From the NCBI RefSeq assembly GCF_009914755.1, contig NC_060928.1: a stretch of 64,000 nt of DNA; one strand, written 5' to 3'. The DNA comes from the human T2T-CHM13v2.0 reference genome, Homo sapiens. A program made the position numbers and the translations under genes. Numbering within the stretch: the first letter of the stretch is position 1; the number at the start of each line of letters is the position of its first letter. A model generated the notes under the pieces. That model made no database searches, had not been told where the DNA came from, and saw only the letters and a list, made by a program, of their open reading frames with translations. Positions 1-64,000 of the stretch are shown piece after piece.

Positions 1-1320
1 TAAAGAAGCTAATCTAAAAAGGTTACATAATGCACGGTTCTAACAATATAACATTATGGAAAAGGCAAAACTGTGGAGTCAGTAAAAAGATCAATGATTG
101 CTAGCAGTTAGGTGGCAGGAAGAGATGAATAGGTAGAGTACTGACGATTTTTAGGGCAGTGAAATTATTCTGTATGATCCTATGATGGTGAGTACATGCC
201 ATTATACATTTGTCCAAGCCTATGAAATGTAAAACACTGAGAATGAGCCCTAATGTAAACTATGGACTTTGGGTGATAATAATATATAAAAGAAGGTTCA
301 TCTATTGTAAAAAATGTACCACTTTGGTAGGAATGTTGTTAATGGGGGATGCTATGCATGTGTTGGGGCAGAAGGTATATGGGAAATCTCTGTACCTTCC
401 TCTCAATATTGCTTTAAACATAACTGATCTAAAAAAGTCTTTAAAAAACAAAACAGCGATGGAGGTATGTTAAAGACACACAGATGCCAAATGAAAGAAC
501 TTCCAATTGCCAAATCTAGAAAATTTTGAGCAAGAAAATAAAGAAGTATTGAGCCATAATCCAAATATAAAACACATATCTGTGTATCCAGATTAATATG
601 AATAAATGATTGAAGAAACAAATAAATGGGGAAGAATACACAAATCTCCCAGGCAGAAGACTTCCAAATAATTTATGAAGATACTTCACCCTCAAGGAGG
701 TAGACTATAACTGCCCACTCCTTAAGGGTGGGCTGTGTGTAGGCACTACTTTCTAAAAATTTCAGTATGGAAAAGAGAAAAAGAGAGTAACTTTACACTG
801 GAGAAATTTGACATATTCTATCTCAGCCAAGGTGTTGAAGTTTAACATTAACAGTGATAAGTCATATTGATAGTATGCACCTTTGACATGATGTAAGGAG
901 ACAAGCATTTTACCCCTGTGGTCTTCCTCCCCAGAACCCATTACACTAGATCTAACCAGTCTCAAGGAACATTCTATGAAATACATGAGTCATACTCCTT
1001 AAAATTGTTAAGAGCATTAAATACAAGCCTGAGAAAAGGTTACAGTCAAGAGGAGTCTAAGGAACATGATGATGAAATATAATATGGCATCCTACATGAA
1101 ATCCTGGAGCAAAGAAAGAATGGTAGGTGCCAAGTAAAGAAATCTGAAGAGCATATGGACTTTACCTCATAATAATGTATCAGTATTCCTTCATTAATTG
1201 TGACTAATGCTCCATACTACTGTAGGATGTTGACAAGAGGGGAAAGTGAGTGTGAGGAATATGAAAACTTTCAGTACTATCTGCAAATTTTCTGTAAATT
1301 TAAAAATATTTTAAAATTTA
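1..1320 (+). mobile_element. Old L1 (L1MC-type) 3' region
   Basis: Motifs typical of L1MC 3' UTR (ggaaaaggcaaaactgtggag, gagccctaatgtaaactatggacttt, tatgggaaatctctgtacc, cattaacagtgataagtcatattgatag). Subfamily not resolved. Confidence 0.75.
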
Positions 1321-2329
1321 AGAGTTCACAAATACATTAAATATTTAGTCCTGAAACATGAAAATTACCTTTCTTATAGTACATTTCTAGATCCATAAAC
1401 TTGTCAGTAAATATATAGACTTCCAATAGAAGCTGAGGAAAAATATTTTTATTAACGTAAGGGTTGAATATAACAGAACCTGCTGTATAACTTAAAAAAT
1501 AATGTGAGCAAAGTATAAATTTCTTTATACAGCTCAAAAAGATAGGATTAAGTCATTTTGCTACCAGTAAAATGTTCAGTCCCATATCCCAGCAGCACTA
1601 AAGGAGACATCTTATTATCTAGCACCTATTAATCAACTTGGTGGGAAATATACACCAGAAAACATTAGTGTGATGAGGATTTTCTTAAGTACTTTAGAAG
1701 TCATCTTGGTAAAATAAAAATTTTGTTGCACTGCTTGGAGGAAATGACATTTAGATTTCACTGCCATTATCATCAGTGGCAAGTCTTGTTTGGTTTTGTT
1801 GACAATTTATTTTGTTAGAATATTAGTTGTTTTTAGTCTCCTGAAAGGGAAGAAAGATCTATTTTTAGGGAAAAGCCATTTGAGATAGAAATATATATGA
1901 CAAGAGAGATGTACAATCTCAGGTGGAAAACATGTTATTTTGATTTAAAAATTTGCGTAGAAACTGTGCTATTAACTTTGGACATTTCAAATATAATCAT
2001 TAACTCTATAAAGTCTATTTCTTATGTTTTCTTTTTATCTCAAACTTAGTTGGATTATTCAGTATGAAATACACAGTACACTTAAGCGCTTATAATATCT
2101 GTATAATTGTTAGCAACCTTATTATTACTGGCTAAGACTCTTCGTGTTCTTGATCAGTTATTATTTTTATAAGAATATTTTAAGATATTTTATTATTCAG
2201 TTCAGCAAAATAGAATGGTAGTGCCACCCTCCGAAATAACCACCACACCCACGCACACATCTAACAGACTAGAAGACAACATAATTTTGTAATAAATATA
2301 ATTTGTGATACTTCTTGCTACACATATCA

Positions 2330-2885
2330 TGGTGAGAGTAAAAATGTTTCTTTGTACTGTTCTAGGTTCTTTGGTTGATCTATGAACTAAATCGACATAG
2401 AACTGATTAACAGAAGAAATACAATTTTAATTATGTTTGTACACACAGGAGTCCCACAAATATATCAGGCCCAAATAGGAAGCCAGATAATTAAGGCTTA
2501 TATCATCCTGAGATACACAAAGGAATAGGGATTTGGGGTGTTCTAGGGGTGCTGCAGGCAAATTATAGGAGGGGAAAGGAAGGGAATATGGTGAATAAAG
2601 TTTGCCTTGTTCATCAGATAAGCCTCTCAGGTGATAAAAGATGTCTTAGAGCAGCTCTCTTACCAGTGAAAATTTTCTTTATAGATGTAAATTTCCTTTA
2701 TAGAAGGGGAGTTTTATACTTTATTTTAGGCAATTGAGGGGGCTATAAAGAACGTTTCCTGTGCTGCCTGGATCTCAGTTTCTTTTAGCTCAAAGTAAGC
2801 AATATGCTAAAGTTACATATTTTGAGGTGGCGTATTCTGATCTCCTACAGTAATATTTCAGGGAACTGTGTCCTGAACCCCATCA
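2330..2885 (-). mobile_element. Solo ERV1 LTR, MER34/MER39-like
   Basis: Reverse complement starts tgatggggttcaggacac...tgtaggagatcagaatacgccacctcaaaatatg, resembling MER34/MER39 5' ends. No clear TSD. Confidence 0.6.
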
Positions 2886-3798
2886 AAGGTATCATGATTT
2901 TATAATAAGTAGCATTTTTTAGACTTCTTGCTACATATGAGGGTGAAAGGAATGTTAGTAGAAGAATGTAGTCTGGGGAGAAGCAAGTGACTTTGGAAAA
3001 TATATCTACAGTTTAACAATAGCATCTCTGGGGGAAAAGACCCCATTTATTAAAATGTCTGCATTTTATTGCTGTTTTCACATTAACATCAATGGATATA
3101 TACACATAATTTTAATGATTTTAAAATGATATGACTTTCCAAGACATTGGGATTATTTTTGTGATTATAACATGGCAACTCAGTGTATAAAAACACATCT
3201 GTTTTTTCTAATTATACCTGTTCCTAAACATTTCCATCCTGCTAATTTCAGTTGCTGAGTGAAAATAATTGAATTTGCCTTTCCTTTCATTTCATATTTG
3301 TTTAAGCAAACACCTGGGAATTCCTGCCTATAGGGAGTAATAGAATGAGATCATTCAAAGATATAGCTTACAACAAAATCTTAGTGTTTTCATTTTTTTT
3401 GCTGTTATTTACCTAAAGTTCAAATGTCCTTTTTTTCTCCAGAATCAAACTATTTTATTCTCTTCAGCTAGATGCTATTGGTGATAAAAAAGGAATATTA
3501 CAAATTAAAAGACTTATCCAGAAAATAACTTTGATTAAATTTTATAATAAGTAGAAGCTGAAAAAGCAGCATATTTCTAATAAACTCATTTTTCCTATTA
3601 GTTGTTTGAATTCAAGCAAACTCATTATTTCCATTTTGACAACTTCCTTCAATGCCTCAGTGAATCATATTATCAGTCAGGCAATTTCAGAGCTTACTAT
3701 TTTCTCTTTGCCACGGTAGGTACTGTACATGACATGAATTTTGTTGTTATTGAATCTATAATCTAGTTGAGGAGACATGTTCTAACTGACAAACATAT

Positions 3799-4478
3799 TG
3801 TTACAGAAGCTACTCAGAAATGCACAGGGTAGGAGAGGCCCTTCACCCTAACAGGATTGTCAGGAGACCATCAGGTGATGGTCAGGCAGTTGTCACACTG
3901 TCTCTTTAAATTAATAATTGGTTGCAGCCTCTGCCAGGGAAAGGCAGTCTCAAAATAGATAGAAACACCTGAAACTGGGTGATCAGCAGCTTCCCAATAT
4001 GATCTTAGGAGCTGGGCAAGTAGGCTCAAGTATGTGCACTAAGAGGCAAATGGTGGAGTTTTACTGATATATGACCTTCTAGGAACATATGATTGGTAAG
4101 GGAAGAGCATCTCAAGTGAGCCTGCATATAACTCTGGTAAACACGCTGCATATGCTCCCCCTCCAAGCGCTAGCAGGACACTGCACACCCTGAAAGGAAA
4201 AATCAGGGAAGCTCGGAAGTATGCCAACATATAAAGCCCGAAGTCAAAGGTCAAGTAGTGCACTTGATCTTTCAAGTCTCCTGCTTGGTCTTCTTCCTTC
4301 TTCCTATGGTATAGTTTACTTCTTTTTATTTCTTCTCTAAAGTTTTTAAATAAACTACTCCTGCTCTAAATTTGCCTCAATCTCCCCTTCTGTCTTATGC
4401 TCCTCAGTTGAATTTTTTCCTCTGAGGAGGCAAGAATTGAGGTTGCTGCAGACCTGTATGGATTTGCCACTGGTAGCA
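3799..4478 (+). mobile_element. Solo ERV1 LTR, MER50-like
   Basis: TG...CA termini and a 4-bp TSD atat (3795-3798 / 4479-4482). Contains gaccatcaggtgatggtcaggcag and gccagggaaaggcagtctc motifs, and AATAAA near 4348. Confidence 0.85.
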
Positions 4479-5569
4479 ATATTAGACATTAATACTATTA
4501 CCAATAATAATCAAATATATCACAGTATCTATATATAACTAATTATATGACAGTGTTAAAGATTAGAGATATAAAGCTTCAAGGAAAAGATAGAATCATG
4601 CATGAGCTTTAAAAAATGAGTAAAATTAAGACAGATTCCTGAGGATTTAAAAGTATATTTCAAAAAATTAAAAAATAGGAAGGCAAAACATGGCCAGATA
4701 TGACTAAGCAGCTGTACTTCTACTGTGATCTAAAGTTGAAAATCAGTGATACAGACAAGGACTTTAAAAGCTTTCACATATATGTATGAGGAGTGTTAAG
4801 TTGAATGTGAAGTAGATATAATTATGCTAGAAATAAACAAGTAAAAACCCCATTTATGCCTAGCAGAAATTTTAACTTTACCCGAAGCTGGAAATAAATC
4901 ACCTAATAAAGCAGGATCAATCTTCTGTGACCCATTTCACATATTCCTCCTTATTTTCTCTTTAAAAGTGTCTACTTCCTTTTATTTCATAATTAATTGT
5001 CAGGGTGACTGTGTAGCTTTTTCCTGAGCACTATAAATGTCAGTCACTTTATTTAGGCATGGACTTTTGAAACATGGTTAGCACCATTTCTTAGAAGCAG
5101 ACTCTCTGACTCCAATACGGTTGTTCACAGTCAGAGAATTATAAACTATCATCCAACAGAGCAGCAGGGTCAAGCTTGTTGAGAATATATTTCCAAAATT
5201 AAGTTATACATGGTAATTGGTATTTTGTTGTAGAAGTTGGCACACTAGTGAAAAGTTGCTAGAACATTTCACAATTAGGCTATTTTCATCCTACTTAAAA
5301 TAATCCTTCGATGAAACAGAAAGCAGAAACTTCATTCATTTGAGCATATTGGAATATTAATTCAACTCCAACTCCAAAAGTAATTTACTTAAGAAAATTA
5401 TACACTACTTCTGTTGTTTAAAATGAAAGTTTTGATGCTGTGCTATAACACCAAGCAGGTGTTATATTCCCTTCAGGAATGAAGAATTTATTATGTAAAC
5501 CACTGGGTAATGCTTTTTGGCTATCTTCCCACTTTGAAGATTATATTATCTAAAGAATCATCTGAACTA

Positions 5570-5835
5570 AGGCCACACTTTCTTCTAGGGTAACAAGGAT
5601 CCAATGACTGAAGGATGCAGTGGTAAAGGCTGCTCCTTGTTTCATCCTGAGGTAATTATAAAGGACCTCCCCAACTCTAGATCTCCCCATTGGGGTCAGC
5701 AGAGACCTTCGCTGGAATTGAATTGCAGCTCAACCTCTCCCTCTGACTGATTTTGCTTCACTACCTATCATTTCAAAGGTGCTCATGCCAAGTTTATTTC
5801 CTGAAAAAGATTATCTCTCAGAGTGAGCTTCCCAT
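5570..5835 (+). mobile_element. LTR16-like ERVL LTR fragment
   Basis: gcagctcaacctctccctctg...ctctcagagtgagcttcc resembles the LTR16 3' part. Boundaries approximate. Confidence 0.5.
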
Positions 5836-6040
5836 GTATTCCAAATATTTATATTATGTTATTATATGTACCCAACATTTCTTAGGCAAATATCAAACCC
5901 ATATTCCCATCTTTCCATAGAGTCCTTACTTGAAAGTCCCATATTTGCTTCAAGTTCTTCATGATCAAAACAGCTCATCTCCTCAAGATGTAAATAATAT
6001 TTAGTATTCGTTCTTCTATTTTATTCCTAAAGTTAATCTC

Positions 6041-6450
6041 TGCTATGGTTGGAATGTGTTCTGTCTGAAATCCAGGTGTTTCCAATGTGATATTATTTAG
6101 AGGAGGGAACGTTAAGAGGTGATAAGGCCTGAAGACCTGCTGCCTTTTGAATGACATTAAGGCCCTTATAAAAGAATCTTCATCCACAGCATTTTCAGTT
6201 AGCTTGCCCTTCTGCTTTCCACTATGTGAGGAGATAGCATCCCTCTCCGCTGGGGGACACAGCAATAAGGTGGCATCTTGGAAATGGAAAGCAGCAGCCT
6301 GTACTAGCCAATTGAACCTGCCAGTACCTTGATCTTGAATTTCCTAGTCTCCAGAATTATAAGAAAAGATCTCATAAGAAGAACAAAATCTTCTTTGTAA
6401 ATTATCCATTCTGTGGTATTTTGTTATAGCAGCACAAATGGGCTAGTACA
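6041..6450 (+). mobile_element. Solo MaLR LTR (MSTC/MLT1A-like)
   Basis: tgctatggttggaatg...ttgttatagcagcacaaatgggctagtaca with a perfect 5-bp TSD atctc (6036-6040 / 6451-6455). Confidence 0.85.
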
Positions 6451-6739
6451 ATCTCCTTCCTAAATATCTACGTAAATGATGAATGCTAACTGAATGAGCC
6501 ATCTGAAAATGCTGCTCATGTGATATTGGGCATAAGATGATTTAATAGTCAATTATCTAACATTATTCCTCAATAGTTTGGGAGCAGTCAGCGAGAAATG
6601 TATTTCAAGGAATTACATAATTATAGATTCATTTTTGGTTTACATTCCAAACATGAGCTTGCATGTCAAGATGAGTTTTGTCAAATCACATAATACTAGT
6701 TTTGGCAGAGAGAAACTATCTACTAATGAAATTCCTCAT

Positions 6740-8070
6740 TTAATATTTATTCAATAATATTCTTATTGAATTCTTGTAATGTTTTGGTAAGCATTATAGC
6801 ATAGTGAATAAAATAGATATGAACCCTAGCTTATTAGTGCCATTAAGATAATAAGATTGGTAATTGGTAAAGGTGTACTTGGAGCTGACTTACTTAGGAA
6901 GGCTTCGATGAGAATGTGCCATTGAGCTAAGATTGAATCATAAGGGATCAGCCATGCAAAGATCTGGAGAAAGCATGTTCCAAGGAGAAGTAAGACTATA
7001 TGTAACGTCTCTGGATGTGGGATTGACTTTGTTTATCTGAAGATTTTTTTTAAATGCAGTATAGCTGCATCATGCAAACAGAATATCTTCAGGACTCATT
7101 CCCCAGAAACAGACCTTGAGAAGAGATTATTATGCAAACTATTTAAAAAGTATTTCCAGGACACAGACAAGGTAAGAGGGAACTGAGAGAATCAGGGTAA
7201 AGTACAGATATTATCCTCTACAGAGGAAAAGTAGGATGTGAATAGAAGACAGAGGGTAAGAACATAATAAGGAACTGGATGATATTTCATTTGATGAAAT
7301 GCTTTTGAAAAGTTTTAACCATAAGAGTAACATAATTAGTGCTTTATAATTATTACTCTGAAGACTGATGTGCAAAAATAAAGGATTATACAAGGCCAAA
7401 TCTGGTATCAGAGGAGAAGTTTGTTGTAAGCGATGGAAGTGGCCCAGGAAAGAGATGGTGTTGGCTTGATCAATGCATAAGTGAAGATAGGTAGCCAGAT
7501 TCTGAACATATTTCACAAGTTGATTCCATATAGTTTGCTGGAGTTTAGATGTAGGGCAGGAAAAGAAAAAAAAACAAAACAAATTAGGATATCGCGTTGG
7601 ATTTTGGCCTGAATGAGTGGGTTGTGGTATTTACTAAGATAAATAATCCTTGCAAATGGATAGGAAAGAGAGAAAGAGAAAGTCAAGAATTTAATTTGAA
7701 AAAGTATATATATCAAGTAATCAAATAGATCCAGAAGTTTGAAACTCCAAGAAAGGTTTGGCCTGGTAAATATATATTCAGAGTCAGGCATAGATGAAAA
7801 ATATTTATGGTTATATTATTGGATGAGATTACATAGAGAGTAGGGCCAAAACCAATGGAACACTTCAACATTCAGAGGCTAGCAAAAGAAAATTGCTGAT
7901 GAGGATGGATGAAAAAATAAGATGCATAAAAAGCTAAAAAAGAGTCTTTGAGGAAGAACATAGTCAACAGTGACAAATGCTATTGAATGAACAAGAAAAA
8001 TGAATATTTGGACTGTTAGCATTTTGAAGCTTCTCAGCAAGATGCAGAATATCAGAAACAGATCTATTAC
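6740..8070 (-). mobile_element. L2 fragments
   Basis: Purine-rich decayed L2 antisense motifs (gggatcagccatgcaaagatctgg, agattctgaacatattt, ggatgagattacatagagag). Boundaries approximate. Confidence 0.6.
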
Positions 8071-8164
8071 ATGTGAATGTCTATACAGCAAACAAAGTTT
8101 TGTTTGTGCAGTGACCTCTGTTACCATGATTCTAATCAAAGACAGCAAAAAGACAGAAGACTCG

Positions 8165-11061
8165 TGATATGTTTTGGCTGTGTCCCCACCCAAGTCTCAT
8201 CTTCAGTTGTAACTCCCACAATTCCCATGTGTTATGGGAGGGACCCAGTGGAAGGTAACTGAATCATGGGTGTGAGTCTTTCCCATGCTATTCTCATGAT
8301 AGTGAATAAGTCCCATGAGATCTGATGCTTTTATAAAGGGGAGTTTCCTGCACAAGCTCTCATTTCTTGTCTGCTACAATGTGAAACATGCCTTTCACCC
8401 TTTGCCATGATTGTGGGGCCTCCTTAGCCATGTGGACTGTTAGTTAATTAAACCTTTTTTTTTCCTTTTAAATTACCCAATCTCAGGTATGTCTTTATCA
8501 GCCGCATAAAAACAAAATAATTGGTATCAGTAGACTGTGGCACTGCTGAAAAGATAACTGAAAATGTGGAAGTGACACTGGAACTGGGTAACAGGCAGAG
8601 GCTGGAACAGTTTGGAGGGCTCAGAAGAAGACAGGAAAATGTGGGAAAGTTTGGAACCCCCTGGACACTTCTTGAATGCTTTGACCAAAATGTTGACAAT
8701 GAAATGGACAATGAAATCCAGGCTGAGGTGGTCTCAGATGGAGATAAGGAACTTGTTGGGAATTAGAATAAAAATGACTCTGGCTATGTTTTAGTAAAGA
8801 GACTGGTGGCATTTTGCCCCGACCTCGAGATCTGTGGAACTTTAATCTTAAGGGAGATGATTTAGGGTATCTGGTGGAAAACGTTTCCAAGCAGCAAAGC
8901 ATTCAAGAGGTAACTTGGGTGCTGTTAAAAGAATTCAGTTTTTAAAGAAAAACAGAGGATAAAAGTTTGGAAAATATGCAGGCTGACAATGCAATAGGGA
9001 AAAAAATTCTGGGAGAAATTCAAGCATGCAGCAGAAATTTGCACAAGTAATTAGGAGCCAAATGTTGATCACCAAAACAATGGGAAAATGTCTCCAGGGC
9101 ATGTTGGAGAACTTTGCAGCAGCACCTCCCATCACAGGGCCAGAGACCTAGGAGGAAAAATGGTTTTGTAGGCCAGGCCCAGGGTCCCCCTGCTGTGTGC
9201 AGCCTAGGGACTTGGTGCCCTGCATCCCAGTTGCCCTAGCCATGACTAAAAAGGGGCAAGGTACTGCCTGGGCCATTGCTTCAGAGGGTGGAAGCCCCAG
9301 GCCTTGGCAGCTTCCATGTGGTATTGAGCCTGTGAATGCACAGAAGTCAAGAACTGAGGTTTGGAAACCTCCACCTAGATTTCAGAGGATGTTCAGGCAG
9401 AAGTTTGCTGCAGGGGTGGGGCCCTCATGGAGAACATCTGCCAGGGCAGTGCTGAAGAGAAATGTGGGGTTGAAGCCCCAAACAGAGTCCTTACTGGGGC
9501 ACTGCCTAATGGAACTGTGAGAAGAGGGCCACCATCCTCCAGACCCCAGAATTGTAGATCCACTGACAGCTTTAAACTCATGTTTAAAAGGGAAGCAGAG
9601 CATAAAAGTTCAGAAAATTTGCAGCCTGATAATGTGACAGAAAAGAAAAACCCATTTTCTGAGGAGAAATTAAAGCCAGCTGCAGAAATTTGCATAAGTA
9701 ATTTGGAGCCAAATGTTAAAGATGAAGACAATGGGAGAAATGACTACACAGCCTTTCAGAGGCCTTCACGGCATCCCCTCCCATCACAGGCCCAGAGGCT
9801 TACAAGAAAAAAATAGTTTTATGGGTCGGGCCCAGGGTCTTGCTGCTTTGTGCAGTCTTAGGACTTGGTGCCCTGTGTTCCAGCTGTGGCTAAAAGGGTC
9901 CAACCTAGAGCTCAGGTCATTGCTTCAGAGGGTGCAAGCCTTAAGCCTTGGTGGTTTCCACATGTTGGGCCTGCAGGTATACAGAAGTCAAGAACTGAGG
10001 CATAGGAACTTCTGCCTAGATTTCAGAGGAAGTATGGAAACACCTGGATGTCCAGGCTAGTTTGCTATAGGAGCAAAGCCCTTATGGAGAATATTTGCTA
10101 GAGTTCAGAAGGGAAATATGGGATTAAAGCCCCCACACAGAGTCCTGACTGGGGCACTGCTGTTGAGAAGAGGGACACCATTCTCCATACCCCAGAATGG
10201 CAGATCCACCAACAGCTTGAACCGTGCACCTAGAAAGGCCACAGATACTCAATGCCAGCCCATGAAAGCAGCCAGGAGGGAGGCTGTACCCTGCAAAGCC
10301 ACAGGGGCAGAGCTGCCCAAGACCATGGGAACCCACCTCTTGGCTCAGCATGACCTACATGTGAGACATGGAGTCAAAGGAGACTATTTTGGAGCGTTAA
10401 GATTTGACTGTCCCACTGGATTTTGGACTTGCATGAGGCCTTTAGCCTCTTCATTTTGGCCAATTTCCCTCATTTGGAATGGGTGCATTTATCCAATGAC
10501 TGCACCCCCATTTTATCAAGGAAGTAACTAACTTACTCTTGATTTCACTGCCTTATGGGTGATAGAGACTTGCCTTTTCTCAGATGAGTCTTTGGACTGT
10601 GTAGTTTTGAGTTAATGCTGAAATGAGTTAAGACTTTGAGGGACTGTTGGGAAGGTATGATTGGTTTTGAAATGCGAGGACATGAGATTTGGGAGGGGTT
10701 GGGGTGGAGTGATATGATTTGGCCATGTCCCCACTCAAATCTCATCTTGAATTGTAACTCCCACAATTCCCAGGTGTTGTAGGAGAGACCTGGTGGAAGA
10801 TAATTGAATCATGGGGCTGGATCTTTCTCCTGCTATTCTTAGTAAATAAGTCTCATGAGGTCCGATGGTTTCATAAAGGGGAGTTTCCCTGCACAAGCTC
10901 TCTTCTCTTGTCTGCCAGCATGTAAGACATGGCTTTCACCTTCTGCCATGATTGTGAGGCCTCCCTAGCCAGATGGAACTGTGAGTCCAGTAAACATTTT
11001 CCTTGTAAATTACCCAGTCTTAAGTATGTCTTTATCAGCAGCATGAAAATGGACTAATACA
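8165..11061 (+). mobile_element. MaLR THE1 (B/C-like) provirus with chimeric, partly duplicated internal region
   Basis: 5' LTR 8165-~8515, internal ~8516-10709, 3' LTR 10710-11061 (tgatatg...actaataca). Flanks actcg/atgcc do not form a TSD. The internal sequence jumps back at ~9571. Confidence 0.9.
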
Positions 11062-11267
11062 ATGCCTAATGATAAATTATTTGGCACACCTTCTCCAACC
11101 TTTAATTAGAGAGTAAATTCTAATGGCCATGAGTTATTGCAAATAATGTCTCTTCACTGTATCCTGGAGATAAATAATTTTAAAAAAGAGAATACTTCCA
11201 GTATCCCAAATATTCTTTTGCATATTTTGTTACCTTTATGTGTATTTCTTTACCTCACCTTAGAAGA

Positions 11268-11480
11268 GCAGTAGTATAGTGTAACATTGTAGTTAGACAA
11301 CCAGAATTCCAAACTCCTTACACACACTTTTGAGTTGCATGACTTGTGCCTTGGTATCTTAAATGCAAAATAGGAGAATAACAATGACTATCTCCTGGGT
11401 TATTGTGAGGATCTGTTGAATGAATATGTGAAATGCCTTTAGGATTATTGCCTGGCATATGGTACTTGCTACCATTTTAT
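11268..11480 (+). mobile_element. MIR
   Basis: MIR core-like aaataggagaataacaatgactatctcctgggttattgtgaggat...gcctggcatatggtact. Confidence 0.65.
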
Positions 11481-13765
11481 TATTGCCTGAGAAAATTCCT
11501 ACTCATTTTTTTTCTAGATTCTCTTCTATGGACTCTTTTCTGACAGACTTGAACAGAATTAATCATTTCACCTCTGTGTGTCCACTGTATTTTCACTTAT
11601 ACTTTGCTGTTTTTTTTTTGGCTGCAATTCTTACATGGTTATCTCTCCACTACACAATGAGCTTCCTGAAGGCAAGATTATATTTTACATATCTTGAATT
11701 TCTGCAACAAAATGATGTGCCAAGCACATACTGCACACATGATTATCACCCCTGGCTGCCTGACAGAATCACTAAGAGGAGTTTTCAAAATATGCATGCC
11801 CTGAGATTTGGATGCGATAGGAAATTTGGACTTTTTAGAAGGCTCATGGATTTTCATATTCAGGCAAGCTGAGATTCTCTTTGGTAGGCACACAATAAAG
11901 AGGTAAATGAATGAGATATAGTTTCTCTTTGCTTACTATTTACAACAGGAACTGTTCTTATTTTTCATTCATTCTGAATGCCTTGTTGAAAATTTTTAAC
12001 ACTTTTCATATTTTTGTGTGTTTATTAATAAAAAAGAGCTATACATGATATGTTTTAGGTAATAACATTTTTACCTGAATGCTATTATGTATCACTTTTG
12101 AACTTTCTCTGGCAAGTCTAAATAATCAAATATAATGCCATTAGGTTTATTTACGAGGGTCTCTGGGTCTTTCTATCTTACATAAAAGAGAGTGTAATTG
12201 TGCAGGGAAAAAAATTGAAATGTATAGGAAAGTAGTATCTAAACTTTGAATATGGTTCTACTTTCAGGGATTTCATTATTTGTACTATGGCTATTAAAAT
12301 TTGTATAATGTTTCCACTGGCCAAATTGGCTAAAACATATACTATGTCCCTCATTATCTCTAAATTTCCAAAATAGAGAAGAGTATATGTCAATACATGG
12401 AACAAAATAACTTATTTAGGAATAACAATAAAAAATAAATAGTAAATGAATATAAAATGAAATGTTTAATTGAAATTGTTCCAGCTATTTATTATATAGT
12501 ATTCATAACCATGAATTCAGTTTGTTGTTGAAAATACAAATACATTTTGATAGAAGTATCTGATATTATTAATAGTTTTTAATTATTATTTTACTAATAG
12601 TAGCTTTCTTATTACAGCTAGATTCATAAAATATTTTTTGTTGTTGTTGGCAGAATTTCAAATTTTCCATTGCAGATTTTCAAAAGTTTTGAAATGGAAA
12701 TCTATGCATCCACGTGCACACACACACAAATAAACACATTTGTTTGTTTTTAAATTTAGAAACAGTATATGAAGAGATATTTAGCAAAGTGCCATTTGAT
12801 GACCAGGTTAAAGTAAATGGATCTGTACCTGTGTAGTGGCCTTGGAACTGAAAGATAAAAGTGAACCAATGTGTCTTTCTGTAATCCTAGAACAAGTGTA
12901 CTTTATCAAAAGGCACGTGGTTGGTTAGCAATATATCACCTGCATAAAGAACATGAACAATAGCTTACCTCTTCTCTGAACTGTAGTTAACACCCTAAGT
13001 ATCATTTATTTATTTATTTATTTGGCTGAAATTTCCATTTACCTTTCCAATTACTTGAATATTTAATTGATACCTATTGTTTTGTTTTGTGTTTAAATAT
13101 CTCTGGTATTTCTAATAGTCTATCTTTTCAAAATTTAATAATTGCAAAAAATTTTTGGAGGAAAAAAGACATCTAATAATATGGTCCTTCATTCGAAAAT
13201 TGCTTGTATCATTTAAATATCATATTTCCTTTAACAAACTTAGGCTCATGAATACATATCATTTTTCTACATTACTTCTAGGTCATTTAGGTTGATACTT
13301 TGGTTTTCCACAGGTATTACTGTAGAGATGTTTAAAGGATATTTTGTAATATGTACTTGAAACATATTGATTTATTTGGTCTTCTGAATTTTTTAAAATG
13401 CCAGTTACAAGGAAAAGTCATTTAATTTTGGGGGCACAATGACCACTGTCATTGAGTTTTATTTAAACTTTCTACAACAGTGGTATTTCATCCCTTTCTT
13501 TCATAAAGCTGGAAGCCGATTTCCTGGAACTGTAAATAGGAAATCTACACTTGGGAGATCTATCTTCTCTTATACTCCCAAGGAGGATTCTTTCAAATCT
13601 TGATGCAACAGGAAACGTCTAAGTAATTAATGATTATGAGCATACAACTCCTGCTCTGAGCCAGGATTGTATCTTTGTTTACCTTGTCGTTTACTTTTGA
13701 ATAAGGTCTCAGATTGTGTCCAATAGAGTTTCAAATGATTTCTGATCAACAGAAAAATAATCTGA

Positions 13766-14125
13766 GGCCGGGAGCAGTGGCTCATGCTTGTAATCCCAGC
13801 ACTTTGGGAGGCCGAGACGGTCGGATCACTTGAGGTCAGGAGTTTGAGACCAGCCTAGCCAACATTGTGAAACCCTGTCTCAACTAAAAATACATAAAAT
13901 TATCTGGGTGTGGTGGCTCACGCCTATAATCCCAGCTACTCAGAAGGCTAGGGTGGGAGGAGCTTGAAGTGGGGCTGAGGTGGGAGGAGCTTGAGGTGGG
14001 GCTGAGCTTCAACCCAGGAGGAGGAGGTTGCGGTGAGCTGAGATGTGTCACTGCACTCCAGCCTGGGTGACAGAGTGAGAGTCTGTCTCAAAAAAACAAA
14101 AACCAAAAACAAAAAACAATAAGAA
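13766..14125 (+). mobile_element. AluS-type element with an internal 27-bp tandem duplication
   Basis: ggccgggagcagtggctca start, A-rich linker and A/C tail. Duplicated unit at 13946-13999. Confidence 0.92.
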
Positions 14126-15854
14126 AAGAAAGTGTTACATTATTTTTATTACTCTGTTAAAATTGATCAGTTTTGTATCTTACCTAGTTTCCTAGTTCCC
14201 CAAATATCTAGTTTCTCAAAATGATTTTTGAACCATTTTTTTATATTCATGTTTCCCCTTTAATTCATTGAAAAATTTTTAAGTGTATCATCTTGTACTT
14301 GAGAACAAAAAGGTTATGAGCATATTACTAATCTTTATAATTCTTATTTGAGTAGGACTGAACTTTGTTTATTTCACAAAACAGTTTGACGTTATTGTGA
14401 TGTAGAGGCCACAGAATGCCTCGATAGACTGTCATAGAGACAATGAGACAACTCAAAGTTGAAGTGCTTATTTTCAAGACCAGTCTTTATGCTAAAATTT
14501 TATGACTGAAATTATCCTTTGAGTATCTTTTTAGTTACGAAGTACAATGAGAAGATGCTGTTCATGCCAGTGCTTTTCCTAGTGTATTCTGGAAATTCCA
14601 ACTCATTCATAGGTAATGGACTCCTTCAATTATTTTCCCAATGGTGAAGACTGGTAGGTCTAGACAGACACTGGAAATCACGGATTGCATTATACTATCT
14701 CATAAATAAACTTGAAACACATGTCACGCCCAATTTCACAATGTTACTAGCTAATTGTATCAGCATTTTAAGATTCTTGATATTTGAATTTGCTGCTAAG
14801 AAGAAGTAAAGCAGCAATAATTAATTGCTATTATTCTATACATTATTACTGTCACAAATTTGTGAGCTATATTATGAAGATGAATAAAGCAACACTTAAT
14901 TTTGAAATAAAGAATTGGTTTTCTTATTTCATAGAGCTGTATAAGGATACAAGTATACACTTATTTTCCTGAATGCCTACAAATTACTTAGATGTCCTTG
15001 GAAGAAGGCAGTTAACTTGGGAACAAAAGCCAAACCCTAAGATAAATTTTCAGTCATCCAAGAAAAAGTAGGATAAAATCTTGAGTTATGTTACAGGGAC
15101 TAATCAACTAGAGTCCACTGCTTTTTAAAAAATATATTTTAAAATTCAATGTCCTTGTATTTCCTTTTATACTTTTCCTCATGCTTGAGTTATGCACCAT
15201 TGGTAGTGTTTTAAACCATAGCATCTACAACTTGTCTTTATTGCATATTTTATTGCATACTTGAACAGCATATTTCAAAGCCTGGAGGTTTTTCATATTT
15301 GCTTTAGTGAGATTTACGCAATAGAATTTGTAGAGTCAGAAAAAAGGAATCAAGAAAAGAGGGTTGATGACTCTATTTAATGTAACCTTTGACTGCCACA
15401 GGGTAACTCAGACCTAAGGAAAAAAATCAAGTATCCAACTTAAACCAATGAAGCTTTAATTTTTTTTTCTAAGTCTCCATTGAAGTTTCAGCTCCACCAG
15501 TCTTCACAAGTGACTGATAGTGATGCCAGAATGCCTCCTGGTTTCTTTTCTTCTTTTAATATCAAGAGCAACTTATATAGGGAAATATGCTCACCAGAGT
15601 TATAAAATACCCCCCAAAGTATTTACTGAATGCAAGGGCAATGGGAAAAAACCTGACTAGTCCTCAGGCTGTAGAATTCCCTTCAGCAATGGAAGAATAT
15701 CCTTTGGTATCTGAGGCAATCAATAAACTAGGGTTGCCTCCACTGAGAGCCACATATTTCACGGGCATCATGGTACTATAAGATAAAGCAGAAAAGTTCC
15801 AAAACCAAATAGACATAGATTTTATTTGTATTTATTTCCTAATGCTTGTATAAT

Positions 15855-16030
15855 TGCAGAATCAAAAAGGCATAGATTTTAATCCCACCTCTGTGTGGCT
15901 ATGGACACGTTACTTGACCTTCTGAATGTTAGTTTCCTCTTATGAATAAGAGACATGACCTTGGTATTTTGCTAGCAGATTAAAGGGATATAGAGCACCT
16001 GGAACATAATAGACATTCTATAATAACTAT
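15855..16030 (+). mobile_element. MIR fragment
   Basis: gattttaatcccacctctg...gttacttgaccttctgaatgttagtttcctc...agcacctggaacataatagac. Confidence 0.55.
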
Positions 16031-16663
16031 TAGTAAAAAATATCAGAACCCATATGGAAAGAATTGTCTTCTATTTTAATTGCTCTTAGATAGTCTGACT
16101 GATACTTATTCTTGCCTCACAAGGTAAGGAGTTGATCACGTATATCACGTTCTCTTTCAGTGAGGAATTTATGTCATGTTCTCCCAGGAACTGGAAGAGG
16201 AGCTTTTCTGTCAGGGCTTCATGCCAAGCTAAGACATTTTCTCCATTGATCTGCCTCATTTTTCCTGAACTGAAGTTTTGTAATCAAATCTGTGCCTAAC
16301 CAAGCTGTAAGGAGCTGGAAGTACAATGTTGAGTAAGATATATGGTCCCCACATTGGGGATAGTATAATCTCCCAAACCACTAATTCTCAGTCCCCCTTT
16401 AGAATGCCCAGTGCAGAGACCTTGGAGACCCTAAATGCTTCTAGTATTTTTGGAGAACTAATTAACATAAATTGAGATTATCTTAATTTCATTTTCTATT
16501 AAAGTAAATTTTTAGACTATTAAAATAAGTCATATGCTACCATACAATTGACTATTGAGAACTTACTTTAGATTTTAAACCCAAAATACATTGTCCTCTC
16601 AATCTCCCAACATGTACACCCTTTAAACCACTGTCGCAAAGGAATAATAAGCCATTTACTATT

Positions 16664-16970
16664 ATTATTATTATTTTTTTTTTTTTTTGAGACGGAGTCT
16701 CGCTCTGTCGCCCAGGCTGGAGTGCAGTGGCGCGATCTTGGCTCACTGCAAGCTCCGCCTCCGGGTTCATACCATTCTCCCGCCTCAGCCTCCCGAGTAG
16801 CTGGGACTACAGGCGCCCGCCACCACGCCCAGCTAATTTTTTGTATTTTCAGTAGAGATGGGGTTTCACTGTGTTAGCCAGGCTTGTCTCGAACTCCTGA
16901 CCTCAAGTGATCCACCCGCCTCGGCCTCCCAAAGTGCTGGGATTACAGGCGTGAGCCACTGCACCCGGCC
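16664..16970 (-). mobile_element. Full-length Alu, mosaic AluY (right arm) / AluS (left arm)
   Basis: Antisense Alu ending cccggcc at 16970. TSD taagccatttactatt (16648-16663) / taagccatttattatt (16971-16986). Many CpGs retained. Confidence 0.95.
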
Positions 16971-17659
16971 TAAGCCATTTATTATTTAAGTGTTTCCTGG
17001 GAGGCTACTGACAGGCTAGGGATACAGCAGTGACTAAAATAAACAATATTCTTTCATGGACCTAGCATTTGAGTCTGGGTCTTTTATGGAATGTGTGTTA
17101 TACCATATTTGAGTGGTGGGAACAATTTTCTTAGAAACATTTCTTCCTCTGTTCTGCAATTGTTTTCTTTGGAAATCATCAGTAATCTGCTAACTGGGCA
17201 TCAGTGCAGGTAACATAAACATTGATCATCAGAAATATCAGATCTTATGGTTTCTTTTTTCTCTCCAAGGATAGTCAAGACCTAAAGTCCTATTTAGGCC
17301 AGAATGACAACTCCAGGTTAGAATTTCATCCACAACATTTATTATTATTTTATTTTTGAACTAAAAAGCTGGACTAAAGCTAATTTTGACAAAGGAAGAA
17401 TATGGGCTTTTATTTTCATTCTGGCCACGAGACATCAACTTCTTTTCTGCCCAAAGCCATTTACTTACTTGATTTAGTAACCTCCTCACAATAACCAAAA
17501 ACCAAAAATATTTCAAGGTTAAAGTTATGAATTATTTTATCAGATATTTAATAATCTGGTCAATAGGAGCTGGATCCACTTTAGCTGTGAAAACTGTTTT
17601 ACATAATAGAAGGAGAGAGCTTTCCTCCTTCTGTTAATTTCCCTCCTATTTAAGTCATG

Positions 17660-17880
17660 TGTCACAGACATGAGTTAAAATACTGGCTTTGTCACCTGGC
17701 TGCCGTGTAGCCTTGGATAAAGGTCTCTTCTGCAATAAACTAAAATTTTCACATCTGTCAGATAAAAATGTTACCATACAGAATGTGTGAGAGGAAATGA
17801 ATGCCACACACAAAACACCTAATACTGTGTCTAGAACATGGTAAATATTCAAGGAGTGGTAATTATTCTCACTATTATTA
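17660..17880 (+). mobile_element. MIR
   Basis: agacatgagttaaaatactggctttgtcac...ttttcacatctgtca...gtgtctagaacatggtaaatattcaa. Confidence 0.6.
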
Positions 17881-18109
17881 TCTCATAATTATTTCAGAAA
17901 TAAGAGGATCAGAATTTGGAAAAAATTAAGTGTGAGCAATGTTGTGGAAATTTAGCAAGAGATGTCGTATTTTTGGTGAACTTGAAAAACTGGATCTGGA
18001 AGGAGCCTTCAAAATATCCCTACTATTAGAATTTCCTTCTCTCTCAATCTGTCAGAGAATGTTGAGGACATCTTCATTGAAGAACTATAGTAGAGTATTC
18101 TCTACTTTT

Positions 18110-18651
18110 AATATGTATACCTACAATTATATCTATATATTTATATTTATACTTTTTTTTATATTTATAAAAATCACATTCAAACTTTTGAAATCACCAG
18201 TTGGCTAAAACTTTTTATATGCAAAAATTGGTGTAGATGAGAAAAAGTTATATAAATTAAGAGAAACAATAGTCTCAAAACATTACTATATCATGGATAA
18301 ACTCCATCACTCACTTGTTGCAAAATATTGCAAGTGAGTAGTGGAGTTTTTCCGTGACATAGTAATGTTTTGAGAATATGTATGTTTACATTTATATTTT
18401 TATATTATACATCTTTATATTATACATTAAAATATATCTTAATATTACATTATATATTTATACTTTTATATATATATCTATATATATATCTATATATATA
18501 TATCTATCTCACATTCAAACTTATGAAATCACCGCTTGGCTAACAATTTGTATATGCAAAAATTGGTGTAGATAAGAAAAAGTTATATAAAGTAAAGAGA
18601 AACAAAACATTACTTTCTTGTGGTTAAACTCTATTACTCACTTGCAAAATT
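18110..18651. repeat. Local tandem duplication with an inverted 45-bp third copy (hairpin 18273-18375)
   Basis: tcacattcaaactt...ctcacttg occurs at ~18175-18317 and ~18508-18644. 18331-18375 is the reverse complement of 18273-18317 with 5 mismatches. Confidence 0.9.
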
Positions 18652-19558
18652 TAATAAATTTTGCAAAATGCTAAATATGCACGTTTAAAATTAAACTGAA
18701 TTTTTGGCTATTACTGTGTAAGAAAAAAGTAATACTGATTAAAATCTTTCTCTAAAGAGAAAATACTATAGCATTTTACCCTTAAAAAAAAAAAAGCATG
18801 CCTTGAGACCTACCTGTTCTCATTTCATATTCTGCAAAGTCAGCTTCGAAATGCCCAATACAGCCTCCATAATTGAGAACAAATGGCATTTTAAAATATG
18901 GTACATGACAGCTGAATGAGAAAAAAAATCACACTTAGTAATCTTTAAGGATAATTTTTCTGTGTGAAAAGAGAAGGGTCTAATGAGAGTTCCTATTAAC
19001 GACCAAGAGGTCCAACAAAGAAATGAACTTAATACCTTTCTCTGTTAACTCTACATTATTTTGACATTGGTTATGTAAGACAAGCTTTGCTTTGTATCAT
19101 AACATTTTACTTCTCTCATTATCATTTAGTGCTTCAAGTCATTTATAAACTCATGGAGATAAGATGAAATATAATGCTTGAAGGGGATAGAGAAGACTTT
19201 TTTTTTCTAACGTAATCTTGTTTACTTTTTCCATTCTGTAGGAAGCCAAGTTTTACCTTTACCTTTGGGCAACTGGGAACTATGTTTAAGCCTCTAAATT
19301 TAAAAATATTTTGTTGGTTTTCTATCTGTGAAAATATTAAAAACTGTAAATGCTAAAGCCAGGGGGTAAAAAATGTTTTATTGAAATTCTTGTGGATCAA
19401 GGGCCAGTGGCTAAAGGAATCTCACTTTTCAAAAACTCTCTTATTGGTCAAAGGTTAGTCGGACTTCTCTGAATCCTCTTCTTGACTTAGCCTTACCTTG
19501 GCCCCAGTACTTGCTGGGCCCACATAGTTTAGTTTTAGTAAAAATCCTGCCGGGCCAG

Positions 19559-21895
19559 TGACATGGTTTGGCGATTTCCCCATCCAAATCTCACCTTCAA
19601 TTGTAATAATCCCGATGTGTCAAGTGTGGGGCCAGGTGGAGATAATGGAATCATGGGGGCAGTTTCCACCATACTACTCTCTTGATAGTGAATAAGTCTC
19701 ATGAGATCTGATGGTTTTATAAATGGGAGTTCCCCTGCACAAGCTCTCTTACCTGCTGCTATGTAAGAAGTCACTTTGCTCTTCCTTCCTCTTCCACCAT
19801 GATTGTAAGGCCTCCCCAGCCATGCTGAAACATGAGTCAATTAAACCTCTTTCTTTTATAAATTACCTAGTATCTGGTACGTCTTTATCAGCAGCCTGAG
19901 AACAAACTAATACAGTAAATTGGTACTGGTAGGCTGGGGTGCTGCTGCAAAGATACCTGAAAATGTGGAAGTGACTTTAGAACTGGGTAACAGGCAGAGG
20001 TTGAAACAGTTTGGAGGGCTCAGAAGGCAGGACAATGTGGGAAAGTTTGGAAATTCCCAGAGACTTGTTGAATGGCTTTGACCAAAATGCTAATAGTGAT
20101 TTGGACAATAAAATAAGGCTGAAGCTGTCTGAGATGGAGATAAGAAACTTGTTGGGAACTGGAGCAAAGGTGACTCTCTCTTGCTATGTTTTAGCAAAAC
20201 GACTGGTGGCATATTGCCCCTGCCCTAGAGATCTGTGGAAATTTGAACTTGAGAGAGATGATTTAGGGCATCTGGTGGAAGAAATTTCTAAGCAGTGAAA
20301 TGTTCAAGAGGTGACTTGGTGCTATTAAAAGCATTCTGTTTTATGTAGTCACAAAGATACGGTTTGAAACTGAAACTTAATGTTTAAAAGGGAAGCAGAG
20401 CATAAAACTTCAGAAAATTTGCAGCCTGATAATGTGATAGAAAAGAAAAACCCATTTTCTGAGGAGAAATTAAAGCCAGCTGCAGAAATCTCCATAAGTA
20501 ACTTGGAACCAAATGTTAAAGATGAAGACAATGAGGAAAATGTCTGACAGCCTGTCAGAGGTCTTCATGGCATTCCCTCTCATCAAAGGCCTGGAGGCTT
20601 ACATAGAAAAAATAGTTTTGTGGGTAGGGCCCAGGGCCTTGCTGCTTTGTGCAGTCTCAGAACTTGGTGCTCTGTGTCCCAGGCATGCTAAAAAGGTCCA
20701 ATTTAGAGCTCAGGTCATTGTTTCAGAGGCTCCAAGCCCCATGCCTTGTGGTTTCCACATGGTATTGGGCCTGCAGGTGTATGGAAGTCAATAACTGAGG
20801 TATGGGAACCTCCGCTTAGCTTTCAGAGAATGTATGGAAACACCTGGGTGTCCAGGCCAAAGTTTGCTACAGGGGCAAAGGCCTTATGGAGAATCTTTGC
20901 TAGGGTTTGGAAGGGAAATATGGGATGAAAGCCCCCACACGGAGTCCTGACTGGGGCACAGCCTAGTGAAGATGTTGAGAAGAAGGACATCATTCTTCAG
21001 ACCCTAGAATGGTAGATCCACCAATAGTTTGCACTGTGCACCCGGAAAAGCCACAGACGCTCAATGCCAGCCCATGAAAGCAGCCAGGAGGCAGCTGTAC
21101 CCTGAAAAGCCACAGGGAAAGAGCTGCCCAAGACCATGGGAACCCACCTCTTGCATCAACATGATGGGAATGTGAGACATGGAGTCAAAGGAGATTATTT
21201 TGGAGCTTTAAGATTTGAGTGCCTTGCAGGATTTTAGACTTGTATGGGGTCTGTAGCCCCTTTGTTTTGGCCAGTTTCTCCCATTTGGAATTGGTGTATT
21301 TACCCATTGCCTGTACCCCCATTATATCTAGAAAGTAACTAACTTGTTTTTTGTTTCACTGGCTAATAGGTGGAAGAGATTTGCCTTTTCTCAGGTAAGA
21401 CTTTGGACTGTGTACTTTTGAGTTAATGTTGAAATGACTTAAGACTTTGGGGGACTGTTGGGAAGGCATGATTAGTTTTGAAATGTGAGCACAAGAGATT
21501 TGGAAGGGGTCAGGGGCAGAATGATATAGTTTGGTTGTGTCCCCACCCAAATCCCACCTTGAATTGTATTAATCTCCACTTTTCAAGCGTGGAGTCAGGT
21601 GGAGATAATTGAATCATGGAGATAGTTTCCCCCATGCTGTTCTCGTAGTAGTGAATAAGACTCACTAGATCTGATGGCTTTATAAATGGGAGTTCCTGTG
21701 TACAAGTTCCCTTGCGCAGGAGAACTCTTCTTGCCCACTACCATGTAAAAAGTCTGTTTGTTCTCCCTTTATCTTTGCCATGATTGTGAGGCCTCCCCAG
21801 CCATGTGGAACTGTGAATAAATTAAACCTCTTTCCTTTGTAAATTTCCCAGTCTCAGGTACGTCTTTATTAGCAGCATGAGAACAGACTAATACA
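19559..21895 (+). mobile_element. Complete MaLR THE1 (C/D-like) provirus
   Basis: 5' LTR 19559-19914, internal 19915-21521, 3' LTR 21522-21895. Perfect 5-bp TSD gccag (19554-19558 / 21896-21900). Confidence 0.93.
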
Positions 21896-22125
21896 GCCAG
21901 TTTAGAGAGAATTTCTTCCCTCCATATCTGATTAAATTTCTCATTCTTCACCTTTGATGCATAAGTCCTAGGCCTGCCTTCAGCGTGAATCCTGTTCAGT
22001 CAGTTTAGCAAGAAGACTCCCTACCCTTGATGTCTTCTTTTAGTGATTTTCACCTGTTGACCCTTGAATCTGCTCTTTGGCTAAATGGCTATATAACTCC
22101 ACTTTTTGTATTTGCATTTGGAGTT

Positions 22126-22681
22126 TATTAACAAAAGATCACAACATCTGCAGAGAAAAGGGGGAGAGCTTTATTTTCCATATAAAAAGACATCTGCAGA
22201 TTGCGGAGACATGCTTTTGGTACAAGGCACTGTCTTGTAGCAAAGTGTGTTCTCTGAAGAACACTGGGAGGGTCTGGTTTAAACAGGAAAAGTTCTTACC
22301 TTGGTTCTCAATCAAGTCCATTTGTGCAAATGAAGGACACAATCGTGTTCAGTTATGATTGGGCAAAACACTCAAGCTCTCATTGGATAGTTTCCAAGTC
22401 CCAAAACAGAAGTCCCTGTCAGATATTTCTTTCAAACAACTGGTGGGGGTAGAAGTGGTGTTCCAGCTACAGTTTTACTTGGCATGGACAACAAGAACTG
22501 GTTTGGCTTGATTGTAGAAAGGGAGGTCCTGTGAAACTTTTACATTACAATGTCTGTCTGAGAACAAAGAGTAATTGATTGCTCTCTCACCCAGTCATGA
22601 TCTCCTGGCTCTGTTTTAATATTTAGCATCTCTGTTGGCCACAGATGTCCATTTTTATCTATTGGTCAGGGCACTTTAACA
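22126..22681 (-). mobile_element. Solo ERV1 LTR, MER67-like
   Basis: Reverse complement starts tgttaaagtgccctgaccaatagataaaaatggac. Near-TSD agtt/aggt. Interrupts the MER31-like LTR. Confidence 0.6.
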
Positions 22682-23047
22682 AGGTGAGCCTGATCTGTCT
22701 GCCGTATTGTTAGAGGCTTGATACTTACGATAGCTCTGAGTAAAGTCTTTCTTGCTATTTCAAAGTGTCAAAATATTTTTTTCTGCAACAGTGGTAAAAC
22801 CAAGTATGGAACCAGGTTTGCTGAACTCAAAATCCTTGTTCCTTCCCTTAGATTATTATATCTCATCATTTGATAATTTTATTCATTATTATTAAATTTA
22901 TATTTTCTTAAACCAGACAAATTAAAATATCTTTAATAAAAAAGTAGCAGACAGATAATTCTATATTGGTTAGTAATGACCAAGAGGCATTCAACAGATT
23001 TTCAAAATAAAATTTTTCTTCGTGTAATAAAGTATTTATAATATAGC

Positions 23048-23229
23048 CTTTATATGTATCTATATAAAGAATATATATATAGATTCAATATATATTTAGA
23101 TTCATAGATATATTCTTTATATATATTCTTTATATATATATTCTTTATATATATTCTTATATATATTCTTTATATATATCTATGAATCTATATATATATT
23201 CTTTATATAGATATATATACACATAAAGA
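23048..23229. repeat. AT-rich palindrome enclosing a (tatatattctt)n-type minisatellite
   Basis: 23057-23087 and 23183-23213 are perfect 31-bp reverse complements. Confidence 0.9.
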
Positions 23230-23347
23230 TTATTATATCTATAAAATAATTTGTGCAGTCTTGGAATATCACATATCGTCTGTGGACCCAGCAGCTGCTC
23301 TAAACCATTCAGTAAACTTACTTGTTTTCAAACATATTTAATATTAA

Positions 23348-23670
<323 letters not shown>

Positions 23671-26464
23671 AAGCACAGTATTTTTTAATTGACTTAACTT
23701 TTTAGAACTTTTATAGTTAAGCCCGAACATTAGCTAATATGTTGCATGGGATTGGTTTGCAATATATTCATTAATTAAAGGTTCGTTAAATGTTGAACAG
23801 CTATATGAAAGTAAGCTTCCAAATAAAGTTTTCTATTGAATTATACCTTCATTTATTCATTAAGTAGTCATATCTGGTATTATTATTCTTATTGCTAACA
23901 CAGAAAATGTAACAAAAATTCTTATTAGAAAATTTTTATTTTTTTGAGGTAGCTCCGATGTCTTGGTTTCATCACAAGTAAGTATACACAATTAGAGCTG
24001 GTTTTTAAAATCTGATGTCTTATATGTTGGCTGTTTTTAAAAAGGACTGTTGTTATTTATTACTTAAAAAGTGAGACAAGAATATTTTTCTTTTCCTTCA
24101 TAGTTGATGCTTTCCTTCTACCTTATCAGAAACTTTAATTTGCCTAACATTATTGCTGCATCATGACTGGACTACACTGTCCTCTGCTCTTAATTGCTCA
24201 TCTGCTTTTCATTACCTGTATAAAACCACACCAGAATCTGTTCTTTGCTATGTTACACGAACAATGAGTTTTTAAAGACTTTTTATTCAGTTTAATTTGT
24301 TTTTTGCTCAACTTAAGAAAAAAATTACATAAACAAACTAGCCATCTTCAGTCACAAATGTTTTACTTGTATTAATTTTGAAATCCTATGAAAAGTAACA
24401 TTTATAATACCAAATAAAATAGTTACTAGTGTCCTAAGAAGATATTATCATTTTTACAGCCACTGCATGAAGTACTTAATTATTACAATGCTCAAATTTC
24501 AATTTGAAAAGTTTAATTTACTTCTCTGGATTGCCATAAACAGTAAATAACAATGCCTGGACCTGTATTTTTAACTCCAAACTTAGAGAATTTTCTACTC
24601 TTTCTTTACAAATTTACTCTGTAAGTCATAGATAGTGTTGGTGCTTTATTATGGTTTTTGTATCTATGAATCTATTTCTATGCACTTCAGAAATGTTCTT
24701 ACTGTATCTCGAAGAATATTAAAACTGAAACTCGAGGGTTGCAATAGTAAATCCAAAAAATAGCTAGGTTTTATTTAAGGGTATCCATTTCAACATAGAG
24801 AAAAGGACATTTTTAATGTACACTTAAGCGTACATTAATGAAAGCTAGTCCAATATCAAAAATCTTCTGCCCGTATATACTCTATTAAAGAGTGTCATTA
24901 GCTTTAATTATTTTGAATATTTACTCTCTTTTGGTTATTAACATTGTGAGATAAATACTGTAGCTTTAAAATGATTCTTAAAAACACCAGGATATAATAT
25001 GTATATTTGGTCTGCTAAAAATTCATTCAGCCCACCCCTGTTTATCAATAGCACCCCTTAATCCATACCTCTCACTGTTCCTTGTTCCAATAAGCTAAGG
25101 CAACACTAGCATCTGTCTGCAGCAAATATGCTCAGAATTTGCTAACAGATTCTGATGAAAACCAAATAAGCAAAGAATACAATGTGAAGATAGAAGTGGT
25201 TTAGATTTCTTTTTTGGCTTGCTACTTCATTCTTGTTAGGCCCCTGCCCGACTCCCATCAAGCTCAGCTCAATTTTATTTAAGCCTCTGGTGTATAGACT
25301 GCATTTGTCATCACAGCTGATAAAAGCAGAATTTATATAATTTTACTGATTTTTGCAACCTTTCTACTGAATTCAATTTGAAGTCAAATCTATTACAACA
25401 TATAAAATATGCAAAGAAATATGGCCTCAAAATACAAATGTATAGCATTTGGTATTAAACATCTTGAGTGAGAATGAGCTGTCTTACTGTGTAGAAGTTG
25501 ATATTAGTATTGCAAAAATTCATAAGGCATTTGGACTGGGCCAAAGTTATGCTCAACACTGCATTTGGGGCTGAAATCTCCCTTTCAGCCTAGAGCCAGC
25601 CTTACCTGTGTTTATCATTTGTTTTTTTAATTCTCACTGAAAACAACTGCAAGTTTCAAAGATTAGTCTTCCTGAAAATTTTCAAAGCAGATTTTATCAT
25701 ACAATATTTATTTTTATTCACCGTTGAATGGAAAGCAAATAAACCACATAGTGCTTTTCAAGTAAATGACAAACATGCTGTATTCCAAGAATGCGCCATC
25801 TAGATTAGATCCACTGTGTAATCCAAACATTGGCTTACTAACGAGTGATCAAGCTGGTTTCTTTTATACTTCTTATTATTAATGGTTCAACAATGCTATG
25901 AAAAACAAAGTAGTAGAAAAATATATTAGATACTGCATTGTGAGTGAATGGTAGAAAATAGAAAAATATGTTGAACAGTTAATGTAGAAAAGAAAAATAA
26001 TCTTGAAAAAACATATCAACACTTTTAAGTGGTTGATAATGAGAGTTCTTACATATTTAACTGCAAATTTTTTCGACTTTCTATTTTCCTAGGAAATATA
26101 TTTGAGATACTAGAATTATTACTTCTCTAACAGACATTTTGAGCTGCTTCTGTAAAAATTGATGAGTATTAAAATCAAATTGGCTGGCAAACAAAATGTT
26201 AAATGTTGTGAAGGTGATCAAACTAACACTTGATTTTTATAATTAGTAAGGCTTGGATTCGAAACAACCCTATTGCCCAAACTACCAAACAATGAGAAAT
26301 GCTGTTGAAATCCTTCGTGATTACTCTTGTTTAATTTTCATTTGTATCTCTAAAAACATCTGAAAAATTGTTGACAATCAAATTTTGAATGTGCCATAAT
26401 GTTAAATAGTCAATGCCAATGATATGGTATTAAAAAATCCTATATAAATTTAAGTATTTGTTTT

Positions 26465-26590
26465 TACTCCTTCCCTTTCTCCCTTACTCTTGGTCTTTCT
26501 TTCGCCCTTCCTCTTTTCTCTCTCTCTCTTTCAACCTCTCTTCTTCCTTTCTTCCTTCCTTCGTTGTTCCTTTTCTTTCTTTCCACTTCT
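26465..26590. repeat. CT-rich low-complexity tract
   Basis: Polypyrimidine run of about 125 bp. Confidence 0.8.
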
Positions 26591-29379
26591 TGAAATATGA
26601 GATTAAAATGAATATACTCTATTAATATCAAATTATTTTATGCAATATAAGTTGCGTGGTTACAATCCTTAAGATAAAATCTGAAATAACATTTTTAACC
26701 TATCATTTTAATATTCATCTCTAAAAAATGTTCATATAAAAATAAATATAAATATATTTGATATATATAAAATATAGTTTTAAAATATATACCAATTCAG
26801 AAAGAAAATTTGTTATTTTTAAAGGAGGAAATATCTATAGTTTTATATCTATATAGATATTTGCAGATAAATATTGGGAAAAACTTGCAAACTAAGACTT
26901 TTTTTAAAACCTTGTTTTTATTGTCACTGCTTGATTTTCAGCTCTCCTGCTATCACCGTCCAAGGCCTATCTTCTTTCATCTTGAAGAGATTGCTGTTGC
27001 TATGCTCTGTTCTGCACCTCAGATTGAACTTCAGCTATCCCATATCATATTCCATGAGGTCACAACTTCTAGGTGATACATAAGGAATGTGTTGATAGCT
27101 AATGTCACATCGGGATAAGGGCAGAAAAATAAATCACTGAAGTGTTTGATAAAGATCACCTTTTAAAGGAGATTTTTCCCCTTCACTTCAGCAAGATCAT
27201 TTATTTAGGATCGGTGTATTTTCTTCTCAAGGTTTCCAGAAAACCAGTCTCAGTCACCTTACCCCCGGTTTTTTCAGTATGTTGTAGACTGAACATCATG
27301 ATCGTCTTCCTTATGCTCAGCTGAATCCTCTACTGGCTTTGTTTAAGTCAATTTCTTCAGTTGTTCCTCTGAAAAGAATGCAATAAATAGCAGCTTTCTG
27401 AAGCATGAAAAAGAAAGTCTTTATTTGTGAAAATTGACAAAATTACACAAATTCCCTTAGAAGAAAAAATGTGGGTCATAAGCACAGGAATGAATGCCAC
27501 CGAATAGAAGAATACCAAGTTTTAATAGGTAAACTAGATTTTAGTACACAGATGTCTTTTCTTACACAAAACCAGACAATTGCAGGTTTGAGCAGCTTAT
27601 TGTATAGTCATTGCTGCCTCTTCAATAACTCATTTTGATATTTTGTAATTTGCCAAAATGTGCCTTTGTGATCCCACAGGCTCTTAACTACTTTGTAATG
27701 AGTGTGTATGAACAGATGGAAAATGTTTTCAATTTCAGAGAAAACCACTAATGGATGTTACCAGCTATTAGAAAAGCTCAGGTGGCTCCGTTTTCCAAGG
27801 AAAGGTATTGTCATAAAACTCTTCATTTTTCAATGAAATGTTTGCTCATTTATATCTAGATGGTAATTTAAGACTTCAAAGTCTTAACAGATTAGAACGA
27901 TAGTTGGAAATTATTCAGTGCTAAATAGCCTGGAAATCCAATCTCAAGAATCTCACCTGAAAACGGTAATGCCAATTCAGGTCATTTTATTAGAACAACA
28001 TGAACTACTATAAAAACAATTTCCCTAAAGAAGTAGATAAAGCAATTTAACTAAAAAGTTAAATGTATGCTTGAGATTTGGTGATGATACCTTTCCTAAA
28101 GAAGAAAGAAGTATGTCTTCTGTCCTCAATTTGCATTCCAAACAAATGCATCTTCTCAAAGAAAAACACATCAAAAGAATGATTACAACAGAGGTTGTTT
28201 CCAAAACATAGTATATCTTACATTCAAAGATATTTACTAATTCTCCAAAATGCAAAGCCATTGGTCTTTTAATTCTCCCCTAAAAACTCATACCAGTTTC
28301 TTTTACAATGCTCTTAGTCTAATATCCTGCTAAAGAGACAGACATACTTCTGGCCTAATTAGTTTATTTTAGGTTATTGTTACTATCTTTTTTATCTAAT
28401 AAAATTGTGGTCAAAAATAAATGCAACACCATCTGTACAATGATTGATCTAGCATGTGTTTATTTACTTGGGGTTCCAACAACAGGAATTATTTAAATGT
28501 AAGTTAGGAATAAAGGGAGTTAGTACTTACTTCCTAGCAAAAACAAATTCTGTTAATTTTAGGATGGCTATATCATTCCATTTCTTTCTTACTTGGATAT
28601 GCGTGTTCAGTATGTATTTCGAATAAGCTCTATCCTCTTATCATAGAAAATAGGTAAGCAAACACTACCCAAAATGCTGACACTATAGATCACTTTTAGT
28701 GACATGCACATCATAATAGATATATTTTAATAAAAGTGCTTTAATACGGAAAAAACTATTAAAATCTATAGCTCTAAGGCATATGTTATGTGTACATTGA
28801 AGATTGTTTATTTTTTATTTCACTATGGAGATAAACACAGACAGTGGCACTTCTAGTGCTGAATTGCAGAGCAGTGGCAATGTAGCAATGTGGCAATAGA
28901 AATGTGCATAAAAGGAACCACTATTTTTAAAAACGAAATTACTCTAAGGCTATCTGTTTTGTTCTCAATGACCTTTATGCACAGATTCACATATTTAATA
29001 TAATTCCTTAAACAAGACAAATTACATGTACCTCTTTTGGTTATTATTATTTTTTTTTCTTATAGATGCCAGAAAGTTTTCACTTGGGGTTCCATTCTTA
29101 AACCACAGATTGTGGATCTAATTTTTTTATCTTCACTCTACACCTTTTATGATTTGGCTTTGATTTTTTTTATTATGTTCTAATAGATCTTAGTCATATA
29201 GTATTTAACATACTTTGTTTTAATGTCAAATGAAATCACCTCCCATCATTTGTTTATATAGATGTAGTTTTAAGTATAAATGAATTTATTATTCATAAGA
29301 TGGCCTTACTCATCTCATAGTATTTTAAATTCATCAAAGAATAGAATATAAAAGGATAGAAAATATTGTCATGAAAAAG

Positions 29380-29970
29380 ACTCAATATTAAACATAAAAG
29401 AAAAACTGTGGAAGCAACTTCAAGTTGTCTAATATATATGTAATTGGAGTCCTTGAAAAAGATGTGAGGCAAGAAGAGTAAAAATAGTGAAAGTAATAGG
29501 AGCTAGAATTTTCCCAAATAAAAATAAAACATCCACAGATAATCTCAGCAAACCGCAAGCAAAGAAACATGAAGAAAAACTTCAAGTCACTTTCTGAGTT
29601 ATTATGTAAAGAGGAGCAAAAATACTAGGGTGCTAGCACATTTCTTGTGAGAAACAATGCAAGTGAGAAGACAATAGAGCTGTGTTCCTCAGCCTTTCCT
29701 TTGTTATCACCCTCATCCAGACATTTTAAATAATGTTTTCCTTAATCACTTTCACCTGATTAAATTTCAATACTGAAGATATACAAATACCAGTTTATGT
29801 ACTGTGCCTCTTTTGAGGGCTAAAAACTACTGTAATGTGAATTTCATCCCCTCTTTCCGAAAATCTATTTTCACTTCCTTGATGATGATACTGCCCTTGA
29901 GGATGCATGCAGTAAACATCTGAATAATGGAGGGAGCTATCCACCAGGAATTCTATACCCAGCAAAATTC
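29380..29970 (+). mobile_element. Old L1 ORF1-region fragment
   Basis: tatgtaattggagtccttgaa, gaaacaatgcaagtgagaagacaat and gaattctatacccagcaaaa motifs. Interrupted by a MITE and by HERV-H. Confidence 0.65.
29680..29909 (+). mobile_element. hAT-Charlie MITE (MER112-like)
   Basis: ctgtgttcctcagcct...ttgaggatgcatg imperfect terminal inverted repeats, with internal ccagtttatgtactgtg. Confidence 0.45.
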
Positions 29971-30359
29971 TGTCACGAGCGTGCGTGTGAAGAGACCACC
30001 AAACAGGATTTGTGTGAGCAATAAAGCTTTTTAATCACCTGGGTGCAGGTGGGCTAAGTCTGAAAAGAGAGTCAGCGAAGGGAGATGGGGTGGTGCCATT
30101 TTATAGGATTTGGGTAGGCGATGGAAAATTACAGTCAAAGGGGATTGTTCTCTGGTGGGCAGGGGTGGGGGTCACAAGGTGCTCAGTGGGGGAGCTTCTG
30201 AGCCAGGAGAAGGAATTTCACAAGGTAATGTCATCAGGTAAGGCAGGAACTGGCCATTTTCACTTCTTTTGTGATTCTTCAATTGCTTCAGGCCATCTGG
30301 ATGTATATGTGCAGGTCACAGGGTATATGATGGCTTAGCTTGGGCTCAGAGGCCTGACA
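29971..30359 (-). mobile_element. HERV-H 3' LTR (LTR7 family, probably LTR7B/C)
   Basis: Reverse complement tgtcaggcctctgagcccaagctaagccatc...cacgctcgtgaca, preceded by the PPT aagaagacaggaa. On the minus strand, TATA-like TATAAAA at 30099-30105 and ATTAAA at 30030-30035. Confidence 0.93.
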
Positions 30360-30808
30360 TTCCTGTCTTCTTATATTAATAAGAAAAATAACATAAAATA
30401 GTGTTGAAATATTGGGGCAGTGCAAATTTTGGAGGGGGGTGGTATGGAAAGATAATGGGTGATGTTTCTCAGGGCTGCTTCAAGCGGGATTAGGGGTGGT
30501 TTGGGAACCTAGAATGGGAGAGATTAAGTTGAAGGAAGATTTTGTGATAAAGGGTGATATTGTGGGTTTGTTAGAAGGAGGATTTGTTGTACAGAATAGT
30601 TGGTGACGGACTGGATATGGTTTTGGATGAATTGAGAAACTAAACAGAAGACACAAGGTCCAAATAAGAGAAGGAGAAAAGCAGATATTAAAGGACTAAG
30701 AATTGGGAGGACCTAGAACATCTAATTAGAGAGTGCCCAAGGGGGTTCAGCATAATTACTTGCTGGGTTAGCAAGTTTTTTTGCTCTATCCTTGAGTTAT
30801 TTATGTTG

Positions 30809-31099
30809 TCATATACCAGGCCAGATTGATTTAGGTAAAAACAACACTTTTGATTTAAAAATATACGGTCTCCTTTTTTTTTTTTTTTTTTTTAGAAGTG
30901 AGTAAGTTGAGACCTCTGCGATTTTGGAGGAAAGACAAATGCAAAGCCAGCAATTGTATTTTAAAGAAGGATTAGAAATGGCTAGGAGAGAGTGAGTGAG
31001 ATTGATAGTGTGGTGGAGATAGCTGGGGAGAGGTAGAGGGTGGCATAAGAATGGGAAGGATAATAAGAGTGAGTATAAAAGTAAAGAATAGGACTTCAT
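30809..31099 (-). pseudogene. env: HERV-H env remnant (signal peptide-like N-terminus and CWLC motif)
   Basis: ORF translation contains a hydrophobic leader and NCWLC, the gamma-type SU CXXC motif. The rest is deleted. Confidence 0.65.
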
Positions 31100-31256
31100 C
31101 AGGGTGAAAGTATTGGAGGGTGCCCTGCCAGCAAAGATTATTTATTCACTTTAAGAGGGAGTTAAGAGTGGTGGTTTGGGGATAGCACCAGGAGATATCA
31201 GCTGTGATGGCTTGGAGAAATGGTGTAAACTGGCAGTGTAAACAAGAGCAGGGCAT

Positions 31257-33305
31257 TTATGAGTAGTTGAGAGTGGTGAATAGGAGTATGACTAGACAGA
31301 AGATAGTAGGGATGACAAGTTTTTGGGGTGCAGTCCAAGTTGGGCTGGTGTCTGGAATGAGACTGGAGCCTAATAAAAAGGAATGTCCATACAGGAGCTC
31401 AAAAGGACTGTACCTGTAACATCCTGAGGACAGGCCCAAATTCTGAAAAGGGCAAGTGGTAAAAGTATTGTCCAGTCCTTTTTAAGTTGCAGGCTGAGCT
31501 TGGTGAGGCGTGTTTTTAAAAGACCATTAGTCCATTTTACGTTTCCTGAAGATTGAGGACAGCAAGGGGTATGAAGTTTCCACTGAATACCAAGAGCCTG
31601 AGAAACTGCTTGGGTGATTTGACTAATAAAGGCTGGTCCGTTATAGAGGTGGGAAGGCCGAACTGAGGAATTATGTCTGACAGAAGGGAAGAAATGACCG
31701 CAGTGGCCTTTTCAGACCCTGTGGGAAAGGCCTCTACCCATCCAGTGAAAGTGTCTACTCAGACCATGAGGTGTTTTAGTTTCCTGACTTGGGGCATGTA
31801 AGTAAAGTCAATTTCAGTGGGGAAGTAAGTAGGAGTGACTGATGAGAAGGAGAAAAATTGGCCATGAGGGACAGAAGTTAGAACGCTAGCTGCTTCTTTA
31901 GCTACCTTATTAGCATAAGTGTTTCCCTGAGTGATGGGATCTGATGCCATTTGATGGCCTTTGAAGTGAATGACTCCAGCTTCCTTTGGAAGTAAAGCAG
32001 CCTTGAGAAGAGTTCTTATTAGAGGCATTAATGATAGAGGACCTTTGCATAGCGAGGAAATCTTTTTCAGCCCACATGACAGCACGGTGGTGCAGGATAT
32101 GGGAGACATATTTAGAGTCAGTGTAAATATTGACACGTAGTCCCTTTGCAAGAGTGAGGGCTCAAGTTAAGGCAATGAGTTCAGCTTGCCCACAGGTAGT
32201 GGGTGGGGGGGCAGAGCAGTAGCCTCAATGATAGATGTGGAAGATACTATAGCATAGCCAGCCTTTGCTGGTGAGTGGCGATTAGGCCTGGTGGAACTGC
32301 CATCAATAAACCAAGTGTGAACAGGATGAGGAACCAGAAAAAAGGAAATATGGGGAAATGGAGTGAATGCCAGGTGGATCAGAGAGATACAGTCATGGGG
32401 GTCAGGTGTGGTATCAGGAATAATGTGGGGGCCAGCCTAAAACAGTAAGGTCAAGTTGTTTGCACAGAAAGGCTACAGGGCACGGTCCCAGCTCTTGTGT
32501 AAGAATTTTGACCACACAGCCCTGTACTTTGGCTGTGTGTAATAAAAAGGATTGGGATGAGTTAGGGAGAGCTAGTGTGGGAGCAGCTTCTAGGGTTGTT
32601 TTGTAAGGAATGGAAAGGGGAGTGGGGAAAGGATTTAGGGTCTATGGGGTCAGCTAGGTATCCTTTTGTGAGTTTATATAATGGTTTACTCAGGATCGTA
32701 AAACTAGGTATCCAAAGGCAGAAGTACCTAACCGTGCCTAGCAAGGAAATGAGTTGTTGTTCTGTAGAAGAGGTTGAAGTTTAGGAGATTAACCAGACAT
32801 GATCAGCCGGGAGAGCACGTGTGTTTTTATGAAGAATTATGCTGAGATAGGTAATGGATGAGGAAGAAATTTGGGCTTGACTGAAGTAATGGGGGCTGTC
32901 TGTGAAGCCTTGCAGCAGTACAGCCCAGGTAATTTGCTGAGCCTGATGGGTGTCAGGGTCAGTCCAAGTGAAAGCGAAGAGAGGCTGGGATGAAGGGTGC
33001 AAAGGCATAGTAAAGAAAGCATGTTTGAGTTCCAGAACAGAATAATGGGTTGTGGAGGGGTTGTGGAGGGAGGTATTGAGGATAGGAGAGTATATGGGTT
33101 TGGCACCACGGGGTGGATAGGCAAAATAATTTGGTTGATAAGGTGCAGATCCTGAACTAACCTGTAAGGCTTGTCCGGTTTTTGGACAGGTAAAATGAGG
33201 GAATTGTAAGGAGAGTTTATAGGCTTTAAAAGTCCATGCTGTAACAGGTGAGCGATAACAGGCTTTAATCCTTTTCAAGTGTGCTGTGGGATGGGATATA
33301 GGCAT
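31257..33305 (-). pseudogene. pol: HERV-H pol remnants (RT, RNase H, partial IN), frameshifted
   Basis: LKHAFFTMPLHPSSQPLFAFTWTDP...QGFTDSPHYF (RT), VIHFKGHQ...QGNTYANKVAK (RNase H), YSPFELLYG (IN). Confidence 0.88.
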
Positions 33306-33472
33306 TGAACAGGGTAAGGGTGATTAGGTTTTAGTGGGATGGTAAGGGGTGCATGGTCGGTCACCAAGGAGGGAGTAGAGGTGTCCCATACTTGTGGATT
33401 AAGGTGGGGAGATACAAGAAGAGGATGCAAAGGAGGCTTTGAACTGGGGAAAAGAGCAGCAATGAGGTGTGG

Positions 33473-33757
33473 CTATAGCCCAGGAATAGTCGGGGAAGCA
33501 GATAATTTAGTTAAAATGTCTTGGCCTAATAAGGGAACTGGGAAGGTGGGGATAAATAAAAAGGAGTGCATAAAAGAATATTGTCCAAGTTGGCACCAGA
33601 GTTGGGGAGTTTTAAGAGGTTTGGAAGCCTGGCCGTCAACACCCACAACAGTTATGGAGGCAAGGGCAACACAACTTTGAAAAGAAGGTAATGTAGAGTG
33701 GGTAGGCTCCATATTGACTAAGAAGGGGACGGACTTTTCACTGCAAGAGTTACCCAA
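33473..33757 (-). pseudogene. pro: HERV-H protease remnant
   Basis: VPFLVNMEPTHSTLP (decayed active site) and PVPLLGQDIL (LLGRD motif). Confidence 0.8.
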
Positions 33758-33802
33758 AGCTTCTGTGATGGTCCAGGAGGCTTCTGAGGCGATTGGGCAG
33801 CA

Positions 33803-34948
<1,146 letters not shown>

Positions 34949-35470
34949 TTATTCTTTCTTATGCCTATAAATGACTGCTCATGACCTTTAAATCCACTCT
35001 GGCTCTTGAACCACCTTTTGAGGCATATTCCCATTTTCATGAAATTTAGCACATGTTTACAGCTCAATAGTTTTCTCGACCTGCTTCCTTCCAGTTAATT
35101 TTGGATGTCTAAAGGACTCTTTTCACTTTGTGCTTTCTGTTTCTCTCAGTTCAAGCTGGCAGGCTGCTAAATATGGAAGTATTTTAAAACTGTTGGTCTC
35201 CTATGAATCTTACTTCTGTTCACTCCATTGTACAAATATTAAAAGATTTCTTTGAAACAAACTGTTTTCTAACTCATATTTCTCCTAAGGAACAATGCCC
35301 TTACACTTTTTAGAAACCCTGTTTTTTTAATTGAGAGAATCTGAGAGTCATAGTTTCTAACATCATTAAAAGATTTTTTTGTCTGACTAAAGAGTATTTT
35401 CAGGGACCACTTTTGATCTTTCACAGGGTTTTGTGGTCATACTATCGGCTTCAGCTTTAGATCATGTAAT

Positions 35471-35943
35471 TGTATTACTTATCAATTGTTCTATAATGAT
35501 CTAAAAACAGACACTTGTTATCCCACATAGTTTCTGAGACTCAGAAATCCAATTGTGGCTTAGTTGAGTGGTTTTGTCAGGGTGTCTTGTGAGGTTACAG
35601 TTAAGCTATTGGTAGAGTGGTAGTTATTTAAAAAGATGTGAACCATGTACAAGCTTACAACCATGGAATTTGGCAGGGGTTTGGTTTCTTTTAGGTCTCT
35701 TGCAGCTGGCTTCCCCAGAATGAGTGGTTAAGAGAAGGAGAGAAAATGAGAGAGAGAGAGAGAGAGAGAGCACAAGATGCCATACTGCCTTTTTATGGCC
35801 TAGACTTAGAGTCAGAATCCATCATTTATTCATCACACTACTATTTAGAAGTGAATCACTAAGTCCAGCAGACACTCAACACTAGGGCATGGATACCAGG
35901 AATTGGGGAACACTGGATGTCATCTTGGAGGCAAGCTATCACA
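35471..35943 (-). mobile_element. MLT1-family MaLR LTR containing (GA)n
   Basis: tgtattacttatc...catcttggaggcaagctatcaca, with gggcatggataccaggaa. (GA)n at ~35748-35770. Confidence 0.7.
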
Positions 35944-35944
35944 A

Positions 35945-37650
35945 TGAACTTTATCGATTTTGGATTGTTCTTGGGAAATACAACCTCAATATTACTTTCG
36001 TTTTATTTTTCTCTTCTCTTTCTGTAACTCCAATTACAGTTACTTTATACTTTTGAATCGTGTCCCATTTACTATCTCCACCCTTCCTCTATGTCCATCA
36101 CCTTTTTTTGCCTTGTGCTTCAATCTGTATTAATTCTATTGGCTTATATTCTAGTTTAAAAATTTTCTTTCCTGCTATGTCTAATCAGATGCTAAATCTA
36201 TTTGTCGAATGATAGTTTCAACTATTGCAGTTTCAACTATTGCATTATTAGTTTCAGAATTTACCTTTTGTATTTTTAATTTATTTCTGTTTTGTGTGAA
36301 ACTCTTTTATCTTTTTTATTTCCTTTAATAAACATGTTAATCCTTGGTATTTAAAGGTTCAATATCCTAATTTTTGGTATTTTGATTCTGTTTCATTTTA
36401 GGACAGGTACATTTTATCTGCATGCTGGATATTGTATATAAATATATACCATATATATTGTATAGTTTTCCTCTCTGGAGAAAGATACCATCATCCAGAG
36501 GCTGTATGTTATATATTTATACAAATAATATAAATATATAAATATATATAAATAAATTTAATATATTCAATTTATTTTAATATTTATATTATTTATATAA
36601 ATTTATATATTTATATGATTTATATATTATATTATATATACTATATCATATTCCACTAGAATACTGGAATTGTGGCCTAGTTACAAGTTGTAAGACATAT
36701 TTGCCATTTAAATGCAAATTCTTCCATTTGCAGGAGGGGTGGTATTATTAAGAGGATACCTTAAATAGATGTCTTTTCTTCTTCCTTAAATAATTGAGAA
36801 AAATATTTAATAAAGGGTAATATATACTATTATATATAGTATAATATATACTATAGATAATATAGTATATATTATTTATATGTTTATATAAATATATAAA
36901 CATATAAATAATTAAAATATAACCTCTGAATGACAGTATCTTTCTCCAGAGATGATTTAATTTTCTTCCAGTAGCTAGAGTATGGGCATACCATCTTGAT
37001 CTAGGCAATGCTAGTCATTTTTCAGTTTTTCTTTTCTTCCAGAACACTCCTGTGTTTCAACTGAAATCATGGGCTATCTACTTCACTTCCTCATATTTGG
37101 AAGGCCCTAAACTCCAACTTTTATCTCTCCAGTATAATAAGGCTGCTAAAGTTTCTGCTTAGTTTTTAGAAGTTGCTGCAGATTTGATTTCTATAAATCC
37201 TGCCCCAAGAATGAGCAATCTTTGGAGTCAACAAATTAAAATAAATTGCATTCAAAATGTTGAACTTTCTTCTGTATAGTTTCTCTTCCTCTGCCTCTTG
37301 GTCCTCAAAGTCATAATTTATTTATTAGATCTCAATGCCAATTTTTATCTTCCCAATAGGGTGTGATTATCACAAGGTCTAGATCACTGCTGTATGGCTC
37401 TCTTCTTTGCCCATATGCCATAAATCCCTGGATGCCAAGACAGGGAATAAGGAGAAATTTAACACTCGTATTCAATGCATTTCCTTTCTGTTAGAACCTT
37501 TACTTAACCAATACTGACTACTGTGTTTAATTTCTGATGCCTTCAAAATACTGTTTTTGTCTTTTAACAAAATTTTATAGTTGTTGCTATTGGGAGATTT
37601 CATCTGATACCAGTTATTTCATCTTTGCCAGATTCAGAATTCACTTAGTT
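35945..37650 (-). mobile_element. Old L1M 5'/ORF1 fragments with an AT-rich insertion
   Basis: T-rich antisense L1 motifs (ttctgtaactccaattaca, tcttttcctgctatgtctaatc, tctgatgccttcaaa). Boundaries approximate. Confidence 0.55.
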
Positions 37651-38449
37651 CAATGTATTACAATATATAGGTATACTTAATACAGAAATATGTAGTTTCC
37701 ATTTTTTCTCAAATGCATAATCAGTGAAATGTTCAGAATATGGAAGCCCAGATATGATCATGGTTCTGTAGAATACTAGGAACCAGAGGACAGATGTACT
37801 TGCTGGGGAGAGCATCATGATACTATCTGGGTAAAGACAGAAGAAAGTTTTTCTGATAGTAGAAAATTAGTTTTGCTGGATCCTGCCACACTAGATGACC
37901 TCAAGTCCAACGTTTCTAATACAGTATAAGACCACAAAATAGCAGATTAAAATTTGTTTTATTTTTTAAAGAAGATTTTGCTTGAAACTACTAAAGCCCA
38001 GAGGAAAAATATATTTTATTGGGATTAATGGATAATGTCAATTGAATGCAGAGTGAAAACTATGTTACATTTACTGTTTGGAAAACTTTAGCCAAGAGAG
38101 GATGGGATGTGATTTTATTTATAGATTCTTGTTTTGTACTGCTCACAAGTTTCTCGTAAGTCTCTTTGGGCAATAAAATTGTCTGTGATTGCCTAAAAAT
38201 AATTTTATTTTTCATTCTGACATTTTTAAGTAGAAGAAAAATAATAAAATAAATATATCATTTTATATTCTTTATATAACTTTAAAGAATTAAAGGTAGG
38301 ATATGTTACAAAATGGAAAATACACTTTAAGAAAATGTCACATATTTATAACTTTTGCACTCAAGATCTGATTTTCTTTTGAAATAATTATTCTGTCAAT
38401 TTATTTTTAATTGGTTATGAAACTTGGAATTTATTGGCACACTTAACTG

Positions 38450-38995
38450 AAGTTCTAGTCCTTTTCTACCAAATTTAGAACAAAATCTGAATATATTACC
38501 ATATCCTACAAAGCCAGGTATTCTGACTTCTCATTACTCAGATGAAAGGATAAACTTTCCATCCTGATCTTCTAACTCTACTTTTGCTCACTTCTTCTGA
38601 ACCACTGTAATTGTACTCTTCTTTCAAATTGTCAAGTTCTTCCCATCTAGTGGGGTTTGCCCTGGACCTCTGCAGTTGAAATGTTCTTCTCCCAGATTTT
38701 AAAATTGTTCTCTCTCATTTCACTTATGTCTTGTCTCAATTTGTATATTTTCAGAGTTGCCTTCCCTCATCATTCTACCCAAATAAATAGGATTACCATC
38801 TCTGGCCTTGTCATTGTTTATCCCCCCTCTCAGATGGCTATTTCTAATAGCCTCTGTTACTATAAATTTTAAATTTTACTTGTATAATATCAAGTTATCC
38901 CGCTGTAATGTAAATCCCATTAAGAGCTGCATTATTAGTGCAAATATTAGTGCCTAAAATACATTAAGTAGTTGATAGTTATTATTGAATAAAGG
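38450..38995 (+). mobile_element. L2 3' region
   Basis: gaaatgttcttctcccag...ttttcagagttgccttccct...tagtgcctaaaataca...attgaataaaggaat. Confidence 0.6.
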
Positions 38996-39254
38996 AATCC
39001 AAGCCCCTCTTGCACACATATATAAGCAGAAAAAGACACAAACATAACAAGTATATACTCAAGTATATAACAAGTATATATATTTATAGTTACAAATAAT
39101 ATTATTTATACAATAATCTGGCAAAGATTTCATGTTTCCATTGATTTTTTGCTCATACCTTTCTTGAGAAACAAACTGATTTTTAGAGATAGACACTCTG
39201 GCCTAAGAATTAAGTATAAGGAATCTAGCGAACCTACATAGCTCGTAGTCAGAT

Positions 39255-39460
39255 ATGTGTTCCCTGGAGGGTGAGAGACATGGATTCAAATCCTAGGTTT
39301 GCCTTTTATAACTCCTGTGCTATTGGACAAGTTCCTCTGTACACCTCAGTTTATCATGTATACAATTGAAATGATAATAATTGTACATACTTCATGGGAT
39401 ATGATAAACTATATACGTGGCCTGAAACAAAATAACTAACTAATAAAATTTGGCTCTTAT
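39255..39460 (+). mobile_element. MIR
   Basis: agacatggattcaaatcctagg...ttggacaagttcctctgtacacctcagtttatcat. Confidence 0.7.
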
Positions 39461-41602
39461 TTCTAAGAGTTCTTGATTCATGAGATACAGGCTATGAATT
39501 ACTTCTGAAGTCTCTGAAACTCACTTTCCTCATTTATAAAATTTACATTTTCATTTACATTTACAAGATTTTCAAATGTATTTCTCTTTGGTGGTAGAGA
39601 ATAGTTAGTGGTTGCCTTCACCATGTAGAGTCTCCCAATACTGAAAAACAATTACTAGGATTCTACTCTGTCTTCTTTTTTCCCAAAGCAAGTAAACAAT
39701 CTCAAGACTCCTTGTAACTTCAGGATTAACGTTTTTCATTTTATTCCCATGAGAGACCACCTCCTGAACAGCACAAGACCTGACTCTGCTGTTATTAATG
39801 AACATTTTCAAACACGCAACTCTAAGATTACCATATCTTTTCCTTGTCATGTCGATGCGCCAAGGTTAGTGGAAACCAGCTACTTTTTCATTGGTCTTAT
39901 TCTACCACGGTGCATATGGAGCCAGCAAAGTTGGTATCTCTGAATTTTCATCATATTATCTATGTTCTTAGGTCAGACTGAAATCCAATAGGAGGTTTTC
40001 AAATTCAGAAAAAAAAAGAAAAAAATTAATTAGCAAACAAAACCAACTTAAACTAATTCAAATAAGCGATTTTTTTTGGCTCATCTGACAATAAAGCAGG
40101 CCGTACTGGATCCAGTAATTCGCACAATTCCTCCTAACTCTTTGTGTCTCTGTCTCTCTATTCTACTTTTAATGGTCTCATTTTCTATATTTCTATAGCA
40201 GAATTCCACATTCTCCCATTAGAATAAAAAGCACTAGAGCAGATTCAGACCACATATTTTACACTTACAATCCAGGAGACATAGCATGTATCTCCTTCTA
40301 TCCCTTTGTGTCTTGGGCTTTACTCTTTCTATTGACTTGAATCAATTTTCAGTGTCCAGGGAAGTTCACATCAGGCAATCAATCCCACTCAAGTCGTGGA
40401 GCCAAGAACGGGTTTGGAGTATACACATCAACATAAGACCAAAAAAAGTATTGATGTAAGAAAGAAAATTGGAATTGAGGAGACAATCAACAGCTGTTTA
40501 CCACCTTGTTTCAAGTGCGTGCTTTTACCTTGAGAAAGCCTATCTGATAAATATCACCGGAATACACTTGTAGTAAAACAAAGTCAGGTTTATTTACTCT
40601 TTGCAGCAAGGAGGAACGCTCAAGGAAAAATGGAGGCAGATGACTGGAAGGGATTTGAAAGGGACTTTTAGCAGAACTGTGTTTGTGCCTAAGAACTGTT
40701 TCTAAGGAGAAACTTGGAGATGCAAGAACAGCTCTGGTTGTTTATCACAGTAGTCTTATTCAGAAGGCAGGAGAAACAAAGCAGGGCTGAGGAAATCATT
40801 GATAAGGAAGCAGTCATTGCTCAAACTATGTGGCCTTGGCAATGTCTCCTTGGAAACGTTATTTGTTTGTGTTAGGAATGTTCTTTGTTTTTGTTAGAAA
40901 TGCCATTGTCTGATTGCTAGCAGCACTGAGCAGCAGAATTAGAATTGTGTTTCTTTAACTACAAAGTTAAGATAAATGAGAAGTTCTGTGGAAACAAACC
41001 AACACAATCCTTTTATATGAAGAACCTAGGTTGAGATAGTTAGGAAATTGAGGCTGCTCTGTATGTCACAGTGATTCAGATGGTTCAGATCCTTTAAGCA
41101 AGGGCAGAATATTCCATTCTCACTAGTATGACTTCAAACAGTGAAGTTTCTCATATCCTAGGATTTTAGTCAACAAGGTTTCTCAGCACTGTGTGTTTGA
41201 ATTTAATTAATAAAAAAAGTGTTTACATATTCAAAATACATAACTGCTACACTTTTACTTGGGGATTTTATTTTAATTTTTATAAAGAAAAAAGTGACTT
41301 TTCTAGTAAGAAAAAAATTATTGTTAAATATTATATAGTTATTTTCATAATAAGCAAAGAAAAAATCATGCCAAAAATAAACAATGATGCTAGTCAATAT
41401 TATTGAGTATCTGTCCTCTAAATTACCCATGTAGGCCCTTGAATAACTTCTTAGACATCTATGGCAAAAAAGTGGCTTATTATTTTTGTTCCATTTTGTT
41501 TTATTTATTTTTGTTTTTTTATAGTTTTAGATCCAAAAAATTACTTTAAGAAATTTTTCTGGTCCAATAATTTTTCAGGTAAGAAACTGGAGATGCATAT
41601 TG

Positions 41603-41604
<2 letters not shown>

Positions 41605-41633
<29 letters not shown>

Positions 41634-41647
41634 CACCAAAAAAAAAA
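41605..41647 (+). repeat. Isolated poly(A) tract (~A29 caccA10)
   Basis: Directly visible. No adjacent Alu or L1 body. Confidence 0.9.
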
Positions 41648-42835
41648 CTTGCTTGTGTTCATAAGCCAGTTAGTGCTGATGCTGGCCATAAAACACCAAT
41701 ACTGCACCCTTTCTGCCACACTGCACTGTTACCATCTAAGTGCCAGCCACTAGAAAAGACCTGTGCAGAAAAGTGAATGCTGCATTGCTATAGTTGTAAG
41801 AACCTATCAAAAGTGAGTTCCTTCCTTTGAATAATCCATTGATAATCCAATACAAAAGGTCTTTCTCTTAAATAGTCCATCATCTTCTTCCACATGTCTG
41901 CTATTGTTGTGCCAGTTATCTAAACAATGTAACTATTGATAAAGTCATTTCAGGTGCCATTGGAAAACACACTCTTCATGATTTTAGTAGAAAAATATTA
42001 GCTATAGGTTTTGCTATCTGATAATTCTAAATTTTTTAGTTTAATATAGACAAATATGAAAATTTTTCCATTTTTGGGTACTTAAAATTCCTTTAGTATT
42101 TGAATTTGAGGAGATAAGCCTTGGGAAATCATTTTTATTGCAGAGGGTTGGGTGCTTTCTCTCTTTCTCCACATAAATGAGTAAATAAATGAATTAATTA
42201 TATTTATTTATTAAGCAGACAGATACATAAAATTATATAAATACATTGTATATAATAAATTATATACAATGCATTTATATGATATTTATTTTGTAGATAA
42301 ATTAAGCAGGTATATACACAGAATTGAGTTTCTGTGATAGATATTGAGTAAAGTCATATTTATTTTGAATTTTATAAAGCAGTGCATCTTGAGTAAGTCA
42401 CATTAGTTGTCATAGTGACAATTCAGAATTAAATAAATATTTGATCCTTACCACTTCAGTCTCTTGCTAGAAAGTTCTTTTTATTTTAAATGTTATTATT
42501 ATTATTATTATTTTGCCTGAGTTTGTCATTTTTTTTAAGTGATTAATGGGTATTTCTGTCTTTCTTTGATAGGTAACATGAAGTTTTTAGGACTTGAAAT
42601 TATGTTTTTTAAAAAAGTCTTCATTCCATAGAATTGTCTTTGTCTTTTTAAATTTGCCCTGCTCTGTTTTTTAAATAATGATTCCGATCTTTGATTTAGA
42701 TAGTCTGTAATATAATCAAAATAAACAAAACCTCTTTCTTCATAGATGTGAGGCTGACCTTTATTATAAAAATGCATAGTACAATCTATTAACTTACATC
42801 AGGAAATGAATATATATTATTTATTTTGGCCTAGT

Positions 42836-43460
42836 TGTCAGAAGTGTTTGAACCAGAATGACTCTTGAATAGGTGCTGGCTAAAATAAAGTTGAGACTTA
42901 CGGGGCTGCATTCCCAGGAGGTTAGGCATTCTTAGGCACAGGATGAAATAGGAGGTTGGAACAAGATACAGGTCAAAAAGACCTTGCTCATAAAATAGGT
43001 TGTAGTAAAGAAGCTGGCCAAAACCTATCAAAACCAAGATGACCACAAAAGTGATCTCTGGTGGTCCTCACTGCTTATTATATGCTAATTATAATGCATC
43101 AGCAAGCTAAAAGACACTGCCACCCACCATTGCCATGAGAGTTAATAAATGCCATAGCAAGGTCAGGAAGTTACCTTATATGGTCTAAAAAGGAGAGGAA
43201 CTCTCAGTTCTGGGGATAGCCCACCTCTTTTCTGGAAAACTCATGAATAATCCACTGTTTGTTTAGCATATAATCAAGAAGTAACAATAAGTATAAGCAG
43301 CTGAGCAGCCCATGCTGCTCTACCTATGGAGTAGTCATTCTTTATTCCTTTACTTTCTTAATAAACTTGAATTCACTTTTTGATTCACCCTGAATTCTTT
43401 CTTGTATGAGAATCAAGAACCCTCTCTAGGGGTCTGCATTGAGACCTCTTTCTGGTAATA
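42836..43460 (+). mobile_element. Solo MER41 (MER41B-like) LTR
   Basis: tgtcagaagtgtttgaaccag...ctttctggtaata with a 4-bp TSD tagt (42832-42835 / 43461-43464). Motifs gctgcattcccaggaggttaggcattct and aataaac. Confidence 0.9.
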
Positions 43461-43671
43461 TAGTCACACTTATTGATAATAAGTATTTAAATGTGATAGT
43501 TCCCTTGACCCCTTCACAGAACTCGCAAAGGTGTTGGCTTGTTTACTCAACCCAAAGCTTTCAACCCCTCACAGGAGGGGAAGCATACAGATGAGTGGGT
43601 GCAGGGGCTGGAATGAGTGCTTCTGGGCACTGGCAGAAGTGGCCTGGCAGCAGCGTCTAGGGGGGTCCCAC

Positions 43672-44084
43672 TGTGTCCAGAATTGGTGGGTGCTTGGTCT
43701 CACTGACTTCAAGAATGAAGCCATGGACACTCGCGGTGAGTGTTACAGTTCTTAAAGGCAGCGTGTCCGGAGTTTGTTCCTTCTGATGTTCAGATGTGTT
43801 CAGAGTTTCTTCCTTCTGGGGGGTTCGTGGTCTCACTGGCTCAGGAGTGAAGCTCCAGACGCGCCACCTTAAGAGCTGTAACACTCACTGCAAAGGTCTA
43901 CAGCTTCACTTCTGAGCCAGCAAGACCACGAACCCCCCAGAAGAAAGAAACTCCGAACACATCCGAACATCCGGAGGAACAAACTCCGGACACGCCGCCT
44001 TTAAGAACTGTAACAATTACCACGAGGGTCCACGGCTTCATTCTTGAAGTCAATGAGACCAAGAACCCACCAATTCCAGACACA
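43672..44084. repeat. 189-bp inverted repeat of the LTR12 3' end with a 35-nt spacer
   Basis: 43672-43860 is the reverse complement of 43896-44084, about 20 mismatches by hand count, many at CpG. Confidence 0.95.
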
Positions 44085-44087
44085 TTT

Positions 44088-44105
44088 TGGCAACCCAGAT
44101 GGGAC
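44088..44105 (+). promoter_or_regulatory. Primer-binding site, tRNA-Arg type
   Basis: tggcaacccagatgggac, 3 nt after the LTR-terminal CA. ERV9 is known to use tRNA-Arg. Confidence 0.85.
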
Positions 44106-45315
44106 AATCGCCTATCGCTGAGTGCTGAGACCATCACCCATAGCTGAGTGGCGAGACAATCACCTATCGCCAAGCAGTGAGTACCATCGGACCCCTTTCG
44201 CTTGCTACTCTGTCCTATTTTTCCTTAGAATTCGGGGGCTAAATACCGGGCACCTGTCGGCCAGTTAAAAGCAACTAGCGCAGTCGCTGGACTAAAGATA
44301 CGGGTGTCAGGCTTTCTGGGAAAGGGCTCTCTAACAACCTCTGCCTCTTCAGAGTTGGGACCGTTGGTTTGCCTAGAACCAGCTTCCACTTTTCCTGTAC
44401 TTCTGGGCTGAGCCAAGCATTGACAGAGAGGAAAGCCATGCAGCTCCGGGGTACCGACAACAAGCTGGTTGACCCTGCGGCCATGAGCGGAACTCTCAAA
44501 GTCATGTTGCCCAAGCGAGACTCGCCCCTCTATCCTATCTATCCTGACCCTTACCCCTGGGTCCTAATGCCTGCCAAACTTCCTCTCGCCTCTCTTCTCA
44601 GAGGTTAGTCCTGCTTCTAAAAATTGCTACCTGTGTCTGGTGCTTTTCTAGTTTCTCCTATAAGAATGATTTCTAGTATAAACTCCAGGACTCTGTTACC
44701 TTCTTTAGGCACCTGGGCTCACCAATCAGAATGACATAATTTTGGCCCAAAGTCCCACTGTAGTGGGTATTACATGGAATTTTAGGATCCCTCCTCAGAC
44801 TAACAGGCCTAACAAAAGCTATTCGTGAAGCTAGGATATGGGGAGCCTCAGAAATTGTATCCTTCCTATTCATATAAGTGACGACAAAAGGTGTCACTCT
44901 TCCAACCCTGGAGATCCCTTCCCTCCCTCAAGGTATGGCCCACCACTTCATTTTTGGGGCATATCATCTTTATAGGACAGGGGTAAAGTCCCAATACTAA
45001 CAGGAGAACGCTTAGGACTCTAACAGGTTTTCAAGAATGCATTGGTAAGGGCCACTAAATCCGATTTTTCTTGATCAGTCCTCCTCATGGTCTAGGAGGA
45101 CAGGCAAGGGTGCAGGTTTTCGAGAATGCATCGGTAAGGGCCACAAAATCCGACCTTCTTTGGTCCTCCATGTGGCCTGGGAGGAAAACTAGTGTTTCTG
45201 CTGCTGCATCAGTGAGCGCAACTATTCCTATCAGCAGGGTCCAGGGACCGTTGCAGGTTCTTGGGCAGGCGGAGAAACAAAGCAAACCAAAACCATGGGT
45301 GGTTTTGTCTTTCAG

Positions 45316-46720
45316 ATGGGAAACACTCAGGCATCAACAGGCTTACTCTTGAAATGCATCCTAAGCCATTGGGAACAATTTGATCCAAAACCCTGAAAAA
45401 GAGGCAGCTCATTTTTTCTGCACTATGGCTTGGTGCTAATATTCTCTCTCTGATGGGGAAAAATGGCCACCTGAGGGAAGTACAAATTACAATACTGTCC
45501 TGCAGCTTGACCTTTTCTGTAAGAGGTAAGGCAAATGGAGTGAAATACCTTATGTCCAAGCTTTCTTTTCATTGAAGGAGAATACACAACTATGCAAAGC
45601 TTGCAATTTACATCCCACAGGAGGACCTCTCAGCTTATCCCCATATGGTAGCCTACCTATAGCTCCCCTTCCTATTAATGATAATCCTCTGCTAATCTCC
45701 CCTTCCCAGAAGGAAATAAGCAAAGAAATCTCCAAAGGACCACAAAACCCCCCGGGCTATCAGTTATGTCCCCTTGAAGCTGTAGGGGGAGGGGAATTTG
45801 GCCCAACCCGGGTACACGTTCCCTTGTCCCTCTCTGATTTAAAGCAGATCAAGGCAGACCTGGGGAAGTTTTCAGATTTTCCTGACAGGTTCATAGATGT
45901 CCTACAGGGTCTAGGGCAAACCTTTGACCTCGCTTGGGGAGATGTCTTGCTACTGTTAGATCAAACCCTGGCCTTTAATGAAAAGAATGTGGCTTTAACT
46001 GCAGCCCAAGAGTTTGGAGATACCTGGTATCTTAGTCAAGTAAATGACAGAATGACAGCCGAAGAAAGGAACAAATTCCCTACTGGTCAGCAAGCCATCC
46101 CTAGTATGGATCCCCACTGGGACCTTGACTCAGATCATGGGGACTGGAGTCACAAACATCTGTTGACCTGTGTTCTAGAAGGACTAAGGAGAATTAAAAA
46201 AAGCCCATGAATTATTCAATGATTTCCACCATAACTCAGGGAAAGGAAGAAAATCCTGCCTTCCTCGAGTGGCTATGAGAGGCCTTAAGAAAATATACTC
46301 CCCTGTCACCCAAATCACTTGAGGGTCAATTGATTCTAAAACATGAGTTTATTACCCAATCCAGCCACAGATATCAGGAGAAAGCTCCAAAAGCAAGCCC
46401 TGGGCCCTGAACAAGATCTAGAGACATTACTAAACCTGGCAACCTTGGTGTTCTATCATAGGGACCAAGAGGAACAGGCCCAAAAGGAAAAGCGAGATCA
46501 GAGAAAGGCTGCAGCCTTAGTCATGGCCCTTGGACAAACAAACGTTGGTGGTTCAGAAAGGACAGAAAATGGAGCAGGCCAATCACCTGATAGGGCTTGT
46601 CATCAGTGTGGTTTACTAGGACACTTCAGAAAAGATTGTCCGATGAGAAACAAACTGCCCCCTTGTCCATGTCCACTATGCCGAGGCAATCACTGGAAGG
46701 TGCACTGCCCCAGAGGATGA
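45316..46720 (+). pseudogene. gag: ERV9 gag, disrupted
   Basis: ATG GGA (MGNTQA myristylation-type start). Capsid ORF 45572-46210 ([14 protein letters not shown]) and NC ORF 46343-46720 with CHQCGLLGHFRKDC. Stops and frameshifts lie between them. Confidence 0.9.
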
Positions 46721-46786
46721 AGATTCCCTGGGTCAGAAGCCCCCAACCAGATGATCCAACAACAAGACTGAGGGTGCCTGGGGCAA

Positions 46787-48994
46787 GTGCCAGGTCATGT
46801 CATCACCCTCACTGAGCCCCGGGTATGTTTAACTATTGAGGGCCAGGAAACTGACTTCCTCCTGGACACTGGTGCGGCCTTCTCGGTGTTAATCTCCTGT
46901 CCTGGAAGACTGTCCTCAAGGTCCGTGACCATCCAAGGAATCCTGGGACAGCTTGTAACCAGATATTTCTCCCATCTCCTCTGTTGTAACTGGGAGACTT
47001 TGCTCTTTTCACATGCCTTTCTTGTTATGCCTGAAAGTCCCACACCCTTATTAGGGAGGGATGTATTAGCCAAGGCTGGAGCTATTACCTACATGAATAT
47101 GGGGAACAAGTTACCCATTTGTTGTCCCCTACTTGAGGAGAGAATCAACCCTGAAGTCTGGGCATTGGAAGGACAATTTGGAAGGGCAAAAAATGCCCAC
47201 CCATTTCAAATCAGGTTAAAAGATCCCACCACTTTTCCTTTTCAAAGGCAATATCCCTTTAGGCCTGAAGCTCACAAAGGATTAAAGAATATTGTTAAAC
47301 ATTTAAAAGCTCAAGGCTTAGTAAGGAAATGCAGCAGTCCCTACAACACCTCAATTCTAGGAGTACAAAAACCAAACGGTCAGTGGAGGCTAGTGCAAGA
47401 TCTTAGACTCATCAATGAGGCAGTAATTCCTCTATATCCAGTTGTACCCAACCCCTATACCCTGCTCTCTCAAATACCAGAGGAAGCAGAATGGTTCATG
47501 GCTCTGGACCTCAAGGATGCCTTCTTCTGTATTCCCCTGCACTCTGACTCCCAGTTCCTCTTTGCCTTTGAGGATCCCACAGACCACACGTCCCAACTTA
47601 CAGGGACGGTCTTGCCCCAAGGGTTTAGGGATAGCCCTCATCTATTTGGTCAGGCACTGGCCCAAGATCTAGGCCACTTCTCAAATCCAGGCACTCTGGT
47701 CCTTCAATATGTGGATGATTTACTTTTGGCTACTAGTTCAGAAGCCTCGTGCGAGCAGGCTACTCCAGATCTCTTGAACTTTCTAACTAATCAAGGGTAC
47801 AAGGTGTCTAGGTTGAAGGCCCAACTTTGCCTACAGGAGGTCAAATATCTAGGCCTAATCTTAGCCAGAGGGACCAGGGCCCTCAGCAAGGAATGAAAAC
47901 AGCCTATACTGGCTTACCCTCACCCTAAGACATTAAAACAGTTGTGGGGGTTCCTTGGAATTACCAGCTTTTGCCGACTATGGATCCCCAGATATAGCGA
48001 GATAGCCAGGCCCCTCTATACTCTAATTAAAGAAACCCAGAGGGCAAATAATCATCTAGTAGAATGGGAACCAGAGGCAGAAACAACCTTCAAAACCTTA
48101 AAGCAGGCCCTAGTGCAAGCTCCAGCTTTAAGCTTTCCCACAGGACAAAACTTCTCTTTATACATCACAGAGAGAGCTAGGACAGCTCTTGGAGTCCTTA
48201 CTTAGACTCGTGGGACAACCCCACAATTGGTGGCATACCTAAGTAAGGAAATTGATGTAGTAGAAAAGGCAGTCCTCACTGTTTAAGGGTATTTGCAGCA
48301 GTGGCCGTCTTAGTGTCAGAGGCTATCAAAATAATACAAGGAAAGGATTTCACTGTCTGGACTACTCATGATGTAAATGGCATACTAGTTGCCAAAGGAA
48401 GTTTATGGCTATCAGACAACTGCCTACTTAGATACCAGGCGCTACCCCTTGAGGGACCGGTGCTTCAAATACACACATGCATGGCCCTCAACCCTGCCAC
48501 TTTTCTCCCAGAGGATGGGGAACCAATCGAGCATGACTGCCAACAAATTATAGTCCAGACTTATGCCACCTGATATGATGTCTTAGAAGTCCCCTTAACT
48601 AATCCTGACCTTAACCTATATACCAATGGAAGTTCATTTGCAGAGAATGGGATACGAAGGGCAGGTTACGCCATAGTTAGTGACGTAACCATAGTTGAAA
48701 GTAAGCCTCTTCCCCCAGGGACCAGTGCCCAGTTAGCAGAACTAGTGGCACTTACCTGAGCCTTAGAACTGGGAAAGGGAGAAAGAATAAATGTGTACAC
48801 AGATAGCAAGTATGCTTATCTAATCCTACATGCCCATGCTGCAATATGGAAAGAATGGGAGTTCCTAACCTCTGGGAACCCCCACTGGATGCCACAGGAA
48901 AGTTATGGAGTTATTGCACTTGGTGCAGGAACCCAAAGAGGTGGCAGTCTTGCACTGCCATAGCCATCAAAAATGGGAAGGAGAGGGGAGAACA
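46787..48994 (+). pseudogene. pol: ERV9 pro-pol, open for 369 codons (46787-47896), then disrupted and truncated in RNase H
   Basis: LLDTGA and LLGRD (protease); DLKDAFF, LPQGFRDSP and YVDD (RT). Later fragments have stops. No integrase. Confidence 0.93.
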
Positions 48995-50709
48995 CCATGA
49001 CCCCTGGAGCCACAGAAGGCGTGTGTTACAGTGTGCTCTTTTAGCTTTGCTATCCACAGACAGATTAAGCGCCTAACAGCTCAGTGGAGGGTCAGGGTGA
49101 CAGCCTTTTGCACCCACCCTCTTGAAACCCAAGTTCTTGTCTGGTGTCCAGGAAGAATGAGGTTGTGTGAATGAATTGAAGGGTGGTGAATAAGGAGGAT
49201 TTTCTTGAAGGGTGGATGTGGCTCTCAGTGGGAAAAGGAGATGGGAAGGGGATGTAGTGGGAAGATGGCCTTCCCCTGGAGTTCAGCCATCCCTGCAAAG
49301 TCCTGCCGTGAAGCTATTCCTGTAAAGTAAAGCTGCTTCTCTCCAAATCTGGTTGCATCTTCTCTTCACTCCTTCTCTGCTGCTCTGCCATGCTGCCACT
49401 CTGCTGCACTGCCAGTGGAGCCTGGGGTTTTTATGAGTACAGGATGGTGGGTCTGGTGGGCTAAAAACAACATCCAAGCAGGAAAACAAGAACGCATTTT
49501 CTCACTTTCGGCCGTGCGTCCAGGCTTGAGGATAAGGCTTCACCAGGGACCCCACCACTTTCTGCCTAGTATTTCCCCGCCTTCTGTCTGTATCAACATG
49601 GTGCTTAGGGCCCTTGTTCTTTCTTCCAATCACAAGTTTACCATAGAAATTTTGTTGAAGAACTTCAAGAATCCTTTCATAAGTATCTTCTTTGATATCT
49701 TTGATAATGATGAATGTTGTCTTTAAATAAGTTTTCTTTGTTCAAGGAACCAAAGGCTAGCATGAACTGGAACAGAGGTAGAGCAAAGTTGAGACAACTT
49801 TATTTATATTAAAATAATAATTTGGTAAACTCCAGGAGAAGTGCTCTAACTTTACTGACATTTATATTTTGACCCTTAAAATGGACAATATGGGGTAGGA
49901 TGTTCAATTAGAGCACAGAAAAATTGGGGAAAAGACAAATCTCTGCTATCAAAAAGAAGATGCTGGAAGGCTACCTTCTTGAATAAGATTACTTGGGATA
50001 TAAAATCTCACATGGAAAGAAAGAAAAAGAAGATTCTTTGCCTGGCTAACTGGAATTAATTCTTCACTCTCTAGTTGCTCTTAAAGCATCTACTTTCATT
50101 CATTCAGCAGACAATTTTGAGTATCACTTTGTGTCAGACACGATTCTTAACTTTAGAAATCTACAATAATAATGATTATGAGAGTAGACAAATTTCTTGC
50201 TTTTAGGGAACTTACTTTCTAGGGAAATAAGGCAGAAATAAACAAATAAGAAAATAAATATATAACATTCCAAACAAAATTTGGAATGAGTGTTAGGAAC
50301 GTTCATTCAACATAATTATTTCACATTTATTATGTGCCACGTGCTATCTCAGATCTTGAAAATACAAAGAAGCAAAAAACGTTCTACCCTTGGGAATTTA
50401 CAGTGGGAAACATACACAGGAAAGGTTAAAAAAAAAGTTTCGCAGAACAGATGTAAAATGCAGGAATTTATGACATTCTGGTTACTCAGATTCTATCCTA
50501 GTGTCATGATAATTCGGAAGAGACCATCAGGGTGAGCCATCTTTGATTCATCCTCAGAGCTGGGGGCAATGTTGTAGTCCAGTAAATACAGTACCTGATC
50601 AATTGGCAGCCACATGCTTGATGATATGACTTCTCATTACTGAATTTAGATATATTTTTATAATGTCAAAGCAACTGAGAAGTGAAAGAGCTATGGATAT
50701 TCTATAGAG

Positions 50710-50997
50710 CAGCACTGTCCAATAGAAATATAAGCCACAGATAAAAGATACATATATAATATAAAATTATCCAGTTGCCTAATAAGAAGTGAAATACATT
50801 TTTATAATACATGTTTTAACTAAATATGTTCAATATATTATCATTTCAACATTTAATAGTGTAAAAACTATTAGTGAGATGTTACATTATTTTTTCACAC
50901 TGAGTCTTCAAAATTGAGAATTTCCACTTAAGCATAATCCAATTTGGACTAGTGATATTTCAGTTACTCTGTAGCTCATGGTTACCATATTACACAG
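50710..50997 (+). mobile_element. hAT-Charlie MITE (MER33/MER3-like)
   Basis: cagcactgtccaatagaaatataagccaca...aatttggactagtgatatttcag...ggttaccatattacacag. Confidence 0.75.
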
Positions 50998-53900
50998 AAA
51001 TATATTGATTTTTTCCTCACAGTGATCCTAGACATCTACCTCAGAGAAAAAAAAAATAGATAGATAGATAGGTAGATAGATTTCAATATAGTTATAGATC
51101 TTCCAGCTTATTTTTAATACTGCACCTGGCAATTTTGGGGACTTTTCTGCTAGTTATGTTAAATATTTGGTAAGTATCTTCAATGAGTTACAAGGTAGTA
51201 GACATGTGTATGTGGAAAATAATGGAGCCATAGCTAAATTAAAAGGTGAATTTCTGCGCATCTCTCATCCCTGCTAAATTATTGTGAATTTCTGAATTTC
51301 TGAGCATCTCTCATCCCCACTACATTATGGTAAACTATGAGTTATTTAATGAATCACACACAAAAAAAGGATTTTCTTTCTTTTTTTTTTTTTTTGGTCC
51401 TATAGTAATGAGAGTATTAACGGTGAGGCTTACGTGTTCCAAGATTTTCTGAAATTGCAAAGTATAATGTAACAAACTAGAAACTGCATTTTTCCTGATT
51501 CCTCATTGAATTACATACTCACTAAGTGCTGCCAACTTGCTGACTACATATATTTTTAAGTCCAAGAGGCAAAAGGTGAGTATTCACCATTGACCTGCTT
51601 GTCAAAAACACTGAACAATTTTTCTATATGTTGACAGTTTATCTAATTTTTTCTTCCTGTGTTGGCCTTACGTCCTTCTCTCTCAGGTGTTTTCTATCTG
51701 TGCCTTTCAGAGTGTTTGTTCAGATGATGCCTGAATTTACAAAGTCACTAAAAAATAAGATTTAACTTTGTCAATCCAGAACTGAAAGCCTACTATCTGG
51801 AAAGTTAAATTGTGGGTGTTGCAGTCATTTATAACCAGTATGCAACATTAAAAAACAATATATGTTTGATATTCAATTAATATATTATTTATAGTTATTA
51901 TCCTTATTTTATATTGAAAATACTAAGAATGAACTGTCCTCCAAATCTAATGCAATGATATTCATTCATATGGGATTCAGATTAAAAAGTTATTTTTCTA
52001 TGTGTATAATTTGATTCGTTAAATGAAAAAAGTTAATTGCATTATTCTTCACATCAATAATTTATGACTAACTTCTATTTTTAATTATTTAACTGAATAT
52101 TTCATTGATACCAATATAAAAATTTTTTCTTGCTGCTAACCGTACCTCTGCCTTTGTTTCAGGTCAATCAATATTGAAGCATTGATCTTATCTAGGTTAC
52201 AACTTTCTCCTCATTAATACAACTTGAGTACACTCAATAAACAAACTGAAAATGCAGCCATTAAATACACACAACAGAATACATCATAAAACTTTCAACT
52301 TTTCTCTTTGTTGATTTACTGATGAAATGTTCAAACCCTTCAAAAGCTTTTAGTGTTACCTGAATATATTTACTTCTATTCACATCATATTGAAGCACTT
52401 TATTCAAGGTATTAACTTGAGAAGGAAAAGTTCTGCCAAATTCCTCTAAATATCGTCATTTGTTAGTTACTGTACACAATTTTAAGTGGATTTTCTTCTA
52501 AATACAATTTTATTTTTCTTTAAATTTTTTGATCATTATTTGAAATTTAGGGATTAACCAAGTTTACTAGCTGATATTTTAATGATTCTATTACCAAGCT
52601 CCTTAAACAAGTCTGTGAATGTCATTTTATTTTTTTTCCCTGAGACTATACATTCTTACTTATATCTCTATTCTATACTACTGAGCTGTACCTTTCTTTG
52701 AAATTATCATAATTAGTTATTTAAATGTATATACCTCTTTTGTTTTCCTTTGGTATTAGAATCCATAGGTTTAACAATGTTAGTATTTCTTTCCCCGTAT
52801 TTTATTTGTTACAGCATGCTATAAAAGCTTTGTGTAAACGTTTAAAATTTCATTAGATGTTTTATTAGTTATGCTTCATGCTATTTTATAAGGTAAGAGA
52901 AGCATTACTATTCTACGGCTAAAAAAATGACACAATAAAGAGTCAATTGTAGAAATTTCAAATGATCTATTCAAAATCTAGAGGCTTTTGCAGTGGACCA
53001 TGTTGCCTCCAGAGATCCAGCGCCCCAGTTACCTAGATAGACAGATAGATTAATAAAAAGGAATTTCTTGGCATCATTTTAATCTACTTATTATAAACCT
53101 ATTCATTAAGTAGTTAGACAATAAAACAAAAACTTGGTAAGGGGATGAGCACAATGAAAGTAGGATATCTTACTGTCAGCAGGCTAAAGTACAGAGCTTA
53201 CATAGGTTCTCAGGATGTTTATTATGGCAAAGATTCACAACAAATAATTTTGACCAAATGAGAAATATTTAAAAGAAAGGCAAAGTAAGGTATAGAGAGT
53301 GGGCCAAATTATATGAAAGAGTTTTTATTTACATTGTCTTAACTTTTCATTTCAAAATTAGTTTAGATTCACACTACATTGAAAGAAAAAAAAAGGCACA
53401 GAGAGGTTCTGTGGATGCTCCACCGTTTCCCCAGTGGTAACCTCTTGAGTAAACTGTAGGACAGCATTAAAACCAGGAAATTTTCATCCACTAAATTTAC
53501 TACATATGCTCGTTTGTGTATACATGAATGTGGCAAGGGATGGTATGCAGAGCTATAAATGCACATCACATGTATAGACTCATGTAACTACCACCACAAT
53601 GAAAATACAGAGCTTTCTACCACCACAGGCTCCATCATGCTAAGTTTTTGTGGCCACACCCAACCTCTCTCTTACTCCTATCCCTAACCCCTCAAAACCA
53701 CCAATATGTTGTTCATCTTCATAATGTTGCCATTTAACAATGTTAAATAAGTGAAAGACTATAGTATCTAGCCTTTTGAGGTTAGCTTTTTTTTCCCACT
53801 CAGCATAATGACCTTGACATTTATCCGGGTTATTCTATTAGCCCTATATTTTTTTCTATCTTTCTCCTCTCCTTCTGTAACTACAGTGATATGAATGCTA

Positions 53901-54868
53901 GATAACCCTGCTTTGGTCTACCAGTCCTTGAGGCTTTGTGTTTTTTCTTTGTTTATGTTCTCTCTGTTGTTCAGATTGAGTAATACCTGTTCATCTGTCT
54001 TTGAGTTCGCCAATTCTTTTCTCTGTCATCTCTACCCTGCTATTAAGCCTATCCATTTAAGTGATTTTTAGTTTTGTTTTTCTTCAGTTACTGTGTTTTT
54101 CAGATCTGTGATTTCTTTTTTAAATATCCTTTTTTCTTTTGAGGAGATTTTCTATTTTTTAAATTCATTTCAACAATGTTCATAATTGTTCACTTAATAT
54201 TTTTATGATGGCTGCTTTAATATTCTTGTCAAGTTATCTTGTTGATTTCAAAGTTGGTATATCTTCATTGTATTTTTTAATACAAGCTGTGATTGTCCTG
54301 GTTATTGGTATGATTAGTGATTTTTTTATTGTATTGTAGACATTTTGGGTATTATGAGACGCTGGATCCTATACACTGTTTTTTTTCTTAACACGTAGTT
54401 TCCCTAATGCAGTGTGCAGGTTCCAGTGTGGGTGTGTGTTCAGATTCCTTTTGGGACTTGCTGATATCACCAGAGCAAAATTAGAGTATTAAATCATACT
54501 CCTCTATTCAAACAGGTGGGGAACAAGTTCAATTTTCCCTAGTTCCTACTCACACACTGTTGGTGAATGCTGAGCATGAATTTACACTACCTTGTTCTTC
54601 TAAAGTGGGATGTAATATCAGCTCACCCTTTAGCCACTGACATCATTAAGGGCAGAAGTAAAGGACCAACTTCTACCACCTCATTGCTGTGTAGTAGGAA
54701 TGGTAGCTGAGCTTTCACTAGTCCCACTGATATCAAGGAGGTGTAGAAGTTGAATATAGACTAACCCCACACTTCACCATCTTGGTCTCTTTGTGATGTT
54801 GGGTGGGAGTGGAGGATCAGCTCCCAGCTGGATCCTACTGACAGCAGCTACATAGGAGAGCAGAGCCT

Positions 54869-55379
54869 TATGAGTCCCTGCCGGGTCTGACCCACAGATC
54901 CTGGCTGAACGACGGATAAACAAATGTACTCTGACATCGATATCCCAGTGAAAGAGCAGCCTAGGGGACCGGGCTGCCAACAGACACCAAGGAGGGTTCT
55001 GTGAAGAGTCAGCAGCTGCGGCCCTGACCAGATGGCACTACAGACATTTATTCAGTATAGATATAATGACAAAGGCCTTGAGCCAACACACTTGTGGATA
55101 ATTAACATGGCCGTCCTCCGCAGAGAGAGCAGTCCTGTACGTGAATGATCAAAGGTCAGTCTTAGGAAAACATGAGTAAACAAGCTACTTAGATAAACTC
55201 CTCTGCATTCCCTTGTTATTTGCTTTTAACTATTAGGTCAAGGTAAGAGGATCAAGCTGCCTTCAGCCATAACCCTTTCCTAAAGTTTTTGCAGAACCTT
55301 CCGGCCTTCCAAGAAGGTTTGCAGTTTTCCTATAATTTTCTCTTGTAATTTCTCCCACCACGATGACCAAACTCTTACA
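54869..55379 (-). mobile_element. Solo LTR22 (HERV-K HML-5)
   Basis: Reverse complement tgtaagagtttggtcatcgtggtgggagaaatta...aaccttcttggaaggccggaagg. Near-TSD agcct / agccc. Confidence 0.8.
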
Positions 55380-55712
55380 AGCCCCACCTTACATTGTCTC
55401 ACAATCTTGTGGCTTCTGGATGGGGATGGGGCCCACTTCTCCACCAGGCTCTGCTTTCACCAGGACAAGATAAGTGGAGTATGGACTAGCCACATTGTCA
55501 AGTCTCATTGATGCTGAATGGAGTTGGAAGCTCAGCTCCCTACTGGACCACCATGACACTATCCCTGCAGGTAAATTAGAGCACTCCCTGATTCTGTGGA
55601 GCAGAGGACTGAAATTCAGCTCTCTGGGACACAATGACACTACTCTGGCAATAACATTAGGGGATCTTTTTTTTTTTTTTTTACATTAAATGGTGGATGG
55701 AAAAACAACTCT

Positions 55713-56385
55713 TGTGGCAGGCAAATTTAAAAATTGCCCCCTAAGATTTTCCTTCTTAATCCCTATGTCCATGATATAATGAGACATCTTGCCCATGATT
55801 ATGTTATGTTACATGGCAATATAGATTTTGCAGATATAATTAAGGGTGCTAATCAGTTCACATTGAGTTAATCTAAAGGGAAATTATCTGAGTGGGCCTA
55901 ATCTAATTACATGAGCTCTTTAAAAGTAGACACATTTATTCTATCTGGTAGCAGAATGGGAAAGTCAGAAATAGTCAAAGCAAAAGTAATGCATATATTT
56001 GTGCTGGCTTTAAAAATGGAAGTGCAATGTTCAAGGACAATGGTATCTAGGAGCTGAATGCAACCCCTAACCAACAGCCAGCATAAAAATGGGGACCTCA
56101 TTTCTATAACCACACAGAAATTAACTCTATCAACATAAAGTACATTGTTTTCCAGCACCCAGCTTAGAACCTATTCCAGCCAACACCTTGATTTCAGCTT
56201 TGTGAGCTCCTTAGACCAGAACTTAGTTGAATCAAACAGACTCCTATACTCCAAACTGAGTTAATAAATGGATTTTTTTAATCTACCAAATTTGAGGCAA
56301 TTTGTTATTCTGAAGTAAGAAGTGAATGCAAATGTGGTCCATGGAAGTTGCTGCTGCCATGACAAATATACAAAAATGTGGAATT
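55713..56385 (+). mobile_element. MLT1E-like MaLR LTR plus a short internal stub
   Basis: tgtggcaggc start, gattttgcagatataattaagg, ccagccaacaccttgatttcagc, aataaatgg. Confidence 0.75.
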
Positions 56386-56697
56386 GTCAATAAAAAGCCG
56401 ATATACTTCTATATTCAGTACCAGAAACAACACCCATAGAGGGGAATCTGAGTGCTGCCTGTTTTTACTGAGTGAAAGATGTAAGATCAGCTTCCCTCTA
56501 GGCTCCACCAATATTAGTAAGTAGAAGAATCTAAATGCTACCTCTTGATCCTGAGTTGTGGGAGTAAGATGGAAGATTATTTCTCTCCTTAACCCTACTG
56601 AAACAAATAAGGGGGCAAAATCAGTTTCTGTATGATATTCTACTCTGTTAGGCCACTCTTTTGCTGGCTTCCTGAGTAGAAGGAACAGACTCATATT

Positions 56698-56725
56698 GAT
56701 GTATGTGTGTGTGTGTGTGTGTGTG
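56698..56725. repeat. (TG)n microsatellite
   Basis: About 11 uninterrupted TG units. Confidence 0.9.
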
Positions 56726-56922
56726 CTGACATTGCTACTGTGTGTTTGTGATTTGGTGATCTTTTATTTCTGTGTGTATGTGTGCTTTTCGGTGGTTCCA
56801 AGTTGCAGGCAACTCCAGCACTCTTGTAGGATATATGAAAAGCATAAAGGAAACCAGGGAACTCACCCTCAGGTTGTTCTTTAAGTCTAGAGGTCCCTGG
56901 GAAGTTTATCTTCTTATTTGCA

Positions 56923-57070
56923 TGTGGTAATTGTTAATTTTATGTGTCAAGTTGATTGGGAAGTGGGGATTCCAGATATTTGGTTAAACATTATTTGGGT
57001 GTTTCTAGATGGGATTAATATTTGCACTAGCAGACTGAGTAAAGCAGATTGTATTTCCAATGTGGGGCAT
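56923..57070 (+). mobile_element. MLT2 (ERVL LTR) 5' fragment
   Basis: gttaattttatgtgtcaagttgattgg...ccagatatttggttaaacattatt...agactgagtaaagcagattg. Confidence 0.75.
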
Positions 57071-58982
57071 TTTGTGCTTTGTTTTGCCTGATAGATACAG
57101 TGAGTCCTATCCAGAAATAGGACCAGAAGGACTGTGAAGTAAATCACATAATGTTTTTCACCATACATTCAATAATATTTTTTTAATCAAGCTAGCATAG
57201 ATGACAAAGTTAGCTTTAAATAGAGAAAAAATTCCTAAGAGATGGTAGGAAATGGGGGAGTGGTATTGCCAGTGGCAATAATTAAAAGTAGAGTGAGAGC
57301 AATTGATTATATGAATAAGAGGTTCAGAGGTTTTTCTAAGACAGGTTTATTAAACTACATGATTATGTCCCTTGAGTGTCATCCCTGGATCACTACCAAA
57401 GCCATCCATAGTATAGCCCCTTACAATATGTGAATCTCATGATGGTGACCTTAATTTAATAACTTAGGGATGGCCCAGGTCATCAAACAATTACTAGAAT
57501 TTAGATTAGGACAATGCCCGATTTCTGATTTATCCTAATTCACAGTGGTATTTTGAAAGTAAAATCAATTTGTTTGCTCTAATTGAATGCTATAGTAGCA
57601 GAATATGAATGAACAAAATTGTAAATGAAGATGATCTGTGGAGATGGCTCTGGTTTTATGCTGGATATAGAGAATATGGATTAAAATAATTTGGCATTTT
57701 TAAAATTCACTGAATCTCTTTATTTATGATATGAATCACAGTTTGAAAGCTTTGTTACTGTGTGGATTTTGCAGCTATGATTCTTTGTTATCACAAAGAC
57801 TCAATAATGGAGTGTGGGGGGAAGTATAAAAGAAAGCTCTAATGGATTTCCCTGCCTCCATATCTTTGATGGTAAGTAAGTGAGCAGCAGTATTAACAAT
57901 ACGTAGGTCAGGAAAAGGAGAGAGAACCTCCTTAGATAAATTTCACCTCAAACTTGATTTCATAGAAATGCAAAGAATGCCCACAGGGATCCTTAGGATT
58001 TCAGGGCTGCTCTTTCAAAGTTTTAAAACTTTTATAGTACAAAAATGAAATATAGACTTCAGTGGAGGAAGCAATACTTTCCTATATGTTAAAGGAAAAC
58101 ACTAAATGGTTATATAAAACTGGAAGTAAACTATGTTTACAAATGCAGCCATATTGTTCTCAAATTCAGTATCAAAATCAATCAAGACAGAAAAGGTAAA
58201 GTGTCATTTACGAGCTATTCCCTCATGGTTCCTTTTTATTCAAATCACATTTGGAACCTGAATTGTGTTCTGTGATAGACAGTAACATTTGTTGAATGTA
58301 TTGGGTGGCATTTGCAATATGTCCTTACTGAAATCTCAAATCATATTTATAAAAAAAGTTCAATCAAAAAACATTTTCAACCCATTTGCTGATAATACTA
58401 TATAATCTTCATTACTTTTCTTATTTCCAAATATATGAGTTTTTCTCCAACTGACTATGGTAAAAAGGAAAAAAAATAGTATTTTTATAGAGCAGGCACA
58501 CAAGGTTTTAAGGTGTTTTTTACGTTGATGAATAATATATTGTTGGCTAGGTTTGCTGTAAGCATTGTCTAAAGTGAGCTCAAGACAGTTTTCAGGTATG
58601 AAACAAAAGAAACATATGTAAGAAAAGGGAGCCTGTATTTATATTTCAAATGAAGCTTTATTTCCTATATAGATTTTTACAAATAAAAAAGTGAAATTCT
58701 AAATAAAGTTAAAAAAGCAATATTTTCTGAACTGCTACAAAATTTAAGTTTGTCATTTCCTTTTCAACACCAGATGTTTGTTGTGCTGCCATAAAAACTG
58801 TTTATACATCAGCAAAGATTTTCAAATTGGGGAAAGATACAAGAGGTGGAGAAATGGATATGTGTATTCAATACAATGACATACAGCTAATTATTTTTCA
58901 AAATAAACTCAGTTTTTTTTTTTTGCCTGAAATGGCTTAAATTTTGCTACAATCTACAAAATAAAAAAGAATTTTGTAACCA

Positions 58983-59080
58983 CAGATGGTGTTGACGTTG
59001 CAGTGAGTCCTGATGTTGCAACTGCTCTCCTCTCCAGCCTGGATGACCGAGCAAGACCCCATCTCAATAAAAAAAAAAGA
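58983..59080 (+). mobile_element. Old Alu 3' fragment (AluJ/FRAM-like)
   Basis: gttgcagtgag...ctccagcctggatgaccgagcaagaccccatctc followed by an A tail. Confidence 0.8.
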
Positions 59081-59084
59081 AGGC

Positions 59085-59640
59085 TTTAAATGTAAATGAT
59101 TTATATTTAATATATGATAAAAAATTTCAAATTAATAGAAAAAAGATGTCTTACTCAATACATGTTGTTAGGATGACTGGCTAGCCATTTGGAAAATACA
59201 GTGAAGGTGGATTTCTCACTCCCTACACCAAAAATAATTCCAGTTGAATTAATTTTTTTAAAGGCAAATAATAAATCATGGATGAGTATTCATATTATAA
59301 ATGAATGACAAAATCCTAGAAGTTATGCAGCCTTATATTGAAATAAAATTATTATAAATAAATTCAAGAAGATAAATTCAAAAGCTAGTGCTATTTTTAT
59401 ATTTATTGAATAAGAGATAAAAAACAAATTATTTTTATTATGAAACATCAATAAATCAATCCATAAAAGAGAAACTTCTCAAATAAAAGGAGAGCAGAAA
59501 AATGAAAAACAAATTCTCAAATGATCAAACTTGCTAATAATACTATAAAAGAATATGTCTATCTATCTAATTTGTATATAGCAATAGATCTATATATTTA
59601 TGTTAGATTGGCAAAAATAATTAAAATTATTGTTGGCATA
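59085..59640 (+). mobile_element. Old L1 ORF2 3' fragment
   Basis: gactggctagccatttggaaaa, ctcactccctacaccaaaaataattccag. Confidence 0.6.
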
Positions 59641-60224
59641 AAGAAAAAAAGGTTCTGTCATATGATTTGTTATATCATTTAGGAGGACCATTTATTAATA
59701 GCCAGATGTTTTACAGTGTGCTTTGCTAAACCCTCAGCCTTAAGAATCAATATGATACAGTCACATGCATGGGGGATGGGACAACCGAAGCATATGTATA
59801 GAAAGGTTTCAGTGTTTTGAACAATTTTTTTGAAATTTTTTGCAATTTTCTTCTTTAGCAGACTAGTAATATTGGAAATATGAACTACCCATAAGACTGT
59901 ACATGTTTGTGGCAACAGCAAGAAATATTCTAAATGAATATTTAGAATTTACTGTGAAACAACAAAAAAGTTGTAAAATATTAAACATATGATTCTGTTT
60001 ATTAAAAATATAATAATATAATTTATCAAAAACATATAAACTATATAACAAAATAAATTGCCATGTTTAGTCATTTATTAAACAGATATTTTGAAAACCT
60101 ACTCTGAGACAATTATGAGATGCTGTTTTTTATTCTGTAATTATTTTACAATAATTAAGTATTGATTATTATGTAATAATTGATATGCCAACAGTTGGCA
60201 AACAAATATCTACATAGTGAAAAT

Positions 60225-62800
60225 AAACAATAAAATGAACACCTATAAATCCACAACCCAACTTAACTAGAATGTTGCCAATAGCATTACATCATCTTCT
60301 ATGCTTCTCCATACTACCATCCAAAGCTGCCTTTCAAGTTTCTCACCCCCAAATTTGTGTTCATGATTCTCTTGCTTTTCACTTTTATATTTTATTGAAG
60401 AATAACATACATACAGAAAACAGTAAAGATTGATCTATGTTGTTCATGTTGTAATAGTTTACTTATTGTTTGATAGCATTCTATGATATGCATATACAGC
60501 AATTTACATATTACTTTGTACCTGATACATATAGTTATTATTTAATTATATATATATTTTGGTGAACACATATATATATGCATTTTGTTTCATGGATAAT
60601 TAGAATTATTGGGCCAAAAAGTATAACTTGGTTCAACTTTTTCAGGCAGTGTCAAATAGTTATCAAAAGTGACTACATCAATTTACACTTTGACTATCAT
60701 TGTGAAAGTTCCAGGTAATTCACATGCACACTAATATTAGATAGTGTCATCACCACTATAGATTAAATTATTAATAAAAATATCTACTCTATTTACCTCA
60801 TGTCAATACATGGAGTATAATTATCCACAATTACATTCTATGCTTATTCATGTGAATTGCTTTGGTCAATCAAATATCATTAGGTTAGTGCAAAAGTAAT
60901 TGTGGGTTTTGCCATTAGTTTTGATGGTAAAAACCTCAATTACTTTTCCACTAACCTAATACCTTTGCCATGTAAGTAGATGAATGAGAAACACTTTCCT
61001 GGTTGGGTTCCCTATGTTGTGATTCAATAGTTTCCATAACAAGAATATGGCCAGGTTAGCCTTACTGTCTCAGAAGAATGAGAGACTTCTGGAGCAGAGC
61101 AGAAGTAGCCAATGGAGCCTGCCTTGGAATAGCCGACCTGAAATCTAGTGAGCTAAATAAATGCTTACTGTTTCCTCATGCTGATATTATGTGATTATTT
61201 CTTACATAGCACTATTTTTTATTTTGTTCTGAAAAAAGGCTTTGTTACGAACATAGCATTATTATGACCATATATAGCTAACTAATATATTAACCATTCT
61301 TTTGTGTGAAAAGTGATATTATATTGCGTTGGTTTTGGTTACTATTTTCCTGGTAACTAATGAAGTAGAACACATTTTCTTATCATGATTAGCCATTCGG
61401 ACATCCTATTTTATGACGTGCCCATCTTTTCCTCACTTTTCCACTGAGTTATCTGTGTCTTTGTAGGAGTTTTATGTATAAACTAATAATATATACATAT
61501 ATACTATATTCATGAGTATTACATGTGTGTAGTATAGATAAATAGAAATACGTGATTATTCATATTCTGTAAATGAATTATATATTTGTATTATATATAT
61601 TCTCTTACTCTATAGAATACCTTTTCACCTACATATTGTTATTTTTAATAGGTAGCTGTTAGTTACAATGTGGCTTAAATTATTATTTTTTTCATTTACC
61701 AAATGCTTTTGTGTTTTGTTTTCAAAATATTTTTATACCCTATGAATATGAAGACAGCATACACTTTATTTTTTTCTTGTTTACAGTTATTTAAATTTAA
61801 ATCAATGTTCCATGTGGAATTACATTTTATGTATTCTATGAGTTAGCTTAGCAAGATTCATGGATTTTCATATTGAATAGACCAATTTTCCATATTGAAA
61901 AACTCACATTTTCATTACTACAGTCTCATGTCACTTTTAACAAAAATCAGTGTATATAATTACAGATCTGCTATGGTTGCATGATGTAGATCCATCCTCT
62001 TTTGCTGGCTGTTTTATTTTAAGGGAGAACTTTAAGTATTGATTAGTGATTATTTAATACTTATAAACTGTGTATTATTCTAGTTTTTGTATTAGGTTTG
62101 ACAAGTTATTTTTCTAGTAAGTTGTACATTTTGTTTGTTTTCAAATTTCTACCATTCAGATTTTCATAACATCTTGTAATGATGATATTATAAAATGTAT
62201 TGCTAATTTTATTTCTTCAGGCTCTTCTTTTATTCTTTGATTTGTGCTTCCAGAAGCATGCCACTTTATTAGCTTTATCAAGAAAACATCCTTTAGGCCT
62301 ATATTTAATATTTCTTTGAGATTTTTGTTTTACTTATTTGTTTTTCTTCTTGGTTATTTAGAGTTATTTTCTTGTTAATCTAGATTTCAAACTGAATGTT
62401 AACTTCATTTATTCAAAAACTTTAGTGTTTTAATACACATTTAATGTTATCATATCCAAGTATTTATTTAGCAACATTCTATAGTTTTGAAATGTACAGT
62501 GATTATTTCAAATAATATGCAACTTATATTGTAATTTTTTTCACCCGTAAGTTATTTGTATACAAGTTGTGTATTCACTTTTGCTTGACTTTGGTTTCTG
62601 CATTTATGTATCTGATCCCTTTAAGTATATTTGTTAATGGACCTCATAAACTCTGGATTGTATTCCTGAATATTTGAATTTTGTATTGTAGATTTACCAT
62701 CCATGGATCTTTATTGTGGTCATCGTTTGTGGCCTTGAAGAAGCTACTTGCTTTCTTTTACAAAATTTGCCAAGATGTTACTCTCATGGGGCCAATTTGA
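60225..62800 (-). mobile_element. Old L1ME-like fragments with an MLT1 piece (~60830-61290) and MADE1 nested inside
   Basis: atcaatttacact, actaatgaagtagaacacattttc, ttagccattcggacatcctattt and ccatgtggaattacatttt motifs. Confidence 0.55.
60880..60959. mobile_element. MADE1 (Hsmar1-derived 80-bp MITE)
   Basis: ttaggttagtgcaaaagtaattg...caattacttttccactaacctaa; 80-bp palindrome with TA on the right flank (CA on the left). Confidence 0.92.
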
Positions 62801-63785
62801 TGATCTAGGATCATAAATTAAAGTTCAACAAACACACATTTCAATAAGTAGTGGTAAATACTCCATACAAAATTGATGAAAAGTTGGGGCAAGTTTGGCA
62901 TTACACAGTTCTAGGCCAGTATATTGGCAGCAATTATACAGTAAGGGAAACTAGAAAAAAAGGGATAAAATAGGTAGTTAGAAAGGCAATCAACAGAACA
63001 AAGGAAGGAAGGCAACAGATACTGTTCTAGGAAAGTCTATCGGTTAGACATGAGATCACAATCATCTATTATAATGCTATTGAAATTAACTCTATGCTCC
63101 ATCAAATTTTAGGTAGATGGGTGAAGGCCCTAGCTGGTTTGAGCTGAAAAAATAGATTTTCACAATATCTTGACTTCCAAGTAATAAATTCTCAGTGATA
63201 ACAGTATGACTATTAAACAAACTGAGTCTGAACTTCAAATCAAACAATTATTTACCTTCATTATTACTTACTTCTTCCTTTATATGCCTCTCTTTACTCT
63301 TTTTCTCTAACTTCACCAACCTTCACTTCTTTCATTTTATAAATCACTCTTTCTCTAATATATTTTTCTTTCCTCTTTATTTTATCTGATTCATTACTTT
63401 ATGCATCTTTTTCAGGGAATTATACATATTGGCTCTAGAAATATCCCAGGTCCTCCTAACCCCTACCACCTGCCACCAGTATCTTGTCTCTAGTCACACA
63501 CAAATATTTCAAGGTTACTTCTAGCAGCCAACAATGAGAAGATTTCTCATAGAATGTCCATTCTAAGTAAAGGACAAATGAAATAATCTTCTGTAGTTTA
63601 TAATTTCCATTTTGGAGTTCCTACATTTTCTTACAAGCTATCTGTTTTACTTGTAAATAGGCTTTCTTATTTAGGTGAAGAGATTGAGTGGTATGAGGCT
63701 GCCAGTGGCATAATTCATTGTTTGTAAGCATGCCCACAGATTTAAAAACTTTAGCAGTTTGAAAATCAGAGCAATTCAAAAACTA

Positions 63786-63790
<5 letters not shown>

Positions 63791-63846
<56 letters not shown>
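63791..63846. repeat. (TA)22(CA)6 compound microsatellite
   Basis: Directly visible. Confidence 0.95.
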
Positions 63847-64000
63847 TTTGATACAGTATGTTTCTTATATATTGTTATCTTTTCTGGGGCAATCCACAAA
63901 TTAAATTATTTGAATCCAGAAGTGTATCTTTGTTTTGGATATTAAACTTTCATATCTTACAAACCCAAAGAAAATTCTCTAAATTCTCACTATCACTTTG

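What the first reader, a model, noticed from the sequence alone, without database searches (positions are those of the whole stretch)
43668..48998. ERV9 with a fold-back LTR hairpin, no U3 or 3' LTR, an internal CA end and an apparent TSD: a possible fossil of an aberrant reverse-transcription product
Seen: the insert starts exactly at an inverted LTR terminus (TGTG, 43672) and runs 189 bp antisense. It switches to sense LTR at ctccagac (43853-43860), which can pair with gtctacag 35 nt downstream. It then repeats the same 189 bp, followed by PBS-gag-pro-pol, and stops inside RNase H at ...gagaaCA (48994). The flanks are ccac and ccat(g), a 4-bp TSD with one CpG-type change, and the host LTR rejoins without evident loss. 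Known: gamma-like ERV integrases join CA-3' ends and commonly make 4-bp TSDs, and minus-strand strong-stop DNA begins at the U5 end. Inference: strong-stop DNA folded back on an intrinsic hairpin, recopied U5 and PBS, extended on a partial minus strand, and was integrated using one true U5 att end and one cryptic CA. The alternative is a post-integration inversion/deletion of a minus-strand provirus whose breakpoint fell exactly on the LTR terminus.
Basis: partly seen in the sequence, partly recalled or inferred. Interest (0 to 1): 0.8.

Follow-up and report, generated by a model that had tools for sequence, protein, structure and literature searches.

The report
Fold-back ERV9 fragment inserted in one step
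A 5.3-kb piece of the ancient retrovirus ERV9, with one end folded back on itself and the other cut off inside a gene, appears to have been pasted into human chromosome 4 in a single integrase-type event, so it looks like a rare fossil of a faulty reverse-transcription product that still managed to integrate.

Summary
Window 43672-48994 is a 5,323-bp ERV9 fragment. It consists of 189 nt of inverted U5, then about 230 nt of sense U5, PBS, gag, pro and pol, and it ends at CA near the C-terminal end of RNase H. There is no U3, R, env or 3' LTR anywhere in the 64 kb. The insert begins TG and ends CA. It sits in an older repeat whose other copies run straight across the site, with one 4-bp duplication (CCAC/CCAT; the C-to-T change is at a CpG). 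Two normal ERV9 proviruses checked here also have TG..CA ends and 4-bp duplications. A single integrase-type insertion of an aberrant cDNA is therefore the best reading (about 0.6).

Self-primed strong-stop DNA acting as plus-strand primer predicts the 35-nt spacer in antisense orientation and the short arm next to gag. The opposite is seen. The simplest fit is a growing minus strand that jumped, at an 8-nt quasi-palindrome in U5, onto the 5' end of a minus-sense U5 strand and ran off at the tRNA-primer junction.

A new detail: the right end lies 2 nt after the insert's longest purine run (18 nt). No second such locus was found. This is a one-off curiosity of moderate interest.

The parts
43486..43667 (.). 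Left part of the older host interspersed repeat that was the target
   Evidence: Other genomic copies match window about 43486-43640 and go on into the right flank.
43668..43671 (.). [quoted passage not shown]
   Evidence: Host-repeat copies have these four columns once (for example CCAT or CCGC). The flank overlap is 4 bp in 4 of 9 copies and there is never a gap.
43672..43852 (-). Inverted copy of the last about 181 nt of the ERV9 LTR (U5), starting exactly at the LTR terminus (TG...)
   Evidence: Inverted repeat I1. Antisense blast matches to LTR ends of two other proviruses cover 43860->43671/43673. Alignment to 15 native copies.
43853..43860 (.). 8-nt junction overlap CTCCAGAC. It equals the native sense LTR at about -232..-225, and matches 7 of 8 positions of the antisense of native GTCTGCAG at -189..-182.
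   Evidence: Native copies read aaCTCCAGACgcgcc (sense) and gtctgcag. The 22-mer across the junction is unique in the genome.
43861..43895 (+). 35-nt spacer of the palindrome, in sense orientation and continuous with the PBS-proximal arm
   Evidence: A continuous sense alignment 43853-45791 to another provirus's 5' LTR-PBS-gag. Alignment.
43896..44084 (+). Sense copy of the last 189 nt of U5, ending ...GACACA
44085..44105 (+). TTT spacer and primer-binding site
   Evidence: Aligned with the U5/PBS junction of 15 other ERV9 proviruses.
44106..46771 (+). Leader and decayed gag. The zinc knuckle is at about 46592-46642.
   Evidence: Pfam zf-CCHC, E = 2.3e-4. Leader homology.
46772..48974 (+). Decayed pro-pol: protease about 46814-47083, RT about 47363-47860, RNase H about 48607-48873
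   Evidence: Pfam RVP 3.7e-11, RVT_1 5.7e-26, RNase_H 6.9e-5 and 4.2e-3, profile positions up to 92 of 141. 92.7% identity to another copy's pol over 47283-48997.
48975..48992 (+). 18-nt polypurine run, the longest in the insert, ending 2 nt before the insert's end
   Evidence: There are five purine runs of 12 nt or more on the + strand and this is the longest. The genuine ERV9 3' PPT read in 3 proviruses shares an AGAGGGG core.
48993..48994 (+). Terminal CA of the insert, an internal and non-att CA
   Evidence: Native copies continue CA|GCAGCAT...; the window continues CA|CCATGACC.
48995..48998 (.). Right copy of the target-site duplication (CCAT). Its last base sits in a CpG of the host repeat.
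   Evidence: The repeat family reads CCGCGAC or CCATGAC at this site.
48999..49600 (.). Right part of the host repeat
   Evidence: 67-74% identity over about 600 nt to all 9 fetched copies, directly adjoining the left-flank match.

Best explanation
About 10-30 million years ago (a rough estimate) an ERV9 particle made a faulty, sub-genomic DNA. Integrase inserted it in one concerted step into an older repeat. Three parts of this account carry different weight.

**1. One-step integrase-type insertion (shown or strongly implied).** The whole 5,323-bp block has TG...CA ends and is flanked by a 4-bp duplication of an otherwise unbroken host repeat.

**2. Origin of the left end (inferred; about 0.35-0.4 for this exact route).**
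- The growing 3' end of minus-strand DNA had already copied the PBS and about 232 nt of U5.
- It left its template and annealed by its last 8 nt (GTCTGGAG) to the near-complementary CTGCAGAC at -182..-189 of another minus-sense U5 strand.
- That strand was either its own 5' end, displaced during LTR completion, or free strong-stop DNA from the co-packaged genome.
- Copying then ran off at the tRNA-primer junction. This produced a genuine U5 att end in inverted orientation, and U3 and R were never made.

**3. Origin of the right end (inferred, weak).** It was a DNA end within a few nucleotides of an internal CA just after an 18-nt purine run in RNase H. It may have been the 3' end of a plus strand stalled at an internal plus-strand start. 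Integrase used it in place of a U3 end.
For: **Host continuity and duplication.** All 9 host-repeat copies match both flanks contiguously. The overlap is 4 bp in 4 of 9 and no copy shows loss. Both duplicate copies share the derived A. The only difference, C versus T, is at a CpG in the right copy only.

**Exact ends.** The left end is the LTR terminus. The right end is CA, with no homology between the native continuation and the host.

**What normal ERV9 does.** Normal proviruses have TG..CA ends and a 4-bp duplication in 2 of 2 evaluable cases out of 4 examined.

**Published context.** A correct-length duplication is the mark of concerted integrase joining. One-ended events give large duplications or deletions (passages of PMC2857682; passages of PMC5041404).

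**No partner sequence nearby.** No U3, env or IN lies elsewhere in the 64 kb.

**Both arms come from one source.** They share one base seen in 0 of 14 native copies, and then carry 9 and 4 private changes.

**Junction.** It has an 8-nt overlap in its sense-strand form. The spacer is sense and the long arm adjoins the PBS. The native minus-sense 51-mer ending at -232 pairs its two terminal 8-mers in 4 of 5 copies, with dG -3.8 to -8.4 kcal/mol.

**Purine run.** It ends 2 nt before the insert's end and is the longest of 5 runs in the insert. Plus-strand synthesis is discontinuous in many retroviruses (passage of PMC3187697).
Against: - This is a single locus. The junction 22-mer (up to 2 mismatches) and a gapped palindromic pattern hit only this site in the genome. 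0 of 29 other 5' LTR-PBS loci carry an inverted U5. The mechanism is therefore not shown to recur.
- The direction of the switch rests on the spacer orientation and on one base of the 8-mer. One native copy (L068) carries GTCTGGAG, which would make the overlap a perfect 8 of 8 and that base uninformative.
- In full-length minus-strand folds the 8-mers stay paired in only 2 of 5 copies.
- No other ERV9 copy examined ends at the purine run. 28 of 29 continue, as do all 4 other exact 19-mer matches with a non-G next base. The purine-run idea is post hoc.
- The route leaves flaps or a branch that host repair must have removed, and nothing tests that.
- No orthologous empty site could be examined. 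The duplication is inferred from paralogous repeat copies, and the left flank needs a 1-nt indel to align.
Confidence: 0.6

Rival explanations
1. Minus-strand strong-stop DNA folded back on its own hairpin (self-priming), recopied U5 and the tRNA to give PBS(+), transferred to a minus strand and was extended through gag-pro-pol. It was then integrated through the U5 end and a cryptic CA.
For: [quoted passage not shown] The hairpin exists in native minus-sense U5 DNA. Both switch points are in U5. The left terminus is the tRNA-primed end.
Against: This route predicts a long antisense arm, an antisense spacer and a short sense arm next to the PBS. The window has the mirror isomer: sense LTR is uninterrupted from 43853 to the PBS, and the inverted arm is the short one. 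It can be rescued only by one more full copying of the hairpin by a second tRNA-primed strand. The review also states that self-primed products were not detected in endogenous reactions.
Confidence: 0.1
2. One-ended integration or capture without integrase. Integrase joined only the U5 end (or neither end), and host repair joined a broken cDNA end to the chromosome. On this view the CA and the 4-bp repeat at the right junction are coincidences.
For: Host enzymes can insert a bad second end efficiently once one end is integrated (passages of PMC5041404; discussion of PMC12657518). The right end has no att-like sequence beyond CA.
Against: Such events typically give duplications of hundreds of base pairs, deletions or inversions of host DNA. 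Here the host repeat is continuous with a duplication of the family's own length. The insert ends exactly in CA, which has a 1 in 16 chance, and there is no microhomology with the host.
Confidence: 0.13
3. Rearrangement after integration. A normal two-LTR ERV9 provirus in either orientation was later reshaped by inversion and deletions, for example by replication template switching at the quasi-palindrome.
For: Host replication can also use the 8-nt quasi-palindrome for fold-back switching. Old proviruses often carry deletions.
Against: - It needs an inversion plus two deletions, with at least one breakpoint (two for a plus-orientation provirus) falling exactly on the provirus-host boundary while both copies of the duplication are kept.
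- No U3, env or IN remnant lies anywhere in the 64 kb.
- A fold-back made in the chromosome would not stop at the LTR terminus.
Confidence: 0.06
4. Assembly artefact: the palindrome is a chimeric or fold-back read artefact in the assembly.
For: Palindromes are a known product of some library artefacts. No reads could be inspected here.
Against: The arms differ at 20 of 189 positions in a pattern of old decay: 15 transitions, many at CpG sites, and 9 versus 4 private changes. An artefactual fold-back would have identical arms.
Confidence: 0.01

Closest known systems
Self-primed minus-strand strong-stop DNA (TAR-dependent self-priming in HIV-1 in-vitro reactions)
   Same: [quoted passage not shown] This makes an inverted duplication that ends at the tRNA-primer junction.
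   Different: It is described as an in-vitro dead end that nucleocapsid suppresses (PMC6088434, section 5.1). Here the product is integrated. The isomer is the mirror image of the simple self-primed product. The switch is in mid-U5, not at the R end.
Defective HIV-1 proviruses from aberrant strand transfers (asymmetric LTRs, inversions, deletions)
   Same: These are errors of reverse transcription fixed by integration, with missing or partial LTRs. Hotspots in LTRs and near the central PPT are reported (PMC12657518 introduction; PMC9278108).
   Different: Those reports concern deletions and a few unspecified inversions. PMC12657518 says integration of products lacking the U3 terminus could not be demonstrated without the matched ends and integration sites. 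This fossil has both ends and the site, in an ancient gamma-like ERV.
Aberrant integrations with one bad viral DNA end (ASLV vectors, HIV with integrase inhibitors or integrase mutants; XMRV clone lacking the U3 CA)
   Same: One normal att end plus one abnormal, often truncated, viral end.
   Different: Those give long duplications (for example 273 bp), deletions or inversions of host DNA. Here the duplication is the normal 4 bp, which suggests integrase joined both ends.
L1 twin priming (5' inversions of LINE-1 and processed pseudogenes)
   Same: An inverted segment at one end, created during reverse transcription, within a single insertion flanked by a duplication.
   Different: There is no poly(A) tail or A-rich end. 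The ends are TG...CA at an LTR terminus, and the duplication is 4 bp as in normal ERV9. That twin priming has these features is recalled, not read here.
Central polypurine tract of lentiviruses / discontinuous plus strands
   Same: An internal purine tract in pol where a plus-strand discontinuity could leave a free 3' end (PMC3187697, section 1.2).
   Different: Use of the ERV9 tract as a primer is not shown. No other copy examined ends there. The retained side is upstream of the tract.

Membership tests
ERV9 / LTR12 provirus (class I, gamma-like ERV) | LTR12-type U5 sequence next to the ERV9 PBS and leader | tested here: met
   82-91% identity of 44085-44300 to the 40 scored loci. U5 aligns to 15 native copies. 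90% identity over 43853-45791 to L062.
ERV9 / LTR12 provirus (class I, gamma-like ERV) | gag-pro-pol in the retroviral order | tested here: met
   zf-CCHC, RVP, RVT_1 and RNase_H in that order. All frames are broken by stops.
ERV9 / LTR12 provirus (class I, gamma-like ERV) | Two complete LTRs (U3-R-U5) bracketing the internal region | tested here: not met
   Only the last about 230 nt of U5 (sense) and 189 nt (inverted) are present. There is no AATAAA, and no U3, env, IN or 3' LTR in the window.
Concerted retroviral integrase insertion | Insert ends 5'-TG...CA-3' | tested here: met
   TGTG at 43672 and ...AACA at 48994. The boundaries are fixed by native copies.
Concerted retroviral integrase insertion | Target-site duplication of the family's own length, with no loss of host DNA | tested here: met
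   4 bp here and 4 bp in 2 of 2 evaluable normal ERV9 proviruses. This was tested on paralogous repeat copies, not on an orthologous empty site.
Concerted retroviral integrase insertion | att sequences (LTR termini) at both ends | tested here: not met
   The left end is a true U5 terminus. The right end is internal pol sequence with only the CA in common.
   Switch points are at about -232 and -189. AATAAA lies upstream of the B-type repeats in native copies. U5 carries the B repeats (PMC11853044, sequence-characteristics section).
   The spacer is sense and the long arm adjoins the PBS.
L1-mediated insertion with twin priming | Poly(A) tail and a long, variable duplication at an A/T-rich nick site | tested here: not met
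   No A-tract at either end. The 30 nt outside each end are not A/T-rich.
Autointegration product | LTR termini joined to internal viral sequence | tested here: not met
   The only LTR terminus abuts host DNA. The internal junction joins U5 -189 to U5 -232, not a terminus.

The most novel reading that the evidence does not exclude
This locus would be natural proof that a retroviral intasome can carry out a fully concerted, correct-length integration while pairing one U5 att end with a non-att 3' CA-OH. That CA-OH would have been created by a plus-strand discontinuity at an internal, cPPT-like purine tract in ERV9 pol. The U5 end itself would have been made by the minus strand switching onto its own displaced 5' end during LTR completion. 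If so, ERV9 had a functional internal plus-strand origin, and incomplete-LTR reverse transcripts can enter the germ line.
Probability: 0.2. Interest if true: 0.7.

Novelty: new variant of a known kind. Interest (0 to 1): 0.5.

Why it matters
Work on HIV reservoirs infers many aberrant strand transfers. One recent paper states that integration of products lacking a proper LTR terminus cannot be demonstrated without the matched viral ends and integration site (PMC12657518, discussion).

This fossil supplies both ends, the target site and the internal junction for one such product. It suggests three things:
- A single U5 att end plus an internal CA can be enough for a normal-looking integration.
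- Short quasi-palindromes in U5 can divert the minus strand.
- A purine tract in pol may mark a plus-strand break.

It also shows that TSD-flanked, LTR-less ERV fragments need not be deletion products. That matters for how such fragments are dated and classified. It remains a single locus, so its value is as a worked example and as a search image for genome-wide screens.

Tried and rejected
**Search for a second example.**
- The 22-mer across the junction, with up to 2 mismatches and both strands (so it covers both isomers), hit only this locus. The reversed control gave 0.
- A gapped palindromic U5 pattern with a gap of 300-330 hit only this locus. Exact 17-mers would also miss most old copies.
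- 0 of 29 other 5' LTR-PBS loci have an inverted U5 of 100 nt or more within 1.5 kb.

**Other ERV9 copies ending at the purine run.**
- There are 116 genome matches to the 19-mer plus one base, of which 100 are listed. The 4 other exact matches with a non-G next base all continue as native pol.
- About 14 listed one-mismatch rows with a non-G next base, and the 16 unlisted rows, were not inspected.

**Readings rejected.**
- L1-mediated insertion or twin priming: there is no poly(A).
- Autointegration: no LTR terminus is joined to viral DNA.
- Nested double insertion, or recombination between inverted LTRs: the junction joins -189 to -232 with no TG/CA.

**Resources that gave nothing.**
- Papers not held: La Mantia 1991, Oh 2006, Varadarajan 2013.

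**Literature searches for a described ERV or provirus with a U5 fold-back plus an internal CA end** found none. The library lacks most subscription-journal papers. I recall 1980s work on rearranged avian retroviral DNA (Olsen and Swanstrom) that may be relevant, but I could not find or read it.

**Limits.**
- The host repeat family could not be named, because no repeat library was available.
A full colinearity check against one complete provirus was therefore replaced by two partial ones and by distance: PBS to pol end is 4,909 bp here, against 4,894-4,983 bp in two others.


Full report
**What is there.**

Window 43672-48994 (5,323 bp) is ERV9.
- The repeat finder gives an inverted repeat with arms 43672-43860 and 43896-44084: 189 nt, 89% complementary, 35 nt apart. 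That is 20 mismatches of 189.
- As single-stranded DNA it folds at -185.6 kcal/mol, z = -30.8.
- Downstream come the TTT spacer and PBS, then a decayed gag with a zinc knuckle, protease, RT and RNase H in the normal order. Every frame is broken.
- The last Pfam RNase H match reaches profile position 92 of 141 at about 48873. The insert runs about 40 codons further, so the end is near the C-terminal end of the RNase H domain.
- No AATAAA lies in the LTR part. When the U3, env, IN and LTR of other proviruses are blasted against all 64 kb, only the two U5 arms match. U3, R, env and a 3' LTR are therefore absent, not displaced nearby.

**The boundaries are exact.**

On the left, TGTGTCC... is the reverse complement of the LTR's last bases, as seen in 15 native copies. 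What precedes it (…GTCCCAC) is not PBS-like.

On the right, 28 of 29 other ERV9 pol copies continue ...GAGAACA|GCAGCAT... (with point variants), whereas the window continues |CCATGACC. The 29th copy (L027) has a local gap. There is no microhomology between the native continuation and the host. The insert is thus 5'-TG...CA-3'.

**One insertion event.**

The flanks belong to an older interspersed repeat; 40 of 137 candidates were scored and all matched.
- All 9 copies fetched match the left flank and the right flank side by side.
- In a semi-global test the two flanks overlap on the repeat by 4 bp in 4 of 9 copies, by 2 bp in 2 of 9, and by 7, 8 or 11 bp in 3 of 9. The larger values reflect end ambiguity in diverged copies. 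There is never a gap.
- The family reads CCGC|GAC or CCAT|GAC at the site.
- The window has CCAC on the left and CCAT on the right. Both share the derived A, so that change predates insertion.
- The one difference is C to T in the right copy. Only there is that C followed by the host G, making it a CpG.
- The left flank needs a 1-nt indel to align.

Normal ERV9 proviruses read here have TG...CA ends and 4-bp duplications (GCAC and CTTT). That is 2 of 2 evaluable among 4 examined.

Published work ties a correct-length duplication to concerted joining of both ends by integrase. Uncoordinated or host-mediated joining of a bad end gives long duplications, deletions or inversions (passages of PMC2857682; passages of PMC5041404).

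A later rearrangement of a normal provirus would need an inversion, two deletions and at least one breakpoint exactly on the provirus-host boundary. I give that about 0.06.

An assembly artefact is very unlikely because the arms have decayed apart: 15 transitions among the 20 differences, many at CpG sites, with 9 and 4 private changes.

**The junction.**

Native LTR12 copies have, in U5, repeated units that end ...aaCTCCAGAC|GCGCC... and contain GTCTGCAG about 36 nt into the next unit.
- In the window the sense LTR is uninterrupted from 43853 (CTCCAGAC, about -232) to the PBS.
- The inverted copy runs from the terminus to about -181/-189.
- The 8-mer at 43853-43860 is therefore shared. It is the exact sense 8-mer and matches 7 of 8 positions of the antisense of GTCTGCAG.
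- In native minus-sense DNA ending at -232, the two 8-mers pair in the minimum-energy fold in 4 of 5 copies (dG -3.8 to -8.4 kcal/mol). In folds of the whole -1..-232 strand they pair in only 2 of 5.
- Both switch points are in U5. AATAAA lies about 45 nt upstream of the first repeat unit. The literature places the variable B repeats in U5 and calls R short (PMC11853044, sequence-characteristics section).

Suppose strong-stop DNA (antisense, 5' end at the U5 terminus) reached -232, folded on this hairpin and recopied U5 and PBS. The resulting strand would read antisense -1..-232, including an antisense spacer, then sense -181..-1, then PBS. The window reads antisense -1..-181, the 8-mer, sense -224..-1, then PBS. 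This is the mirror isomer.

The strand that has a long minus-sense stretch followed by a short plus-sense stretch is the bottom strand, and there the minus-sense U5 is continuous with PBS(-) and gag(-). The simplest single-switch account runs as follows:
- A minus strand had already copied the PBS and 232 nt of U5. Its template was plus-strand strong-stop DNA during LTR completion, or the 5' end of the second RNA.
- It jumped by its terminal GTCTGGAG onto CTGCAGAC of another minus-sense U5 strand and ran off that strand's 5' end.
- Because that 5' end is set by the tRNA primer, the run-off recreates a true U5 att end. This explains the exact terminus.
- The strand displaced during LTR completion is the minus strand's own 5' end. 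It is single-stranded and lies at the fork, which makes it a natural acceptor. Free strong-stop DNA from the co-packaged genome is the alternative.

The retained 8-mer is the nascent strand's version, as this account predicts. However, one native copy (L068) has GTCTGGAG. If the source element carried that variant, the overlap was a perfect 8 of 8 and this base is uninformative. The spacer orientation is the robust argument.

Mirror routes reach the same product with more steps and cannot be excluded from one fossil. Examples are an aborted 189-nt strong-stop DNA priming on another minus strand, or a second copying of a self-primed hairpin.

**The right end.**

The insert ends 2 nt after an 18-nt purine run (48975-48992). 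This is the longest of five runs of 12 nt or more in the insert.

The genuine ERV9 3' PPT, read in three proviruses, is a shorter run with the same AGAGGGG core, followed one base later by the LTR's TG. Since plus-strand synthesis is discontinuous in many retroviruses (PMC3187697, section 1.2), a plus strand stalled at an internal start would offer a recessed CA-3'OH.

Integrase can process a CA a few nucleotides from an end, and an alternative CA near an erroneous terminus has been proposed for HIV (PMC12657518, discussion).

This part is post hoc and weak. No other copy examined ends there.

**Rarity and age.**

The junction is unique in the assembly, and 0 of 29 other 5' LTR-PBS loci have an inverted U5.

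Both arms share one base absent from 14 native copies, which fits one source. Raw arm divergence is 10.6%, with at least 9 of the 20 differences at CpG-type sites. Using recalled neutral rates this means roughly 10-30 million years. That lies within the 30-to-6-million-year activity span given for ERV9 (PMC11853044, origin section).

**Comparison and verdict.**

The fossil works like known errors of reverse transcription:
- self-priming of strong-stop DNA (PMC6088434);
- aberrant strand transfers and asymmetric LTRs in HIV (PMC12657518; PMC9278108).

It also resembles 'one bad end' integrations (PMC5041404). It differs in three ways: the isomer, being fixed in a germ line, and having a normal-length duplication.

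My searches found no description of such an ERV. The library is incomplete, and older work on rearranged avian retroviral DNA that I recall could not be read.

I rate it a new variant of a known kind, interest 0.5. It is a clean, fully bounded example, but a single one.

Noticed in passing
L068 (G000:C23:116657472-116660678, minus strand), about -140 to +20 relative to its PBS: Another ERV9 provirus carries a 124-bp tandem duplication of the last about 100 nt of U5 plus the first about 20 nt of the PBS. The junction lies at a shared GAAGGGAC(AG)ACTCCAGAC stretch. This looks like a second, different template-switch footprint in the same U5 neighbourhood.
   Followed up: partly
L068, about -305 relative to its PBS: This copy has GTCTGGAG instead of GTCTGCAG, which makes a perfect 8-bp inverted repeat with CTCCAGAC. 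Such a variant in the source element would have strengthened the hairpin.
   Followed up: no
L042-L070, the 300 nt upstream of the PBS: Native LTR12 U5 comes in at least two length forms. In 5 of 15 aligned copies AATAAA lies about 45 nt before the penultimate repeat unit. 9 of 15 have an extra unit upstream, and the window's element is of this longer form.
   Followed up: partly
L059 (G000:C17:75799138-75802351), upstream of about -100 from its PBS: U5 is replaced upstream by CT-rich low-complexity sequence. The cause was not examined.
   Followed up: no
window 45024-45076 and 45113-45165: A 53-nt direct repeat, 85% identical and 89 nt apart, in the leader/gag region. A secondary blast hit of another provirus to 45113-45185 suggests it is native to ERV9.
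   Followed up: no
L027 (G000:C1:58050203-58053388): An ERV9 pol copy with a local gap beginning about 10 nt before the position where the window's insert ends, inside the purine run.
   Followed up: no
window 14049-14105, 16676-16733, 23372-23431, 34836-34893: Short matches to the host flank of another provirus (L074), probably a common short interspersed repeat and unrelated to the finding.
   Followed up: no
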